Shown: in pieces, positions 1 through 64,000 of the stretch | How positions within the stretch are numbered: the stretch's first letter is position 1 | Layout of the letters: each line of letters opens with the position of its first letter | From: a bacterium | GTDB taxonomy: Bacteria; UBA8248; JACPRG01; G963555815 | Direction of reading: 5' to 3' | DNA length: 64,000 bases | Assembly: GCA_965261595.1 (NCBI GenBank) | Contig: CBDHDG010000004.1 | Coordinates: 736,001 to 800,000 of the forward strand | The notes under the pieces: generated by a model | What the model saw: the letters and a program-made list of their open reading frames with translations, nothing else | Database searches by the model: none | Told to the model about the DNA's origin: nothing | Translations under genes and position numbers: made by a program

Positions 1-33
1 CGGCGAAGCGTGAAGCTCGTGTTGAGCGGCCAT
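1..33 (-). CDS. N-terminus of a gene running off the left edge, possibly acetamidase/formamidase family
   Basis: ATG at 33 with GGAGGGAG RBS directly after the permease stop; reads MAAQHELHASP, similar to acetamidase N-termini; only 11 codons visible. Confidence 0.4.
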   Translation of the reverse strand, partial: MAAQHELHASP

Positions 34-42
34 GGCTCCCTC

Positions 43-903
43 CTATCCTTTGACGGCCCCCATCGTCAGTCCACGGACAATATGCTTTTGGACGCAGAAG
101 ATCAGGACCAGAATCGGGAGGATGACAACGGACCCGATGGCGGCGATCACCCCCCATTCCACACCACGCTGGTTGATCAGGGAGGGGATCACGACCGGAA
201 GGGTCTTCACGTCGCCTCCTCCCAGGATCAGGGCGTAGAGAAACTCGTTCCACGAGAAGATAAAACAGAAGATGGCGGCCGAAATGATCCCCGAGCGGGC
301 CAGGGGCAGGGTCACCCGCGTGAAGGCCTGCCACCGGGTGTAGCCATCGATCATCGAGCTTTCTTCCAGTTCGATAGGGACGTCTTTGAAAAAACCGCGG
401 AGGACCCAGATGTAAAAGGACAGGTTGAACGTCAGGTGAGCCAGGATGATGACGGTGTACGTGTTCAGAAGCCGCAGGTTCGAGAACATCAGGTAGAAAG
501 GGATGGCCAGGGAGATGGCCGGGGCCATCCGGGTGGACAGGATGTACATGAAGATGTCGTCGCTGCGCCAGATCCGGAACCGGGCGAAGCTGTACGCCGC
601 CGGGGTCCCGATGACAATGACCAGCAGGGTGGTGGAGACAGACACGATGATCGAATTGAGGAAGTTCGCGCCGAATCCCTTCTCGGTGAAGGCGTCCCAA
701 TAATGGTCCGTGATGGGCGTGAAGACCCAGACCGTGGGCGTGGAGTACATGATGTTGTCCGGCTTCACACTGCTGACGAGCATCCAGATGTAGGGGAAGA
801 GCGAGTTCGCGACCACCAGACAGATCAGCACGCCCAGCACCCAGTTCTGGATCCGGCTCGATCCGCCCGACAAGCCCGATGAACTTCCGACCGTCTGCGC
901 CAA
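43..903 (-). CDS. Carbohydrate (CUT1) ABC transporter permease, MalG-like
   Basis: Multiple TM segments; EAA loop ELEESSMIDGYT; FIFSWNEFLYALIL; ends RGLTMGAVKG. Confidence 0.95.
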   Translation of the reverse strand: MAQTVGSSSGLSGGSSRIQNWVLGVLICLVVANSLFPYIWMLVSSVKPDNIMYSTPTVWVFTPITDHYWDAFTEKGFGANFLNSIIVSVSTTLLVIVIGTPAAYSFARFRIWRSDDIFMYILSTRMAPAISLAIPFYLMFSNLRLLNTYTVIILAHLTFNLSFYIWVLRGFFKDVPIELEESSMIDGYTRWQAFTRVTLPLARSGIISAAIFCFIFSWNEFLYALILGGGDVKTLPVVIPSLINQRGVEWGVIAAIGSVVILPILVLIFCVQKHIVRGLTMGAVKG

Positions 904-918
904 GGAACAACCCCCTTC

Positions 919-1848
919 TTAGAACACCTTGTACCGCTTCTGCAAGATGGTGAACAGGATTCCGAAAACGATGAAGAAGAGCAGGAAGACGACCACCGCG
1001 AGCGCGGCGCTTTCCCCCAGCTTCCAGTATTCGAAATTAAACCGGTACGCGAAGAGCGAAATAGATTCCGTCGAGACGCCCGGCCCTCCCTTCGTGAGAA
1101 TGTAGATCGTGTCGAAGATCTTGAAGGCGTCGATGAGGCGGATGAGCAGCATCACCAGGATGAACGGGCTCAGCATCGGCAGGGTGAGGTGCCGGAAGAT
1201 CTGCCACGCCGACGCCCCGTCCACCGCCGCCGCCTCATACGGCCTTTGCGGCAGCCCCCCGAGGCCGGCCAGAAACACCAGGAACATGAAAGGCGTCCAC
1301 TCCCACACGTCGATGCCGATGATGGCCGTCAACGCCCACCCCGCCCCGCCGAAAATGGACGTCTCTGTAAAGAGACCAATCCTGTGAAAGATGTTGTAGG
1401 TCAAGAACCCCCAGGGGGTGGCTAGCAAGATCTTCCACATGACGGCGATGGCGATGGGCGCCAGGACCGTCGGGATGATCGTCACCGTAACTGCCAGCCG
1501 CTTCAAGGGAAAGTTGCGATTGAACAGGTACGCGATCCCAAAACCCAGAACGAGTTCAATCGGCACGGAGGTAAGGACAATGAATGCCGTCGTCTTGAGC
1601 GAGGTCAGGAAAACCGGCTCGGAGAACAGGTTCCTATAATTTTCGAAACCTGCGAACTCTCCTGCGGTTCCGAACTTACGGAAATCGATCTTCCGAAAAC
1701 TGAGGATGATCATGTACACAAAGGGGTACATCCCAACCAGGAGCAGCGCAAGAAGGCTCGGGGAAAGAAGGGCATACGGATAGACCCCGCGTTTGAAGCG
1801 CGTCATCCTTCCGTTTATCGGATTCAAGGGTTCAACCTCACCTGCCAT
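919..1848 (-). CDS. Carbohydrate ABC transporter permease, MalF-like
   Basis: DVWEWTPFMFLVFLAGL, YEAAAVDGAS EAA loop, FKIFD-TKGGPG. Confidence 0.95.
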   Translation of the reverse strand: MAGEVEPLNPINGRMTRFKRGVYPYALLSPSLLALLLVGMYPFVYMIILSFRKIDFRKFGTAGEFAGFENYRNLFSEPVFLTSLKTTAFIVLTSVPIELVLGFGIAYLFNRNFPLKRLAVTVTIIPTVLAPIAIAVMWKILLATPWGFLTYNIFHRIGLFTETSIFGGAGWALTAIIGIDVWEWTPFMFLVFLAGLGGLPQRPYEAAAVDGASAWQIFRHLTLPMLSPFILVMLLIRLIDAFKIFDTIYILTKGGPGVSTESISLFAYRFNFEYWKLGESAALAVVVFLLFFIVFGILFTILQKRYKVF

Positions 1849-1871
1849 TCAAGCCGCCTTGTCGTGGTGAA

Positions 1872-1908
1872 GCGGGAGAGAAGGAGGCGATAACTCCCTC
1901 TCTCCCGC
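1872..1908 (-). terminator. Intercistronic stem-loop after the SBP gene (mRNA stabiliser or partial terminator)
   Basis: GCGGGAGAGA...TCTCTCCCGC inverted repeat between SBP and permease. Confidence 0.6.
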
Positions 1909-1942
1909 CTATGTTCAGCCTTTAACCGGAAAACACCTACGC

Positions 1943-3373
1943 CTACCGGTGAAACTGGTTGACGCTCGGCTGGCCCGGATTGATTGGCCCTTTGGGGTGT
2001 AGCTTCAAGGCCTTTTCCTGAAGCGCTTTCATCGCCTGCTCAACGGTTTTCTGCCCGGCCGCCGCCTGGGTAATCTGGATGATGATCTCTTCACGAACCT
2101 GAGCGTAATTCGAATAACCGGCGTCAAACCAGCCGTTCTTCATGGAGACGATTGTCGGCGCGAAGACCGGATGTTTCTTGACAAACGGAAGCTCCAGGCT
2201 GGACTTCCGCACCGGCAGACCGCTCCCCGGTCCCTCGATCCATTTCTTCTGGGTTTCCTTGGAAGACATCCACTGCACAAACAAATAGGCCGCCTTCGGG
2301 TTCTTGCTATACTTGCTGATCACCATCGGCTCTCCCTCGCCCCAACCGCTGGGCGGGATGCCGATCTCCCGGACGGGCATGGTGTCGTAGGTGTACGCAC
2401 CAACGGCCTTAGATATTTTTGGGATGTTGATCGCGAAAGCGAAATCAATCCAGTTCAGGGACTGGGCAATGTTGCCCTTTAGCATCAGGACAAACAAGTC
2501 GATAAACCCGGCCTCCGAGACACCGGGCGGCGCGAACGGGCGCAGGCCCAGCCACCACTTCGTAGCATCGATGACCGCTTGTTGATCGAAGTTAGGTCGC
2601 CCATTCTTTTCATAAAGCTTGATGCCCCAGCCGTTGAGAATGTTGTACCATTCCCACGAGAGGGACATCTCCCGCTTGCCCACTAGGCCAACGCCATAGT
2701 GGTTGACTTTGAGAACCTTGCCGGCAATCTTCTGTCCCTTCTTCCGGGTGAAAAACTCGGCGATATCCCGGAACTGCTTGTACGTTTTGGCCGGACCCAA
2801 ATCGTAACCGTATTTGCTCTTGAACGCAGCCTTCTCCGCCGGGTGACCAAACCAGTCTTGCCGGTACCAGTAGATCATCTGGAAGTTGTACGTCGGGAAG
2901 CAAGCCAGCTTCCCCCCCTCGAACAGGCAGTTGTCATCCCAAAGGGGTTGGAGGAAATCGTCCGGATCCAGGTTGGGGTCGCGGAGTTTCGGATCATTCA
3001 TGTACTTGTTAATCCACCGGACGTGGCCGTTGACTGCCCAGTCTTCTGCGCGGCTGTGATGCATCTGAAGCAGGTCGAAGTGTCCGGTCCGAGAGTAGAG
3101 ATCGGCGTCTCCCTTGGCGTCCCATTCCCCGTGGGTGTATTTTTCGACCTTGACTTTGATGCCTGTCCGCTTTGAGAAGTTCTTGATCAGTGGAAGGTAC
3201 CCTTCGATGACAGGGACCATGGCGATCCCCACCCGCAAGGTCGAGCCCTTGTAGGGCTTGGCCGCCTCCTCCAGGGACCAACTCCAGGCCGAACCGCTCA
3301 AGGCCAGCACCGAGAGTGCCGCGACCCCGAAACGCCCGACGCGCTTCCACCACCACGCCGTTTTCATTTTCAT
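1943..3373 (-). CDS. Extracellular solute-binding protein (sugar-type, family 1)
   Basis: Signal peptide ending SAWS; AAKPYKG start of mature protein; YWYRQDWF; start placed at the ATG after GGAGGGAG. Confidence 0.9.
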   Translation of the reverse strand: MKMKTAWWWKRVGRFGVAALSVLALSGSAWSWSLEEAAKPYKGSTLRVGIAMVPVIEGYLPLIKNFSKRTGIKVKVEKYTHGEWDAKGDADLYSRTGHFDLLQMHHSRAEDWAVNGHVRWINKYMNDPKLRDPNLDPDDFLQPLWDDNCLFEGGKLACFPTYNFQMIYWYRQDWFGHPAEKAAFKSKYGYDLGPAKTYKQFRDIAEFFTRKKGQKIAGKVLKVNHYGVGLVGKREMSLSWEWYNILNGWGIKLYEKNGRPNFDQQAVIDATKWWLGLRPFAPPGVSEAGFIDLFVLMLKGNIAQSLNWIDFAFAINIPKISKAVGAYTYDTMPVREIGIPPSGWGEGEPMVISKYSKNPKAAYLFVQWMSSKETQKKWIEGPGSGLPVRKSSLELPFVKKHPVFAPTIVSMKNGWFDAGYSNYAQVREEIIIQITQAAAGQKTVEQAMKALQEKALKLHPKGPINPGQPSVNQFHR

Positions 3374-3421
3374 GCTAACTCCCTCCATCCAAGTATTCTT
3401 CCGAAGCCCGCTCGAAAAAGA

Positions 3422-4522
3422 TCAGGCCCCCAACGATTCCCCCGAACGGGGGTTGAAGAAATGGTAACGGTCCGGATTGGGGACCAGCCAGGCGCGGGCG
3501 CCCGATTCGGGACGGACCTCTTTGCCCGTCTTGACCTTCAACGCATCCTCGCCCGTCCCGACGGTGACCACGCCGTATTGTCCAAGCGGTTCGTGCACGA
3601 CCACCTCCGTCTCCAGGGACGGACCCGGCGGGGGACTAAAATGAATGGCGACGTCGCTCGGCCGGAGCCCGACGGAAACCCGGCCATCGCCATTCAACCT
3701 CCCGAGCGGGCCGGAGACTCCGGGGCCGACCGGCAGGGAGGCGCCTCCGATCCTCAGCCCCCAATCGCCCCCATCGTGAGAAACGTCCGCCTCGATGATG
3801 TTCATGGGCGGATCGCCCAGAGAGCGGGCGACGTACTCATTCCTCGGGCGCTCGTAAAGGTCCGCCGGCGTTCCGGCCTGTTCCAGGACGCCTTGGTTGA
3901 ACACGGCAATCCGGTCGGCGACGGACACGGCCTCCAACTGGTCGGGCGTCGTCCAGAGCGTCGTGGCCCCGCGGCCCCTTTGCAAGTGTTTCAACCCGCC
4001 CCGGAGATGGTGTCTCAGCTTGGCGTCCAGGTGCGCGATGGGCTCGTCCAGCAAATGGACCGAGGCGTCGCGCACGAGGGCGCGTCCCAGGGCGACGCGC
4101 TGCCGCTGCCCCCCGGAAAGCTGGCGGGGAAGGCGATCGAGCAGTTGGCCGATCTCCAGCAAATCGGCCATGTCCCGCACACGGCGGCCGATTTCCTCTT
4201 CGGAAACCTTTTTGGCCACCCGAAAGGAGAAGGCCATGTTGTCGAAAACCGTCCGTTGCGGGTACAGGGCGTAGCTTTCGAACGCCATCGAAACACCTCT
4301 GGCGCGCGCCGGCAAGTCGTTGACGACGGCTCCGTCGATCCGGAGCTCCCCTTCGTCGGCGATCTCGAGCCCGGCGAGAAGCCGCATCAGGGTGGTCTTG
4401 CCCGCCCCTGAATGGCCGAGCACGACCGTCAACTCGCCCGACTCACACGTCAGGCTGAGCTCCTTCAGGGCCTCGACGCGGTCGAACCGTTTCGAGACAC
4501 GATGGAAAACAATGGCGCCCAT
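3422..4522 (-). CDS. ABC ATP-binding protein, MalK-like, degenerate H-loop
   Basis: Walker [23 protein letters not shown]-loop reads TTPDQ. Confidence 0.93.
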   Translation of the reverse strand: MGAIVFHRVSKRFDRVEALKELSLTCESGELTVVLGHSGAGKTTLMRLLAGLEIADEGELRIDGAVVNDLPARARGVSMAFESYALYPQRTVFDNMAFSFRVAKKVSEEEIGRRVRDMADLLEIGQLLDRLPRQLSGGQRQRVALGRALVRDASVHLLDEPIAHLDAKLRHHLRGGLKHLQRGRGATTLWTTPDQLEAVSVADRIAVFNQGVLEQAGTPADLYERPRNEYVARSLGDPPMNIIEADVSHDGGDWGLRIGGASLPVGPGVSGPLGRLNGDGRVSVGLRPSDVAIHFSPPPGPSLETEVVVHEPLGQYGVVTVGTGEDALKVKTGKEVRPESGARAWLVPNPDRYHFFNPRSGESLGA

Positions 4523-4530
4523 AGAAGGTT

Positions 4531-5637
4531 TCAGGCCCTTTCAGGCTTTTCTACGAAGTTGACGCCCGTCTCGGAATCGAACACGTGGAGGTGCTCTTCC
4601 GGAAACGACAATCCGACGGTTTCGCTCTCGCGGAGGCCGAGATTCCCCTCCGATTCCGACAGGAGACGCTGGTCCCCCATCCGGATGGAAGCGACGGCGG
4701 AGTCCCCGCGGGGCTCGAGCGAATAAACCTCCCCCCGCGCTCCCCCCCCCCCATCCGAAGACGACCCGCCGACGAACAGGCTCGCGGGCCGGATGCCCAC
4801 TGTCAGGCCCGCGCCCGGCCGGGCCGAGATCCTTTCCAGAATCCGTCCCGAAACGGGAATCTCGAAGCCCGGCCCCCTCAAACGGCGGCCCGCCGGATCC
4901 GCCTCGCAAGGGAGAAAATTCATCGGAGGCTCCCCGATGAAGCCCGCGACGAACAGGTTGGCGGGATGGTCGAACAGATCCTCCGGAGGACCCCATTGCT
5001 GGAGGACCCCCAGATTCATCACGGCTACACGGTCCGCGAGGGCCATGGCCTCGATTTGGTCGTGGGTCACGTACACCGTGCTGACGCCGAGGTTTCTTTG
5101 AAGCCGCTTCAGCTCCCCGCGGAGCTCGATCTTGTGTGCGCTGTCCAGATGGGAGATGGGCTCATCCATCAACAGCACCCGGGGATCCCGGACAATGGCC
5201 CGCCCGATCGAGATCCGCTGCTGGGCACCGCCGCTCAGGCGCTGAACGTTCTCATCCCGGAGACTTTGAAGCCCAAGCATGTCCAAGGCCCGCCCCACCC
5301 GCCGCTGGATTTCGGCGGACTCGACCTTTCGGATCTTCAGGGGAAAGGCGATGTTGTGGTAAACGGACATGTGGGGATAAAGGGCGTAATCCTCGAACAC
5401 CATCGCGATGTCCCGGTCTTTGGGGGAAAGGTCGTTGACCCGCTGCTCTCCGATGAACAGGTCCCCTTCGGAGATGGCTTCCAGACCGGCCAGCATTCTC
5501 AGGCTGGACGTCTTCCCGCACCCCGAGGGTCCCAACAGGGCCAAGAACTCGCCGTCCTCGCACGTGAGGTTGAGGTCCTTGACCGCTTCCACCGGGCCAT
5601 AACGCTTCCAGATGTGTTCAAAGCGGATGGTGGCCAT
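4531..5637 (-). CDS. ABC ATP-binding protein, MalK-like
   Basis: GPSGCGKT, LSGGAQQR, LMDEP, VTHDQ. Confidence 0.95.
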   Translation of the reverse strand: MATIRFEHIWKRYGPVEAVKDLNLTCEDGEFLALLGPSGCGKTSSLRMLAGLEAISEGDLFIGEQRVNDLSPKDRDIAMVFEDYALYPHMSVYHNIAFPLKIRKVESAEIQRRVGRALDMLGLQSLRDENVQRLSGGAQQRISIGRAIVRDPRVLLMDEPISHLDSAHKIELRGELKRLQRNLGVSTVYVTHDQIEAMALADRVAVMNLGVLQQWGPPEDLFDHPANLFVAGFIGEPPMNFLPCEADPAGRRLRGPGFEIPVSGRILERISARPGAGLTVGIRPASLFVGGSSSDGGGGARGEVYSLEPRGDSAVASIRMGDQRLLSESEGNLGLRESETVGLSFPEEHLHVFDSETGVNFVEKPERA

Positions 5638-5925
5638 TCCAAATCCGGACTTACACGCGTTCCGAGTTGCATCACTGTGGATATCGTCCTCAGGACACGG
5701 GCACCCAACAGGTTCAACCCCTGGTTGATTCTCTCAAAAAGATAACGCACTTTAATGGAAACGGGCTGTCCATGCAACCGGACCGGAAAAAATACAGCCT
5801 GTTCGGATCTCCGGCCTGATTCCGGCCGGCGGCCGGTTGATTTCGGCCGAGGGAAGCCTTACCGTTGCAGGCCGGAAAAGGGACCGCGCCGACTAAGCGA
5901 GCAGGGTTCACGGGAGACGATACGG

Positions 5926-6666
5926 ATGGTGGACGGCAACGGCGAAAAAAACTACGTCCTGGTGCACGGCTCCTGCCACGGCGCTTTCTGCTGGGAAGAG
6001 GTCATCGCCCACATGGAGAGGCAGGGAAAGCGGGCTTACGCCCTGGACCTGCCGGGGCACGGGGAGCGGATTCCCGAGCGTCCCAACGTCCGGTACGACG
6101 ATTATCCCAACGCCGTGGTCGAATTCATCGAGGGGCGGGATTTGAACCATGTCGTCCTGGTCGGTCACAGCATGGCGGGGATCATCATCCCCAAGACCGC
6201 TGAAAGGGTCACGCGCCGTCTGGCGCATCTGGTGTTTCTCTCAGCCTTTATTTTGGAGGACGGCGAATCGCTCGTGGACAACTGCCCCGAGGAGCAGCAG
6301 GGGCTGTTCGGTGACCTGGCCGCGGCCAGTCCGGACAACACGGTGATGTTCCCGGAGGACGTCTTCCTGGGATTTTTCGCGAACGGGATGGATATGGAAA
6401 AAGCGAAGGCGGCATACAAAAAGCTCACGCCGACGCCCTATCATCCCTATGTCCAGAAGGTGGATCTAAAGAAGTTCTACGCGCTGGAGCTGCCCATGTC
6501 CTACATCTTCTGCAAACAGGACAAGGCCCTGCCCGACGGCTGGTGGCATCCCAAAATGTCGAGCCGGCTGAAAAACCACACCTACGCCGAAATCGACACC
6601 TGCCACGAGGTCATGTTCTCCGAGCCGGAGGCGTGCGCGGAGGAGATCATCCGGATGGCGGGGTGA
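5926..6666 (+). CDS. Alpha/beta hydrolase (methylesterase / salicylate-esterase-like)
   Basis: VLVHGSCHGAFCW, DLPGHG, nucleophile GHSMAG, DKAL, catalytic His in DTCHEVM; start after GGGAGA. Confidence 0.9.
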   Translation: MVDGNGEKNYVLVHGSCHGAFCWEEVIAHMERQGKRAYALDLPGHGERIPERPNVRYDDYPNAVVEFIEGRDLNHVVLVGHSMAGIIIPKTAERVTRRLAHLVFLSAFILEDGESLVDNCPEEQQGLFGDLAAASPDNTVMFPEDVFLGFFANGMDMEKAKAAYKKLTPTPYHPYVQKVDLKKFYALELPMSYIFCKQDKALPDGWWHPKMSSRLKNHTYAEIDTCHEVMFSEPEACAEEIIRMAG

Positions 6667-6688
6667 GGGGGGCGGTGCACCGATCCCG

Positions 6689-7513
6689 TTACTTCGAAAC
6701 TCCCTTGAGAAATTCCGTCACCAGCTTGGCGCACTCCTCCGGGGCCTCGACCATTGTCGTGTGGGACAGGCCGGGCATGAGGACCAGCGTGGCGTTTTGG
6801 ATCCCCGCCGCGATGCCGCGCGTCCCTACGCCGCTGGGACCGGGGTCCACGGGCGTCATGATGTCCGCGTCCCCCGTGTAAACGAGCGTGGGGGCGGTGA
6901 TCTTCCCCAGGTCTTCGATCAGGTCCATCTCGCTCATGGCCTGGCAGGCGCGTTTGAAAATTTCCACGTCGTTGTTCTTCTCCAGGATCGACCGGATGAA
7001 CTCCACGGTTTCCGGCCCCTCGGAGCTGTCGAGGTGCTTGTACGAGCAGGCCTGAACGGCGCAAAGCGAGGCCAGGGCCAGCGAGCCCATTCCCTCCCGC
7101 TCGGCGATCGAGGCGTGGGTGCGGAAGTTGATCTTCGAGGCGTAGTCGAACTTGGCCATCGCGCAGTTGAGGACAAGGCCGAGAATGCGGTCCGGATACT
7201 TCGCCCCAAATTTGATGGCGATCATCCCTCCCATTGATGTCCCGTTGATGTGGGCCTTTTCGATCCCCAGGTGGTCCAGGAGCCCCACGGCGTCGTCCGC
7301 CCAAACTTCCATGTCGTATTTCTGGATGGGCCGCTCAGAAAGTCCGTAGCCCCGCATGTCGTACCAGATGATCTGAAAGTCCTTCTCCCAATACGGGACG
7401 ATCGGCGCAAAGTTGTCGTGGCCGAACCCGGAGCCGTGGATGGTCAACATCGGCTCCCCCTCCCCGAAAACCTCGTACCAGATTTTTGCTCCGTTGATCG
7501 TGGCTTCAGACAT
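6689..7513 (-). CDS. Alpha/beta hydrolase (enol-lactonase / RutD-like)
   Basis: IHGSG, YDMRGYGLS, GTSMGG, SH near C-terminus. Confidence 0.9.
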   Translation of the reverse strand: MSEATINGAKIWYEVFGEGEPMLTIHGSGFGHDNFAPIVPYWEKDFQIIWYDMRGYGLSERPIQKYDMEVWADDAVGLLDHLGIEKAHINGTSMGGMIAIKFGAKYPDRILGLVLNCAMAKFDYASKINFRTHASIAEREGMGSLALASLCAVQACSYKHLDSSEGPETVEFIRSILEKNNDVEIFKRACQAMSEMDLIEDLGKITAPTLVYTGDADIMTPVDPGPSGVGTRGIAAGIQNATLVLMPGLSHTTMVEAPEECAKLVTEFLKGVSK

Positions 7514-7588
7514 GCAAACTCCTCCCGCTGAATTTGATGCCGGCGCGGTCCATCAGAAGAGGCCGGTCCCGCCGTCAGGGGCGCGCCC

Positions 7589-9874
7589 TCAAGCGTTTTT
7601 TCCTCGGAGGGCGTCGAGCACCCGCTCCGCCGTCACGGGAAGCTCCCTGATCTGGACGCCGATGGCGTCGAACACGGCGTTGGCGATGGCCGGCGCCGTC
7701 GGGACGATCCCCGGCTCGCCCACCCCTTTCGCGCCGTAAGGTCCCGTCGGCTCGCCCTCTTCCACGAGCAGCGCGGCGATCTCCGGCGTGTCCATCGAGG
7801 TGGGAATTTCGTATTGGGCGAAATCGGCGGTCAGCATCCTGCCCGTTCCGGCTTCGAAGACCAGCTCCTCCATCGTTCCATAGCCGATCCCCTGGGCGAC
7901 CCCGCCCTCGACCTGCCCCTCGACGACGAGGGGGTTCAGGGCCCGGCCCACGTCGTGGGCGGCGACGAAACGCACGAGCTCGACCTCGCCCGTCTCCGGG
8001 TCCACCTCGACCTCGGCGAACTGGGCGCCGAAGGGCGGCGCGTTGGTGGGCGGCGTATAGTCGGCGCGGCCGACGATCTCATGCGGCGCGTCGCCGTATT
8101 GGGCGTCGAAGGCCACCGCGCCCACGCTCAGCGTCTTGCCCGGCGTCGATTTCACGGTGACCTCGCCGTCCACGATGTCGAGGTCGTCCACCGAGGCCTC
8201 GAGCATCTTGGCGGCGTGCTCCAGGACCTGCTGCCGCGCGTCCGCCGCGGCCAGCTTCGCCGCCATCCCCCCCACGTAGGCCTGGCGCGTCGCGTACGCC
8301 CCGTTGTCGTAGGGAGAAAGGTCGGTGTCGATGACGCGGTTGGTCTCGACATCGTCCAGCGAAACCCCGAACGCCTCGGCCGCCACCTGGGCGGTCGTCG
8401 TCTCGATCCCCTGGCCGGTGTCGGCGACGCCCATGCTCAGTTGAAGACCCCCGTCCTCGAGAACCCGGGCCGTGGCCGAGGAAGCCTCCAGGGCGAACGG
8501 GGCCGCGCCGCTGGCGATGGTAAAGACGGCCGCGCCGACGCCGCGCAGCTTCCCGTTGCGCCCGCCATTCGCCGACCGCTTCTCTTTCCAGCCGATGGCC
8601 TCCGCCCCCGCGTCGATGCACTTGCGCAGCTCGCAGGACTCGATGGTCCACTGCGTGGCCGGATGCACGTCCCCCGATCGGATGTGGTTCTTCCGGCGCA
8701 GGTCCAGCGGGTCCATCCCGATCTCCCGGGCCAAGTGGTCCATGTGCAGCTCGGAGGCGTACGTCCCCTGCGGAACGCCGTAGCCCCGGAAGGCCCCGGC
8801 GATGGGAAGGTTCGTATAGACCGTCCGGCCGTCGAAGAGAAAGTTCGGCGAGCGGTAGAGCCCCACCCACATCGCGCCCAAGTAGGCGGTGACGATGGGT
8901 CCGTGGCTGCTGAACGCGCCCGTGTTCGCGACGGCGTGAAGGGAGCGCGCCGTGATGACGCCGTCCTTCGTCACGCCCGTTTTCGATGTCATCACGTAGG
9001 GGTGCCGGTGCCGGGTGGCGCTGAACGTCTCTTCCCGGGTGTATTCGAGCTTGACGGGGCGGTGTCCCGCCGCTTTCGACAGCAGGGCGCAAAGCGGCTC
9101 CTCCTGCATGTCCTGCTTGCACCCGAACCCGCCGCCGACGATGGGCTTGAACACCCGAATCTTCCGCACGGGGACGCCCAGGGCATCGTGCATCAGCCGG
9201 CGGAGGGTGAAGGGAATCTGCGTCGAGGACCACACGTTCAACTTGCCGGTCGCCTCGTAGTGGCAGATCGCCACGACGGGCTCCAGCATGGAGTGCGCCT
9301 GGCCGGGGACCTCGCACCGGGTCTCGATGACGAAATCGGCCTCGGCGAACCCCTTCTCGACGTCCCCATCCTCCATGCGGATGACGGCCACCGTGTTCTT
9401 GCCGTGCTCAAGATCCTCCTGGATGTCGACGGCGTCTTCCGCCACGCTGTCCACCGGGTCGAAGCACGCGGGGAGGATCTCATACTCGACCTCGATGAGG
9501 TCGATGGCCTCCCGGGCGAGGTCATTCGTATCCGCGGCGACGGCCGCGATCTTGTCGCCGACGTACCGCACCTTGTGGTCCAGGATGAACTGGTCGTCGG
9601 GCGTGGGGTCCGGGGGGGGGTGGCCCGCCGTGGTGAACTTGTTCCGCGGGACGTCGTCCGGCGTGATGACCGCGCGCACGCCGGGAAGCGCCAGCGCCTT
9701 GGACGCGTCCACCTTCAGAATCCGGGCGTGGGCGTGCGGGCTCCGCAGGATCTTCGCGTGGAGCATCCCCGGAAAGGTCATGTCCACGGTGTAAATCCCC
9801 GTGCCGGCGGCCTTGTCGGCGGCGTCCTTCAACGGCAATCCGTGACCGACGACTTTCAAAGGCTCAATGCCCAT
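7589..9874 (-). CDS. Xanthine dehydrogenase family molybdopterin-binding subunit
   Basis: LRSPHAHA, VGGGFGCK, AFRGYGVPQ, GQVEGGVAQGIG, GAKGVGE; start after AGGAGG. Confidence 0.95.
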   Translation of the reverse strand: MGIEPLKVVGHGLPLKDAADKAAGTGIYTVDMTFPGMLHAKILRSPHAHARILKVDASKALALPGVRAVITPDDVPRNKFTTAGHPPPDPTPDDQFILDHKVRYVGDKIAAVAADTNDLAREAIDLIEVEYEILPACFDPVDSVAEDAVDIQEDLEHGKNTVAVIRMEDGDVEKGFAEADFVIETRCEVPGQAHSMLEPVVAICHYEATGKLNVWSSTQIPFTLRRLMHDALGVPVRKIRVFKPIVGGGFGCKQDMQEEPLCALLSKAAGHRPVKLEYTREETFSATRHRHPYVMTSKTGVTKDGVITARSLHAVANTGAFSSHGPIVTAYLGAMWVGLYRSPNFLFDGRTVYTNLPIAGAFRGYGVPQGTYASELHMDHLAREIGMDPLDLRRKNHIRSGDVHPATQWTIESCELRKCIDAGAEAIGWKEKRSANGGRNGKLRGVGAAVFTIASGAAPFALEASSATARVLEDGGLQLSMGVADTGQGIETTTAQVAAEAFGVSLDDVETNRVIDTDLSPYDNGAYATRQAYVGGMAAKLAAADARQQVLEHAAKMLEASVDDLDIVDGEVTVKSTPGKTLSVGAVAFDAQYGDAPHEIVGRADYTPPTNAPPFGAQFAEVEVDPETGEVELVRFVAAHDVGRALNPLVVEGQVEGGVAQGIGYGTMEELVFEAGTGRMLTADFAQYEIPTSMDTPEIAALLVEEGEPTGPYGAKGVGEPGIVPTAPAIANAVFDAIGVQIRELPVTAERVLDALRGKNA

Positions 9875-9920
9875 GCCTATCAACCTCCTGTTGTGGCTGG
9901 GACACTTACGCGCCAGCCAA

Positions 9921-10442
9921 GGGCGCTTGCGCGCCGGCCAAGCTGCGGATGGAGGGGGTCGTGCTCATGACAACCTCTCTGGCGCACGGCCTTCCGAGAG
10001 TCCAACGAGCAGGTCCGCGAGTGCGGAAAGCCGACACCGAGTTTCTGGCCCCGCCGCCGGGGCGGGCGCGGGTCGGTTGACCCTCCAGCCCGCCTTCCAA
10101 TGTCGGCCAAGATGGCCGCCCTACCCTTACGATGGCCGAATGCCGGAGCGTTCCGGAGGAAGGTGGGCATTTGAACAAAGCAAGAAACCACCGCTGGCCA
10201 CAAACGGATTCTTTAGCCAAACCAACACCCCGCCCAGAAAGGCGAAACCAAGGGTCAACCGATCCGCGGCTTAGCCGCTGAAAGTTTTTCTGGGGGTTAC
10301 CAACCCCTGGGAGGGGGAACGTGCGAGGTCAAGTTTTCGCACTTGCGTGCTTGGGCGCATCAATCCACGGATTGTGTGCGCCGACCAGGGTGCGATAAAG
10401 ACGATCACCTTCATCCGCAGCTTGGCCGGCGCGCAAGCGCCC
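9921..10442. repeat. ~520-bp non-coding element bounded by 31-bp perfect (42-bp imperfect) inverted repeats with nested inner inverted repeats
   Basis: GGGCGCTTGCGCGCCGGCCAAGCTGCGGATG at 9921-9951 is the exact reverse complement of 10412-10442; inner pairs 10017-10029/10334-10346, 10067-10084/10251-10268, ~10088-10098/~10159-10169. Confidence 0.85.
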
Positions 10443-10446
10443 CGGG

Positions 10447-10920
10447 TCAATACTTTCCTTCCGCGACGGCCTCGATGGCGTCGATGATCTTCACGTATCC
10501 GGTGCACCGGCACAGGTTGCCCGAGATCCCCACCTTGATCTCCTGGCGCGTAGGCTTCGGGTATTCCTCCAAAAAAGCCTCCGCCGCGCAAAGCATCCCG
10601 GGCGTGCAAAATCCGCACTGGATCGCGCCCAACTCGATGAACGCCTCCTGAAGCGGATGAAGGGAATCCACGCTCCCCATCCCCTTCACCGTGCGCAGGG
10701 CCTTCCCGTCCGCCTGGACCGCGAGCATGCAGCACGTGTTCTCCGCCTGGCCGTCCACCACCACCACGCAAGCCCCGCAGTCCCCCTTCTCGCAACCGTT
10801 CTTCACCTCCGTCGCGCCCAGCTCGTAACGAAGCGCGTTCAGAAGAGACAGGTTCGTCGGAAAACTACGCTCCATCTCCTCGCCGTTCAACGTGAATTTC
10901 ACCGTCCGCTCTTTGTCCAT
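10447..10920 (-). CDS. XDH-family (2Fe-2S) small subunit
   Basis: GCEKGDCGAC, QCGFCTPG, GNLCRCTGY; start MDKERT after GAAAGGG. Confidence 0.95.
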   Translation of the reverse strand: MDKERTVKFTLNGEEMERSFPTNLSLLNALRYELGATEVKNGCEKGDCGACVVVVDGQAENTCCMLAVQADGKALRTVKGMGSVDSLHPLQEAFIELGAIQCGFCTPGMLCAAEAFLEEYPKPTRQEIKVGISGNLCRCTGYVKIIDAIEAVAEGKY

Positions 10921-10964
10921 GATCCCTTTTCTTTCGGGCTGGCGCTTTGCACAAAAAATGCGGG

Positions 10965-11828
10965 TCAGGCCTCTTGGCCCGAGGCCCGGCGAATCAGACG
11001 CTTCGTCAGCACGTCGCACATCAGCGTACGGTACTCCGCCGACGCCCGAATGTCGTCGATCGGCGTCGCCGCTCCAGACGCCAAACGGCCGCACTCCTCT
11101 ATCACCGATTCCTCCGGAGGACCGGAACCGGTCAGCAATCCCTCCGCCGCAGATATCCGTATCGGAACCGGCGCCACCGCACCAAGAGATATCGCCGCGC
11201 CCTCGCAACTCCCGTTCGACATCCGGAGAACCACCGCCGCGCTCACCACGGAGATCGCCATCGCCTTGCGGCGGCCAAGCTTGTAGTACCCGTAACCCGA
11301 GCCCGAGCCCAAACCCTCGAACTCGATCTCCGTCAACAACTCGTCCGGACGACGTACCGTCTGCCGCACCCCCGTCACAAATTCGTTCACCGCCACACGG
11401 CGCTCACCCGATGCGCTCTGAAGAACCGCCACCGCGTCCAGCGCCTGAAGCGGCGGAATGCAATCCGCCGCAGGCGAGCCGTCCATCAGGTTCCCCGCAA
11501 CCGTCGCGCGGTTCCGGATCGGTGGACCCGCAAAGCTCAACGCACACTCACGAAGAAGCCCCGCCTTCTCACCGATCAAGTCCGAGCGGAGCAGGTCCTC
11601 GACGCTCGCACGTGCGCCCAGCTTGATCTTGCCCCCCTCCTCGCGAATGTAGCGAAGGGAGTCGATGTAACTCACGTCCACCACCACTTCCGGAAGCTTC
11701 TTCCGGTCCCGTATCTCCACCACCAGGTTCGTGCCGCCGGAAAGAACGTGCCAGCCCTCTCCAGCGTCCTTCATCACCTCCAACGCCTCCTCCAAGCTCC
11801 GAGGCGCCGTGTAATCAAAATTCTTCAT
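10965..11828 (-). CDS. XDH-family FAD-binding subunit
   Basis: LSGGTNL, IRNRATVAGN, SPAAD, PIDDIRASAEYR. Confidence 0.95.
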   Translation of the reverse strand: MKNFDYTAPRSLEEALEVMKDAGEGWHVLSGGTNLVVEIRDRKKLPEVVVDVSYIDSLRYIREEGGKIKLGARASVEDLLRSDLIGEKAGLLRECALSFAGPPIRNRATVAGNLMDGSPAADCIPPLQALDAVAVLQSASGERRVAVNEFVTGVRQTVRRPDELLTEIEFEGLGSGSGYGYYKLGRRKAMAISVVSAAVVLRMSNGSCEGAAISLGAVAPVPIRISAAEGLLTGSGPPEESVIEECGRLASGAATPIDDIRASAEYRTLMCDVLTKRLIRRASGQEA

Positions 11829-11943
11829 CGCTCAATCCTGTCGGTGTCGGATGGCGTGTTTCCATCCAATCGGGTGACTTGATTCACAATCGGGAATCAC
11901 GCGACGGATGATACCACAACCATCGCCGCACATCGGACAACCC

Positions 11944-13293
11944 CTAGTAATCCCGCTCCAGAAACCGGCCCGTTCCCGGCTTGCCGGTGATTTCCCCGTC
12001 CCGGGCGCACACCTGGCCCCGGACCATCGTGAGCTCCGGCCAGCCCCGGACGGTCTTCCCCTCCCAAGGCGTGCAGTCGGAGATGTGGTTCAGGTCGGCG
12101 GCGCGAATGGTGACCTCCCGCTCCGGATCGACGATCACCAGGTCCGCGTCCGAGCCGGGGGCGATCAATCCCTTTCGGGGATAGAGCCCGAACGTCCGGG
12201 CGGGGGCCGCGGAGATGAGGTCCACCATCTTCTCGGCCGAAATCCGGCCGGCGTTCACGCCGTAGTGCGTCATCACCGGGAGCAGCGTCTCCAGCCCCGC
12301 CGATCCGACGATGGCGTCCCAGAAGTTGGGTTTGTGCTTAACGGCGTCCGGGGCGTGATCGGATCCAACCACGTTGATGCACCCCGCCTGAATGGCCGCC
12401 CAAAGGGCCTCGTTGTCTTCGTGGGTCCGGAGGGGCGGGTTGCACTTCCCCAGCACCCGGTCCGTGTCCTCCGCCGCGAGGGTAAGATAGTGGGGACAGG
12501 TTTCCGCGATCAGCCGGACCCCCCGCTTTCGGGCCTCGGCCAGGACGTTGGGCCCCTCTTTGATGGTGATGTGAACGATGTAGAGCGTGGCGCCGGTGAG
12601 CTGGGCGAAGAAGCAGATTCGCCACATCGCCTCCTCCTCGGTGAAATTGGGGCGCACGTCCCGCCACTGGAAGTCGTCCCGGCCCGAGGCCATGAGCTCG
12701 TCCTTGATGACGAAGATGGGCTCGATGTTCTCGCAATGCACGAGGGCGACGGCCTTCTCGCCCAGCGCGGCGATGGCCTGAAGCCCCTTCCAGATGGTCC
12801 CGTCATCGGTCGGCTCGAGGGGCGGCACGGCCTCGGAGCCCCGATAAGGCATGAAGAACTTGAACGAGGGAACGCCCATCTTCGCGACGGCGGGGATCTC
12901 CTCGACGTGGTTCAGCGAAAAGACCACCGCGTGAACGCTGGCGTCGGAAAAAGCGATGGCCTCCCACTTCTCCTTGCGCCGCCGGACGCCTTCCACGAGG
13001 CTGCCCGGCTCGATCATCATGTGCAGGTTCGTCGTCACCCCGCCGGTCACGGCGTTGGACGTGCAGCGGATCCCTTCCTCGAGCGGCCAATCGGGCCAGT
13101 CCCAATGACAATGGGAATCGACGACGCCCGGAACCAGCCACTTGCCGCCCGCGTCGATCACCTCGGCGGCGGACGGCGGATTCGCGTCCGACCCGCACGC
13201 CGCAATCTTCTCGCCGGAAATCCCGACCCACCCCTCGAACCGGCTGCGGGCGTTGATGACGACGGCGTTGTGGATGACGGTGTCGAGGTTCAT
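11944..13293 (-). CDS. Cyclic amidohydrolase (dihydroorotase / hydantoinase / allantoinase family)
   Basis: PGVVDSHCH, SFKFF, HCEN, IVHI, ETCPHYL, KCNPPLR, GSDHAP. Confidence 0.92.
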   Translation of the reverse strand: MNLDTVIHNAVVINARSRFEGWVGISGEKIAACGSDANPPSAAEVIDAGGKWLVPGVVDSHCHWDWPDWPLEEGIRCTSNAVTGGVTTNLHMMIEPGSLVEGVRRRKEKWEAIAFSDASVHAVVFSLNHVEEIPAVAKMGVPSFKFFMPYRGSEAVPPLEPTDDGTIWKGLQAIAALGEKAVALVHCENIEPIFVIKDELMASGRDDFQWRDVRPNFTEEEAMWRICFFAQLTGATLYIVHITIKEGPNVLAEARKRGVRLIAETCPHYLTLAAEDTDRVLGKCNPPLRTHEDNEALWAAIQAGCINVVGSDHAPDAVKHKPNFWDAIVGSAGLETLLPVMTHYGVNAGRISAEKMVDLISAAPARTFGLYPRKGLIAPGSDADLVIVDPEREVTIRAADLNHISDCTPWEGKTVRGWPELTMVRGQVCARDGEITGKPGTGRFLERDY

Positions 13294-13323
13294 TCATTCC
13301 TCCCGAATTTCAGCCCGGCTTCT

Positions 13324-13818
13324 CTAGCCGCCGGACGATTCATTTTCCGGCGACGCCTCCACGGCCGCTGAAACGGCGTCGATGATCCCGGTATACCCCG
13401 TGCACCGGCAGAGGTTTCCCGAGATGGCTTCCCGGATCTCCTCCCGCGTCGGCCGGGGGTTGTCCTTCAGGAACTCCGTCAGGGTCATCAGGAAACCCGG
13501 CGTGCAGAATCCGCACTGGAGGCCGTGATGGGTCTTGAAGGATTCCTGGAGGCCGCTCATGGCCTCCGGCGTCCCCAGGTCCTCGACGGTCCGGATCTCC
13601 CGGCCGTCCGCCTGAACGGCGAACAGGAGGCAGGAGCGCGCCCCGCGTCCATCCACGAGGACCGTGCAGGCCCCGCAAACGCCGTGCTCGCACCCCACGT
13701 GCGTCCCCGTCAGACCCGCGTCCTCCCGGATGAAGTCGCTCAGCAGCTTCCGCGTCGGGACCGCCGCCGTGTAATCCGTCCCGTTGATCCGGACCGTGAT
13801 GGTCCTCTCCCTGCTCAT
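13324..13818 (-). CDS. CoxS-like (2Fe-2S) subunit
   Basis: GCEHGVCGAC, LQCGFCTPG, GNLCRCTGY; ATGA overlap with upstream gene. Confidence 0.95.
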   Translation of the reverse strand: MSRERTITVRINGTDYTAAVPTRKLLSDFIREDAGLTGTHVGCEHGVCGACTVLVDGRGARSCLLFAVQADGREIRTVEDLGTPEAMSGLQESFKTHHGLQCGFCTPGFLMTLTEFLKDNPRPTREEIREAISGNLCRCTGYTGIIDAVSAAVEASPENESSGG

Positions 13819-14705
13819 TCCGGGCGCCCTCCCGCGTTCTGAAAGGCCTCGGCGAGACACGCGCGGGTCAGGCGCGCGGCCAGGTCGCGGCGAAAGGCCA
13901 CCGTGGCGTGAATGTCTTCATCCGGGTCGGCCTCTTCTCCGGCGATCCGGCCGGCCTCGTCGATCCGCGCGGCCGTCGGCTCGGCCCCCTCCAGCGACTC
14001 GGACGCCCGGACGGCCCGGACCGCCGTCGGCCCGACGCCCATCAGGGCCACGCTCGCCCTTTTGCACACACCGTCTTCCACCGTCACCAGGGCCATCGAT
14101 CCGGCGATGGCGAAATCCCCGTTCCGCCGGGACAGCTCATGGACCGCGAAGCCTGAGCCGGGCGGGTGAACGGGGATCCGGAAACCCATGAGCAGGTCCG
14201 TCGGCGCCAGCGTCGTCGTCAGGTACGTGACGAAGAAATCCGCCGCCGCTTCTTCCCGGACCTCGCCCGCGGCGTTTCGGATCAGGATTCCGGCGTCGAG
14301 CGCGAGCAGGGCCGACGGGATCTCCCCCGCCGGGTCGTTGTGCGCCGCGCCGCCGCCGATGGTGCTCCGGTTGCGAATTTGGGCGTGTCCAATCCAGGAC
14401 GAAACCAGGGCCAACAGACCGCACTTCTCCCGGATCAGCGCCGATTCCTCCAGGTCCCGGTCCCGGGTCATTGCGCCGATCTCCAGACATCCCCCTCCCT
14501 CCCCCTCCCCCTCGCGGATGTAGGCCAGCTCCTCCACGCCGTTGAGGTCGATGAGCGCCGAGGGCCGGGCGAGGCGGAAATTCATCAGCGGGACGAGGCT
14601 CTGCCCCCCCGCCAGGAGCTTTCCGTCCTCGCCGTGCTCCGCCAGGAGCGCCATCGTCTCATCGACGGTCCGGGGATCGAAGTAATCGAAGGCCACGGGC
14701 TTCAT
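13815..14705 (-). CDS. CoxM-like FAD-binding subunit
   Basis: MKPVAFDY, LAGGQSLVPLMNFRLARP, IRNRSTIGG, RRNGDFA. Confidence 0.95.
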   Translation of the reverse strand: MKPVAFDYFDPRTVDETMALLAEHGEDGKLLAGGQSLVPLMNFRLARPSALIDLNGVEELAYIREGEGEGGGCLEIGAMTRDRDLEESALIREKCGLLALVSSWIGHAQIRNRSTIGGGAAHNDPAGEIPSALLALDAGILIRNAAGEVREEAAADFFVTYLTTTLAPTDLLMGFRIPVHPPGSGFAVHELSRRNGDFAIAGSMALVTVEDGVCKRASVALMGVGPTAVRAVRASESLEGAEPTAARIDEAGRIAGEEADPDEDIHATVAFRRDLAARLTRACLAEAFQNAGGRPE

Positions 14706-17071
14706 GGACGCGCTCCCCCCTCCCCCTCCCCTCCCCGCTTTTCCCGGAGAAGGCTGTGCAGAATCCCGGGACCCAGGGGAACCGCGTCGATCTCGACGCC
14801 GAACTCGGACAGCGCGTCCTGAACGGCCTGGGCGATGACCGTGGGCGCGGGGATCGTCCCCCCCTCGCCGCACCCCTTGACCCCCAGGGGGTTGATGGGG
14901 GACGGCGTGACCAAGTGGTGAATCTCGACCTCCGGGACCTCCGAGGCGGTGGGGACGCAATAGTCCATCAGGCTCGCGGTGAGCAACGCGCCGCTCTGCT
15001 TGTCGTGAACCAGCTTCTCGTAGAACGCGCCGCCCAGGCCCTGGGCGAAGCCCCCCTTGATCTGGCCGTCCACAATCTTCGGGTTGATCATGTTCCCGCA
15101 GTCATGGACGATGACGTACTTCAGGATTTTAATGTCGCAGCGATCGGGATCGACCTCGACGATGGCCGCGTGCGTCCCGCTGGAGAAGGCCGCCGTTTTG
15201 GGGACGTGGAACTCGGTCGCCTCCAGGCCGGGGATGAAGTCGGCGGGGAGGTTCCCCCGGAGGGGATTCGCGAGACGCGCCACGTCCCGGAAGGTCAGCT
15301 TTCTCGCCGGGGCGCCCTCGACGTAAACATGGCCGTCATTGAAGACAAGGCTTTCAGGCGGCGCCTCCAGCTCCTCCGCGGCGACCTTGGCCATCATCTC
15401 CCAGACCTTCACGGCCGCCTTGTGGACGGCCGAGCCCGTCACGACGGCCGTCCGGGAGGCGTAATTGCCGACCCCCCAGTGGAACTTGTCCGTATCGCCC
15501 GTCGCGACGCGAATCCGGCCGGGATCGATTCCGAGCGCCTCGGCGGCGATCTGCGAAAACGTGGTTTCCGCCCCCTGCCCCGTGGCCCCGCTTCCCGTCC
15601 CCACGAAGACATCCCCCGTCGGCTCGACGTACACCCTCGCGCCTTCATACGGGCCGATGCCGGTCCCCTCGACATAGTTGGCGACGCCGATGCCGACGTA
15701 CCGGCCTTCTTTTCGGTAAGCCGCTTTTCCGCTTTTGCGGAATTCCTCATACCCGACCGCCTCGACGGCGGTGCGCTGGCAGGCGGGGTAATCGCCGCTG
15801 TCATAGATGACGTCCGAGGTGTCCTGATAGATCATCCCCATGTCCCACGGGAACTCGTCCGGCTGAATCAGGTTTTTCGCGCGAAGCGCCAGCGGGTCCA
15901 TGCCGAGGGCCTTGGCGGCCTCGTCGAACAGCCGCTCGATAACGAAGACGGCCTGGGGACGGCCGGCGCCGCGGTAGGGCGTCACCGTGATCCGGTTGGT
16001 GTAGACCGACCGGAGGCGGGACCGGTAGTTCCGCACGCGGTACGGGCCGGGCAGGGTGGTGCTCGTGACGATCCCGACGATGATCCCGTATGGGACGTAG
16101 GCCCCCGCGTCGAGGAGGAAGTCGTCCCGGACGCCGAGGAGGGTCCCGTCCTTCGCGAAGGCGATCTCGGCCTGGTGGACCTGGGCGCGCTCCTGGGTGC
16201 TCGCGAGGAAGTGCTCCCGCCGGTCCTCGATCCACTTGACGGGCGAGCCCAGAAGCATCGCGCAGTGCGGAACCAGGATCTCTTCGGGATAGAAGATGAT
16301 GGCCTTCGGTCCGAACCCGCCGCCCACGTCGGGCGCGATGAGCCGCACGTCGTGCTCCGGCAGGCCGAGGATCTGGGCCAGCCCGGCCCGCAGCGGGACC
16401 GGGGCCTGCGTCGAGACATGGACCTTGAGCTTGCGGTCCCGCGCGTCCCACTCCGCCAGGACCCCCCGGCCCTCCATCGCGATGGAGGCCCCTCGGTCGA
16501 TGACGAACCGCTTCTTGATCACGACGTCGGCCCCGGCGAAGGCCCCATCGGGGTCCCCCACGACCTGGAGGAAATCCGCCGCGACGTTGGAGCCGATCTC
16601 TTCGTGGACGAGAGCCCCCCCCTCATCCAGCGCCGCCTCCACCTCCGTCACCGGCGGGAGGGCCTCGTAATCCACCTCGATGAGCTCGAGGGCGTCTTCG
16701 GCGGTGTAGCGGTCTCCGGCGACGACGACGGCGACCGGCTCGCCTTCATAGCGGACCTTGCCGACGGCCAGCGGGGTCGGCGTCCTGGGGTCCTTGATCG
16801 CGGCGTGCGGGACAAGCTGCGGAAGCGGGGCGGCGAGATCGCCCAGGTCGGCGGCCGTCAAAACGAGCCTTACGCCGTCCAGGGCGCTTGCGGCGTCGGT
16901 CCGGATGGAGCGGATCTTCGCGTGGACGTGCGGGCTCCGCAGGACGGCGGCGTGCAGGCATCCGGGCGGATGGATGTCATCCACAAACCGGCCGCGGCCC
17001 GTGAGGAGACGCGCATCCTCGAACCGGGGCTGGCTCTTACCGAAATAACGGCCCGTCTCGACCCCCTTCAT
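14702..17071 (-). CDS. CoxL form II-like molybdenum hydroxylase large subunit (not a bona fide CO dehydrogenase)
   Basis: FEDARLLTGRGRFVDD, DVGGGFGPK, active-site loop PYRGAGR, GVKGCGE. Confidence 0.93.
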   Translation of the reverse strand: MKGVETGRYFGKSQPRFEDARLLTGRGRFVDDIHPPGCLHAAVLRSPHVHAKIRSIRTDAASALDGVRLVLTAADLGDLAAPLPQLVPHAAIKDPRTPTPLAVGKVRYEGEPVAVVVAGDRYTAEDALELIEVDYEALPPVTEVEAALDEGGALVHEEIGSNVAADFLQVVGDPDGAFAGADVVIKKRFVIDRGASIAMEGRGVLAEWDARDRKLKVHVSTQAPVPLRAGLAQILGLPEHDVRLIAPDVGGGFGPKAIIFYPEEILVPHCAMLLGSPVKWIEDRREHFLASTQERAQVHQAEIAFAKDGTLLGVRDDFLLDAGAYVPYGIIVGIVTSTTLPGPYRVRNYRSRLRSVYTNRITVTPYRGAGRPQAVFVIERLFDEAAKALGMDPLALRAKNLIQPDEFPWDMGMIYQDTSDVIYDSGDYPACQRTAVEAVGYEEFRKSGKAAYRKEGRYVGIGVANYVEGTGIGPYEGARVYVEPTGDVFVGTGSGATGQGAETTFSQIAAEALGIDPGRIRVATGDTDKFHWGVGNYASRTAVVTGSAVHKAAVKVWEMMAKVAAEELEAPPESLVFNDGHVYVEGAPARKLTFRDVARLANPLRGNLPADFIPGLEATEFHVPKTAAFSSGTHAAIVEVDPDRCDIKILKYVIVHDCGNMINPKIVDGQIKGGFAQGLGGAFYEKLVHDKQSGALLTASLMDYCVPTASEVPEVEIHHLVTPSPINPLGVKGCGEGGTIPAPTVIAQAVQDALSEFGVEIDAVPLGPGILHSLLREKRGGEGEGGARP

Positions 17072-17348
17072 CGATTCAGCCCCCTCCCCCCCCATGATCG
17101 TGAACCCCTCAATCGGCGCCTCATGCCTCTGAATCCCGACGGCGGGAATCAAAAGTCCGAGGCGAACATCGCGCGGATCATTTCTCAGGATTTGTCCCAT
17201 GCCGGCCGAAACGGCATTATATTCATTTGCCGCGCTCCAGGAAACCCCGGCCTGGGGGGTCATGTCCACGGAGTCGGGGGAAACCTTGAGCCGTTCAGAC
17301 CGGATTCGCCATGGCGGGCGCCGGCCGGTTACACCTGAAGGATTGCCC

Positions 17349-18653
17349 ATGCGCCGCTGGACCGCAGCCGCCGCCGTTTACCGGGACAAACGGATCCTCG
17401 TGATCCTGTTCCTGGGATTCTCCAGCGGACTTCCCCTCCTGCTGACCTTCTCCACGCTGTCCATCTGGCTCAAGGAGTTGGGCGTCAGCAAGACGGCCAT
17501 CGGACTGTTCGCGCTGGTCGGGACGCCCTACACGCTTAAATTTTTGTGGGCGCCGCTGGTCGATCACCTGCGCGTGCCGTTCCTCACCGCCCGCCTTGGC
17601 CCCCGGCGAAGCTGGGCCATCCTGACCCAGCTCGCGCTGATGGCCGCCTTGGTCGGCCTGGGCTCGACCGACCCGCTCGAAGACCTCCGGCTCACCGCCA
17701 TCCTGGCCCTCGTCGTCACATTCTGCTCGGCGAGCCAGGACATCGTCATCGACGCCTACCGCGTCGAAATCCTCGAGGAGAGCCAGTACGGCGCCGGGGC
17801 GGCGACGATCGTATTCGGCTACCGCATGGGGATGCTGACGTCGGGCGCGGGGTCGCTCTACCTTGCGTCCTTCATGGACTGGTCCGCTGTCTACGCCGTC
17901 ATGGGGGCCCTCGTAACCGTCGGGATCGCGACGATCCTCCTCAGCCCCGAGCCGAAGCGCGGCGGCGTCCCCAAGCCGGGGAGCGGTCCGGCTTCCGAAC
18001 GATCGGCCTGGGCCGAGGCGGCCGCGTGGATACGGACGGCCGTGATCGACCCCTTCGCCGACTTCATGAACAGGCGCGGCTGGGTCCTCATCCTGATATT
18101 CGTCATTTTCTACAAGCTCGGCGACACCATGGCCGGGGCCATGGCGAACCCGTTTTACCTGGAGCTCAATTTCACGAAGATCGAGATCGCCAACGTGAGC
18201 AAGCTGTTCGGCCTCGCGGCGACGCTCGCGGGCGGGTTCATCGGCGGCGTCCTGGTCAACAAGGTCGGCATCCTCCGGGGCCTGCTGATCTGCGGCGTCC
18301 TCCAGATGTTGTCGAACCTGATGTTCGCGATCCAGGCGGCCGTGGGCCACAGCGTCCCGATGCTGGCCCTCACCATCGGCATCGAGAACGTGACGGGCGG
18401 CATGGGGACGGCGGCGTTCGTCGCCTATTTATCGGGTCTTTGCAGCGCCCGGTACACAGCCACGCAGTACGCCCTGCTGAGCGCCCTGATGTCGCTCCCG
18501 CGGACGATGCTCTCGGCCTCGGCCGGGTGGCTGGCCGATCACCTGGACTGGGTGACCTTCTTCCTCGTGACAACCGCGGCGGCGCTCCCCGGCCTTCTTC
18601 TGCTCTGGCGCCTGATGCGGCGGGAGCAGCTCTCGGAAGTCACGGCGGAGTGA
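17349..18653 (+). CDS. ampG: AmpG muropeptide MFS permease (start uncertain)
   Basis: LGFSSGLPLLL, KFLWAPLVD, SASQDIVIDAYR, TATQYALLS. Confidence 0.92.
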   Translation: MRRWTAAAAVYRDKRILVILFLGFSSGLPLLLTFSTLSIWLKELGVSKTAIGLFALVGTPYTLKFLWAPLVDHLRVPFLTARLGPRRSWAILTQLALMAALVGLGSTDPLEDLRLTAILALVVTFCSASQDIVIDAYRVEILEESQYGAGAATIVFGYRMGMLTSGAGSLYLASFMDWSAVYAVMGALVTVGIATILLSPEPKRGGVPKPGSGPASERSAWAEAAAWIRTAVIDPFADFMNRRGWVLILIFVIFYKLGDTMAGAMANPFYLELNFTKIEIANVSKLFGLAATLAGGFIGGVLVNKVGILRGLLICGVLQMLSNLMFAIQAAVGHSVPMLALTIGIENVTGGMGTAAFVAYLSGLCSARYTATQYALLSALMSLPRTMLSASAGWLADHLDWVTFFLVTTAAALPGLLLLWRLMRREQLSEVTAE

Positions 18654-18681
18654 GTCTCGGCGCACCCGCCCCGAGGAGCGG

Positions 18682-19902
18682 CTACTTCCCCGCCGGCCTC
18701 TCCAGCCCGAAAAGCTTCAGCGCGGACTCGCCCAGGATGTTCCGTTTGGCTTGTTCGGACAGGAACGGCAGGTCGTAGATCGTGCTGGGCAGATCGAAAT
18801 CCCAGTGGGGCCAATCCGAGGCGTAGAGGAGTTGGGTCTCGGCGTTGATCATCGCCAGGGTGGTTTCGAGACCCCTGCGGTCCGTTCTTTCCATGGGCTG
18901 GGAGGAGTAGTACATCTCGCGCATGTAATCGCTCGGCCGCCGCTGGAGCTCCGGCGCTTCGGACGTGCGCATCATGTACTCGCTGTCCAGCCGCTGCATC
19001 ATGAACGGGACCCAGGCCAACCCGCTTTCGATCCAGAGGACCTTCACGTCGGGGAACCGCTCGGGCATGCCGTTGAGGACCCAGTTGGTCAGGTGAAGCA
19101 TGTTCCAGAAGACGAACCCCAGGGCGTGGACGCCGATGAAGCGGCGGAGCTGGGCCATGGAGGGGTTCTCCCACGAATACCCCCCGTGAAACGCGAGGGG
19201 GAGCCGCCGTTCGTTGAGCGCGGCGTACAGCTTCATGTACTGGTTGTGGTGGACCGGCTTGTCCCGGACGCTGGTGACCATGAAGCCGACAACGCCGGGC
19301 TCGTCCGCGAACTCTTCGACCATCCGAAGGGCCTCGTCCGGCTCGCTGATCGGTAAGTAGAGCATGGATTTGATGCGGCCCTCGGCCTTCAGGATGTTCT
19401 CCACCATCCAGCGGTTGTAGGCCCGCGCCAGCAGGCACTCCATCTCGGACTGCGGGTGCATCCCCAGGTTGAGCATCTGCGTGGGGAAGACCACCATGTA
19501 ATCGATGCCGAAGCTCTCCATGGCGCGTCGCGTGAGAACCACGTCGCGGTGCACGTCTTTGTCCTCGACCTCCTCCCGCCGGTCCGAATGGTGGGAGATC
19601 CGGCCGCCGACATCCTGATACCGCATGCCCAGGTTGCCGTACATGCCGTACGGAGGCGCGCCCACGCGGGACTCGTGATACGCCTTCGCCTGATCGCGGA
19701 TCACCGGGTCTTCGATGAATTCCACCACCTCTTTCCAGGAAGAGACCTCGACGTGGTGTGAATCGATATCGACGATCACGTAATCCTGGAGGTTTCTTTC
19801 CTCCGCCTGCCGCCTCGCGTGCGCCAGGATTTCCCGCGTATCGGTGTAGACGTCGAACTGCTTGACCGGGAGTTCATGGACGGCTTTGGTTCTCGTCTCC
19901 AT
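18682..19902 (-). CDS. Amidohydrolase_2 family protein (possible amidohydrolase-related dinuclear oxygenase)
   Basis: VDIDSHH, LAFHG, WIESGLAW, YASDWPHWDFD; start after AGGAGA. Confidence 0.88.
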   Translation of the reverse strand: METRTKAVHELPVKQFDVYTDTREILAHARRQAEERNLQDYVIVDIDSHHVEVSSWKEVVEFIEDPVIRDQAKAYHESRVGAPPYGMYGNLGMRYQDVGGRISHHSDRREEVEDKDVHRDVVLTRRAMESFGIDYMVVFPTQMLNLGMHPQSEMECLLARAYNRWMVENILKAEGRIKSMLYLPISEPDEALRMVEEFADEPGVVGFMVTSVRDKPVHHNQYMKLYAALNERRLPLAFHGGYSWENPSMAQLRRFIGVHALGFVFWNMLHLTNWVLNGMPERFPDVKVLWIESGLAWVPFMMQRLDSEYMMRTSEAPELQRRPSDYMREMYYSSQPMERTDRRGLETTLAMINAETQLLYASDWPHWDFDLPSTIYDLPFLSEQAKRNILGESALKLFGLERPAGK

Positions 19903-19945
19903 CACCCTGTCTCCTGAATCCGTCCTGAGACCGCGCGGGGTTGAT

Positions 19946-20039
19946 GGCGGGCAAGATGCCCGCCCCACCATTTTGAAAACACCGGCTTTCCATAAATTGG
20001 TGGGCCGGGCGTTTAGGTCGGTTGATCCCTTGCCCGGCC
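19946..20039. repeat. Pair of oppositely oriented REP-like palindromes (GT[AG]G family)
   Basis: GGCGGGCAAGATGCCCGCCCCACC (19946-19969) and GGTGGGCCGGGC...TTGCCCGGCC (19999-20039). Confidence 0.65.
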
Positions 20040-20092
20040 GGAAGGAAACACGGGGGTCCCCAAATCTAATCCTAATTTTACGAAATATTACC

Positions 20093-20458
20093 CTAGACGA
20101 CGAGAAACACCTCGCCGCCGCGCACCGCGACTTCGCATTTCCTGATTTTGACGTTGTGATCCCCGGGGTGCTCTCCGGTCTCGATATCGTATTCAAATCC
20201 GTGCCAGGGGCAGACGATGTGGACGTGGTCCTCGGAATATTTCAGCCCCCGGCTGGTCTGGTCCGGGTTCAGGTTCTCCTCCACTTTCCGGATGATCTTC
20301 CCCTGGCAAACCGGCCCCCCCTGGTGGGGGCAATGGTTATGGAAGGCGCGGAAACCGCCGTTGATTCGAAACACGCCGACCTCATGCCCGTCCACGACGA
20401 GGATCTTCCGGTCCCCTTCCGGAAAATCCGCTTCGTTCCCCACGTAGATTTCAGGCAC
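20093..20458 (-). CDS. Rieske [2Fe-2S] ferredoxin
   Basis: CPHQGGP ... CPWHG Rieske motifs; GTG start after GAGGAG. Confidence 0.92.
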   Translation of the reverse strand: MPEIYVGNEADFPEGDRKILVVDGHEVGVFRINGGFRAFHNHCPHQGGPVCQGKIIRKVEENLNPDQTSRGLKYSEDHVHIVCPWHGFEYDIETGEHPGDHNVKIRKCEVAVRGGEVFLVV

Positions 20459-20706
20459 GCCGCGCTCCTCCCGCTCTCTCAACCACCCGCCGCCGCGATG
20501 AAGCGCCGTCAAGTTCCGGCCGCATACGCCTCTTCCGAAAACCCTTCCGCCCGTGACGGGCTCGAAAAGGGGATTTCCCTTTCGAATCACTTTGGCCAGG
20601 ATTTTAGTGCATCACCCCGCATCCGATCAACTGTCAGCCGATTAAAATTTCGGGATTATCCCTTGGGGAGAGACGGGTCGAAGGGTCTTCGCGGGGCGTT
20701 GAAGGG

Positions 20707-21792
20707 TTAAAATCGCGTCCCGATTTGAAAGCTCCCGATCACCGCGTCCCCCAGGTCCAACCGATTCCGGCCGCGATCATCATAATCCTCCCCTTCGAAG
20801 TAAAAACGGTCGAAGGCGAATCCGCCGCTGAAATCAACCCAAACGGAATTGCCCAGGGAAACCCGAACGCCCCCTTCGACCTTTTTCTCGTTATAAAAGA
20901 GCCGGTCATCGTCCCGGGTCCGATTCGCGCGCCGGTAACGCCGGCTCCACCAGAAGAAATCGGCGCGCCAGGTGAGCCGCCGGAACATCCGGACCTCGGC
21001 CCCGGCGTGAACCGTGCGAAGCAGGAGGTAAGTCAACCGGAGCTTGACGTTCCCCACCGGTTTCCACTCCGCGGACGTAATGGGGATCCCGAACAGGACT
21101 TTGGCCTTTCCGGAAGGCTCATACTGGTAGCTGACGCCCGGAAGCGGCAGGCCGTTCAGAAACTCCCGGTCATTCGAGTAGTTCAGGAAGAAGACCCAGG
21201 CGTTCCGAATCCCGTGGGGGACGCGAAGGAAGGCCGTCGCCTGTCCGGAGATCTCATCGGCGCTCGCGAAAGGCTCATCGCTCGGCGAACCCAGGGAAAC
21301 GCTTACGACCCCAAGCCACCGGTTCTCAAACATGCGCCGTTGCGTGAATCCGGCCCGCACGTCCCAAAGACTCTTGGGAAACCCGACGCCGGCATCCGGG
21401 AGAACAGCGTTCGTATTGATGTTTTGCGTATGGACACCCATCTGGAACGACAGCTCGTTTTGATGATCCTGCGAAACGGGAAATGATAACTTTCCATCCT
21501 GCTGCGTAACCAAAAATCCCGTCCCCTGCCCTTCGACCGTCCCGTCCGCATAAATCGTCGTGCGATACCGCGTATGAATCTTCGCCTTGCCGACAACGGG
21601 GTTCAACAGCATCAGGACCGCTCCCGGCTGAGGGGCCTGCCCGGACGCAATGGGCGCCCATGAAAAGATTCCAAACACCAGAACGATAAATATCGGAATC
21701 AAGTCCCGGATGGATTTCCGCAATCTCGCCGTCTCCCATGCGATGGACGCCTTCCACGCCCGCAGAAAAATCCACAAGAGAATACAACGCAA
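20707..21792 (-). CDS. Probable outer-membrane beta-barrel protein (true start probably downstream of 21792)
   Basis: Signal-peptide-like hydrophobic stretch, alternating aromatic/hydrophobic strands, C-terminal Phe (IGTRF). Confidence 0.6.
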   Translation of the reverse strand: MRCILLWIFLRAWKASIAWETARLRKSIRDLIPIFIVLVFGIFSWAPIASGQAPQPGAVLMLLNPVVGKAKIHTRYRTTIYADGTVEGQGTGFLVTQQDGKLSFPVSQDHQNELSFQMGVHTQNINTNAVLPDAGVGFPKSLWDVRAGFTQRRMFENRWLGVVSVSLGSPSDEPFASADEISGQATAFLRVPHGIRNAWVFFLNYSNDREFLNGLPLPGVSYQYEPSGKAKVLFGIPITSAEWKPVGNVKLRLTYLLLRTVHAGAEVRMFRRLTWRADFFWWSRRYRRANRTRDDDRLFYNEKKVEGGVRVSLGNSVWVDFSGGFAFDRFYFEGEDYDDRGRNRLDLGDAVIGSFQIGTRF

Positions 21793-21882
21793 TCCAAGAA
21801 AACGGAAAGGCTTGCTCCCTTGGTGGGGCCTCTGAATGGCCAGGCCCCGTCGGCAACGGCCTTACCAGGCGATCCGCGCACG

Positions 21883-22740
21883 CTAACTCATCACCATAAA
21901 TCCCCCGCCTACGACGAAAACCGTCGAGAGCATGGTCCGGGGGGTGATGTGCTCGATTCGCTGGAGGAACCCCCGCGAAAGGAGCACGACGAGAAGGGGC
22001 CAGGTGTGGGCGAGGGGGGTGACGACGGTGATATCGCCCGTCTCCAACGCCCGGAAATAGAAATAAAGAGAGAGGGTCACGAACAATCCCCCCAACAAAA
22101 GGTAGGGCAACGCCGCCCGCTCCCACCGAAACCGCTCGCCGGTGGGGATCAGCGGGGCCAGGAGGATCAGAAACACCAACCCCGCCCAACTCTGAACCGC
22201 GGCACCGAAAACGGGCGCGGGCGCGGCCTGGAGCCCGAGCTTTCGGAAAACGGCCGTCAACGCGAGACAAACCGCCCCCAGGATGGGATACCCGAGGAAC
22301 CGCCAAGTCCGACCCCAGTGGGACTTCTCGAAGGACAGGGCCACGATTCCCAAAACGATCAAGAGGGTCCCCGCGATCACCCGTCCGGACGGGGTTTCCC
22401 CCAAATAGAGAACCCCGACGGTCGATGAAAGGAGAGGGCCCAGTCCGGCCGCCACGGCGCCGGTCCGGGATATCCCGATCCGGCGCGACCCCAAAATGAT
22501 AAAAAGCGCCGCCAGCGCCGGGGAGGCGACGCCCGCCACAACGAAATCCATCAGCGCGGCGGCGGGGAATGAATCGGGGATGGCCGCAAACGGAAGGAAC
22601 AGGCTCAACCCAATCGCGCAGATCCCGTTCGCCCACAGGTTCACGGAAAATGCGGAAGCGTACTGGACAGCGACCCTAGAGAACAGGTAGAAAAAGGCGA
22701 ATGCGAAGGCCGCCAGGACGGCCAAGCTCTCGGGATTCAC
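21883..22740 (-). CDS. EamA/DMT family transporter
   Basis: About ten TM helices in two repeats; LYLGE and GFLQRIEHIT motifs. Confidence 0.88.
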   Translation of the reverse strand: MNPESLAVLAAFAFAFFYLFSRVAVQYASAFSVNLWANGICAIGLSLFLPFAAIPDSFPAAALMDFVVAGVASPALAALFIILGSRRIGISRTGAVAAGLGPLLSSTVGVLYLGETPSGRVIAGTLLIVLGIVALSFEKSHWGRTWRFLGYPILGAVCLALTAVFRKLGLQAAPAPVFGAAVQSWAGLVFLILLAPLIPTGERFRWERAALPYLLLGGLFVTLSLYFYFRALETGDITVVTPLAHTWPLLVVLLSRGFLQRIEHITPRTMLSTVFVVGGGFMVMS

Positions 22741-22958
22741 CCGCTCTCCTTCTCGATGGAAACTTTTTGCCGTCTCTAAACCCGACGGCCTACCTACCTG
22801 GGCGTCTTATCTTCAACGTGACTTCCAGATGTGGTCAAGTCGACGCGAATCTCCGAGACCGGTCCCGCGCAAATCCCAGAAGCGGCCGATCTGCAATTAA
22901 GAAGGCGAACGGACTCCTCGGCGGCCGTACGCAGGTTCCCATGAGGGAGAAGCGGCTC

Positions 22959-23774
22959 ATGAATCCAGAGGGAAAATGGCAGCTGAGCGGCGACGCCCCT
23001 GAGATCTACGATCGACAGATTGTTCCGGCTATGCTGGGACCCCTGGCAGCACCCCTCATCGAAAGGGCGGCGGTTCAGCCGGGAGAACGGGTGCTCGACA
23101 TCGCCTGCGGCACTGGCATAGTGGCCCGCACGGCCGCCCAAGCGGCGGGACCAACCGGTCGCGTGACAGGGCTCGACATTAATGAAGGAATGCTCGCGGT
23201 CGCAGTCACGCGCCCGCCCTCCGCGGAGGCACCCATGGCATGGCTCCGGGCGAGCGCGCAGGACCTCCCCTTTCTAAACGCTTCCTTCAATACGGCGCTC
23301 AGCTCACAGGGATTCCAATTCTTCCCAGACCGACCGGGCGCCCTGCGCGAGATCCGGCGCGTCCTAATGCCAGGGGGGCGCCTAGTCCTCAACGTTGTCC
23401 GCTCCCTGAAATTCAACCCGGTCCACGCCCTTCTCGTCGAAGCACTAGAGCGTCACGTGGGTCCGGAGGCGGCAGACATCCTGCGCAGCGGGTACACCTT
23501 GGGAGACGCGGACGACTTCCGCACCCTCATCGCAGGAGCGAAATTCCACGGCGTCGAAACGCATACCACTGAAGTGTGGGCCCGCTTCCCGTCCAGCGAA
23601 TCGTACCTCCGGTGGCACATCTCCGGGTCCCCCATGGCCGGGCCGGTGGCACGTGTAGACCCGGCGGCCCGTAATCGGTTTCTTGATGAAATGACCGAAT
23701 CGCTCCGGCCTTATCTGGACGATGAGGGACTAACGTTTCCACTCCAGACAAACGTCGGCGTCGGGTTCCGCTGA
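22959..23774 (+). CDS. Class I SAM-dependent methyltransferase (UbiE-like)
   Basis: VLDIACGTG, GLDINEGML, LPF, RRVLMPGG. Confidence 0.9.
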   Translation: MNPEGKWQLSGDAPEIYDRQIVPAMLGPLAAPLIERAAVQPGERVLDIACGTGIVARTAAQAAGPTGRVTGLDINEGMLAVAVTRPPSAEAPMAWLRASAQDLPFLNASFNTALSSQGFQFFPDRPGALREIRRVLMPGGRLVLNVVRSLKFNPVHALLVEALERHVGPEAADILRSGYTLGDADDFRTLIAGAKFHGVETHTTEVWARFPSSESYLRWHISGSPMAGPVARVDPAARNRFLDEMTESLRPYLDDEGLTFPLQTNVGVGFR

Positions 23775-23825
23775 GACCATGAACAGCTGGGTCCGAACCA
23801 ACGGCGTGATTCTAAAAGGGACAGC

Positions 23826-24554
23826 CTACGCCTTGACAGACTCGGCGGCGGCCCCTTTCCGATCCGGCGTCCCGGCCAGGTAGGTCTTGGCCTCGGCGAG
23901 GGAAATCACGTCCGCGTACTTGGCGTTCATGTCGAACAGGTTGATGGCGTGGCTGGCTTCGCCCCGGTCGAAATTGCACTCCTCGACCAAGGCCACCTTG
24001 TACTCATAGGAGAAGGCGTCGATGACCGTGGCCCGGACGCATCCGCTCGTCGTCGTCCCCGCGACCAGGAGGGTGTCGATCTCCAGCCCCCGAAGCAGGC
24101 TCACGAGGGGCGTCCCGAAGAACATGCTCGGCTTCAGCTTGGGGACGATATAATCCCGGGACTCCGGGGCAATCTCCTCGACGATCCGGTCGCCCAGGTT
24201 ATCCCCCCGTTGGCCCGGCTCCATGGCCCGGCGATTCTTCGCCGCCCACCGGCCCATGTCGCCGCCGTCCGGCCGGAGGGTGTTGGTGGAATAGAAGATG
24301 GGCGTGTTTCGGGCCCGGGCGGCGTCGAGAAGCGCCTTCGTCGCGTGGATCCCCTCCCAGCCGCGCTCGCCGCAACTGTGATGAAACCTGACGATGGAAT
24401 CCAGGATCGGCTCGGGCTTATCGCCGACGAAGTTGTAGACCATGTCCACCACCAGAACGGCCGGCCGCTCGCCCAGATCGCCCTTCTGTGACAAACCCGC
24501 CGCTTCGAAAACTTGTACGTCCAACGGCGTCAGAAATTTATCCCAAACCGGCAT
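23826..24554 (-). CDS. Isochorismatase-family amidase (N-carbamoylsarcosine amidase / NicF-like)
   Basis: VVDM, KLKPSMFFGT, GTTTSGCVRATVIDAFS catalytic Cys. Confidence 0.92.
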   Translation of the reverse strand: MPVWDKFLTPLDVQVFEAAGLSQKGDLGERPAVLVVDMVYNFVGDKPEPILDSIVRFHHSCGERGWEGIHATKALLDAARARNTPIFYSTNTLRPDGGDMGRWAAKNRRAMEPGQRGDNLGDRIVEEIAPESRDYIVPKLKPSMFFGTPLVSLLRGLEIDTLLVAGTTTSGCVRATVIDAFSYEYKVALVEECNFDRGEASHAINLFDMNAKYADVISLAEAKTYLAGTPDRKGAAAESVKA

Positions 24555-24575
24555 CGTCCGTTCTCCTTTCCTGGT

Positions 24576-25964
24576 TCATTCCGTCCCGCTGTCTCTCATC
24601 CGCGGGGCCACGAACTTTCCATCGCCCGGACGGGCGAGGATCTCCCGGTCCCGCATCGCGACCTTTCCTCTCCGGACCACCACAACGGCCCGGCCCTTGA
24701 ACCGGCGGCCCTCGAACGGGGACCAACCCACCCGGGACTCCATGTCCCCGGCCCTGACGGTCCAGTCCTTCTTCAAATCCACCAGCGTGAAATCGGCATC
24801 CGCCCCAATCCGGATGGATCCCTTCTGCGGGTGGATCCCGGCGATCTTCGCCGGGGCGGCGCTCATCAGTTCCACCAGCCGCGCGAGTCCGAGCGACCCG
24901 CTACGAACCCGCTCCAGGCCGATGGCCAGCGAGACCTCCAGCGCGGGATAACCCGTGGGCGCCTTCCAGACATCCTTCGAGCCGAGGCGCTTCTCTTCAG
25001 CCGTATGGGGCGCATGGTCGGTGGCGATGGCGTCGATCGTCCCTTCCGCCATGGCCTCCCAGTACAGGGGGATCTCACCGGCGGGAAGCGCAAAGGGCAG
25101 GCCGAGCGGTCCCACCCGATCCAGGTCCTCCAGCGTCAGGGCCACGGGCGGGCATTCCGCCGTTACCCTCGCCCCCCGCTTCTTGGCGCGGCGGACGAGG
25201 TCGAGACACTCCGGCCCCGACAAAGAGATGTGCGCCACGTGGAGACGCGCCCCGGCGGCTTCCGCCAGGTGAACGCACTTCGCCGTGCCCAGGACGGCCG
25301 CCGGAATCCGGCGCAGGGCGTTCAGGTCCCGCATCCGGTTTCGTCCCGCCCGGATCAGCCGCTCACGCTCCGCCGCCTCAATCCCAGGCGCGCCGGCATG
25401 AAGACAAACGGGCAGGCCCGCCTCCGCCGCCCCCCGAAAGACCTCATGAAGGGCGTCCTCCTCGGTGCAGAAAAGCTCGTTGAAATACGCGTTCCCCGGA
25501 ATCCGGGCGAGTTGCTGCTGATAGATTTTTATCCCGACCGCGCCCAGATCCGCGAAGGCTCGGTACGCGCCCGAATCGGTTCCGCCCGCCCACAGGCCGA
25601 AATCGCAAAGGGCCTTCGAGGCCGCCAGCGCGGCCTTCGCGCGGAAGGCCCCGGCCGTGGCGGTCGCGGGCTGGACGTTGGGCATATCGAAGACCGTTGT
25701 GAACCCCCCGGCCAGCGCCGCCCGGGCGCCCGTCGCGAAATCCTCTTTGTGGGTGAGGCCCGGGTCCCGGAAGTGGACGTGGAGGTCGATGAGACCCGGC
25801 AGGACGTGCAGGCCGCGCGCGTCGAGGGTCTCCCCCGCCACCGGGCCGAAACCGGGGGCGGTGAGGGCCGCGATCCGCTCCCCCCGGATCACCACGTCCG
25901 CGTCGGCCGGACCGGTCTCGAGAACGACCGTTCCTCCCCGGATCGCGAGATCGGGCACCTTCAC
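24576..25964 (-). CDS. Dihydroorotase / allantoinase-family amidohydrolase
   Basis: IDLHVHFRDPG, GGFTTVFDMPN, IATDHAPH, GADADF. Confidence 0.92.
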   Translation of the reverse strand: MKVPDLAIRGGTVVLETGPADADVVIRGERIAALTAPGFGPVAGETLDARGLHVLPGLIDLHVHFRDPGLTHKEDFATGARAALAGGFTTVFDMPNVQPATATAGAFRAKAALAASKALCDFGLWAGGTDSGAYRAFADLGAVGIKIYQQQLARIPGNAYFNELFCTEEDALHEVFRGAAEAGLPVCLHAGAPGIEAAERERLIRAGRNRMRDLNALRRIPAAVLGTAKCVHLAEAAGARLHVAHISLSGPECLDLVRRAKKRGARVTAECPPVALTLEDLDRVGPLGLPFALPAGEIPLYWEAMAEGTIDAIATDHAPHTAEEKRLGSKDVWKAPTGYPALEVSLAIGLERVRSGSLGLARLVELMSAAPAKIAGIHPQKGSIRIGADADFTLVDLKKDWTVRAGDMESRVGWSPFEGRRFKGRAVVVVRRGKVAMRDREILARPGDGKFVAPRMRDSGTE

Positions 25965-25976
25965 AGGGAGCCGCCC

Positions 25977-26819
25977 TCAGTCCTCGCGCCGATCCGCGCC
26001 GCCGTTCCCTCCGGCGTCGATCACCCGGACGGAGACGTTCTTCCGCGCGGGGCGCCGGTAGTCGAGCCGGTGCGGATGGCTGTACACGTTGAACGCCTGG
26101 TTGCGCACGTACCCGATGAGCGTGATTCCGATCCGTTTGGCCATCTCCACCGCCAGGGACGTGGGCGAGGTCCGGGAGATGATGAAAGGGGTCAACATGC
26201 GGGCCCCCTTGCGGAGCATCTCCGAGGAGATGCGGCCGGTCGAGACGAGGACCCGGTCTTTCGTCGGGATGCCGCGGGCCAGGGCCTCGCCCTGGATCTT
26301 GTCCACGGCGTTGTGCCGCCCGACGTCTTCGGCCGTGATGAGGAGGGCCTCCGGGTCCGCCGGACGGGTGTCCGCGAGGGCGGCGGCGTGAATCCCCCGC
26401 GAGCGCCGGTAAAGCTCCGCCGAGGCGTAGAGCGCCCGGATCAAGAGTTGCACCGTCTCGGGCTTCAACCGGGCGTCGGACTGAACAGGCGGATAATCGG
26501 TCATCCCGAGATGGAAGCTGACGCCTCCGGTGCAGCCGGTGGTGATGACCCGCCGGGTGGGGCGGCGGAACGGGACGTGCAGCTCGACGTCCGCCGTCGC
26601 GTCTTCCAGGTCTACGTCGATGGACTTCACCTGGTCGATGTCGGTGATGATCCGCTCGAAGTACAAGAAGCCCAGGACGAGGGTGTCGAGCTGGGTGGGC
26701 GTGGCCATCAGCGTCGCCAGCTCGACCCCGTTCACCATCAGGGCCAGGGGCGTTTCCTCGACGACGTGGATGTCCCCCGTCTCGAACCGGCCCCCTTTAT
26801 ATTTATAGACGTACGGCAT
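25977..26819 (-). CDS. fdhD: FdhD/NarQ molybdenum-cofactor sulfurtransferase
   Basis: VVEETPL, GFLYFE, TTGCTGG, GIHAAAL, EDVGRHNAVDK, STGRISSEM. Confidence 0.92.
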   Translation of the reverse strand: MPYVYKYKGGRFETGDIHVVEETPLALMVNGVELATLMATPTQLDTLVLGFLYFERIITDIDQVKSIDVDLEDATADVELHVPFRRPTRRVITTGCTGGVSFHLGMTDYPPVQSDARLKPETVQLLIRALYASAELYRRSRGIHAAALADTRPADPEALLITAEDVGRHNAVDKIQGEALARGIPTKDRVLVSTGRISSEMLRKGARMLTPFIISRTSPTSLAVEMAKRIGITLIGYVRNQAFNVYSHPHRLDYRRPARKNVSVRVIDAGGNGGADRRED

Positions 26820-27107
26820 GGGCCTTCCGACTCCAATACCGGGCGGCCTGTCTCTCCGCTCCGCGATGCCTTCAGTGTATCATCGTCCAAATGAATTTGT
26901 TACCTGAGCGCTCCCGGGAGATTCCGCAAATCCGCTCGGCCTTCCCCCCTCCCCCTCCTCCCCCCCCTCCGAGAGGGTCCCCTCCGAGAAGGTCCCCGTC
27001 CGGCATGCCGTGTCATAATGGCCGGGTGTGCGGCCCGTTAAATCCCGAGGCGTGAATCGCGCCCCGCGACGGTCTCCCCGAATCCCTTTCAAACCAAGGA
27101 GTCAGCG

Positions 27108-27287
27108 ATGGCTGAAGACCTCAGGGCGGAACCCATTCTGGCAAAACTCAACGAGCTTCGGCACGACGCCGAAACCGATAAGGAAGACATGGAGTACATC
27201 GCGCTGCACCACGCTTTCTGCTTCATCTCTTATCAGATGAGTGAATTCGGGAAATACCTGAAAGAAGAGAATCAAAAAGAGGCGTGA
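27108..27287 (+). CDS. Small hypothetical protein, 59 aa (absent from the ORF track)
   Basis: AAGGAG RBS; MAEDLRAEPILAKLNELRHDAETDKEDMEYIALHHAFCFISYQMSEFGKYLKEENQKEA; fills an otherwise empty gap. Confidence 0.75.
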   Translation: MAEDLRAEPILAKLNELRHDAETDKEDMEYIALHHAFCFISYQMSEFGKYLKEENQKEA

Positions 27288-27317
27288 GGGCGGGCGGGGC
27301 GATTCGAGAGCCGGCCT

Positions 27318-28088
27318 TTACGCCTTTCCGTCGATGATGTCCGTAATCAACGTGGCCGACCAAACCAGGTGAAGCCCCAGCGGGTCCTTTCCGCCGTCTT
27401 TCAGGACCGCCCCGACCGAAGAGGAGTGGACGCCCAGGAGATAAACCCGCCGCCGCGAGAAGGGATCGGCGCTCCAACGGGTCGCGGGGATGGAGGAAGG
27501 CTTCAGGATGACCGGGGAGCCGCTCGTCCCCGGATGAAGGTTGGCGTCGATGAGGGACAGGGGCTTCCCCTGAAACGGAATCGGATAGGGCGAGGCCAGC
27601 GTGGCATAGCGGATCACCGGCAGGTTGTGGACGTTGTCGTGATATCCCCGGGGATAGCCGATGACGAGAAGCTCCTGTCCCAGCTCGAAATCGAGGTCTT
27701 CGGGAACGTAATCGGCCTCGGAGAGCGCCGAGATCGCCACCGCCTTCTCCGCGGCGCGGCTGCGGATCTCCTCGACCTCCAGGCAGAGAACGTCAGAGTC
27801 GTTGCGGGGGTCCTCCAGCCAACGCGGCCGGCCCGCTTCGTCGAAGAGCGGCAGCGACATCCAGAGGTTCTCGCCGAGGTCGCTCGCCCTCTGGTGGAGA
27901 TGAATCCGGAAGTGGGTGGGCTGAACGCCCCGCCTCCCGCTTTGGGCGACATGGCGGTTGGTGACGAGATAAATCCGGCCGTCCTTGGTGAAGAAGAAAC
28001 CGGTCGCCGTGCCAAACTCCTCCTTCTCCCGGACGAGCTTGATCCGGACGATGCTCATCAAAACCGGGTCCACCCGGCGCTTGGCCAT
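27318..28088 (-). CDS. Trypsin-like serine protease
   Basis: ATGFF, LVTNRHV (His), DV (Asp), PGTSGSPV (Ser). Confidence 0.9.
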   Translation of the reverse strand: MAKRRVDPVLMSIVRIKLVREKEEFGTATGFFFTKDGRIYLVTNRHVAQSGRRGVQPTHFRIHLHQRASDLGENLWMSLPLFDEAGRPRWLEDPRNDSDVLCLEVEEIRSRAAEKAVAISALSEADYVPEDLDFELGQELLVIGYPRGYHDNVHNLPVIRYATLASPYPIPFQGKPLSLIDANLHPGTSGSPVILKPSSIPATRWSADPFSRRRVYLLGVHSSSVGAVLKDGGKDPLGLHLVWSATLITDIIDGKA

Positions 28089-28148
28089 CTTTCCTCCCCC
28101 CTCCCCCCCCCCTCCCCGGACCGATTCGAGAGGGCCGGGGCGGCCCGT

Positions 28149-30365
28149 TCACCCTCCCAACCTTTGTGGGTCTCCGGAAAGCGCCGCCGCAAGCCTTTCT
28201 TTCAACATCGTCAAGCGCCCCCCCTCCGGGGCGTTCCGGATGGCGATGGAAAGGGCCCTCTTCGTCCCCACCAGAACCACAAGCCGCTTCCCGCGCGTGA
28301 TGCCCGTATAGAGAAGGTTTCTCTGGAGCATGACGTAGTGCTGGGTGTGAAGCGGGATGACCACGGCGGGGTATTCACTGCCCTGAGACTTGTGAATGGA
28401 CACCGCGTACGCCAGGACAAGCTCGTCCAGGTCGGAGAATTCATACGGAACCCTCCGCCCGTCGAACTCCACGTCCACCCGCTGGTCTTCGGTGGACAGG
28501 CGTGAAATGAACCCGATGTCTCCGTTGTAAACGTCCTTGTCATAGTTGTTGCGGACCTGCATCACCTTGTCTCCGCGGCCGAACGATCGGCCGTAACGCT
28601 GCACGGCCTCCCCGCCGGGATTCAGGGCGGACTGGAGGAGGGCGTTGAGATTCGTCGCCCCCAGATCCCCCCGGTGCATGGGCGTCAGGACCTGAACGTC
28701 CGTCTTGGGATTCAGCCCGAAACGCTTGGGAATCCGCTCGACGACGATCTCCCGGATGGTCTCGGCGGCCTCGGCCGGGTCCTCCCGCTCGACGAAAAAG
28801 ACATCCTCGGCCTCCGCGGAAAACTCCGGCGCCCGGCCTTCCTTGATCTGGTGGGCGTAATCCGTGATGAGGGAGAGGTCCCCCCGCCGGAAGATCTCCG
28901 TCAGACGGACCACCTCGCAGACGCCCGACTCGATGAGGTCCTTCAGGACCTGTCCGGGTCCAACCGAGGGAAGCTGATCCACGTCCCCCACCCAGATCAG
29001 CCGGGCCCCGGCGGGGACCGCGTCGAGGAGGTGGACCATCAGCGGCAGGTCGATCATCGACGATTCGTCCAGGATCAGGAGGTCCAGCGGCAGGGGGTTC
29101 GCCCGGTTGAACTCGAAGGCCATCCGCCGGGGCTCGAACTTCAGCAGCCGGTGAATCGTCCGCGCGGGCCTGCCCGTGGCCTCGGCGAGCCGTTTGGCGG
29201 CCCTCCCGGTGGGCGCGGCCAGGCTGATCCGGACGCCCTTCCGCTCCAGGATGTCCAGGATGGCCCGGACAATGGTGGTCTTGCCGGTTCCGGGTCCGCC
29301 CGTGATGACGAGCAGCTTCTCCGACAGGGCCTTGCGCACGGCGTCCAACTGCCGGCCGGCGAACCGGATGGCGGACCGGTCCCGCATCCAGTCCAGGGCG
29401 GCGTCGATCTGAATGGCGAGGGTTTTCTCCGGACTCTCCCGCAAGGTCTTCAACCTAAACGCGAGGGCCGTCTCGGCCTCGTAGAGATCTTTCAGGAAGA
29501 CCCGGCGCTCCCCCCCCTCCCCCTCCGTCTCGCCGAAGACTTCCCGCACGATCCGGCCTTCTCCCGCAAGCCGGGGGAGGGCCGCCTTCAGGGTCTCCGG
29601 GGGGATGTCCAGCTCCTTGGCGCAGCGCTCGATGAGGTCCGCCTCGGGGAAGAAACAATGCCCATCATCCCGGACCTCCTGCAACGAGTAAATGATCCCC
29701 GCTTCCGCGCGCACGTCGCTGTGCGGGTCGAACCCCAGCTTGAAGGCGATGTTGTCCGCCGTCCGGAACCCCATTCCGGAGATGTCCCGGGCGAGCAGGA
29801 AGGGATTGTTCTTCACGACGTCGAGGGAGGCGGGGCCGTAGGCCTTGAAAATCCGCGCGCCATAGGCCGAGGAAACCCCGTGCCCCTGAAGGAAGATCAT
29901 GACGTCCCGGATGGCCCGCTGCGCTTTCCAGGCGTCCCGGATCCATTGGGCCCGCTTCGGGCCGATTCCCTCCACGCGCTGAAGGCGGCGGTCGTCCTCC
30001 TCCAACACCTCCAGCGTCTCGGACCCGAACGCGTCCACCAGCCGGTCGGCCATCTTCGGGCCGATCCCCTTGATCATGCCCGAGCCCAGGTAGCGTCGGA
30101 TGCCCAGCTCGGTGGAGGGGACAACGGTCTCGAACCACTCCACCTCGAACTGCCGGCCGAACTTCTTATTCTGAACCCACCGGCCCCGGACCCGCAGGGT
30201 TTCTCCGATCTGGACGCCGGGCATCGTTCCCACGACGGTGACGGGGACGCCGCCGTCCGGGGCCTGAATCTGGGCGACCAGCCAGCCGGAATCCTCATTG
30301 GCGTAGGTGATCCGGTCGAGGACCCCTTCCATCGATTCCGATTCGGTCTGCTGGAAAAGGTCCAA
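28149..30365 (-). CDS. recD2: ATP-dependent RecD2 DNA helicase
   Basis: HhH motifs, TGGPGTGKTT, APTGRAAKRL, DESSM, GDVDQLPSVG, SIHKSQGSE, LLYTGITR. Confidence 0.97.
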   Translation of the reverse strand: MDLFQQTESESMEGVLDRITYANEDSGWLVAQIQAPDGGVPVTVVGTMPGVQIGETLRVRGRWVQNKKFGRQFEVEWFETVVPSTELGIRRYLGSGMIKGIGPKMADRLVDAFGSETLEVLEEDDRRLQRVEGIGPKRAQWIRDAWKAQRAIRDVMIFLQGHGVSSAYGARIFKAYGPASLDVVKNNPFLLARDISGMGFRTADNIAFKLGFDPHSDVRAEAGIIYSLQEVRDDGHCFFPEADLIERCAKELDIPPETLKAALPRLAGEGRIVREVFGETEGEGGERRVFLKDLYEAETALAFRLKTLRESPEKTLAIQIDAALDWMRDRSAIRFAGRQLDAVRKALSEKLLVITGGPGTGKTTIVRAILDILERKGVRISLAAPTGRAAKRLAEATGRPARTIHRLLKFEPRRMAFEFNRANPLPLDLLILDESSMIDLPLMVHLLDAVPAGARLIWVGDVDQLPSVGPGQVLKDLIESGVCEVVRLTEIFRRGDLSLITDYAHQIKEGRAPEFSAEAEDVFFVEREDPAEAAETIREIVVERIPKRFGLNPKTDVQVLTPMHRGDLGATNLNALLQSALNPGGEAVQRYGRSFGRGDKVMQVRNNYDKDVYNGDIGFISRLSTEDQRVDVEFDGRRVPYEFSDLDELVLAYAVSIHKSQGSEYPAVVIPLHTQHYVMLQRNLLYTGITRGKRLVVLVGTKRALSIAIRNAPEGGRLTMLKERLAAALSGDPQRLGG

Positions 30366-30575
30366 CCGCGTCAGCCTCCGCGCATCGGGATGATCGGGAT
30401 GTCATGCCGACTTCAGGCGCCGCTCTATTCTATCCCTGTTCCCAAAAAATCGGCATCCCGCCGGGCTTTGATTGGAGACCGGGCCGGGCGGCGACAGGAC
30501 GAATCCCCCCCTCCCCTCTCTCCCCCTCCCCTTTTCCTGGACGGACCCGGCCGGGTGCATTACCCTGTACGGGTT

Positions 30576-31817
30576 ATGCTAAGCGTCCTGGCCATCATCA
30601 TGGGCGGCGGACGGGGGTCCCGCCTCTATCCGCTCACCCAAGTCCGAAGCAAGCCCGCCGTGCCGCTAGGCGGCAGGTACCGTCTGATCGACGTCCCCAT
30701 CAGCAACTGCCTCAACTCGGGCATCCGCTCGGTCTACATCCTGACACAGTTCCAATCCGCCTCCCTCAACAGCCACGTCGCCCGGACGTACCGGTTCGAT
30801 CCCTTCGCGCCGGGATTCGTCGAGGTCCTCGCGGCCGAGCAGACCGAGGAAAGCCAGGAGTGGTATCAGGGCACGGCCGACGCCATCCGGCAGCACCTTC
30901 ACCGGTTTTTGGACTCCGACCATGACCACTACCTCATCCTCTCCGGGGACCACCTCTACCGGATGGATTACCGCGACATGATCCGTCCCCACGCGCGGAA
31001 GAAGGCGGACCTGACAGTGGCCATTCAGCCCGTGACCCGGGAGGCCGCGAAGGATTACGGCGTCATGCGCCTCGCGGCGGACGGGCGGGTGGCCGGGTTC
31101 GTGGAAAAGCCCGATGATCCGGCCGTGTTGGACACCCTCCGGGTCCGGGAAGACGACCCCATGGTCCGGGGGCTGCGGGACAAGACCCGGCTGTATCCGG
31201 GCTCGATGGGGATTTACCTCTTCACGAAGGAGGCCCTCGGGCGAGCCCTTTCCGGCACGCGGGAAGTGGATTTCGGCAAGCACGTCATCCCGGGCGTCCT
31301 GTCGTCCATGCGCGTCATGTGCCATCCATTCAAGTCGTATTGGAAAGATATCGGAACCATCCGGGCCTTTTACGAGGCGAACCTTCGCCTCGCCGAACCC
31401 GATCCGCCCTTCTGGTTCTACGAGCCGGGCTCGCCGATCTATACGCGCCCGCGCTTTCTGCCCCCGGCCCGATTGCTCGATTGCCGGGTCTCCCACTCTC
31501 TCATCACCGATGGCTGCATCGTCGAGGGCGCGGAGATTCAGCGGTCCATCCTGGGCATCCGCAGCCACGTCAGGAACGGGAGCCGGATCATCCGCTCCAT
31601 CGTCATGGGGCGCGATTCGTTTCAGGGGCCGGCGACCATCGGCCGAAACTGCCGCATCGAAGAGGCCATCCTGGACCTGAACGCCCGGATCGGCGACGGG
31701 GTGGAGATCCGCGGGGCGGAGGGCCGGCCCGATGAGGACGGCGACGGTTACGCAATCCGCGAGGGGGTTGTCGTGGTCTCCAAAAACTCCGTGATTCCCC
31801 CGGGGACGAGAATCTGA
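30576..31817 (+). CDS. glgC: Glucose-1-phosphate adenylyltransferase
   Basis: GGGRGSRLYPLT, SKPAVP, WYQGTADA, LSGDHLYRMDY, FVEKP, YWKDIGT. Confidence 0.97.
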   Translation: MLSVLAIIMGGGRGSRLYPLTQVRSKPAVPLGGRYRLIDVPISNCLNSGIRSVYILTQFQSASLNSHVARTYRFDPFAPGFVEVLAAEQTEESQEWYQGTADAIRQHLHRFLDSDHDHYLILSGDHLYRMDYRDMIRPHARKKADLTVAIQPVTREAAKDYGVMRLAADGRVAGFVEKPDDPAVLDTLRVREDDPMVRGLRDKTRLYPGSMGIYLFTKEALGRALSGTREVDFGKHVIPGVLSSMRVMCHPFKSYWKDIGTIRAFYEANLRLAEPDPPFWFYEPGSPIYTRPRFLPPARLLDCRVSHSLITDGCIVEGAEIQRSILGIRSHVRNGSRIIRSIVMGRDSFQGPATIGRNCRIEEAILDLNARIGDGVEIRGAEGRPDEDGDGYAIREGVVVVSKNSVIPPGTRI

Positions 31818-32575
31818 TGGCCGCGGGCAAGCGAACGCTCCTTTGGAAGATGCTGGGGCGGGTCGATTACGAGCCGGCCCTGGCCCTCCAGGGGCGCCTG
31901 CGGGCGCGGCGCATCGCGGGGGAGACAGCGGACACCCTCCTGCTTCTGGAGCATCCCCCCGTCCTGACCCTCGGACGGGGCGCCGACGCGGCCAACGTTC
32001 TGGCGTCCGAGGAATCGCTTCGCGCCCTGGGCATCCGCGTCCACCGGATCGGCCGGGGCGGGGACGTCACCTATCACGGGCCGGGACAGTTGGTGGGCTA
32101 TCCTATCCTGGATCTTCGGGAGCGGGGCCGCGACGTTCACAAATATCTGCGCGACCTGGAAGAGGTGTTCATCCGGTGGCTGGCCCGGCGGGGGGAGGGG
32201 GAGGAGGGGGGAGGAATTCCGGCCGGCCGCGTCCCGGGGGCCACCGGGGTGTGGGTGGACGGCAAGAAGATCACGGCCATCGGCGTCGGGGTCCGGCGGT
32301 GGGTGACCCTTCATGGGTTCGCCTTCAACGTCAACCCGGATCTGTCGCGTTTCGACCTCATCCGGCCCTGCGGGTTCGAGGCCGAGCGCGTGACCTCCGT
32401 CGAGCGGTTGACGGCGGCCGGAAGTCCCCCGCCGTCCCTCGAACGGCTGGCCGGGGAGATCGTCGAAGTCTTCGCCGAGGTGTTCGGCATGGCGCCGGTC
32501 CAGGCTGAAGATGCGGACTGGGCGGCCCCGATCATCCCGGCGGAGCCCATCGCCGGCGAGACGGCCGCCCGTTAG
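31817..32575 (+). CDS. lipB: Lipoyl(octanoyl) transferase
   Basis: LLEHPPVLTLG, RGGDVTYHGPGQLVGYP, KITAIG, HGFAFNV, PCG. Confidence 0.96.
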   Translation: MAAGKRTLLWKMLGRVDYEPALALQGRLRARRIAGETADTLLLLEHPPVLTLGRGADAANVLASEESLRALGIRVHRIGRGGDVTYHGPGQLVGYPILDLRERGRDVHKYLRDLEEVFIRWLARRGEGEEGGGIPAGRVPGATGVWVDGKKITAIGVGVRRWVTLHGFAFNVNPDLSRFDLIRPCGFEAERVTSVERLTAAGSPPPSLERLAGEIVEVFAEVFGMAPVQAEDADWAAPIIPAEPIAGETAAR

Positions 32576-32824
32576 TGTGGTGTCGCGAAGATACCTTGAA
32601 TATTTCCTTCCACTCCATAAGGAGGGCGCCACTGGCGGTCTGCCTGCCAGCGCCTCCTTTTTCGAGGAATCCAATGGACATCCCGCCCGGAGACTGATTG
32701 AACGAATTGCCGGGACGCGACGTTAGCTTGGGTTTTTCACATAAAGGCTGATCTTCTTTCACCCCTTCCACTGGATGTCGCACCGGCCACTTCCGCCTGA
32801 ACGAGGTATGTGAGAAATGCGGGT
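32572..32824. mobile_element. Two adjacent degenerate MITE-like remnants
   Basis: Imperfect terminal IRs TTAGTGTGGTGTCGCG / CGGGACGCGACGTTAG (32572-32727), then TTTTTCACATA / TATGTGAGAAA (about 32733-32819); no transposase. Confidence 0.4.
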
Positions 32825-33110
32825 CCCCGCACCCGCACACAAGAAAGTCCTGATCGGCCGACGGGAACGGGCGCCAACAACCTTCCACTCACCAACCCCG
32901 CTCCCGTGTTAAATTGTCGGGGAGAGATGGAGGGCGGACCCAATCGCCCCCCCCCTCCCTTCCCCTCCCCCTCCCCCTCCCCCTCCTCTTCCAAGGTCCT
33001 GGGGTGAGGCGAACGCAATCTCGACCTTAACGCCCGGCGCGGGGGGGATCCTTCCCGACCCGGGGCCGTTCCATATCCATCGGCGGAGAGAAAAACAAGG
33101 TGTTGATAAG

Positions 33111-34034
33111 ATGATTCGGTCCTCATGGCAGCGCGCGTATAAAAGGAAATCTCGATCCGTCGGGCTTGCCCGCTGGATCCTGATCGGAGGAATCACGGCG
33201 GGCGTCCTGTGGGTTCTGGCCGCGGAGGCCCAGGGCCCGGCGTCGATTCGCGCGCCGCTCCTCGGGATCGAGGCGGCCGACTGGTTCGGGAAAATCTGGG
33301 GGCTCATCCGCCGCGGCGGGATGGTGATGTATCCCATCATCCTGTGTTCCATCCTCGCCCTGGGGGTGTTCCTCGAGCGTTCGGTCAGCCTGCGGAAAAA
33401 ACGCATCCTCAATCAAGACTTCATCTCGGGATTCCGGCGCCACTGGATCCGCCGGGACCTGGACCGCGCCCTGCGGCTCTGCAAAGAGCACGACATTTCG
33501 ATCTCCCGCGTCCTTCGGGCCGGTCTCCTTCGCCACCGGATTTCCATCGCGGACATGGAGCGCGCCATCGAGACCGCGGGCCAGCACGAGGTCTCCCTCC
33601 TCACGGCGAACCTTCGCACGCTCGGCGTGGTCGCCAACCTGGCCCCCATGCTGGGCCTCCTGGGGACGGTCATCGGGATGATCAAAGCGTTTTCCGTGAT
33701 CTCGCAGAGCGGCACGGGCAATCCGGGCCTGGTGGCCAGCGGGATCTCCGAGGCCCTGGTGACAACAGCGGCGGGCCTCATCGTCGGGATTCCCGCCCTG
33801 GCCGCGCACCACTATTTCCGCGCCAAGATCGACCGTTACGTCTATGAAATGGAGCACATCAGCCTCGAAATCCTGGAGGGGATGAGCCGGGAGGAATTCT
33901 CGAAAGCGGACGACTTCGCCCCGACGGCTTCCGCCGGGGAACGCGAAGGCCCCGCCGTGGACGCCCTCCACACCGAAGCGGGCGGCGCCCCCGAACCGGA
34001 AGCGCAACCCCCCGGGGAGGCGCCGCGGACGTGA
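33111..34034 (+). CDS. MotA/TolQ/ExbB proton channel protein (start uncertain)
   Basis: GGMVMYPI, APMLGLLGTVIGMIKAF, GISEALVTTAAGL. Confidence 0.93.
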   Translation: MIRSSWQRAYKRKSRSVGLARWILIGGITAGVLWVLAAEAQGPASIRAPLLGIEAADWFGKIWGLIRRGGMVMYPIILCSILALGVFLERSVSLRKKRILNQDFISGFRRHWIRRDLDRALRLCKEHDISISRVLRAGLLRHRISIADMERAIETAGQHEVSLLTANLRTLGVVANLAPMLGLLGTVIGMIKAFSVISQSGTGNPGLVASGISEALVTTAAGLIVGIPALAAHHYFRAKIDRYVYEMEHISLEILEGMSREEFSKADDFAPTASAGEREGPAVDALHTEAGGAPEPEAQPPGEAPRT

Positions 34035-34435
34035 GGTTCGACACCCGCCCGGAAGAGGATTACAACCTTTCGCTGACCGCTCTCATCGACGTGGTCTTTC
34101 TCCTCCTGATCTTTTTCATGGTCTCCACCGCGTTCATCGATTTCAGCCGCCGGCTGGACATCCGGCTCCCCGAGGCCGGGGCGGGAACGGAGACCGGCGA
34201 GCGGATTCAGCAGGTTGTGGTCGAGGTCGGCCTCGAGGGCAGGATCACCCTCAACGGGAAGACCGTCACGCTCACCGCCCTGGAATCCGGGCTCAAGGCC
34301 GCGCGCGGCGCGTCCGAGCGGACGGCCGTCATCCGCGCGGACGAGCGGCTGCCCTACGGGCTGATCATCCGCATCCTGGGCATCTGCCGCGCCGCCGGCA
34401 TCTATGACGTCAGCGTCTCCGTCAAAAAACAGTAA
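34031..34435 (+). CDS. ExbD/TolR family protein
   Basis: LTALIDVVFLLLIFFMV, IRADE. Confidence 0.93.
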   Translation: MRFDTRPEEDYNLSLTALIDVVFLLLIFFMVSTAFIDFSRRLDIRLPEAGAGTETGERIQQVVVEVGLEGRITLNGKTVTLTALESGLKAARGASERTAVIRADERLPYGLIIRILGICRAAGIYDVSVSVKKQ

Positions 34436-34509
34436 CCGGTCCGGACGCGCCGCGTCCGAAATCAGCGGCTTCCCAGCTCCCTGAGCAGCCAAGGAGGGAT
34501 TTCAACCTG

Positions 34510-35172
34510 ATGGAGTGGACTCCGATTGACGAACACACGACGCGGATCTTCATGATCCGCCACGGCGAAGTCGAAAATCACGACCAGGGCGTCTTCAACG
34601 GCCAGCTCGACGTGGACATCACCCCCCGGGGCGTCGGGCACATGGAGCGGGCCGCCGAATTCCTGGCCGCCGGGGGGGGGGGAGGGGGGGGGGCGGGCGA
34701 GACAGGCGAGACGGGCGTCCGCCGCCTCTACTCCAGCGACCTCCTCCGGACGGTCCGGGGCGCGGCGATCATCTCCGAGCGGCTCGGGTTGAATGAAACG
34801 GCCCAAGCCGTCCCGGACATCCGGGAGATTCACCTGGGGGAGTGGCAGGGGCTCTCGTTCGAGGAGGTGGATGATCGTTTCCCCGGGATGCGGGAAACCC
34901 GCCACGCGGATATCATGAACTACCGGATTCCCGGCTCCGAAACGGTGGCCGAGCTCTCAGCCCGGGTCGTCCTGGCCGTTGAGGAGATCGCCGGACGCCA
35001 CCGGGGGGAAAGCGTGGCGATTGTGGCCCACGCGGGTCCCAACCGGACGGTCCTCTGTCACGCCCTGGGCGTCCCGCTCAAGCGTATCTTCCACATCCAT
35101 CAGGACTACGGGGCGATCAACGTCCTCGATTTATCGGCCGAAGGGGCCGTGGTTCGGCTGATGAACGGGTGA
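34510..35172 (+). CDS. Histidine phosphatase (phosphoglycerate mutase / CobC family)
   Basis: IRHGE, SSDLLRT, REIHLGEWQG, VAHAG. Confidence 0.92.
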   Translation: MEWTPIDEHTTRIFMIRHGEVENHDQGVFNGQLDVDITPRGVGHMERAAEFLAAGGGGGGGAGETGETGVRRLYSSDLLRTVRGAAIISERLGLNETAQAVPDIREIHLGEWQGLSFEEVDDRFPGMRETRHADIMNYRIPGSETVAELSARVVLAVEEIAGRHRGESVAIVAHAGPNRTVLCHALGVPLKRIFHIHQDYGAINVLDLSAEGAVVRLMNG

Positions 35173-35358
35173 AACCGGGGCGCGTTCGGCCTGGTGAAAA
35201 CCGCCCGGACGAATCCCTCTCAAGCGCGCCATTCCAGCGAGCCGGCCCTTTCGTGACATCTTGACACCCCCGCGCGGTCCTCTTTAGGATTGTGAGCCGT
35301 ATCGCAAACGACGGGGATCGCCCCCGGTGAAATCCTTCCCGCCTCAAGGACCCTTTCG

Positions 35359-36513
35359 ATGACTGACTGGATGCTTCAGCTCACGGTGATTCTGATCGGC
35401 GCCTTGGCCGCCGCGGAGCTCATGCGCGTCCTGAAGCTGTCCTCCGTCCTGGGCGAGCTGACCATCGGCATCGTCCTGGGCGGCTCGGTCCTGGGCTGGC
35501 TGCCGGAATCCCACCTCCTCGAGGTGTTGGCCGAGCTCGGCGTCATCTTCATGATCTTCATGGTCGGCCTCGAGACCCAGTTCGCGCACCTCAAGGCGGT
35601 CGGCCGGGAGGCGCTTCTGATCGCGATGTTCGGGGTGGCGGTTCCCTTTCTGGGCGGATACGGCCTCGGCGTGGCCTTCGACTACAACCTCCAGACCTCC
35701 CTCTTTCTGGGCACGATCCTCGCGGCCACGAGCGTGGCCGTCACCGCACGGGTCTTCATGGAGATGGGCAAGGCCAAAACTTCCGTCTCCCAGACCATCC
35801 TGGCCGCGGCGGTCATCGACGACGTCCTGAGTCTCCTCGTCCTGACCGTGGTTCTCGCCACAACGGGCGCCGGAGGGGACGTGTCCGTGGGCTGGGCGGT
35901 GTCGAAGATCATGATTTTCCTGGTTGTGGTCTTCCCGTTCTTCTGGTGGTGGGTCCCGAAAGTCATCGACTCCGTCAAGCGATACGGCGGGGAGCGCACC
36001 ACCCTGGCGTTCGTCATCAGCCTGCTGTTTCTGTTCTCCTACCTGTCGCACGCCTCCGGGCTGGCGACGATCGTCGGCGCGTTCCTGATCGGGATGATCC
36101 TGGCCGAGACCAAGGTGCACCTCGAGATCATGGATCAGGTCCGGCCCATCTACGTGTTTCTGGCGCCGGTCTTCTTCGTGGTCACGGGGGCGCAGGTCCA
36201 CATGGGCCTGCTCTCGAAGGTCCTTGGGTTCACCGTCCTGCTGACGGGGGTGGCGATCATGACCAAGTGGATTGGCTCGCTCGCCGGCGGGGCGATCTGC
36301 AAGATGAATTTCAAAAAAGGAACGCTCATCGGCGTGGGGATGATCCCCCGGGGCGAGGTGGGGCTGATCGTCGCCCTCATCGGCCTGAAAGCCGGGGTTC
36401 TCACCCAGGAGGTCTTTGCCGCCTCGGCCATCATGTGCCTGGCGACGACGTTCGTCGTGCCCCTGCTGCTGAAGTGGCTGGTCGGCCGGTTCCCGTTGGA
36501 GATGGAGGGCTGA
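35359..36513 (+). CDS. Cation:proton antiporter (CPA2)
   Basis: Many TM helices; ATSVAVT, AAVIDD, GMIPRGEVGL. Confidence 0.93.
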   Translation: MTDWMLQLTVILIGALAAAELMRVLKLSSVLGELTIGIVLGGSVLGWLPESHLLEVLAELGVIFMIFMVGLETQFAHLKAVGREALLIAMFGVAVPFLGGYGLGVAFDYNLQTSLFLGTILAATSVAVTARVFMEMGKAKTSVSQTILAAAVIDDVLSLLVLTVVLATTGAGGDVSVGWAVSKIMIFLVVVFPFFWWWVPKVIDSVKRYGGERTTLAFVISLLFLFSYLSHASGLATIVGAFLIGMILAETKVHLEIMDQVRPIYVFLAPVFFVVTGAQVHMGLLSKVLGFTVLLTGVAIMTKWIGSLAGGAICKMNFKKGTLIGVGMIPRGEVGLIVALIGLKAGVLTQEVFAASAIMCLATTFVVPLLLKWLVGRFPLEMEG

Positions 36514-36514
36514 C

Positions 36515-36928
36515 ATGAAGGTCAAGGACGTCTTTCAGACCCTCACAAAAGGGGCCGACGTGGTGCGGGAAACCGATCCGATCCCCGAGGTGATCCGCAA
36601 GGTCGCCCAAAACATCGCGACCCGGTCGGTGTTCGTCGTGGACGACGGGGAAAAGCTCGTGGGGATCATCAACGTCCGGGACCTCCTGCGCGTCGTGGGC
36701 GCAAGATTCCTCAACCGGGAAACGCTGACCGTGATCCCTTACCTGACCGCCCGGAAGGCTTCGGACATCATGCAGCCGCCCTACTCGGTCGGTCCAGACG
36801 ACGAGATCGAAGAGGGCCTCCGCCTCGTTGTGCAGCACGACCTCAAAGACATCCCCGTCGTGGAAGGCGGCAAGGTCGTAGGCGATCTCAACTGCTTCGA
36901 GATCCTCCTGAACGTCAAGAACGAATAG
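36515..36928 (+). CDS. CBS domain protein
   Basis: Tandem CBS motifs VVDDGEKLVGII and IPVVEGGKVVG. Confidence 0.9.
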   Translation: MKVKDVFQTLTKGADVVRETDPIPEVIRKVAQNIATRSVFVVDDGEKLVGIINVRDLLRVVGARFLNRETLTVIPYLTARKASDIMQPPYSVGPDDEIEEGLRLVVQHDLKDIPVVEGGKVVGDLNCFEILLNVKNE

Positions 36929-37013
36929 TCCGGAGCTCCGGTCCCCCTCGCGCCCCGCCCCCCCGCCCGGCCCGCATCCTTCATAACCCGTCCACTTCGG
37001 CGTCGGACGACGA

Positions 37014-38093
37014 TCACCCCTTCTCCGACGCCCCGAATGCCGCCCAGACGGCCTCGATGACCCGCGGGACCTCCCCGTCGCTCAGGGCGGGATAACAGGG
37101 AATCGACACCGCTTCGCGAACGGCCACGTCCGTCCTCGGAAACCCCTTGATCCCCAAGATCCGGTGAATGGGCCGGTCAACGGGCCTCCGGGCGATCACC
37201 CCCCTGCCCTTCAGGAACCGGAGGACGCCCGCCCCCCCCCCCCCCGGCTTGCCTGTCACTCGGACCACGTACCGGTGATAGACATGCCGCCCGCCCGGCG
37301 GATCGGCCGGAAGGGTGAGCGGGAGATCGCCGAACGCCCGGTGATAACGCGCCGCGATCCGCCGCCGGATGAAGGACTCGAGTTTCTTGAGCTGGGACCG
37401 GCCCAGGGCGGCGTGGAGGTCGCTCATTTTGTAGTTGAACCGGAGCCGGGCGTCGGGGGGCTCGTCGTAGGACCGCAGATCCCGGGCGACCCTCAGGATC
37501 CCCGCCCGGTCGGAGACGACCATCCCGCCCTCGCCCGCCGCCGCCATTTTGGTGGCGTAAAAAGAGCAGACCACCGCGCGTCCCACTCGCCCGACGGGGC
37601 CTTTCCCCCGCCGCGCCCCCAAAGACTGGGCCAGGTCCTCCACCACGGGAAGTCCCAGGGCGCGGACGCCGCTCAGGTCTATCGGCTCGCCGAAGGGGTG
37701 GGGGAAAAGGACAGCGCGGGTTCTCCGGTTCGCCGCGCGGTCGATCTCCTCGGGACCCGGGTGAAACCGGCCCTCGGCCAGGTCGGCGAGCCGGGGGACC
37801 GCCCCGACGAACCGGACGGCCTGGAGCAGCGCGCCGCAAACGTAGCTGGGGATCACGACGCCGTCCCCCCGGCCCACGCCCAGGGCCAGCAGGACGAGAT
37901 GCAGGGCGGCGGTCCCGGAGCTTCTCGCGACCCCGCCCCGCAGCCCGAGACGCCGGGCGACATCCCCTTCGAACCGCTCCACCTCCGGCCCCGCGGCCAC
38001 CTGGCCGCTCCGAAGGGTCCGCAGGACGGCCCGCTCATCGTCCGGACCGAAGACCGGCCGGGAGTGGGCGACGGGGGCGCGTCCGGCCGCCAT
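37014..38093 (-). CDS. DegT/DnrJ/EryC1/StrS sugar aminotransferase
   Basis: SSGTAALH, VVEDLAQSLG, SFYATK (PLP Lys), GEGGM, FNYKM. Confidence 0.92.
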   Translation of the reverse strand: MAAGRAPVAHSRPVFGPDDERAVLRTLRSGQVAAGPEVERFEGDVARRLGLRGGVARSSGTAALHLVLLALGVGRGDGVVIPSYVCGALLQAVRFVGAVPRLADLAEGRFHPGPEEIDRAANRRTRAVLFPHPFGEPIDLSGVRALGLPVVEDLAQSLGARRGKGPVGRVGRAVVCSFYATKMAAAGEGGMVVSDRAGILRVARDLRSYDEPPDARLRFNYKMSDLHAALGRSQLKKLESFIRRRIAARYHRAFGDLPLTLPADPPGGRHVYHRYVVRVTGKPGGGGAGVLRFLKGRGVIARRPVDRPIHRILGIKGFPRTDVAVREAVSIPCYPALSDGEVPRVIEAVWAAFGASEKG

Positions 38094-38096
38094 GGC

Positions 38097-38735
38097 TCAG
38101 GAACCGGACGTGGAGAGAGCGGGGATCGCCTGCAGGACACGCAAAGGAACAAACCTTTCGGCCAGTTGGATGTGGACCTGCGTGCCCCGAAACTGGGCCG
38201 TCGCCAGGGCCACGTCCACGATGGTCAGACTCTCAATCTTCGTGCGCGTCACCTGGGAGGCGTGGGCGTTGAGGGCCGAGAGCTTCTTGGAGAAGGTGGA
38301 GGAGATATCCACGAAAACCGACGGATGGAAATCCCGCGTGCTCGGTCCTTCGTAGAACAGGACGTTGGGCACGAAGCGGGTGGCGGAGATCGCGGCGTCG
38401 CAAAGGTTCCGGTGGTCCTGGTGGGTGTCCTGACCGTAATGGATGAAAACGATTTCCGGCCGGACCTGATTGAGGAGGTTCTCGATGCGGGTGATGAGGG
38501 ACTTATCGACGGGGATCTTGGTGTCTTCGTAGTCCCCGACAAACAACTCCTTCGCCTCCAGGATCTCGGCCGCCTTTTCCTGCTCGGCGTTGCGGACCTC
38601 GGCGTCGCCTCCCGAGGCGCCGGTGGTGAGAACAAACAGGTAGACATTGTGGCCCGCCCCGCTGTAGCGCGACAGGGCCCCGCCGCACCCGAACTCGATG
38701 TCGTCCGGATGGGAGCCGATCGCCAAAATGTTCAT
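38097..38735 (-). CDS. PIG-L / LmbE family N-deacetylase
   Basis: SHPDDIEFGCGG, DTHQDH, HASQ. Confidence 0.93.
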   Translation of the reverse strand: MNILAIGSHPDDIEFGCGGALSRYSGAGHNVYLFVLTTGASGGDAEVRNAEQEKAAEILEAKELFVGDYEDTKIPVDKSLITRIENLLNQVRPEIVFIHYGQDTHQDHRNLCDAAISATRFVPNVLFYEGPSTRDFHPSVFVDISSTFSKKLSALNAHASQVTRTKIESLTIVDVALATAQFRGTQVHIQLAERFVPLRVLQAIPALSTSGS

Positions 38736-39427
38736 GATTCCTGCCTCTCCGCAAAGAAGGAGCGCGACGCGGCGGGACCGCGGTGAAAGAAGTAATCGAT
38801 GGCCGACAAATTCGGGATGAACTCCCCGAAGACCTGATCATACCGGGGACACTCGAATTTTTGAAACCGGACCTCGATGCGGGCCTCCTCGAAGGCCGGC
38901 AGGTCCATGTAGTCCGCGCCGCCCGCCCCGGCCAGGTAGGTGTCGGCCTCCAAGGCCCGGCACGCCTCGATGAGGCGGCGGCTCGGGTCCGCCGGCAGAG
39001 AAAACTCCGAGGCCAAACGTAGCGGCGTCACGATGCCCCCCATCTCCAGAAAGGCCCGGATGACCCTGAGGTTGAGCGCCTAAAGCCATTCCCATCCTCG
39101 CGGGTCCTCCCAGATAAACGAAACCGCCGCCATCACCTCATCGAAGTGAGGGGTCCGGGCGTAGGAGGACACGAGGGCCTCCCGGTGTTTGCGTCTCCAG
39201 GGGGCGCCGCGATCGACGCCCACCTCCCGAATCCGCTCGGGAAACCGGTAGGTCACCGGAACGGTCACCCACTGCCAGCCCTCGGCCGATTTGATCCGGT
39301 TGCGGTTCTGCCATTCGTTCTTCTTGTACTGAACGTCATCCAGGATCAGAAACACGTCGGCGCCCGCGATTTTGTGCAGATACCCCAGCCAGGGAAGGTA
39401 TTGGGGCTGGTGGGCCGCAAGGATCAT
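38732..39427 (-). pseudogene. WbqC-like protein interrupted by an in-frame TAG at 39080-39082
   Basis: HQPQYLPWLGY, WQNRNRI, then WEWL*ALNLRVIRAFLEMGGI in the same frame, then YLAGAGGADY and NLSAID. Confidence 0.85.
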
Positions 39428-40989
39428 GGGGCGGGTCCGCTTCGGGCGGCGGCCGAATACTTCACAAAAACCGGATTGGTCAAAATCCGCGCGCCCGACG
39501 GCCCCCAAACCTCCAGCCGATAGTAACGGGTCTTTCCCGGAGCGGCGAAGTCGTCGGCGAAGGATTCCTCCAACGGCGTCGCCCCATCGAAGGTCTTGAT
39601 GGTCCGGCCCTGCCGGATGATCCGGACGGTGACTCGCCTCGGGCCCAGGTCGCCGGCGGTGATTTGAAAGCTCACGGTCACCGGACCGGGCGAGTCCAGC
39701 GTATGGCCCGGAACGGCCTCGATGGCCGCCAGCCCCCGGGGAGTGACGGAAAACCGGCTGAGCTCCAGGCGGACCCCGTCGCCCTCGCGCAGGGCGTACA
39801 TCCGTCCCCCGCGAAAGGCGTCCAGGACCGCGGCCTGGGACCTCTCTTCCAGATAAAGGACGGTTTGAACCTTGATGGAAAACGCTCCCCCCCGCTCCCC
39901 GGCCGTCGCCCCGCCGTCGCCCCGGATCCTTTCGGCGGCGCCGAAGATCCAGGGAGGCCGGCCGCGTCGGCCCTCTGTGAAATCACCGAGCATCTTGTCC
40001 CAGACACCGCCGGGCGCCGTCGGAGCGGGGCGGCCCGCGGTGAAGGCGTCGAAGGCGGTGTAACCCCAGGTGCTCTCCAAAAGGTCCGGATGGGGGCGGG
40101 AGACCAGCCGCGCCGTCCCCGCCTTTTCGTCCCGGCCCTCTCCGACTTCCCCCGGCCACAGGGTGACGCCGCCGCGGGCGTTGACAAAATCGATGAGGAA
40201 CTGGTACGGCAGCGCGCCCTGATCCCCGTGGTAGGCGTCGAAGGGAGAGGTGGAGAACGGGTGGTGATTCACGGCGGACAGGCCTCCCGCCATGAAAACC
40301 AGGAAAGCCAGCACGCGCCGCCTCCTGAACCCGAAGAAGAGGATCAATCCGATAAGCGCCGCCCCCAGGAAAAAGGCCGTCCCGATCCAAAGCCCGCGGG
40401 CGTAGAGCAGGGTGTAGCCGCCGTGGATCTCCGGGAGATTCTCGAAGGCCCCCGGCCGGTTATTCATGCCGAAGACCATCATCCGGGCGTGCCACTGACG
40501 CGCGGTGAGGTCGCCCTGAAACGGGCTGCCTGTCCAGTAGTAGAAGGGCGTCGTCGTGACGCCGGGGATGATGACGGTGCGGGGGTGCTTTTCATCGGCG
40601 GCCAGGACGGTCCTCAAGTAAGACGGAACCCCGCTCGTGTAAACCGACGGGAATTCCTGCTTCTTGCGCAGCAGGTTGCGAAATGGCGGCAGCCCCCAGG
40701 ACAGGGAGAGACGGTGATGGTCGGCGAACAGGATCGGTGAAATCCCCAACCGCTGCGCTTTTGCGCTTAAAGCCTCGACGGATTCGCCTTCTCCGCTGAA
40801 GTTGGAGCGAACCCCGACCCACGCCCGGTAACGCTGAGCCTTCCGGGCTTCGGCCTCCGCCGGGAGCGGCGCGAAGCACGCGAAAACGAGCAGCGGGACC
40901 GCGATCCACCCGAAGACCGCCGGCCGCGGACGGCCGTTCCGCCCCCGGCGTTCTTTACCCCCGACCCTCCGGCGCCCCCCTCGCATCAT
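39424..40989 (-). CDS. Hypothetical membrane-anchored protein with PHP-like fold
   Basis: Signal peptide, FADHH, internal TM pair, GRMYA, C-terminal YYRLEV-LTNPVF typical of PHP-associated proteins. Confidence 0.6.
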   Translation of the reverse strand: MMRGGRRRVGGKERRGRNGRPRPAVFGWIAVPLLVFACFAPLPAEAEARKAQRYRAWVGVRSNFSGEGESVEALSAKAQRLGISPILFADHHRLSLSWGLPPFRNLLRKKQEFPSVYTSGVPSYLRTVLAADEKHPRTVIIPGVTTTPFYYWTGSPFQGDLTARQWHARMMVFGMNNRPGAFENLPEIHGGYTLLYARGLWIGTAFFLGAALIGLILFFGFRRRRVLAFLVFMAGGLSAVNHHPFSTSPFDAYHGDQGALPYQFLIDFVNARGGVTLWPGEVGEGRDEKAGTARLVSRPHPDLLESTWGYTAFDAFTAGRPAPTAPGGVWDKMLGDFTEGRRGRPPWIFGAAERIRGDGGATAGERGGAFSIKVQTVLYLEERSQAAVLDAFRGGRMYALREGDGVRLELSRFSVTPRGLAAIEAVPGHTLDSPGPVTVSFQITAGDLGPRRVTVRIIRQGRTIKTFDGATPLEESFADDFAAPGKTRYYRLEVWGPSGARILTNPVFVKYSAAARSGPAP

Positions 40990-42170
40990 GCGACCCGCTC
41001 CCGAACCAGATCCCGGTACAGGTCGCTCAACTGGTTATTCATCTTCTCCACCGTGTACGCCGCCGATTTCTCCCGGGACCGCTCCCCCATGGACCGCAGC
41101 CGCCCGCGATCATCCAGCATGCGGGAGACCGCCGCCGCCAGGGCGTCCGGCGCCCCGGCCGGGACCAAACAGCCGGAAACGCCCTCTTCCACCATGTCCG
41201 GCAAGCCGCCCACATTCGTCGCGACGACAGGAAGCCCCGAGGCCATGCCTCGACCAGCGCCCGGCCCATCCCATCGTTCAGCGAGCAAAGCACAAAGACA
41301 TCCAGGGCGTTCAGGAGCTCCGGAACGTCCGACTCCCATCCCAGAAACCGGATGCGTCCTTCCAACCCGAGGTCGCGGGTTTGCGCCTCCAGCTTCCCCT
41401 TCAGCCCGCCGTCGCCGATCAGAAGCACGACAAGGTCCGGGTGGCGGTCCACGAGGATCTTCGCGGCCACGATGAGCGTCCGCTGGTCCTTGACGGCGGT
41501 GAGTCTGCCCACCGTGCCGAGGACGGGCGCCTCCGGCGGAATTCCCAGCCGCTCCCGCACCTGCTCTTCCGCGGCCGGAGTCCGGGAAGAAGTTCTCCAG
41601 CGGAATGCCCGAGGGGATGACGCTGTATTGCTCGGGCAGACCCACGCCGAGGCCGAGGTGCTCGCGGCGGCCGCGTTCGGTCAGGGTGATGATCCGGTCG
41701 GTGAATCGGGCGCACCATCGCTCCAACGTCAGAAAGAGACGGGTCACGACGGGACCGAAGTATCCGTAGAAGACGTGTCCGTGGGGCGTGTGGATGATGA
41801 CGGGCGCCCCGGCCCACCGGGTGGCCACCCGGCCGACAATTCCGGCCTTCGAGGAATGGGTGTGAACGATATCGAACCGGCGGGCTTTGAGGAAGCGATA
41901 GATTCCGGTCACGGCGCGAACGTCCTTCGCGGGCCGAATCGACCGCACCAAGCAGGGGAGAGAGACAATTTCGATCCCTTCGTCCCGGGCTCGCCGCTCC
42001 AAGGGGCTCGCCGGCTCTCCAGGCTCTCCCGGGCCCTTCAAAACACAGGCCCGAATCCCTTTGCCCTCAAGGCCGAGAACGGTGAGCAGGGTGTTGTCCG
42101 AGGAACCGCCCCGATCCAGCCGGGTGATGATGTGACAAATCCTGACGATGCCGTCTCTGGATTCGGCCAA
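40986..42170 (-). pseudogene. Glycosyltransferase family 4 with two compensating frameshifts
   Basis: HTHSSKAG, HTPHGH in one frame; GTVGRL-KDQ-SLNDGMGRALVEA in a second frame (about 41560-41248); MASGLPVVATNVGG back in the first frame. Confidence 0.8.
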
Positions 42171-42375
42171 TGGAAAGAAGGTTCCAAAACGGAAGGGACC
42201 GTTTCTGTCCCCGGGAGCCCGAGGTCCGCCAGTAAACCGCTTTTCACACCCGGAATCGTATCAAATCGGGGTCGGACCATCAACCAAAAATCCGGTGCGA
42301 GGCGCCGGCGAACGCGAGGCGGGGGGGGGAAGACGGGGAGTCGAAGTTTTCGCCCCTCCCCTCCCCGGATCGCCC

Positions 42376-43560
42376 TCAGAGAACGCCGCTCTCTCTCAAT
42401 TCGCGGATCTCATCCCCCTGGATGCCCAGGAGGCCGCCAAGAATCGCGTCGGTGTGCTCTCCCAGCGCGGGCGCGCCGCGCTCGATCTCCGGCGGCGTCC
42501 GATCCAGCCGGACGGGGGAGTTGACGAACGGAAAAGGACCGATCCCCTCCTGTTCCCGCTCCACGATCATGTTCCTGTGGCGGACCTGGGGGTCGGCGAC
42601 CACCTGGTCGATGGTGTGCACCGGGCCGCAGGGGATGCCGATGCCGGTCAGGCAATCCAGCCAATCCGCCGTGGTACGGGTCCCAAACAGCGCGGTGAGG
42701 GGCTCCTCCATGACCGGCTGATTCCGGTAACGGCCCTCCCGCGTCTGGAGCCGGGGATCCCGGGCGAGCTCATCCAGCTTCAGCTCCCGGCAGAAACGCT
42801 CCCACTCCTCGTTCTGGACAATCGCCACCACGACGTGGCCGTCCCGGGTGGGATAGGCCTCAAAAGGCGCGGAGAGGGGATGCCGGGAGCCGATGGGCCC
42901 GGGGATCTCGTCCGTGGCGAAATACCGGGCGATGGCGTTTTCGCATAAGGCGACCTGGGTGTCCAGCATGCTCATGTCCAGACACTGCCCGACGCCGCTG
43001 CGCTCCCGCTCGAACAGGGCGGCCAACATCCCGACCGCCGTCCAGACGGCCGCCCCCAGGTCGCCGATGGAGTAGCCCGCACGGACGGGCGGTCCGCCGG
43101 GAGCGCCGGTGATGCTCATCAGTCCGCCCATGGCCTGGACAATCAAGTCGTAGGCCGGCCGCTCGGCGTAGGGCCCGGACTGACCGAACCCGGTGACGGA
43201 GGCGTAGATGAGCCGCGGGTTTCTTTCCCGGAGCGTCTCCGCCCCGAGGCCCAGGCGCTCCATCACGCCCGGCCGGAAGTTCTCGATCACGATGTCGCTC
43301 GCGTCGGCCAGCCGGAGGGCGATGTCCCGCCCCTCGGGCCGCTTCAGGTCCAGGGTGACGCTCTTCTTTCCCCGGTTGATGCTGATGAAATAGGCGCTCT
43401 GCTCCTTCACGAAGGGGCCGGAGCCGCGGGAGATGTCTCCGCTTCCCGGCCGCTCGACCTTGATGACTTCGGCCCCCAGGTCGGCCAGGATCATGGTGCT
43501 GTAGGGGCCGGCCAGGACCCGGCAAAAATCCAGGACGCGGATGCCTTCGAGGGTCTTCAA
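42376..43560 (-). CDS. CaiB/BaiF class III CoA-transferase
   Basis: LEGIRVLDF, LAGPY, LADLGAEVIKVE, NRGKKS, ENFRPG, PAYD; TTG start after AGGAG. Confidence 0.95.
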   Translation of the reverse strand: MKTLEGIRVLDFCRVLAGPYSTMILADLGAEVIKVERPGSGDISRGSGPFVKEQSAYFISINRGKKSVTLDLKRPEGRDIALRLADASDIVIENFRPGVMERLGLGAETLRERNPRLIYASVTGFGQSGPYAERPAYDLIVQAMGGLMSITGAPGGPPVRAGYSIGDLGAAVWTAVGMLAALFERERSGVGQCLDMSMLDTQVALCENAIARYFATDEIPGPIGSRHPLSAPFEAYPTRDGHVVVAIVQNEEWERFCRELKLDELARDPRLQTREGRYRNQPVMEEPLTALFGTRTTADWLDCLTGIGIPCGPVHTIDQVVADPQVRHRNMIVEREQEGIGPFPFVNSPVRLDRTPPEIERGAPALGEHTDAILGGLLGIQGDEIRELRESGVL

Positions 43561-43807
43561 TACGGCTCCTCTGGTTGAGGGTCTCTCCGCCCCGGCCCGC
43601 CGGCGGAAGGCCGGGCTTCCCAACGGGAATTTCTTATTATGCATGGCCCGAGGGGGACGCGCCACCGCCGAGGGATGGCTGCTTATTGACGGCGGCAAAC
43701 CCCGTTTTGTTCTACAATGGCGGGAGCCGGGAACTCGGCCAATCCCTCGAAACCTTCCGGGAATGAGAGGGGGGGGGGCGGCCGGACGAGGAAAAGGAAC
43801 CGGATGA

Positions 43808-44236
43808 TTGACCCCCGCTGAAAAAAGGGCGCCGGCACCGGACACCGCTTTAACCCCGGTGAAATGGCTGATTTGGGCGGCCGGGGAGATCGTGCGGAAC
43901 AAGTCCGGGGCGAGGGCAGCGCTTCAGGCGGGGTTGCGCCGAGGGGCCGCTTTGCTCCTTTGCCTGGGCGCGTGGACCGTCGCGGCGTTCCTGGTCTATG
44001 ATTCGGTCGACCGGTGGCTGGGAAGCGTGGAGGCGGGGCGGGCCATAACGGGCGTCCTGGCCTTTCCCTTCTCTCTTCTGGCCGCGGCGGGGGCGCTGAC
44101 ACTCACGGTGCGGGTGGTCCGGCGGTGGAAATTGATGGGGGAAGTCATCGCCGCCGACCCGGACGCCGTTGACACGGACCGGGCCGATTCCTATCTTAAT
44201 CATCCCCCCAAGGACCCGGATTCGGAGGGGCGTTAG
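43808..44236 (+). CDS. Hypothetical membrane protein; 3' end overlaps tRNA-Val
   Basis: Two hydrophobic segments; its TAG falls in nt 8-10 of the tRNA. Confidence 0.5.
   Translation: MTPAEKRAPAPDTALTPVKWLIWAAGEIVRNKSGARAALQAGLRRGAALLLCLGAWTVAAFLVYDSVDRWLGSVEAGRAITGVLAFPFSLLAAAGALTLTVRVVRRWKLMGEVIAADPDAVDTDRADSYLNHPPKDPDSEGR
44169..44197 (+). promoter_or_regulatory. Sigma70-type promoter for tRNA-Val
   Basis: TTGACA-17 bp-TATCTT, about 30 bp upstream of the tRNA. Confidence 0.65.
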
Positions 44237-44301
44237 CTCAGCGGCAGAGCGCTGTCCTCACACGGCAGATGTCAGTGGTTCAAATCCACTACGCCCCACC
44301 A
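44227..44301 (+). tRNA. tRNA-Val (CAC)
   Basis: GGGGCGT/ACGCCCC acceptor stem, TAGCTCAG D arm, CTGTC-CTCACAC-GGCAG anticodon arm, GGTTCAAATCC T arm, encoded CCA. Confidence 0.96.
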
Positions 44302-44353
44302 ATTTTTCCCCGCGACCTCGACAGTCCGTCTTCATGGACCGGCCTGCCGGATC

Positions 44354-45235
44354 TCAGGTTTCCTTCTTTCCCTTCTTCAGAAAATAAAAGTAATCCCTGG
44401 CGACGGGGTTGGGCTTTGTGATCTCCCCATAAAGCTCCGGCCGGCGGTCTTTGAACACGCCGGGAATCGTCCGGTAGGGTTTGGGCAGGCTCAGGCTCTC
44501 CTCCGTTTCCCGGAGCCACTTCAAACGGTCCAGGTCCAACGTGGCGTAGATGATGCCCGGCCGGGCGCTCTCGGCGAGGATTCCCTCCGGGGCGGCGATG
44601 ACGGCCAGTCCGTCCTCCATGCCGAACAGGTTCTGGGTCACCACGACGTGGCAGAGGTTCTCGCTGGCGCGGGCCCAGACGATGTTCCGCCAGGCCTCCC
44701 GAATCTCGTACAGCACGCCCCCGATGGGCGCGACGATGATGTCCGCTCCCTTCAGGGCGAGGACGCGGCTCATCTCGGGCCACCAAAGCTCTCCGCAGAT
44801 GATCGTCCCGATGTTGCCGATGGGCGTCTCGAAGACGGGAAGCTCGTTGCCCGGCGCGATGAGCTTCCCCGGCAGCAGGCCCTCGGTCACGTCCGCCGTG
44901 TTGGGCTGAGAGCGGTGATACGTCCCGATGAGGCCGCCGTCCGGACCGATGAGCTTCAGGGCCAGGCGGTAAACACCTTCCCCCACGTCGGGAGCGGCCT
45001 CCACCCAGCTTGCGATGACGTACACCCCGAACCGCTTGGCCTGCTCTGAGAGGGGATCGAGGGGGGAGTAATCGGCCGGCCCGTTGTAAGGCCCGGTATA
45101 GCCCTCGGGGAAAAGGATCAACCGGGCGCCCCGGCCCGCCGCCTCCTCGATGGCCTCGAGGGCGCGCGGAACGTTCCCGGCCTCCGCCTCCCCGCGGAGC
45201 GTATTCGGCTGCACGGCCGCAACGACGACTTTCAT
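44354..45235 (-). CDS. Carbon-nitrogen hydrolase (nitrilase superfamily)
   Basis: LILFPEG, IGTIICGELWWPE, GADII, ARASEN, DLD. Confidence 0.9.
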   Translation of the reverse strand: MKVVVAAVQPNTLRGEAEAGNVPRALEAIEEAAGRGARLILFPEGYTGPYNGPADYSPLDPLSEQAKRFGVYVIASWVEAAPDVGEGVYRLALKLIGPDGGLIGTYHRSQPNTADVTEGLLPGKLIAPGNELPVFETPIGNIGTIICGELWWPEMSRVLALKGADIIVAPIGGVLYEIREAWRNIVWARASENLCHVVVTQNLFGMEDGLAVIAAPEGILAESARPGIIYATLDLDRLKWLRETEESLSLPKPYRTIPGVFKDRRPELYGEITKPNPVARDYFYFLKKGKKET

Positions 45236-45255
45236 GGGCCTTTCCTCTTACCCGC

Positions 45256-45302
45256 AGGGCTGTTCACCCGGAGGGCTGTTCACCCGGAGGGTATCTACCC
45301 GG
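45256..45302. repeat. Short tandem repeat, 16-bp unit, two exact copies and one degenerate
   Basis: AGGGCTGTTCACCCGG x2 followed by AGGGTATCTACCCGG. Confidence 0.8.
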
Positions 45303-45306
45303 GGGG

Positions 45307-46309
45307 CTATTTAAGCGCCTTCTTCGAGAGATAGGGAACCTTCAGCTTACCGCTCTGGATGTCTTTCTCGATGGCGCGGACCCGCTTGGCCACGTCGGCC
45401 GGAACCCGCTTGTTGAAAGGCGACAGCCAGACTCCGCCATCGGTCGCGCTGACCAGGTAATGCTTCTTGAGCTTCTTGCCAGCTTTCATATCCAGGACGA
45501 TCTTTTTCAAGGCGGCATGCCAATTCCATATCGAGCTTGTGATGAACGTGTCCGGCACCAACGGTCTCATATCCACATAGATTCCGATGGCCATGATTCC
45601 CTTTTCTTCCGCGGCCTTGTAGGCCCCGAAGCCCAAGGGCTGTGCGGTCACGTCGATCACGTCCACCTTCTGGTCGACCATGGCGATGGCGGCTTCCTTG
45701 GCCTTGGGGGCGTCGAACCAGTCGTTGATGAAGATGCTCGAGATTCCGATCTTGGGGTTGATGGACCGCGCCCCCAGGTAGAATCCGTTATGGTCGGCGA
45801 TCTGTTGGGGGATGAGATATCCGCTGATGACGCCGATCTTTTGGGTCTTGGTCATCAAGGCAGCCAATATGCCGGCCAAGTAACCTGTCTCGTGCGCCTG
45901 AACCAGATAGTTCACCAGGTTCGGGATGTCCTTATTGTTGAAGAATCCCGCGACCGCGAAGGTCGTATTCGGGAAATTCTGGGCGACCTTCCGGGCGGGC
46001 GCCCCCCACGAGTACCCCTGTCCGAGGATGAGGTTGTACCCATCGACCGCCCAGCGGCGAAGCGTTCTCTCCATGTCCGCCACCTTCACGCGCTCCTAGA
46101 ACGTGACCTCGGCCACTCCGGGGTCCTTTTTGAGCTTCAAAGCTCCCTGGTATCCAGATTCGTACCAGCCTTTGTCGTTATTGGCGCCGTCGAGCCCGAT
46201 GGCGACGCGAATCTTCTTCGCCGCCGTCGCGGTTCCTCCAAATCCCGCCGCGAGCCACAAGGACACAAAAAGGCTCAGGAGAATCGCACGCCACAGTTTC
46301 CATTCTCAT
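45307..46309 (-). pseudogene. BMP-family (nucleoside-type) ABC substrate-binding protein, with a frameshift after codon 2 and an in-frame TAG at 46096-46098
   Basis: Signal peptide and NDKGWYESGYQG are in frame with ETGYLAGILAA, WFDAPKAKEAA, with TF*ERV between; the ATG after GGAGGAGG is out of frame. Confidence 0.85.
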
Positions 46310-46874
46310 CACTCACCCTCCTCCTGGTAGGATACCGATCCGCCCCGGGCGCCCCGGGAAATGGACAATCCATCGCCGGTATCAGCGATTTTCCGGATCA
46401 CCCCGCTCAACAATGCCCTGAATACATTTATCTGTATGGGAGCACACTTTGACGACAGGCTCAAGGTGTTTTTCGGAAGTCTTCCACCAAGAAAGGGGGC
46501 CAGGTCTTACATTCCAAGAATCCGCATCCGAATGGCGGCCCGGCCACACTGTGCTCCACGCAATGGAGCCCAAAGAACGCCCCGATGTCATGCAGGGTGT
46601 TGATATCGGAAGTGGACGATGAAGGCATTCAGCCCGATCGAGGCAATCCCTGCGATAGGGTCAGGCCGGCATCGAGTCGGAACAGCGCCGGGTGAATCTG
46701 AATCGGGCCTTCCGAGTTGACAATATTTTTGAAACCCGCGAGTATCTGGACAGAGAGCCGGGCAAAGGGAAAACTTTTGATCCCGGTCGATTGAGGGCAG
46801 TGCTCCACAACTGGAAATCCAGGGATGCCTTTGCCTCCATAATTTACCCAGGTGATTCTCAAGGGAGTCTGAAG

Positions 46875-47585
46875 ATGGCGGAGTATGGAAACCTAGAGAG
46901 GAAACTCTCTGAAACCTTGACCCTTCAACGGCGCCCCGTGGGCGTGACGTTCGCCGACACCCCGCCTCCGGGAGTGGCCAAATTCGAAGGGACGGAGGCG
47001 TCCGGCTGTAGCTATTGGCGGATTGCCGCAATGGGTCGCACGTTTTATACGGTTCAGGCTGACCATTACAACTGCGCGATTGGCAGCTATACGCATAACA
47101 TCCCTCTCCCGTCTGACCGGGCAAAGGAACTGGACGACACCCTGGCGTTTATGACCGATCTCAAATACCTCAGGATGGAAGAGGTCCCCGGCATAGCGCG
47201 CCTGCCCCAAACGCCGGAGGTTGTGATATACGCCCCTCTGGGAGACACGCCTGTAGACCCCGATGTGGTTCTCTTAGCCGGCCGCCCGGGCCGTTTGATG
47301 CTTCTACAAGAGGCCGCCATACGGGCAAAGGTGGAAACGCAAACACCGCTCCTGAGCCGCCCGACCTGTATGGCTTTTCCTCTCGCTCTCACCGGGGGAT
47401 TCGTTGCAAGCACGGGCTGTGTCGGGAACCGCGTTTATACCGACCTGGGGGAGGACGAGATCTATGTGGCTCTGCCGGGCCGTGACTTGCCCAAGGTGGT
47501 GGCCGAGCTCCAGACTATCGGGGAGGCCAACGCCAAACTTTCCGAATACCACCAAGCGCGACGAAAAGAGCTGACGACCGAATAG
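46875..47585 (+). CDS. DUF169 (ArCR/COG2043-like) protein
   Basis: PVGV, SGCSYW, HYNCAIG, PDVV, RPTC, STGCVGNRVYT. Confidence 0.8.
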   Translation: MAEYGNLERKLSETLTLQRRPVGVTFADTPPPGVAKFEGTEASGCSYWRIAAMGRTFYTVQADHYNCAIGSYTHNIPLPSDRAKELDDTLAFMTDLKYLRMEEVPGIARLPQTPEVVIYAPLGDTPVDPDVVLLAGRPGRLMLLQEAAIRAKVETQTPLLSRPTCMAFPLALTGGFVASTGCVGNRVYTDLGEDEIYVALPGRDLPKVVAELQTIGEANAKLSEYHQARRKELTTE

Positions 47586-47775
47586 GCCTTTGTCCGCCCC
47601 TCCGTTCTCTCAAAACGGTGGGGCGGGCGTCTCGGCCAGCTTGGACAGCATGCCACGGGAGGTTGGTCCGCCGGCGACTTCCTTTCCCCGGCAGCGTGTC
47701 AAAAAACCGCGGCGCACATGCCGCCGAGGCGCGAAAGAACACCTCTTTCACGTCCTTCACCCGGCTTAAACACCG

Positions 47776-48895
47776 CTAATCTTCGATCTCGCTCAGCAGC
47801 ATCATCTTTAACGCTGCGTTCTCTTTCGCCGTGTCCACGTTCAGCCGGAACTTCAGGAACCGGACACTCTTCATTCGGGACGCTTTCGATCCCCCGCGCT
47901 TCCCATACATCCTCCGGAAGAGCCTGCCGGGAAGCGGCCTTCCCGCTTTCAGCTTTGCCGCCGCGATCAACCGCATCCTGAATCGGGCCTGTTGTTCCGG
48001 GGTTTACCCCTCCATGACCTGTTGAGCCTGCCGGGAAAGCCGGCGATAGGCGGCGCTGAAGCCTTTATCGCCCAGGGTGCCGCGATTGCCGGTCTCCAGC
48101 CCCTCGTTGATCCGCTTGTACTGCCCTCTCGTCATATGAAACTTGAACGGACACCCCTTGAAATAGCTCATGACGTTCCGCCGATCGGGCGCCAGGGTGT
48201 AGGTCTTCGTCCGATTCCCAACCTTCACGGGAATGGAGATCTTTCCCTTGGCCGGATCGCAGTGGTCGCCATAAACGGTTTTGAAAATTCCAGTCCCCGC
48301 GTCGGGCGGCGTGTCATGGACGCTGAAATGCGCCCTGGAGTCGCCGTCGAAGCCCTTCAACCCGATCCCATTTTTTGCGATGATCTTCGCCGCCGCCGAG
48401 ATCGTCGCGGGACCCCCCCTAAAGGGATGGGCGGTGTGGAGATAGTGGCCCATCTCATGGGCGAGGAGTGTGCTCCCTCCGAATTTTTTCGGCATCGTCA
48501 CGTAATATCCAAGCGCGGACGAGAAACCCCCTGAGCGAGACTTCAGCTCCCAGTGTTTTTCCTTCTTGTTCCACTTGGCGTATGTGTTTCCACCACGACT
48601 ATAGACAACAAGCTTGTCCGGGTATTTGAGCGCCCACGCGGTTCGCGCGGCGGCCCTGGGCCTCGAGTCGCAAAGAACCCAGGAATCTTCCTTGTCCGCC
48701 TTGCCGTTACCGTTCAGGTCGCGTTTTTTGTTCTTCACGATGGTCCCGGCGGTCTGGCCGGACGCGAGCTTACAGTCTTGGTTCATCGTGGTGTTTTTGA
48801 TCAGGCCATTGAAATTGAATCCGGGATCGACGTGAATCTGGACGTTGCCGCCGTTGCGCGCGTATATCCCGTTGGCCTTCTTGATCGCCGCCTCC
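47776..48895 (-). pseudogene. Zinc metalloprotease (M43/pappalysin-like), 5' truncated and with an in-frame TAA at 48004-48006
   Basis: LAHEMGHYLHTAH, DTPPD, Met-turn NVMSY; reading continues EG*TPEQQARF in frame to 47776. Confidence 0.7.
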
Positions 48896-49099
48896 GCCAC
48901 GAAGAACATGATCGCCGAAGCCGCATCCGCCGGCCAATACGAAACCGAGTTCGGCAAGTATCCCCGCGTTCAAATCCTCACCATCGTTGACCTCTTCAAC
49001 GGCAAAAAACCCGCCATCCCCTTCATCGACCCCGTGATGTTTAAAAAAGCCCCAAAGGTGGATACAACGAAACAGGAAGGTCTGTTCCAAAAAGATTAA
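48893..49099 (+). pseudogene. 3' fragment of a DNA methyltransferase/restriction endonuclease fusion gene
   Basis: TKNMIAEAASAGQY-YPRVQILTIVDLFNGK-FKKA matches the C-terminus typical of N6/N4-MTase plus Mrr-like proteins; no N-terminal part present. Confidence 0.65.
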
Positions 49100-49222
49100 A
49101 ATCCAATCGGCGTGGGCATTTTAAGAAATCATTGAATTTCGTTTAAATTTCGTCATATTGAACAAGAGCGTTATCTCGTGGAGCATTCCGCGCGTGGATT
49201 GCGTCACATGGGGGGGAAACTG

Positions 49223-49775
49223 CGAGATTCCTCCTCGGGGGGTCCCCTCGATCGGAATGACGGTGTGCTGGAGTCGTGTAATGCCAGGGAAACACGTGGA
49301 TTCCACCGTCATCGACTGTGAAAGCCGGGTGAGCGCAACGGACCCGCCCGTTGGTGGGACGGACCCGCCCGTCGGCGGGATCGTGATAGGTCCGCCCTTC
49401 ATTCTTCGCCCGAGAGGGGACTGCGGCATAAAAAAGTACGATCCAAACCCAAAGACAGAACAACAAATAAATCAATGAGTTATTAAAACAATGGGGAGAG
49501 AGAATAGGATAATCGACCTAGCCTGGATTTCTCACCAACGATTCCGTTACAGGCCCGTCAATGATCGGCATTGGATTGTTGACCAACGCATCGGGGCGGG
49601 TACGGGAGTCCACTGACTCTCGCCCCACCCCTACAATTCAGAGCCCCTACCATCAAATCCGGTGTAAGAGCGGGGCTCCGTACCCGCCCCCCTCAAAGAC
49701 AGGGTGTTCCACCCACCTCGGTTTCCATCTCTGGGGCAAACGGGGGAACGGCCGGGGGACTGTCCGCCTTTGAAG
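49223..49775. repeat. Cluster of degenerate palindromic extragenic repeats
   Basis: GAGATTCCTC...TCGGAATGAC hairpin, duplicated ACGGACCCGCCCGT(T/C)GG(T/C)GGGA, TAGCCTGGATTTCTCAC, GGGGACTGTCC. Confidence 0.5.
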
Positions 49776-49898
49776 ACGGGCGAGCCCCATCCAAAATTCC
49801 TTTGATCCTTTCGGTTTTTGGTTGACCCGCGCCCGGTTCGAGATGCATCTATAGTCATTCGCCAGATTTAGCCGGACGCCATTAAAGGAGCGGACGCC

Positions 49899-51029
49899 TT
49901 GACCAACCCCGAGAGCCTTCTGAAAGCGTTCATCCCCTACCCCAACGCCGAGCCCGACGACGTTCGCCGGTTCATCGCCGAGGGGGTCCGGCCCCGCGTC
50001 AAGTCCCAGGACGCTTACCTGGACGAGGACGGGAACCTCATCGCCCGCCTCGGACCGGAGCCGACTTCGGGGACTTCACCCTACTACATCTGCGCGTACG
50101 CCCAGGATTTCGGCCCCGGAAACCAGGAAGACCCCTATGAGCCCAAGGTCGTGGACGGCTCCCCCCATGGCCAGCAGGGCGACTCCCTCTGGGGGCGGGG
50201 GAACTGCGAGCATCGCGGGGCGCTGGCCTCGGCCCTGGCCGCCTTCAACACCCTCATCGGATCGGACACGCTTTTTAAGCGGCCCCTGTACTTCCTTGTC
50301 CTCGCGACCGGAGAGTCCGGCCACCACCGGGTCATCAACACGGCGCTCAAGAAAAACTCCCTCCCGATGGGGGACGCGGTCATCGCCCGGGGAACCGGGA
50401 ACCGCATCTGCCTCGGCAACAAGGGGAGCCTCCACGCGCGAATCGAGGTCTACGGCAAGTCCTATCACCCCAGCAACCCCGCCAAGGCCCTGAACGCCAT
50501 CGACGGGGCCGAGGAGGCCCTGCGCCGGCTTCGCGAATACACCTCCGCCCACCCCGTCCAAGACGATGAGCTGGGCGATTCCGTCCTCGTCCCCATCGGC
50601 CTCGAATCCTTCCCGAAGGGGCCGATCATCCCGGACCGCTGCGAGATCGAGCTTTCGGGACGGCTCGTCCCCGGACAGGACCCCGAACGCCTGATCGCGG
50701 GGCTGCGAGAGGCCCTTCATCTCCCCGACGGGTTCAATGCGGAAATCGTCCTGGAGCGCTTTCACTACGCCGCGAAAGTCCCCCCGGACGACCTTCTGGC
50801 CTTTGTCGCCGAGGAGGCCGTCCGCGAGGCCGAGACCGACCCGTCCCCGATCTACATGCACTCCTCCCTGGACGCCGGATGGTTCTGCCACCGGGGACGC
50901 GCGGCCATCTCCCTGGGACCCGGCGCGCCAGAGCTCGCCCATTCGGCCCATGACATGGTGTCCATCCAGGAGATCAAGGACGGCTCGCGGATCTACTTTT
51001 CCCTCTACCGAAAGCTGGCCACCGCGTGA
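49899..51029 (+). CDS. M20/M25/M40-fold peptidase/deacylase with non-canonical metal ligands
   Basis: DEDGNLIARLG, LWGRG, GNKG, GKSYHPS-NAI, IPDRC, GPG-LAH. Confidence 0.8.
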   Translation: MTNPESLLKAFIPYPNAEPDDVRRFIAEGVRPRVKSQDAYLDEDGNLIARLGPEPTSGTSPYYICAYAQDFGPGNQEDPYEPKVVDGSPHGQQGDSLWGRGNCEHRGALASALAAFNTLIGSDTLFKRPLYFLVLATGESGHHRVINTALKKNSLPMGDAVIARGTGNRICLGNKGSLHARIEVYGKSYHPSNPAKALNAIDGAEEALRRLREYTSAHPVQDDELGDSVLVPIGLESFPKGPIIPDRCEIELSGRLVPGQDPERLIAGLREALHLPDGFNAEIVLERFHYAAKVPPDDLLAFVAEEAVREAETDPSPIYMHSSLDAGWFCHRGRAAISLGPGAPELAHSAHDMVSIQEIKDGSRIYFSLYRKLATA

Positions 51030-52075
51030 CCGCGAAGAACACGGACCGGTTCGACCACATCGGCGTTTGCCTGACGTGCAGACTCCCTTCGCCGGACATC
51101 ATCCGGTATGCCCGGCTGGCGGACGCGGCGGGGATCGGCAGCGTCTGGGTCAACGAGAGCCACTACTACCGCTCGGCCTTCTCGGCCTTGGCCGCCGTCG
51201 CGGCCGTGACCAAAAAAACGCTGCTGGGGACCGGCGTGGTCAGCGCCTTCGCGCGCCATCCGGCGTTCACGGCCATGGACGCCGCCACCATCGACGAGAT
51301 TTCGGGCGGGCGGTTTCTCCTGGGGATCGGCGCGACGCCGGTCTGGGGAGAAGACTCGGCGCTGCGAAACGGCGAGCGGCCCCTGGCCGCCGTCCGGGAG
51401 ACGACGGAGATCGTCCGCGGCCTCCTCGCCCGGAACCTCTCGGACTACCACGGGAAGTTCTTCACGATGCTGGAGTCCGACCACCACAGTGAATGGGGCG
51501 CCTCCCTCAACTTCAAGCCGGTGCGCGAGAAGATCCCCATCTTCTATGGCGTGAAGGGGGAAAAGCTCCTGAAGCTGGCCGGCGCGGCGGCCGACGGGGT
51601 CCTCCTGACGAACCCCGCGACGCCCGCGTACATCCGCGAGGCGCGGACCGTCATCGAGGCGGGCGCGCGCGAGGCGGGCCGGGATCTCTCGGACTTCACC
51701 ACTGCGGCCTTCGTCACGTTCTCCGTCGGGGACGACCGGGAGGAGGCCCGAGACGCCGTACGGGGGATGCTGGCGACGTACGTCGAGCACGTCGGGGTCG
51801 AGCATTCGGAGATCCTCGGCCTGAGCCGAAAGGAGGTCGCGGCCTACCAGGACGCGTTCGAATCGGGAGGCATCGAGGCCGCGGTGAAACTGGTGAAGGA
51901 CGACCTGATCGACCGGCTGACCGTCGCGGGAACGGCGGAGGACTGCATCGAGCGGCTCTCGGCCTACATCGAAGCGGGCCTGGACATCCCCGTCTGCTTT
52001 CACGTCCTGGGACCGGACCGGGAACGGGCGATCCGGATCATCGGAGAGAAGGTCGTCCCGGCGCTCTGCGGATAA
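51026..52075 (+). CDS. LLM-class flavin/F420-dependent oxidoreductase (Mer-like)
   Basis: VWVNESHYYR, LGTGV, RHPA, SGGRFLLGIG, ADGV, AGTAEDC. Confidence 0.92.
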   Translation: MTAKNTDRFDHIGVCLTCRLPSPDIIRYARLADAAGIGSVWVNESHYYRSAFSALAAVAAVTKKTLLGTGVVSAFARHPAFTAMDAATIDEISGGRFLLGIGATPVWGEDSALRNGERPLAAVRETTEIVRGLLARNLSDYHGKFFTMLESDHHSEWGASLNFKPVREKIPIFYGVKGEKLLKLAGAAADGVLLTNPATPAYIREARTVIEAGAREAGRDLSDFTTAAFVTFSVGDDREEARDAVRGMLATYVEHVGVEHSEILGLSRKEVAAYQDAFESGGIEAAVKLVKDDLIDRLTVAGTAEDCIERLSAYIEAGLDIPVCFHVLGPDRERAIRIIGEKVVPALCG

Positions 52076-52079
52076 AGGC

Positions 52080-52131
52080 GGGCCCGGCCCGCTGCGATTT
52101 CGAGAAGCTGGGCCCGGCCCGCTGCGATTTC
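52080..52131. repeat. 22-bp direct repeat, two copies, 30-bp period
   Basis: GGGCCCGGCCCGCTGCGATTTC at 52080-52101 and 52110-52131. Confidence 0.85.
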
Positions 52132-52188
52132 AGGGACACCGGGAAAGCCGATTAGATCATCGGGGGGGCGCGAAATTGAAAGCGAGGA

Positions 52189-52509
52189 CTAACCCGAGGA
52201 ATTGTGATCCGCCCTTTTGGCGTTCATGTAGGTGCGCAGGACCGCGTTCATCCGAGTCTGATATCCCCTCCCTTGGGCCTTGAACCACTTCAGTACATCG
52301 CGATCTATGCGTAGGGAAATCGCTTCTTTCGCTTCAGGCAGGACAATGGCGGCGTCTTTCCAGAATTCTTCATCGGTGAGCGGCGCGTCCGGGTCGGATT
52401 TGGCCGCGGCCTCCACTTCTTCTTCAGTCATCGCGTCCACGCGATTCCAGTCCGTTTCCCCCTTCCGCCCGTCTTCCGAGGAGCGCCTCACGATACGCTT
52501 TCCGCTCAT
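52189..52509 (-). CDS. brnA: BrnA antitoxin
   Basis: TDWNRVDAM, ISLRIDRDVLKWFK-GRGYQTRMNAVLR. Confidence 0.93.
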   Translation of the reverse strand: MSGKRIVRRSSEDGRKGETDWNRVDAMTEEEVEAAAKSDPDAPLTDEEFWKDAAIVLPEAKEAISLRIDRDVLKWFKAQGRGYQTRMNAVLRTYMNAKRADHNSSG

Positions 52510-52747
52510 CTCTCCTCGCCCTCCTTGCCGAAAAGATTCGGAATTTCTCCTCGCGAATCGTATAAATCACGCACAATTCGCGACCTTCAACCAACCCGAT
52601 TGCCACGTTCCGGGTTTCACCAAATCCCTGAGCGACACTTTCTTTCTCCAAGACCGGACCGTCGAAGATGCGTATGGCATCATCGAAATCGATTCCATGC
52701 TTTTCAATGTTCCGCCGGTTTTTTCGCTCGTCCCACGTAAATTCCAT
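52424..52747 (-). CDS. brnT: BrnT ribonuclease toxin (extended C-terminus overlapping brnA)
   Basis: MEFTWDERKNRRNIEKHGIDF, GETR, VIYTIR, RIFSARRA. Confidence 0.93.
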   Translation of the reverse strand: MEFTWDERKNRRNIEKHGIDFDDAIRIFDGPVLEKESVAQGFGETRNVAIGLVEGRELCVIYTIREEKFRIFSARRARRDERKAYREALLGRRAEGGNGLESRGRDD

Positions 52748-52752
52748 TCCGG

Positions 52753-52775
52753 TATATATACATTATGTATATATA
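52753..52775. promoter_or_regulatory. Perfect AT-rich palindrome, probable BrnA operator
   Basis: TATATATACAT-T-ATGTATATATA, 5 bp upstream of the brnT ATG. Confidence 0.7.
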
Positions 52776-52938
52776 TCGTATTACGGAAAAGTTAAACATG
52801 ATTTCCCCCGGTTTTTTCCCGGCCCATGAACCGCCGGGTCACCGGCGCTCGGACCCCGGCTCTCATCGTCGCACGGCCGGAAAAGGGAACCGCTCCATTC
52901 CATGATAAAACCTTAATGGAAGGAGACACGTAAAATCC

Positions 52939-54036
52939 ATGCTGGAATACGATTTCGAGAAGACCTTTCATTTTCGGGGGAAGCCGGATTTCCACCTCGA
53001 GGCGGCCGATTCGATGGATCGGGAGCTGACCGTCCTGTTCGGTCCTTCCGGGTCGGGGAAAAGCACGATCCTCAACATGTTGGCGGGCATCGTGAAACCC
53101 GACCGGGGCCGGGCGGTGCTTCAGGGGACGACGCTCTACGACTCGGCGAAGCGGATCGACTTTCCCCTGCGCGCGCGAAACATCGGGTATGTCTTCCAGG
53201 ATCTGGCGCTTTTCCCGCACCTGAGCGTCGAGCGCAACATCGCCTACGGCATGCCCAACGGAACCCCGAAGGAATCACGCGTCCGGGAGCTCATCGCCCA
53301 GTTCGGCCTCGCGGGGCAGGAACGGAAATTTCCCGCCCAGCTCTCCGGCGGGCAGCGGCAGCGGGTCGCCATCGCCCGGACCCTCGCGGCCGAGCCGTCC
53401 CTGCTCATCATGGATGAGCCCCTCTCGGCGCTGGACGAGCCCACGCGGGAGCGGATCCTGTGGGACATCTCCGCCCTGAAAGAGCAGTTCGCCATCCCGA
53501 TGCTCTACGTCACGCACAACCTGCGGGAGGCCTATTCGCTGGCCGACCGTGTGGTGGTCATCGATCAGGGCAAGGTCATTGAAAAGGGGGCGCGGGAGGA
53601 TATTCTGGAGCGTCCGGCGCACTTCCGGACGGCCCAGTGCGTCGGCATCGAGAACCTCTTCGCCTGCCGGGTCCTGAACTTCGCGAACGGTGAAATGAAG
53701 GTTCAGATGGGGGAGAAGGAGATCTCCCTCCAGGAGGACGCCCGGTTTCGTCCGGGGGAGCGGGCCTACCTGGGGATCTCCCCCTCGGACGTGCGGTTGT
53801 CGGTGAGGCCGGAAAACCGGCCCAACACGCTAAAGGCCGCCGTCATCTCGATCATGGAGCGGAAAAACATCATGGTCGTTCACGTGAAAATATCTCCCGA
53901 CGGCCCGAGGGTGGTCGCGGATATTCAGAAACATTTTCTTCCTAAATGGGACTTGGTGAGCGGGTCCCCGGTCGCCAGCGGGTCGCCGGTCTACGTCTCG
54001 TTGACCCAAAACGCCCTGTTCCTCTGCCGTGAATAG
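52939..54036 (+). CDS. modC: Molybdate ABC ATP-binding protein
   Basis: [37 protein letters not shown]-like C-terminus; near modAB. Confidence 0.85.
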
Positions 54037-54071
54037 GTCAACGAAGCGCGCGGCGGGCGCGCCGCCCGCCC

Positions 54072-54452
54072 TTACGCGACCAGATCGCCTTCCGGGATCA
54101 TCATGGCTTCGCCCGCCTCAGCCGGATCGTCTTCGCTCCCCTCATCCATACCCCCCGCCAGGCTTTTGAGGGCCTTTTCCTCCTCGAGCAGGGCCTGGGT
54201 GATGAGAAAGCTGTCCACCCGGTATCGGCCGTCCTGGATGGCCTCCTTGAGACCCTCAATCCGTTCCGTCCGATCGGCGGAATTGAGCTTTTCAAGTCCC
54301 TGGATCTCCGATAGGGCGACGGCCCCTTCGGAGAGCTTCACCACAACGCTGGAATTCTTCTGAACGGCCCGCCGCCTCGACATCAGGGGCTTTCTCCGGC
54401 CGACCTTCGACATGGACTGGTAATTCTTGTGCGGGTTGGCGTTCAACGTCAT
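54072..54452 (-). CDS. flgM: Anti-sigma-28 factor FlgM-like
   Basis: VKLSE, RTERIEGLKEAIQDGRYRVD-ITQALL FlgM C-terminal motif; GAGGAG RBS. Confidence 0.8.
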   Translation of the reverse strand: MTLNANPHKNYQSMSKVGRRKPLMSRRRAVQKNSSVVVKLSEGAVALSEIQGLEKLNSADRTERIEGLKEAIQDGRYRVDSFLITQALLEEEKALKSLAGGMDEGSEDDPAEAGEAMMIPEGDLVA

Positions 54453-54510
54453 CGACCATTCTCCTCTATACGCCCGGCGGCGTGATGTCCGACCGGCGCC
54501 AACCCTCACC

Positions 54511-54547
54511 AAAAGAAAACGCCCATCCAGCGTAGGATGGGCGCTTT
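54511..54547 (-). terminator. Intrinsic terminator (riboswitch expression platform)
   Basis: CGCCCATCC-TACGCT-GGATGGGCG followed by TTTTCTTTT on the minus strand. Confidence 0.85.
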
Positions 54548-54561
54548 CGACACGAGGTCCG

Positions 54562-54652
54562 CGTCGGCAGCCCTACTGCCTTACCCCAACTTCGGGGATT
54601 AGGCTAGCGGCTTTGCGCCCTACCCTTTCTGTGTAGTTTGCCTTTTACGACT
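54562..54652 (-). ncRNA. Cyclic di-GMP-I (GEMM) riboswitch
   Basis: Minus strand AAAGGCAAAC-TACACAGAAAGGGTAG-GGCGCAAAGCC-CCTAA...GGGCTGCCGA matches the GEMM consensus; G at the Vc2 G20-equivalent position. Confidence 0.88.
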
Positions 54653-54708
54653 CAAACTTCCTGATCAATCTTTCTAAACGCCGGCTTGGTTCGCCGCCGT
54701 TAATCACC

Positions 54709-54737
54709 ATATCGGGATTCGAGGCCGCTCACTTTAG
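54709..54737 (-). promoter_or_regulatory. Sigma28/FliA-type promoter
   Basis: CTAAAG...CCCGATAT on the minus strand (TAAA-N16-CCCGATAT; spacer one longer than the usual consensus). Confidence 0.6.
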
Positions 54738-54813
54738 TGGAATTCCCCATTCCGCCGATTTTTCCATCCCCGCAACACAAATCCGCCGGGACGTTTCCGG
54801 CCGCGCCGCGCCG

Positions 54814-55491
54814 TCAGGTCCCGACTTTCACCCGTTCGCGGCTCCACCAGGTGGCCAGATAAAGGGCCAGAAAAGATATGCCCGTGTGGCCCAAAACCAG
54901 CCAGTGGGCCTGTCCCAGGTCGCCCCCCGCGAAGGCCCCGTAAATCTCGAGCGGCATCGTATTGGTCCGCCCGGGGATGTTGCCCGCCAACATGAGGGTC
55001 GCGCCGAACTCCCCCATGGCCCGGGCGAACGCCAGAATGAGGCCGGCGATCAGCCCATGCCGCGCCAGGGGAAGGGTGATGGTCAGCGCGGTGGACCACT
55101 CGCTCTTGCCCAACAACTGCGAGGCGTACTCCACGTTGCGGTCCACCGATTCGATGGCCGCCCGTCCGGTCCGGACCATGAAGGGCAAGGAGACCACCGT
55201 GGACGCGACAATCGCCGCCCACCAAGTGAAGGTCACCGACCAACCCGTCAGGTCGTAGAGCGGCCCGCCGAGCAAACCCTTTCGGCCCAGGAGGCGGAAC
55301 AGGTAATAACCGGTGACCGTCGGCGGCAGCACCAGCGGCAGCGTGACCAGGATGTCCAGGATGTTCTTTCCCGGAAAGTCGCGCTTGGCGAAAAAGTAGG
55401 CGATGGACGTCCCCACAACGGCCACGATCAACGTCGAAACACCGGCGACCCATAGAGACAACTGTACGGAAAACCAAGCTTGGCCTTCCAA
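54814..55491 (-). CDS. modB: Molybdate ABC permease
   Basis: LPLVLPPTVTGY, FARAMGEFGATLMLAGNIPGRT. Confidence 0.96.
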   Translation of the reverse strand: MEGQAWFSVQLSLWVAGVSTLIVAVVGTSIAYFFAKRDFPGKNILDILVTLPLVLPPTVTGYYLFRLLGRKGLLGGPLYDLTGWSVTFTWWAAIVASTVVSLPFMVRTGRAAIESVDRNVEYASQLLGKSEWSTALTITLPLARHGLIAGLILAFARAMGEFGATLMLAGNIPGRTNTMPLEIYGAFAGGDLGQAHWLVLGHTGISFLALYLATWWSRERVKVGT

Positions 55492-55581
55492 TGCCGCACT
55501 CCCCTGTCAATGCCCCGGGCGCCGTTCCCGCCACCCTTCGAGGCTGAAGGCGAATCCCCCCCCCCCCACTCCGCCGCCGGA

Positions 55582-56349
55582 TTACGGCGGATCGGCGGAT
55601 CCGAATCCGGCCCGGGACAATATGGCGCGGGACGCTTCCCCAAGGACGAATTTCAAAAAGCGCATCGCTCCCCGGGGATAACGGGATTCCGCGATCACCG
55701 CAATCGGATACGCGATGCGCGCGTGGCTTCCGGGCGGCGCCTCGGCCACGAGATCGACCCGGCCTTTTTCCCGCAACGCGTCGGTCCGGTAGACGATGCC
55801 CGCGTCCACCTCCCCCCGCACGACATAATCCAGGACCTGCCGGACGTGCTCGGCGAATATCAGCCTCGCGGAGAGCTTCTTCCAGTAACCCAAAGCGACG
55901 AGCGCCTGTTTGGCGTAAATGCCCGCCGGGACATGGCGGGGATTGCCGATGACCAGCCTCCCTTGGAATCCCCTCCCCAAAAATGTAAACCCATCCACCG
56001 CCCCGCTTCCGCGCGGCCGGACCAGGCTCAGACGGTTCGTGGCGAACACCTTCCGCGTTCCGGGCTGAAGGAGGTTCGCCCTCTCCAACGCTTCCATCGG
56101 AAACAACGCGGCGGGGGCGAACACATCCACCGGGGCGCCCAGCTCGATTTGCCGCTGAAGATGGCCCGAGGAGCCGAGGTTCAATGAAACGCGGTGTTCC
56201 GGATGGCGCGACTCGAATTCCTTCACAATCTTCCGGAACACCTCCTTGAGACTGATGGCGGCGGACACGGTCAACCGGGCCGCTTCCCCCCGGGGCGGCG
56301 CCGCGAAACCCGCAAGCATGATGAAAAGAAAGAGTATGGCGCGACGCAC
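55582..56349 (-). CDS. modA: Molybdate-binding periplasmic protein
   Basis: SAAISL, GSSGHL-QIELGAPVD, VPAGIYA, GIVYRTD. Confidence 0.95.
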   Translation of the reverse strand: MRRAILFLFIMLAGFAAPPRGEAARLTVSAAISLKEVFRKIVKEFESRHPEHRVSLNLGSSGHLQRQIELGAPVDVFAPAALFPMEALERANLLQPGTRKVFATNRLSLVRPRGSGAVDGFTFLGRGFQGRLVIGNPRHVPAGIYAKQALVALGYWKKLSARLIFAEHVRQVLDYVVRGEVDAGIVYRTDALREKGRVDLVAEAPPGSHARIAYPIAVIAESRYPRGAMRFLKFVLGEASRAILSRAGFGSADPP

Positions 56350-56579
56350 AAATCCATCCGTCCGATGATGTCGATAAGAAATCAGATAATGACCCAGGAC
56401 CCTACACTAGATATTCAGGACAGTCCGGAAAAGTCAAGGAGCCTGGAAGACCGGGTCCCGCCGGTGGGGAGTGCGGGATCGCTCGAACTGTCGGGGGGAA
56501 GGAGGGGGAGAGGAAGAGAAGGCGCCGGGACGAAGCGGTCTTCTCTCCCCCTCCCCCCCCTGGCTTCGCAACAACAGGG

Positions 56580-57924
56580 TCAGAACTTGAAGTAGGCGCC
56601 AGCAAGGACGGCCCAGGCGCTGTCGCCGTTGTTGAACGGGTCGTCATCCGCGGCGCTGGTGACGGGCCGGTCGATGTCGAACACAAACCCGTTCACCGAG
56701 AGGCGGACCTCCTTGATCGGCCAGTAATTGAGACCGAGGCCGAGGATGTTCACCGTCTGGCCGGCCAAGTCTTCCGTCCCAGCCGAACGGTCGCCGTCGT
56801 CCATGTCGATGGATTCATACTTGGCCACCAACTCCAGGCCGTTCTTTTTTCGGCTCCCCGTCAGCAGGGTGCCCGCCTGGACGTGATAGCCGTAACGGAC
56901 CAGGTCGTCGTTTCCTCTGCCCAATACGGGACCTTCCCGCTCCTGCTTCTCGTAGATGAACTCCGCCGTCGCCGAAAGGGGAAAGCCACCCTGATTCTTG
57001 TAGTCCTTGTTGTACCAGATGTCCGCGCCGTACCGCTGGCGAAGGCCTTCCGTCGCGACGTTGAACACCGTCAGCCGGTTGTCGCGAAGAAAAAGCCGCG
57101 TCCGGCCGCCAGTGGCGCTGTGGGGCTGATCCCCCACCGACGCGTTGATCGCGAGCTGGATCGGAAGCATCTTCTCGGCGGGAGATCCCTTGAAGGGATC
57201 CGCGATCAGGCGGAGGGCGAAATCCTTCTCGCTGTTGTTGTCGTTGTTTCTCTGCTTCCCATTGGAGACGCTGGCCTCATAGCGGAACGTGGGATGCAGA
57301 TCGCCATAGACGTACGCGCCCCGGGACGCGCCTTCGGTGAGGTTATCGGAGATCATCGAGCGCTCGAGGAAGAACAGGCTGTACCGGCTCCAGGTCTGCT
57401 CGCCGCCGAAGCGCGTCTTATGCTGGCCGACCCGGATGCGGAATGCCTTGTACCGCTCCCAGCCCAGGTAGGCGTCCTGGTCCAGGACGTTGGAGGAAGC
57501 GCCATCCAGCTCCAGGCGATAGGTGAAGTCCTTGAACACCTTGCCGCGGAAGGTCAGCCGGCCGCGGCGCATGAGGAAGTTGTTATCCGCGCCGGCGTCT
57601 TCGGGAAACACGCTGAACTGGCTGAAGACTTGGACTCCGATCTGAAGCTCGTGCCGCGTGTCCTTGGACGTAACGCGGAATCCGTCCTTGTACTTCACGT
57701 CAAAGGGGGGCTGATCCTTCTTGATCTCTTCCCGGATACCGACTTCCTTGGCTTTCTCGGCCGACTTGATCTCTCGATATTCCCGCTCTGTGATGACCCC
57801 ATTTTTCTTTAAAGAGGTCCAGGAGCTCGCTCGCTTGGCCGAGGGAGAGGGGGAGGGAAACCAACATCCCCATCGCCACAACCCATCCCAATAGGGCCTT
57901 CCAGGCTTTTCGTCGAGGTCTCAT
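56580..57924 (-). pseudogene. OprO/OprP-like anion-selective porin with a single +1 frameshift near 57811
   Basis: Signal peptide frame (MRPRRKAW...ELLDL) joins KKNGVITE frame; RRGRL, GQHKTRFG, LERS, LGLNYW, terminal Phe. Confidence 0.75.
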
Positions 57925-58115
57925 TTTCACCGTCCTCCTTTGTTTCAAAGAAGCGTTCCGGTGAGGAGCCGGACCGATCCGCCGCGTCCGGTTCCGGACT
58001 CGAATGCGGATGTACCTAGTCAACAAGATAAGTGATGGGCGAATTCTTGAACATGATCTGGATTACGTCAGTCCGTGCTGAAGATGCGCGCGCAGCATGA
58101 CGCGGCCGGCCTTCC

Positions 58116-59159
58116 TCACTGGAGCAGCATTCCGGCTTTTTGGAGAAGCCTGACGGTCCCCCGCACATCGGTCAGGCGGCCGAGGTCCATGATCGGCGTC
58201 CGGATCGACCGGAGATCCCTCAAGCCCAGCGCGGGGTCCACCCTGAATCCTTTGGCGACGGGGTATTCGTGGTTCCCCCGGACGAAAACCTCCTGTCCGG
58301 TCTCCGACAGGGCGAATCCCAAGAACCGCTCGGCGAGTCCCGCTTTTCGGGAGCTTTTCAGAATGCCAGCGCCCGACACATTGACGAGGGCGCCGATGTC
58401 CCCGTTGGGAAAGTAGTAATTCCGGACGGGGAATCCTTTCCCCTCTTTGCGGATGAAACGGTACAGGTAATAGTGATTCACCAGACCCACGTCGATTTCG
58501 CCGTCTGCGATGGCCTTCACCGTCGGCGTATTCTTGGCATAGTATTTGGCTTGATTGGCGACAAGGCCCTTGAGCCAAATCAGCGTCCTCTTATCCCCCA
58601 CCCGGACGCGCATAGCCGTCACAAACGCCTGAAAAGACGCATTCGTGGGCGGAAGGCCGATTCTCCCCCTCCACCGGGGATCGGCCAATTCAAAAATCGA
58701 CCTGGGCAGGTCACTTTCCCTCAACCGCGTCGTCGAATACGACAGGACGCGCGCCCGGCCGGAAATCCCGATCCAATCCCCGCGCGGCGACCGGAACGGG
58801 GCGGGGACTTTTTCCAACAATAAATCGGGAAGGCGGCGAAACAGCCCTTTCTCCGCGACGGCCCCCAACGCCCCCGAATCCTGCGCGAAGAAGAGGTCGG
58901 CGGGGCTTCGGCCGCCCTCCTCGAGAAGCTGATTGGCCAGGGCCGCTGTCTTCGCGTACCGGACCCCGACGCGAACGCCCGTCCGTTCGGTGAACGCTTT
59001 GAACAAACGCTCGACCAGTTTTTGGGACCGACCCGAATAGACCGTCAGGCTTTCGGCCGACAGGGTCGGCCCGCCGGCCCCCCAAGCCGGAAGCGAAACG
59101 GCCAGGCAGATCAAAAACCGCCCGACACCCGCGCCTCCCCAAGCCATGGACAAACCCAT
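58116..59159 (-). CDS. Fe3+ ABC substrate-binding protein (FbpA/FutA family)
   Basis: TVYSGR, EGGRSPADLF, SGRARV, LVNHYY, VNVSG, HEYP. Confidence 0.92.
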   Translation of the reverse strand: MGLSMAWGGAGVGRFLICLAVSLPAWGAGGPTLSAESLTVYSGRSQKLVERLFKAFTERTGVRVGVRYAKTAALANQLLEEGGRSPADLFFAQDSGALGAVAEKGLFRRLPDLLLEKVPAPFRSPRGDWIGISGRARVLSYSTTRLRESDLPRSIFELADPRWRGRIGLPPTNASFQAFVTAMRVRVGDKRTLIWLKGLVANQAKYYAKNTPTVKAIADGEIDVGLVNHYYLYRFIRKEGKGFPVRNYYFPNGDIGALVNVSGAGILKSSRKAGLAERFLGFALSETGQEVFVRGNHEYPVAKGFRVDPALGLRDLRSIRTPIMDLGRLTDVRGTVRLLQKAGMLLQ

Positions 59160-59455
59160 AGAATCCAGATCCTCCCCTTCTCCAAATCCTCGCCGGACAA
59201 ATTCGACCGGACGGCGCTCCCTCCCGGGAATCAACCACTCCGATTTTCGATGAACGATCCCACCGCCAAGAAAACAGCCGGAGAGAATTCCTTTCCACTG
59301 GGTAACATCCCCGGCTCGTTTGCTCAGTCCTTAGATTTTCAACTCAAGAACGGGTCGCTTGCCGGGCGACGGCGAATTGGGTCTATGGGTCAGGAGAAAC
59401 CTTCCATGCCTGGTCACCTGGAGGCGGTGGAGAAGGTCGGCGCTCCCCTTCTCGG

Positions 59456-60001
59456 TCACCCCCCTCCCGGCAGGTCCGGTTGAATCAACTCATCCGGGGC
59501 GAGAACAACGTCGCAGTGGAAATTACAGATCCGGCAGGAATCTTCGGTTTCGCACTCCCGATGGAAGTCCCTGAACTGTTCCAGGACCCCTTTCCGATCC
59601 TCCTTTTCGAAGAATCGAATGAGGTCGATCAGGCGGTCGATGGTCCCTTTGGAGACGTAATGCTCCAACAGGCAGGCGTCCAGCAAGGCGCTCTCGCTCT
59701 CGACCCCCAGGACGTCTTCCAGGAACGTTTGCATGATCGAAAACCGGCTGGAGATTTCCTGGGCGTGGCGCGCGCCCTTGGATGTCAGGGAAACCTGCTC
59801 GTAGTGCCGGTGGTCCACCAGGCCCTCTTTTTTCAACCCCTTGACCGCCGCAGAAACCGCCGCCTTGGCGACGCCCAGCTCGTTTCCGATGTCCGTCACC
59901 CGGGCGTAACCCTTGTCTTCCTGAATCCTCCAGATGGCGCGCAGGTAGTGCTCCTGGCTCGGACTCAGAGCCCCCGGCGATCTTTTGTATGTGTTCTGCA
60001 T
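59456..60001 (-). CDS. DtxR/MntR-family metal-dependent repressor with Cys-rich tail
   Basis: SQEHYLRAI, ARVTDI wHTH, LTSKG, DACLLEH; tail CETEDSCRICNFHC. Confidence 0.9.
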   Translation of the reverse strand: MQNTYKRSPGALSPSQEHYLRAIWRIQEDKGYARVTDIGNELGVAKAAVSAAVKGLKKEGLVDHRHYEQVSLTSKGARHAQEISSRFSIMQTFLEDVLGVESESALLDACLLEHYVSKGTIDRLIDLIRFFEKEDRKGVLEQFRDFHRECETEDSCRICNFHCDVVLAPDELIQPDLPGGG

Positions 60002-60018
60002 CTCAAATCCTTTTCTAT

Positions 60019-60063
60019 AAAGTTTACTCTGTTAAGAGTATATAACACTTTCTCTTTTGTCAA
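60019..60063 (-). promoter_or_regulatory. Sigma70-type promoter with an imperfect palindrome (candidate autoregulatory box)
   Basis: TTGACA then TATACT/TACTCT; followed by TTAAC-AGA-GTAAACTTT in an AT-rich island. Confidence 0.55.
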
Positions 60064-60221
60064 ACAAATTCGGACACCAGCCAAATTTTCTTGGATCACC
60101 CGCCGCTGGGGAATGGTTTTGGAGGAACGACGCGCATCCCGTCCCGATCCCTGAACACGACCGCGTGGGAGAAAAAGGCCGCGCAAGGGAGACACGCCCC
60201 AAAATGGTCTCGGAGTGAAAA

Positions 60222-61085
60222 TCAGCGGGAGGAAGGTTGGCGAACAGTGGGGATGAAGAGCCGCCGGTCGAAACGCTGGAACTCACCAATGATTCGCTGG
60301 CCCTCCGGTCCGGTGACGTATTCGATAAGGGCCCGAGCCAGGTCGAACTTGACGTGGGGATGCCGGGCGGGGTTGACGGCGATGATTCCATAAGGATTGA
60401 AGAAACGCTTGTCCCCCTCCACGATCACCCGGAGGCGAAGCTTTCCGCGATAAGCGAGAAACGTCGCGCGGTCGGAAAGGGTGTAGGCCCTCATTTCGTC
60501 GGCGATGCCCAGCGTCTTTCCCATTCCCTGGCCGACTTCCCTGTACCAGGCCCCGGAGGGTTTCGTCCCCGCCTCCTCCCAGAGCGCCCGCTCCTTTTTG
60601 TGGGTGCCCGAATCGTCTCCCCGCGAGACGAACGCGGCGGCGGTCTCCGCGATCCGCAAAAGCGCCCGGGCGGCGTCCTTCCCCCCGCGGAGGCCGGCCG
60701 GGTCATCGGCGGGGCCCAGGATAATGAAGTCGTTGTACATGAAGGACCTGCGGCCGACCCCGTACCCTTCCCGGACAAATTTCCGTTCGGCCCCGGGCGC
60801 GTGCACCATGACAACGTCCACGTCTCCATTCCTTCCCAGGGCCAGCGCCCTGCCCGTCCCGACAGGGATCACGTCGACCTGGACACCCAACCGCTTCTCG
60901 AAGGGGGGGAGCAGCACATCCAGCAGACCGGAATTGGCCGTGCTCGTCGTCGTCGCCAGCCGGAGTCTTTCCTGCGCGCAGGCATCCCCACCCAGCGCTC
61001 CCCCCAAGAACAGGAGGGCAAACCCGGCCGTGAGGAGAAAACCCGGCTTGCGGAAGACCGTCGTCTCTCGAATGAATGTCCGCAT
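60222..61085 (-). CDS. tupA: Tungstate-binding protein TupA
   Basis: LATTTST, VGTG-ALALG, VHAP, MYNDF, FVSRGDDSGTHKKE, NPYG. Confidence 0.93.
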   Translation of the reverse strand: MRTFIRETTVFRKPGFLLTAGFALLFLGGALGGDACAQERLRLATTTSTANSGLLDVLLPPFEKRLGVQVDVIPVGTGRALALGRNGDVDVVMVHAPGAERKFVREGYGVGRRSFMYNDFIILGPADDPAGLRGGKDAARALLRIAETAAAFVSRGDDSGTHKKERALWEEAGTKPSGAWYREVGQGMGKTLGIADEMRAYTLSDRATFLAYRGKLRLRVIVEGDKRFFNPYGIIAVNPARHPHVKFDLARALIEYVTGPEGQRIIGEFQRFDRRLFIPTVRQPSSR

Positions 61086-61186
61086 ATCTCAATCGGCGGC
61101 CAAGGGCGACTCGCGTCCCAAACCTTCCGCATCATATCCGGTCATCCCCGCAACCGATCTCGGCAAACCGCAAGACCGCGGACCTC

Positions 61187-62293
61187 TCACCCCTCGGCCG
61201 TGGGTTCATCGGCGGACGCAACCGGAAACACGACGACGCGCATGGGCTCCACCGTAATGGTGACACGCGTCTCAAGCTCGAGAATAAAATCCCAAGGCGT
61301 CTGACTTCGGACGGTCCCTCCGCTCGGAAGCGCAATCACGTACAGGTTGTCCGAGCCGCGGAAGTGCCTCTCGACAACGGAGGCTTCCCCGTCCGGGGAC
61401 GGGATGACATCCACGTCGGCCGGCCGGATGACCGCCTCGACCTTCGTCCCGTTCTCCAGGGGCGCATCGGGCGGGACAAAGAGAAAGTTGCCGAGGGCGG
61501 TCTCTACGCGGTCATTTTGAATCACGCCCGGCACCAGATCCGCCAACCCCAGGAATCGTGCCACAAAAAGAGTCCGGGGATTGTGATAGAGGTTTTCCGG
61601 GCTGTCCAACTGCTCAATCCGGCCCCGATTCATGACAGCGATGCGATCCGAAAGGTCAAAGGCCTCCGCCTGGTCGTGGGTCACAAAAATTGCTGTCATC
61701 CCCGAGCGCCGCAGGATCTCCTTGACCTCGCGGCGGACCTGGCGCCTCCTGTCGGCGTCCAGGTTGCTGAAAGCCTCATCGAAAAGAATCACGTGGGGGC
61801 TCGGCGCCAGCGCCCGGGCCAGGGCGACGCGCTGCTGCTGTCCGCCCGAGAGCTCATGAGGATGCCGCTCTCCCACCCCCCCCAGACCGACCATCCCCAA
61901 GACTTCCCGCACCCGATTCTCCCGATCCCCGGCGGCCCACCGGTGAAGGCCGAATCCCACATTCTTGGCAACCGTCAGGTGGGGGAACAGGGCCAGGTCC
62001 TGGAAGACCATGCCCACGCCCCGGCGTTCCGGCGGACTCCAGAGATTCCGGGCCGCCACCTCATTGCCGTCGATGAGGATCCGGCCCATCCCAATCCGCT
62101 CGAACCCGGCCATCAAGCGGAGGACGGAGGTCTTGCCGCATCCGCTGGGGCCGAGAAGGGTCAGGAACTCCCCCTTCTCCACATCCAGGAAGAAATCGTC
62201 CACCGCCCATGGCTCCTCGGGCCCGTACCGGAGATGGGCGTTCTCCATCCGGACTATCGGCCGGCCGGGATCCCCGGCCTTCGGGCTCGACAT
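61187..62293 (-). CDS. Fe3+ ABC ATP-binding protein (FbpC-like)
   Basis: GPSGCGKT, PPERRGVGMVFQD, LSGGQQQRVALARALAP, VTHDQ. Confidence 0.9.
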   Translation of the reverse strand: MSSPKAGDPGRPIVRMENAHLRYGPEEPWAVDDFFLDVEKGEFLTLLGPSGCGKTSVLRLMAGFERIGMGRILIDGNEVAARNLWSPPERRGVGMVFQDLALFPHLTVAKNVGFGLHRWAAGDRENRVREVLGMVGLGGVGERHPHELSGGQQQRVALARALAPSPHVILFDEAFSNLDADRRRQVRREVKEILRRSGMTAIFVTHDQAEAFDLSDRIAVMNRGRIEQLDSPENLYHNPRTLFVARFLGLADLVPGVIQNDRVETALGNFLFVPPDAPLENGTKVEAVIRPADVDVIPSPDGEASVVERHFRGSDNLYVIALPSGGTVRSQTPWDFILELETRVTITVEPMRVVVFPVASADEPTAEG

Positions 62294-62351
62294 GGCGACG
62301 GTTCAACTCCTCAAGAAAGAGCCGGGTCATCCGGGGAATTCAAAGGCTGGA

Positions 62352-62482
62352 ATCCACAGACTTCACAGATGACACAGATGAAAAAAGAAAAGTGAGAACC
62401 TGAAACGCCACCGGGCGCTGAATCATCTGATGACCGCCCCCTTGTCTTTTCAAAATCTGCGCAATCTGTGTAATCTGTGGAT
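62352..62482. mobile_element. 131-bp MITE-like element with CACAGAT-periodic inverted termini
   Basis: ATCCACAGACTTCACAGATGACACAGAT versus ATCTGCGCAATCTGTGTAATCTGTGGAT (23/28 complementary, 9-bp period). Confidence 0.7.
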
Positions 62483-62497
62483 CCACCCCCCCGGGCA

Positions 62498-64000
62498 TCA
62501 CGCGCCTTCGCGCTTCACAATCAGGATCATCGCCGCCATCGAGAACAATAACAAGATGAGGGCCGGCGCGGCCGCTTCGGCGAAAAAGGCGTCCTCCATC
62601 CGGTCGAAGACCATCGCCGCCAGCGGACGGAAGCCGATCGGGCTCAGCAACAGGGTGGCGGGCAGCTCCTTCATCGTCGTCAGGAAGACCAGCGCCCCTC
62701 CGGAGAGCACGCCGGGCAAGACCAGGGGAAGGGTGATGGTCCGAAACACGTTGCGGGCCGAGCGCCCGAGGCTGCGTCCCGCTTCCTCCAGGTTCTTCGG
62801 AACCTGCAACAACGACGCGCGCGTCGATCCGACGGCCTGAGGAAGAAAAAGCACGACATAGGCGAAGACCAGAACCGGCAGCGTCTGGTAGTAATTGAAC
62901 GCACGCGAGACCCCCCGCGCGGCTTCGGGGCCCAGCCCGAAGAACCGCCCCAGGGAAGCGACCTGCTCGGGCAGAAAAAGAAAGAAGTAAACCAGGGCCA
63001 GAGCGACCACAAGTCCCGGCAAGGCGAACCCGGTGTAGGTCGCGCGCTCGATCAGCAGACTCCACCTCCCCGGACGGCGGACGCTGAGGACCGCGACCGG
63101 AATCGCCGCCACGACGCACGCCGCCGCCGCCAGGACCGAAACCCGGACTGAATCCCAGGTGGATCGCCACACCCAACTCAGGTCCAGCGTCGGATCCCCC
63201 AACCCCTGGAAGAACCAATAGCCCACCGTCCCGGCCGGAATGGCGAGTCCCAGAGTCACCATGAGCCCGCAAAAGAGCAACGCGGGCGCCGTCCAAAAGC
63301 GCAAGGGAACCCGGGGCCGGTCCGAAAAGGTCCGCACACCCCGGACTTCATACCGCCCGCGGCTCCGAAAGAGCAGCTCTGACGCCAGAATGGCCAGCGT
63401 CAGGACCACCAGAACCAGGGCCAGAATCGCGGCCCGCTGGCGGTTGAACAGAGACTCCTGCTCCAGAAAGATGACATACGTGAAGGAGGGGAACTCGAGC
63501 ATCGCCACGGCGCCGAAGTCGCTGATCACGTACAGGGCGACGAGCAGCCCGCCGGCGAACAGGGCGGGCCGAAGGAGGGGCAGCGACACCCGGAGAAGGG
63601 TCTTCGTCACGCCCAGGCCCAGGCTCCGCGAGGCTTCAACCAGTCCCGGGTCCATTCTCAGCCATTGGGCGCGCAAGGGCAGCATCACGTAGGGATAGGT
63701 CAGCGAGGTCAACAGCAGGGCCGCGCCCCAAAAGCTCTCGCGCAACGTCAGCCCGAGCGGTGCGAGGAGGGCCTTGCCGATCCAGGTGTTCGGACCGAAG
63801 GCGGCCAGATAGGCATAGGCACCGATATAGGAAGGAACGGCCAGAGGCAGGCTCAGCAGGACGGCCCACACCTTGGCCCCCGGCAGATCCGACCGGGACG
63901 TGACCCAGCCTCCCACCATCCCGACGAGGCACGCGAAAAACGTCGTCACTGCGGCCAAGCCCAGCGTATTGAGCAGGTAACGGCCCACCACGGGCCGCCA
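62498..64000 (-). CDS. Fe3+ ABC permease (FbpB-like), 5' end beyond the window
   Basis: LPLAVPSYIGAY, YPYV, EASRSLG, SDFGAV, EEAGRSLG, MKELPATLLLSP. Confidence 0.93.
   Translation of the reverse strand, partial: WRPVVGRYLLNTLGLAAVTTFFACLVGMVGGWVTSRSDLPGAKVWAVLLSLPLAVPSYIGAYAYLAAFGPNTWIGKALLAPLGLTLRESFWGAALLLTSLTYPYVMLPLRAQWLRMDPGLVEASRSLGLGVTKTLLRVSLPLLRPALFAGGLLVALYVISDFGAVAMLEFPSFTYVIFLEQESLFNRQRAAILALVLVVLTLAILASELLFRSRGRYEVRGVRTFSDRPRVPLRFWTAPALLFCGLMVTLGLAIPAGTVGYWFFQGLGDPTLDLSWVWRSTWDSVRVSVLAAAACVVAAIPVAVLSVRRPGRWSLLIERATYTGFALPGLVVALALVYFFLFLPEQVASLGRFFGLGPEAARGVSRAFNYYQTLPVLVFAYVVLFLPQAVGSTRASLLQVPKNLEEAGRSLGRSARNVFRTITLPLVLPGVLSGGALVFLTTMKELPATLLLSPIGFRPLAAMVFDRMEDAFFAEAAAPALILLLFSMAAMILIVKREGA

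Follow-up and report, generated by a model that had tools for sequence, protein, structure and literature searches.

The 522-nt element that lies between two subunit genes of a xanthine-dehydrogenase-family operon is quite probably a mosaic, in which at least three dispersed families of hairpin repeats were stacked one after another at an intergenic site. The perfect 31-bp repeats at its ends belong to two copies of one family, called A, which lie in opposite orientation and are missing at this site in the closest relative. The element occupies positions 9921–10442 of the window, that is, of the whole 64,000-nt stretch that was analysed, and the mosaic behaves like a BIME or REPIN that was built in place. 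An earlier note, made from the sequence alone, had taken these positions for either a large structured ncRNA or a new non-autonomous mobile element of unrecognised family. The second idea survives in spirit for the parts and falls for the whole as one element. The first does not survive, as the orthologous site lacks both arms, and the arms belong to different subfamilies and lie on opposite strands. The element is real and ordinary in kind; the kind is known, and it is the family that seems to be undescribed.

The element between the FeS- and Mo-subunit genes

The flanking genes encode, by Pfam, Mo-cofactor, 2Fe-2S and FAD subunits (Table 1). The right boundary of the element, 10442, lies 4 nt from the stop codon of the FeS-subunit gene (10447–10449), and the left boundary, 9921, lies 32 nt from the ribosome site of the Mo-subunit gene (9884–9889), distances which agree with those given earlier. 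The left boundary given earlier is off, as positions 9900–9920 are a truncated extra head of A. Sequence alignment shows that the outer arms form a perfect 31-bp inverted repeat (9921–9951/10412–10442), and this pairing reaches 67 nt at 81% identity, with collinearity over approximately 126 nt, all as expected from the earlier description of collinear arms. Compared arm against arm, identity is 77% over 70 nt. The inner inverted repeat of 18 nt (10067–10084/10251–10268) and the small hairpins listed earlier are present in the sequence as well. There is no target-site duplication of 3–11 nt at either left boundary (9900 or 9921), in keeping with the original observation.

Table 1. Host genes and repeat modules at the junction (positions in the window)
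Feature	Positions	Strand	Remarks
Downstream host gene, xanthine-dehydrogenase-family Mo-cofactor subunit	7589–9874	-	PF02738, PF20256, PF01315
Truncated tandem copy of A head	9900–9920	+	18/21 nt match head
A repeat copy 1, 126 nt; in order, hairpin of the head, conserved blocks in a spacer of fixed length, the head again in degenerate inverted form, small end hairpin	9921–10046	+	Profile match 9921–10045, E 2.5e-24; not at orthologous site L163
Decayed GTAG-type REP, loop holding 18-nt C insert (10067–10084)	10056–10094	+	Same REP-with-insert form elsewhere
GTAG-tagged REP, inverted partner of first REP (doublet)	10102–10125	-	74–75 genome copies; type flanks RAYT genes
Core repeat: hairpin E (10136–10174), linker, hairpin H (10239–10278), A/T run (10281), hairpin K (10293–10316)	10133–10316	+	Profile match 10133–10310, E 1e-24
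Second, inverted C insert in hairpin H loop	10251–10268		Within core repeat; not in H of G001 orthologue L163
A repeat copy 2, in place of the core's plain G-run/C-run end hairpin	10317–10442	-	Profile match 10442–10319, E 5e-22; L163 has plain end hairpin
Upstream host gene, 2Fe-2S subunit	10447–10920	-	PF01799, PF00111

Of the words sampled, 91–99% are present in each of 14 runs from six studies, among the matches listed (the source may be one of these runs), and both junctions, namely Mo gene/left arm and right arm/FeS gene, are spanned by RNA-library contigs. The element is, therefore, not an assembly artefact. A BLAST search of its own genome returned 251 matches, partial except for one full-length copy; the element is single as a whole and not unique in its parts. 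When folded, both strands are far more stable than shuffled controls: the + strand has a fold of -289 kcal/mol (z -8.7) and the - strand one of -279 kcal/mol (z -7.4), with none of 100 shuffles equally stable for either.

Dispersed repeat families that make up the parts

The source genome (G000) contains 53 A heads, to which a profile search added none. Other genomes gave 42 head matches in G001, 180 in G003, 19 in G006, one in G002 and none in G004, and reversed controls gave none. Overall, five of the 41 genomes searched have matches, four of them in the same family and one through a weak 28-nt match. The repeat family was placed in Nitrospinota, with 77 of 79 loci coming from two related assemblies and the other two being unrelated chance matches. 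The same intergenic forms are seen in 23 of the 24 metagenome loci viewed around the match. Searches of plasmids and phages gave no match, and viral scans were blank except for one unrelated match.

Each A unit consists of a head hairpin and a spacer whose conserved blocks and variable stretches always sum to the same length, followed by the head in degenerate, inverted form and by a small end hairpin. It is, as a REPIN is, an inverted hairpin doublet with a length-conserved spacer, which forms a head-to-tail stem. Full-length units of 125–129 nt account for 57 of the 171 heads examined, and many copies in G000 end after approximately 70 nt. At other sites, tandem heads are found 24–142 nt apart, and positions 9900–9920 are one such stutter.

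The core repeat has 94 profile matches in the genome, in which hairpins E, H and K and a G-run/C-run end hairpin follow each other in constant order. The G-run/T-run half of this end hairpin precedes 83 of 123 full-length A matches (duplicates included). A core lies within 330 nt of 15 of the 53 G000 heads, with 13 of these at its left end and two at its right, and the FeS/Mo-subunit locus has A at both core ends. The remaining modules are shorter. A pattern search found 74–75 copies of the GTAG-type REP in G000, and within the element a 5' GTAG-type tag on a short palindrome is present only at 10102–10125 (- strand). The C motif has 39 matches genome-wide as opposed to none in the control. 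It accounts for the inner 18-nt inverted repeat, since insert C is present twice, in the loop of a REP and in that of H. The REP with C in its loop occurs at three to five further places, as judged with two strict patterns, and also adjoins the RAYT gene L158. Two other patterns carry no weight: pattern F was equally frequent in its control and is uninformative, and the A/T-run pattern lacks a valid control, since reversing it yields a stretch of the end hairpin.

The 46 A matches and 94 core matches all fall outside genes as predicted by a crude caller, which covered 73% of the genome. With the same crude calls, A is oriented with its co-directional genes in 13 cases and against them in 15, and the core leans towards the opposite orientation (39 versus 23, p 0.056). 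Also with these calls, the core is enriched in convergent gaps (30/94 versus 401/2738) and depleted in divergent ones (2/94 versus 602/2738). Like REP and BIME sequences, the composite is high-copy, extragenic and strain-variable.

Several arrangements elsewhere combine these modules in other ways. At C5:620629–621105 of G000, there are three tandem units of approximately 233–243 nt, each made of an A head and a different stuttered repeat. Four loci are intermediates of the A/end-hairpin composite. L199 and L202 have an end hairpin with only a small inner hairpin, and at L239 and L045 a complete second end hairpin follows A, as if half of the target had been duplicated. Separately, A was considered as a coding remnant. 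The G000 copies give a plausible peptide with synonymous-looking changes, yet the genome has no parent gene, the frame is shifted by compensating indels in the G003 and G006 copies, the entropy does not vary with a period of three bases, and, whichever frame is read, at least 11 of 43 copies contain stops. This candidate was rejected.

Arms, strands and orthologous sites

The two arms are different subfamilies of the dispersed A repeat and are not each other's closest copies. Their closest relatives elsewhere are 91% and 86% identical, and the partner arm ranks only 32nd and 12th among 52 copies. A shared run of at least 31 perfect bases is nevertheless found in just 12 of the 1378 pairs of G000 heads. 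The rarity of this identity makes local homogenisation of the two heads possible, as opposed to fully independent arrival.

The earlier note had proposed that nearly all non-Watson–Crick pairs are G–U on the + strand, and that structure is selected in that strand. The bias is present in the blocks from which it was read, where there are approximately six + strand G–T pairs, and it vanishes over the whole arms: of the mismatches in the 130-column alignment, 12 are G–T on +, 10 are G–T on - and 24 are transversions (p 0.83). In the minimum-energy folds, 17 G–U pairs are on + and 27 on -. Family-wide, the core hairpins keep Watson–Crick pairing by double changes, and their G–T/A–C counts are 4/3 for H, 3/3 for E and 0/0 for the end hairpin; hairpin S has an A–C excess due to one fixed position. 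Selection on the + strand is, accordingly, not borne out by the arms or by the core hairpins. Within A, the head-to-tail stem read on the head-first strand has 69 G–T versus 26 A–C cells, a count taken from 93 related, non-independent copies and few columns against a background ratio of approximately 1.2. This hints that A alone may fold on one strand. Such an excess cannot support one folded + strand molecule, as the two A copies lie on opposite strands. Both sides have changed in one of the 16 consensus pairs of A and the covariation term is approximately zero.

These data bear on the possibility that the element is a selected structured RNA, either a + strand antisense ncRNA or a cis element of the operon mRNA. 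The fold is very stable, pieces of the element are present in RNA-library contigs from three studies, and the G–T excess inside A falls, if mildly, on one strand. Against this, the element is not conserved even within the genus, its arms have no strand bias, the paired positions of A have a covariation term near zero, A shows no preference for either orientation to genes, and no promoter-like site was found in the element. A comparison with Rfam gave no family, only two matches of approximately 20 bits where the cut-offs are 75–80. We regard a selected RNA as extremely unlikely. In the RNA-library contigs, the depth of the element is low, like that of its neighbours, and these contigs lack strand and level and may be DNA. 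The - strand has three terminator-like matches, all with weak tails.

Comparison of orthologous sites supports the mosaic. In G001, which belongs to the same genus, the orthologue (L163) has a flanking gene that is 96% identical. It contains the core, whose end hairpin is plain, and is without either A copy or the C insert of H. The corresponding site in G004, of the same family (L166), is a gap of approximately 45 nt with neither core nor A. In G003, the gene order differs at the junction. The G006 junction is occupied by an unrelated insertion (L170:360–1480), which by eye is IS630-like, and the gap between the FeS and Mo genes has therefore been filled independently at least twice.

More generally, of 20 sites at which the same-genus relative has A, 12 were occupied in G000 (L046 and L130 being moved by eye from the absent to the occupied class), five lacked A, one was unusable and two had no orthologue. 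At L140, L034 and L027, the end hairpin in G000 is plain, and the A of the relative begins within its loop. A is present or absent at orthologous sites in both directions, and at the FeS/Mo junction the single orthologue fits a gain in G000 and a loss in G001 equally.

That the orthologue holds the core without either arm is also why a reading as one element with terminal inverted repeats fails. In its most explicit form, the whole 522 nt would be one MITE, with the A heads as its terminal inverted repeats, moved as a unit by a DDE or TIRYT transposase. The perfect 31-bp ends, rare as they are among head pairs, favour such a unit, and there are further A pairs that face inward (L096, L027 and one of 1290 bp on C7 of G000). 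These other pairs, however, surround unrelated cores or host genes. Moreover, the genome has no second copy of the 522-nt unit, target-site duplication is missing, there is no clean empty site as the orthologue already has the core, and IS1595 ends (found for eight of 20 loci) and TIRYT ends are unlike A. The MITE is judged very improbable.

Spread of the parts, candidate enzymes and known systems

The modular make-up and copy numbers of the parts, the one insertion position in the end-hairpin loop, the lack of target duplication, the fixed head with ragged tails and the head-to-tail stutters are all observed. Single-strand copying by a cut-and-rejoin enzyme that reads hairpins would fit the fixed head hairpin, the ragged tails, the stutters in tandem, the entry into hairpin loops and the missing duplication. 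For the mosaic, the order of events may have been as follows. An empty gap of approximately 45 nt, like that of G004, would have taken up the core repeat, and the REP and C modules would then have entered the core. One A copy would next have replaced the right end hairpin of the core, and another, with its stuttered extra head, would have arrived at the left. The parts would spread by single-stranded DNA copying, through an enzyme of the HUH/RAYT kind that recognises hairpins, cuts and rejoins, and acts in trans. A single-stranded step, as had been suggested for the element, is the likeliest route for its parts, and the selection of structure on the + strand that went with it is not supported.

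Precedent comes from E. coli, where TnpA-REP cuts and rejoins BIMEs in vitro, as stated in the available part of PMC3333891. The same kind of mechanism has been proposed for the growth of BIMEs and for hybrid BIMEs (PMC2817692, available part) and for REPIN clusters (PMC3116915, likewise).

For the REP pair, the enzyme is likely to be the RAYT at L022. The REP type of the doublet flanks the RAYT genes L022 (G000) and L158 (G003), both PF01797, and this concerns the REP module only. L022 and L158 are at the same orthologous site. More widely, the RAYT genes L022, L023 and L024 in G000 and L156–L161 in G003 and G006 are each bracketed by their own REP type.

For A and the core ends, it is about an even call whether the enzyme is HUH-like. 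These ends have no GTAG tag, and neither A nor core brackets any of the 12 Y1 loci; nor do the ends of the A unit match the repeats flanking any RAYT among the Y1 loci tested. Longer copies carrying a transposase, RAYT or nuclease gene, which had been proposed as a check, did not appear: among 44 nuclease and transposase loci (Y1, IS110, GxxExxY, DUF559 and GIY-YIG; five to six genomes) and 20 IS1595 loci, none is bracketed by A or core. A search for IS91 was blank everywhere, including the controls, and is hence uninformative. Three GIY-YIG loci have a module nearby and, by frame length, look like uvrC. When the 1154 ORFs lying no more than 350 nt from an A or core module were clustered, the 30 largest clusters held only host metabolic genes, and inward-facing A pairs in G006 and G000 bracket no enzyme. 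One A copy lies downstream of the TIRYT-like gene L021, at a distance of approximately 170 nt, and no other tested transposase or nuclease gene is flanked by A.

The same mosaic could also have arisen without a dedicated enzyme, its modules spreading by gene conversion and template switching among similar hairpin copies. This is possible though doubtful. No partner enzyme was found for A, the stutter junctions have short micro-homologies, and at four of the 12 occupied orthologous sites the A copies are just 73–83% alike, with flanks that are 88–99% alike. In addition, the incomplete assembly of G001 contains 42 heads and gave no match to a Y1 transposase. Against this reading, 38 of the 53 G000 heads have no core match within 330 nt, and the fixed head with its ragged tail suggests a defined cut site.

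Returning to an enzyme-driven spread, a more specific proposal sees in the A unit an undescribed kind of repeat-homing element, a fixed-length 126-nt doublet that enters one base in the end-hairpin loop of another repeat. It would be rapidly gained, lost and rewritten between close relatives, fold on the head-first strand and be moved by a single-strand enzyme outside RAYT, TIRYT, IS110, IS1595, DUF559, GxxExxY and GIY-YIG. We consider this unlikely. If a dedicated enzyme does put A into one hairpin loop, it would be a new site-specific single-strand tool and form another repeat–enzyme pair beside REP–RAYT.

The nearest known system is BIME/REP–RAYT, which, in the available parts of PMC2817692 and PMC3333891, also comprises intergenic palindrome mosaics of alternating orientation that are strain-variable and hybrid, with pairing kept by compensatory changes. 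The element holds a true GTAG-REP doublet, of a type that flanks a RAYT in the same genome. It differs in that most of its length (A, core ends, E, H and K) is untagged and flanks no RAYT, and in that its modules are nested in each other's loops, whereas BIMEs are described as regular REP–linker strings (PMC2817692, available part). The likeness of A to REPINs, as far as PMC3116915 could be consulted, extends from the inverted hairpin doublet, with its spacer conserved more in length than in sequence, to clusters that grow by insertion into or beside existing elements. Unlike a REPIN, A has no cognate RAYT, many of its G000 copies are tail-truncated and it prefers one position in the loop of another repeat. 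Bacterial MITEs (PMC3184786, available part) resemble the element in size, apparent terminal inverted repeats and the lack of a transposase; the element, however, has no target duplication and no second copy, and its ends are missing in the orthologue.

The TIR repeats of TIRtrons and TIRYTs (PMC3733652; PMC6006769; both in part) are similar in their G-rich ends. The motif GGGGWSAS, which this literature names, is present in 26 of 76 core end hairpins, and the genome has TIRYT-like genes. L021:1195–1915 (C6 of G000) is such a Y1 transposase gene, of 222 aa and bounded by short inverted repeats, and L025 is an internally deleted copy of the same type. The difference is that these genes have a repeat family of their own, with 26 matches in G000, some as gene-less hairpin pairs, and that the core end hairpin does not flank them. 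In the literature searched, which excluded subscription papers, ISfinder and supplements, no description of a palindromic intergenic repeat family from Nitrospinota was found. The neighbouring literature is general work on REP, Ssn (PMC11893778) and MITE (PMC3184786) sequences, as judged from the accessible portions, and for the core end the TIRs listed in PMC3733652, in its figures and supplements, could be relevant.

RNase III and REP sequences have effects on mRNA. Transcription of the operon would carry the element along in the mRNA (- strand), and its folding there may change the stability of the downstream Mo-subunit message, which would be an incidental effect. A 31-bp perfect duplex between the subunit genes could also uncouple expression of the subunits in this lineage, a putative effect. 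Otherwise the element matters little, beyond illustrating that hairpin repeats, once stacked, can pass for a large RNA or for a transposon with terminal repeats.

Two further features of the source genome were seen. IS1595-family transposases have 54 matches in G000, many with an identical score, and none in G001 or G004, a pattern that reads as a large recent expansion. Contig C1 has identical inverted stretches near both ends (C1:14086 and C1:221841; 700 of 700 nt compared), and a short sequence is repeated near many G000 contig ends; together, these may be a shared terminal repeat or an assembly feature.
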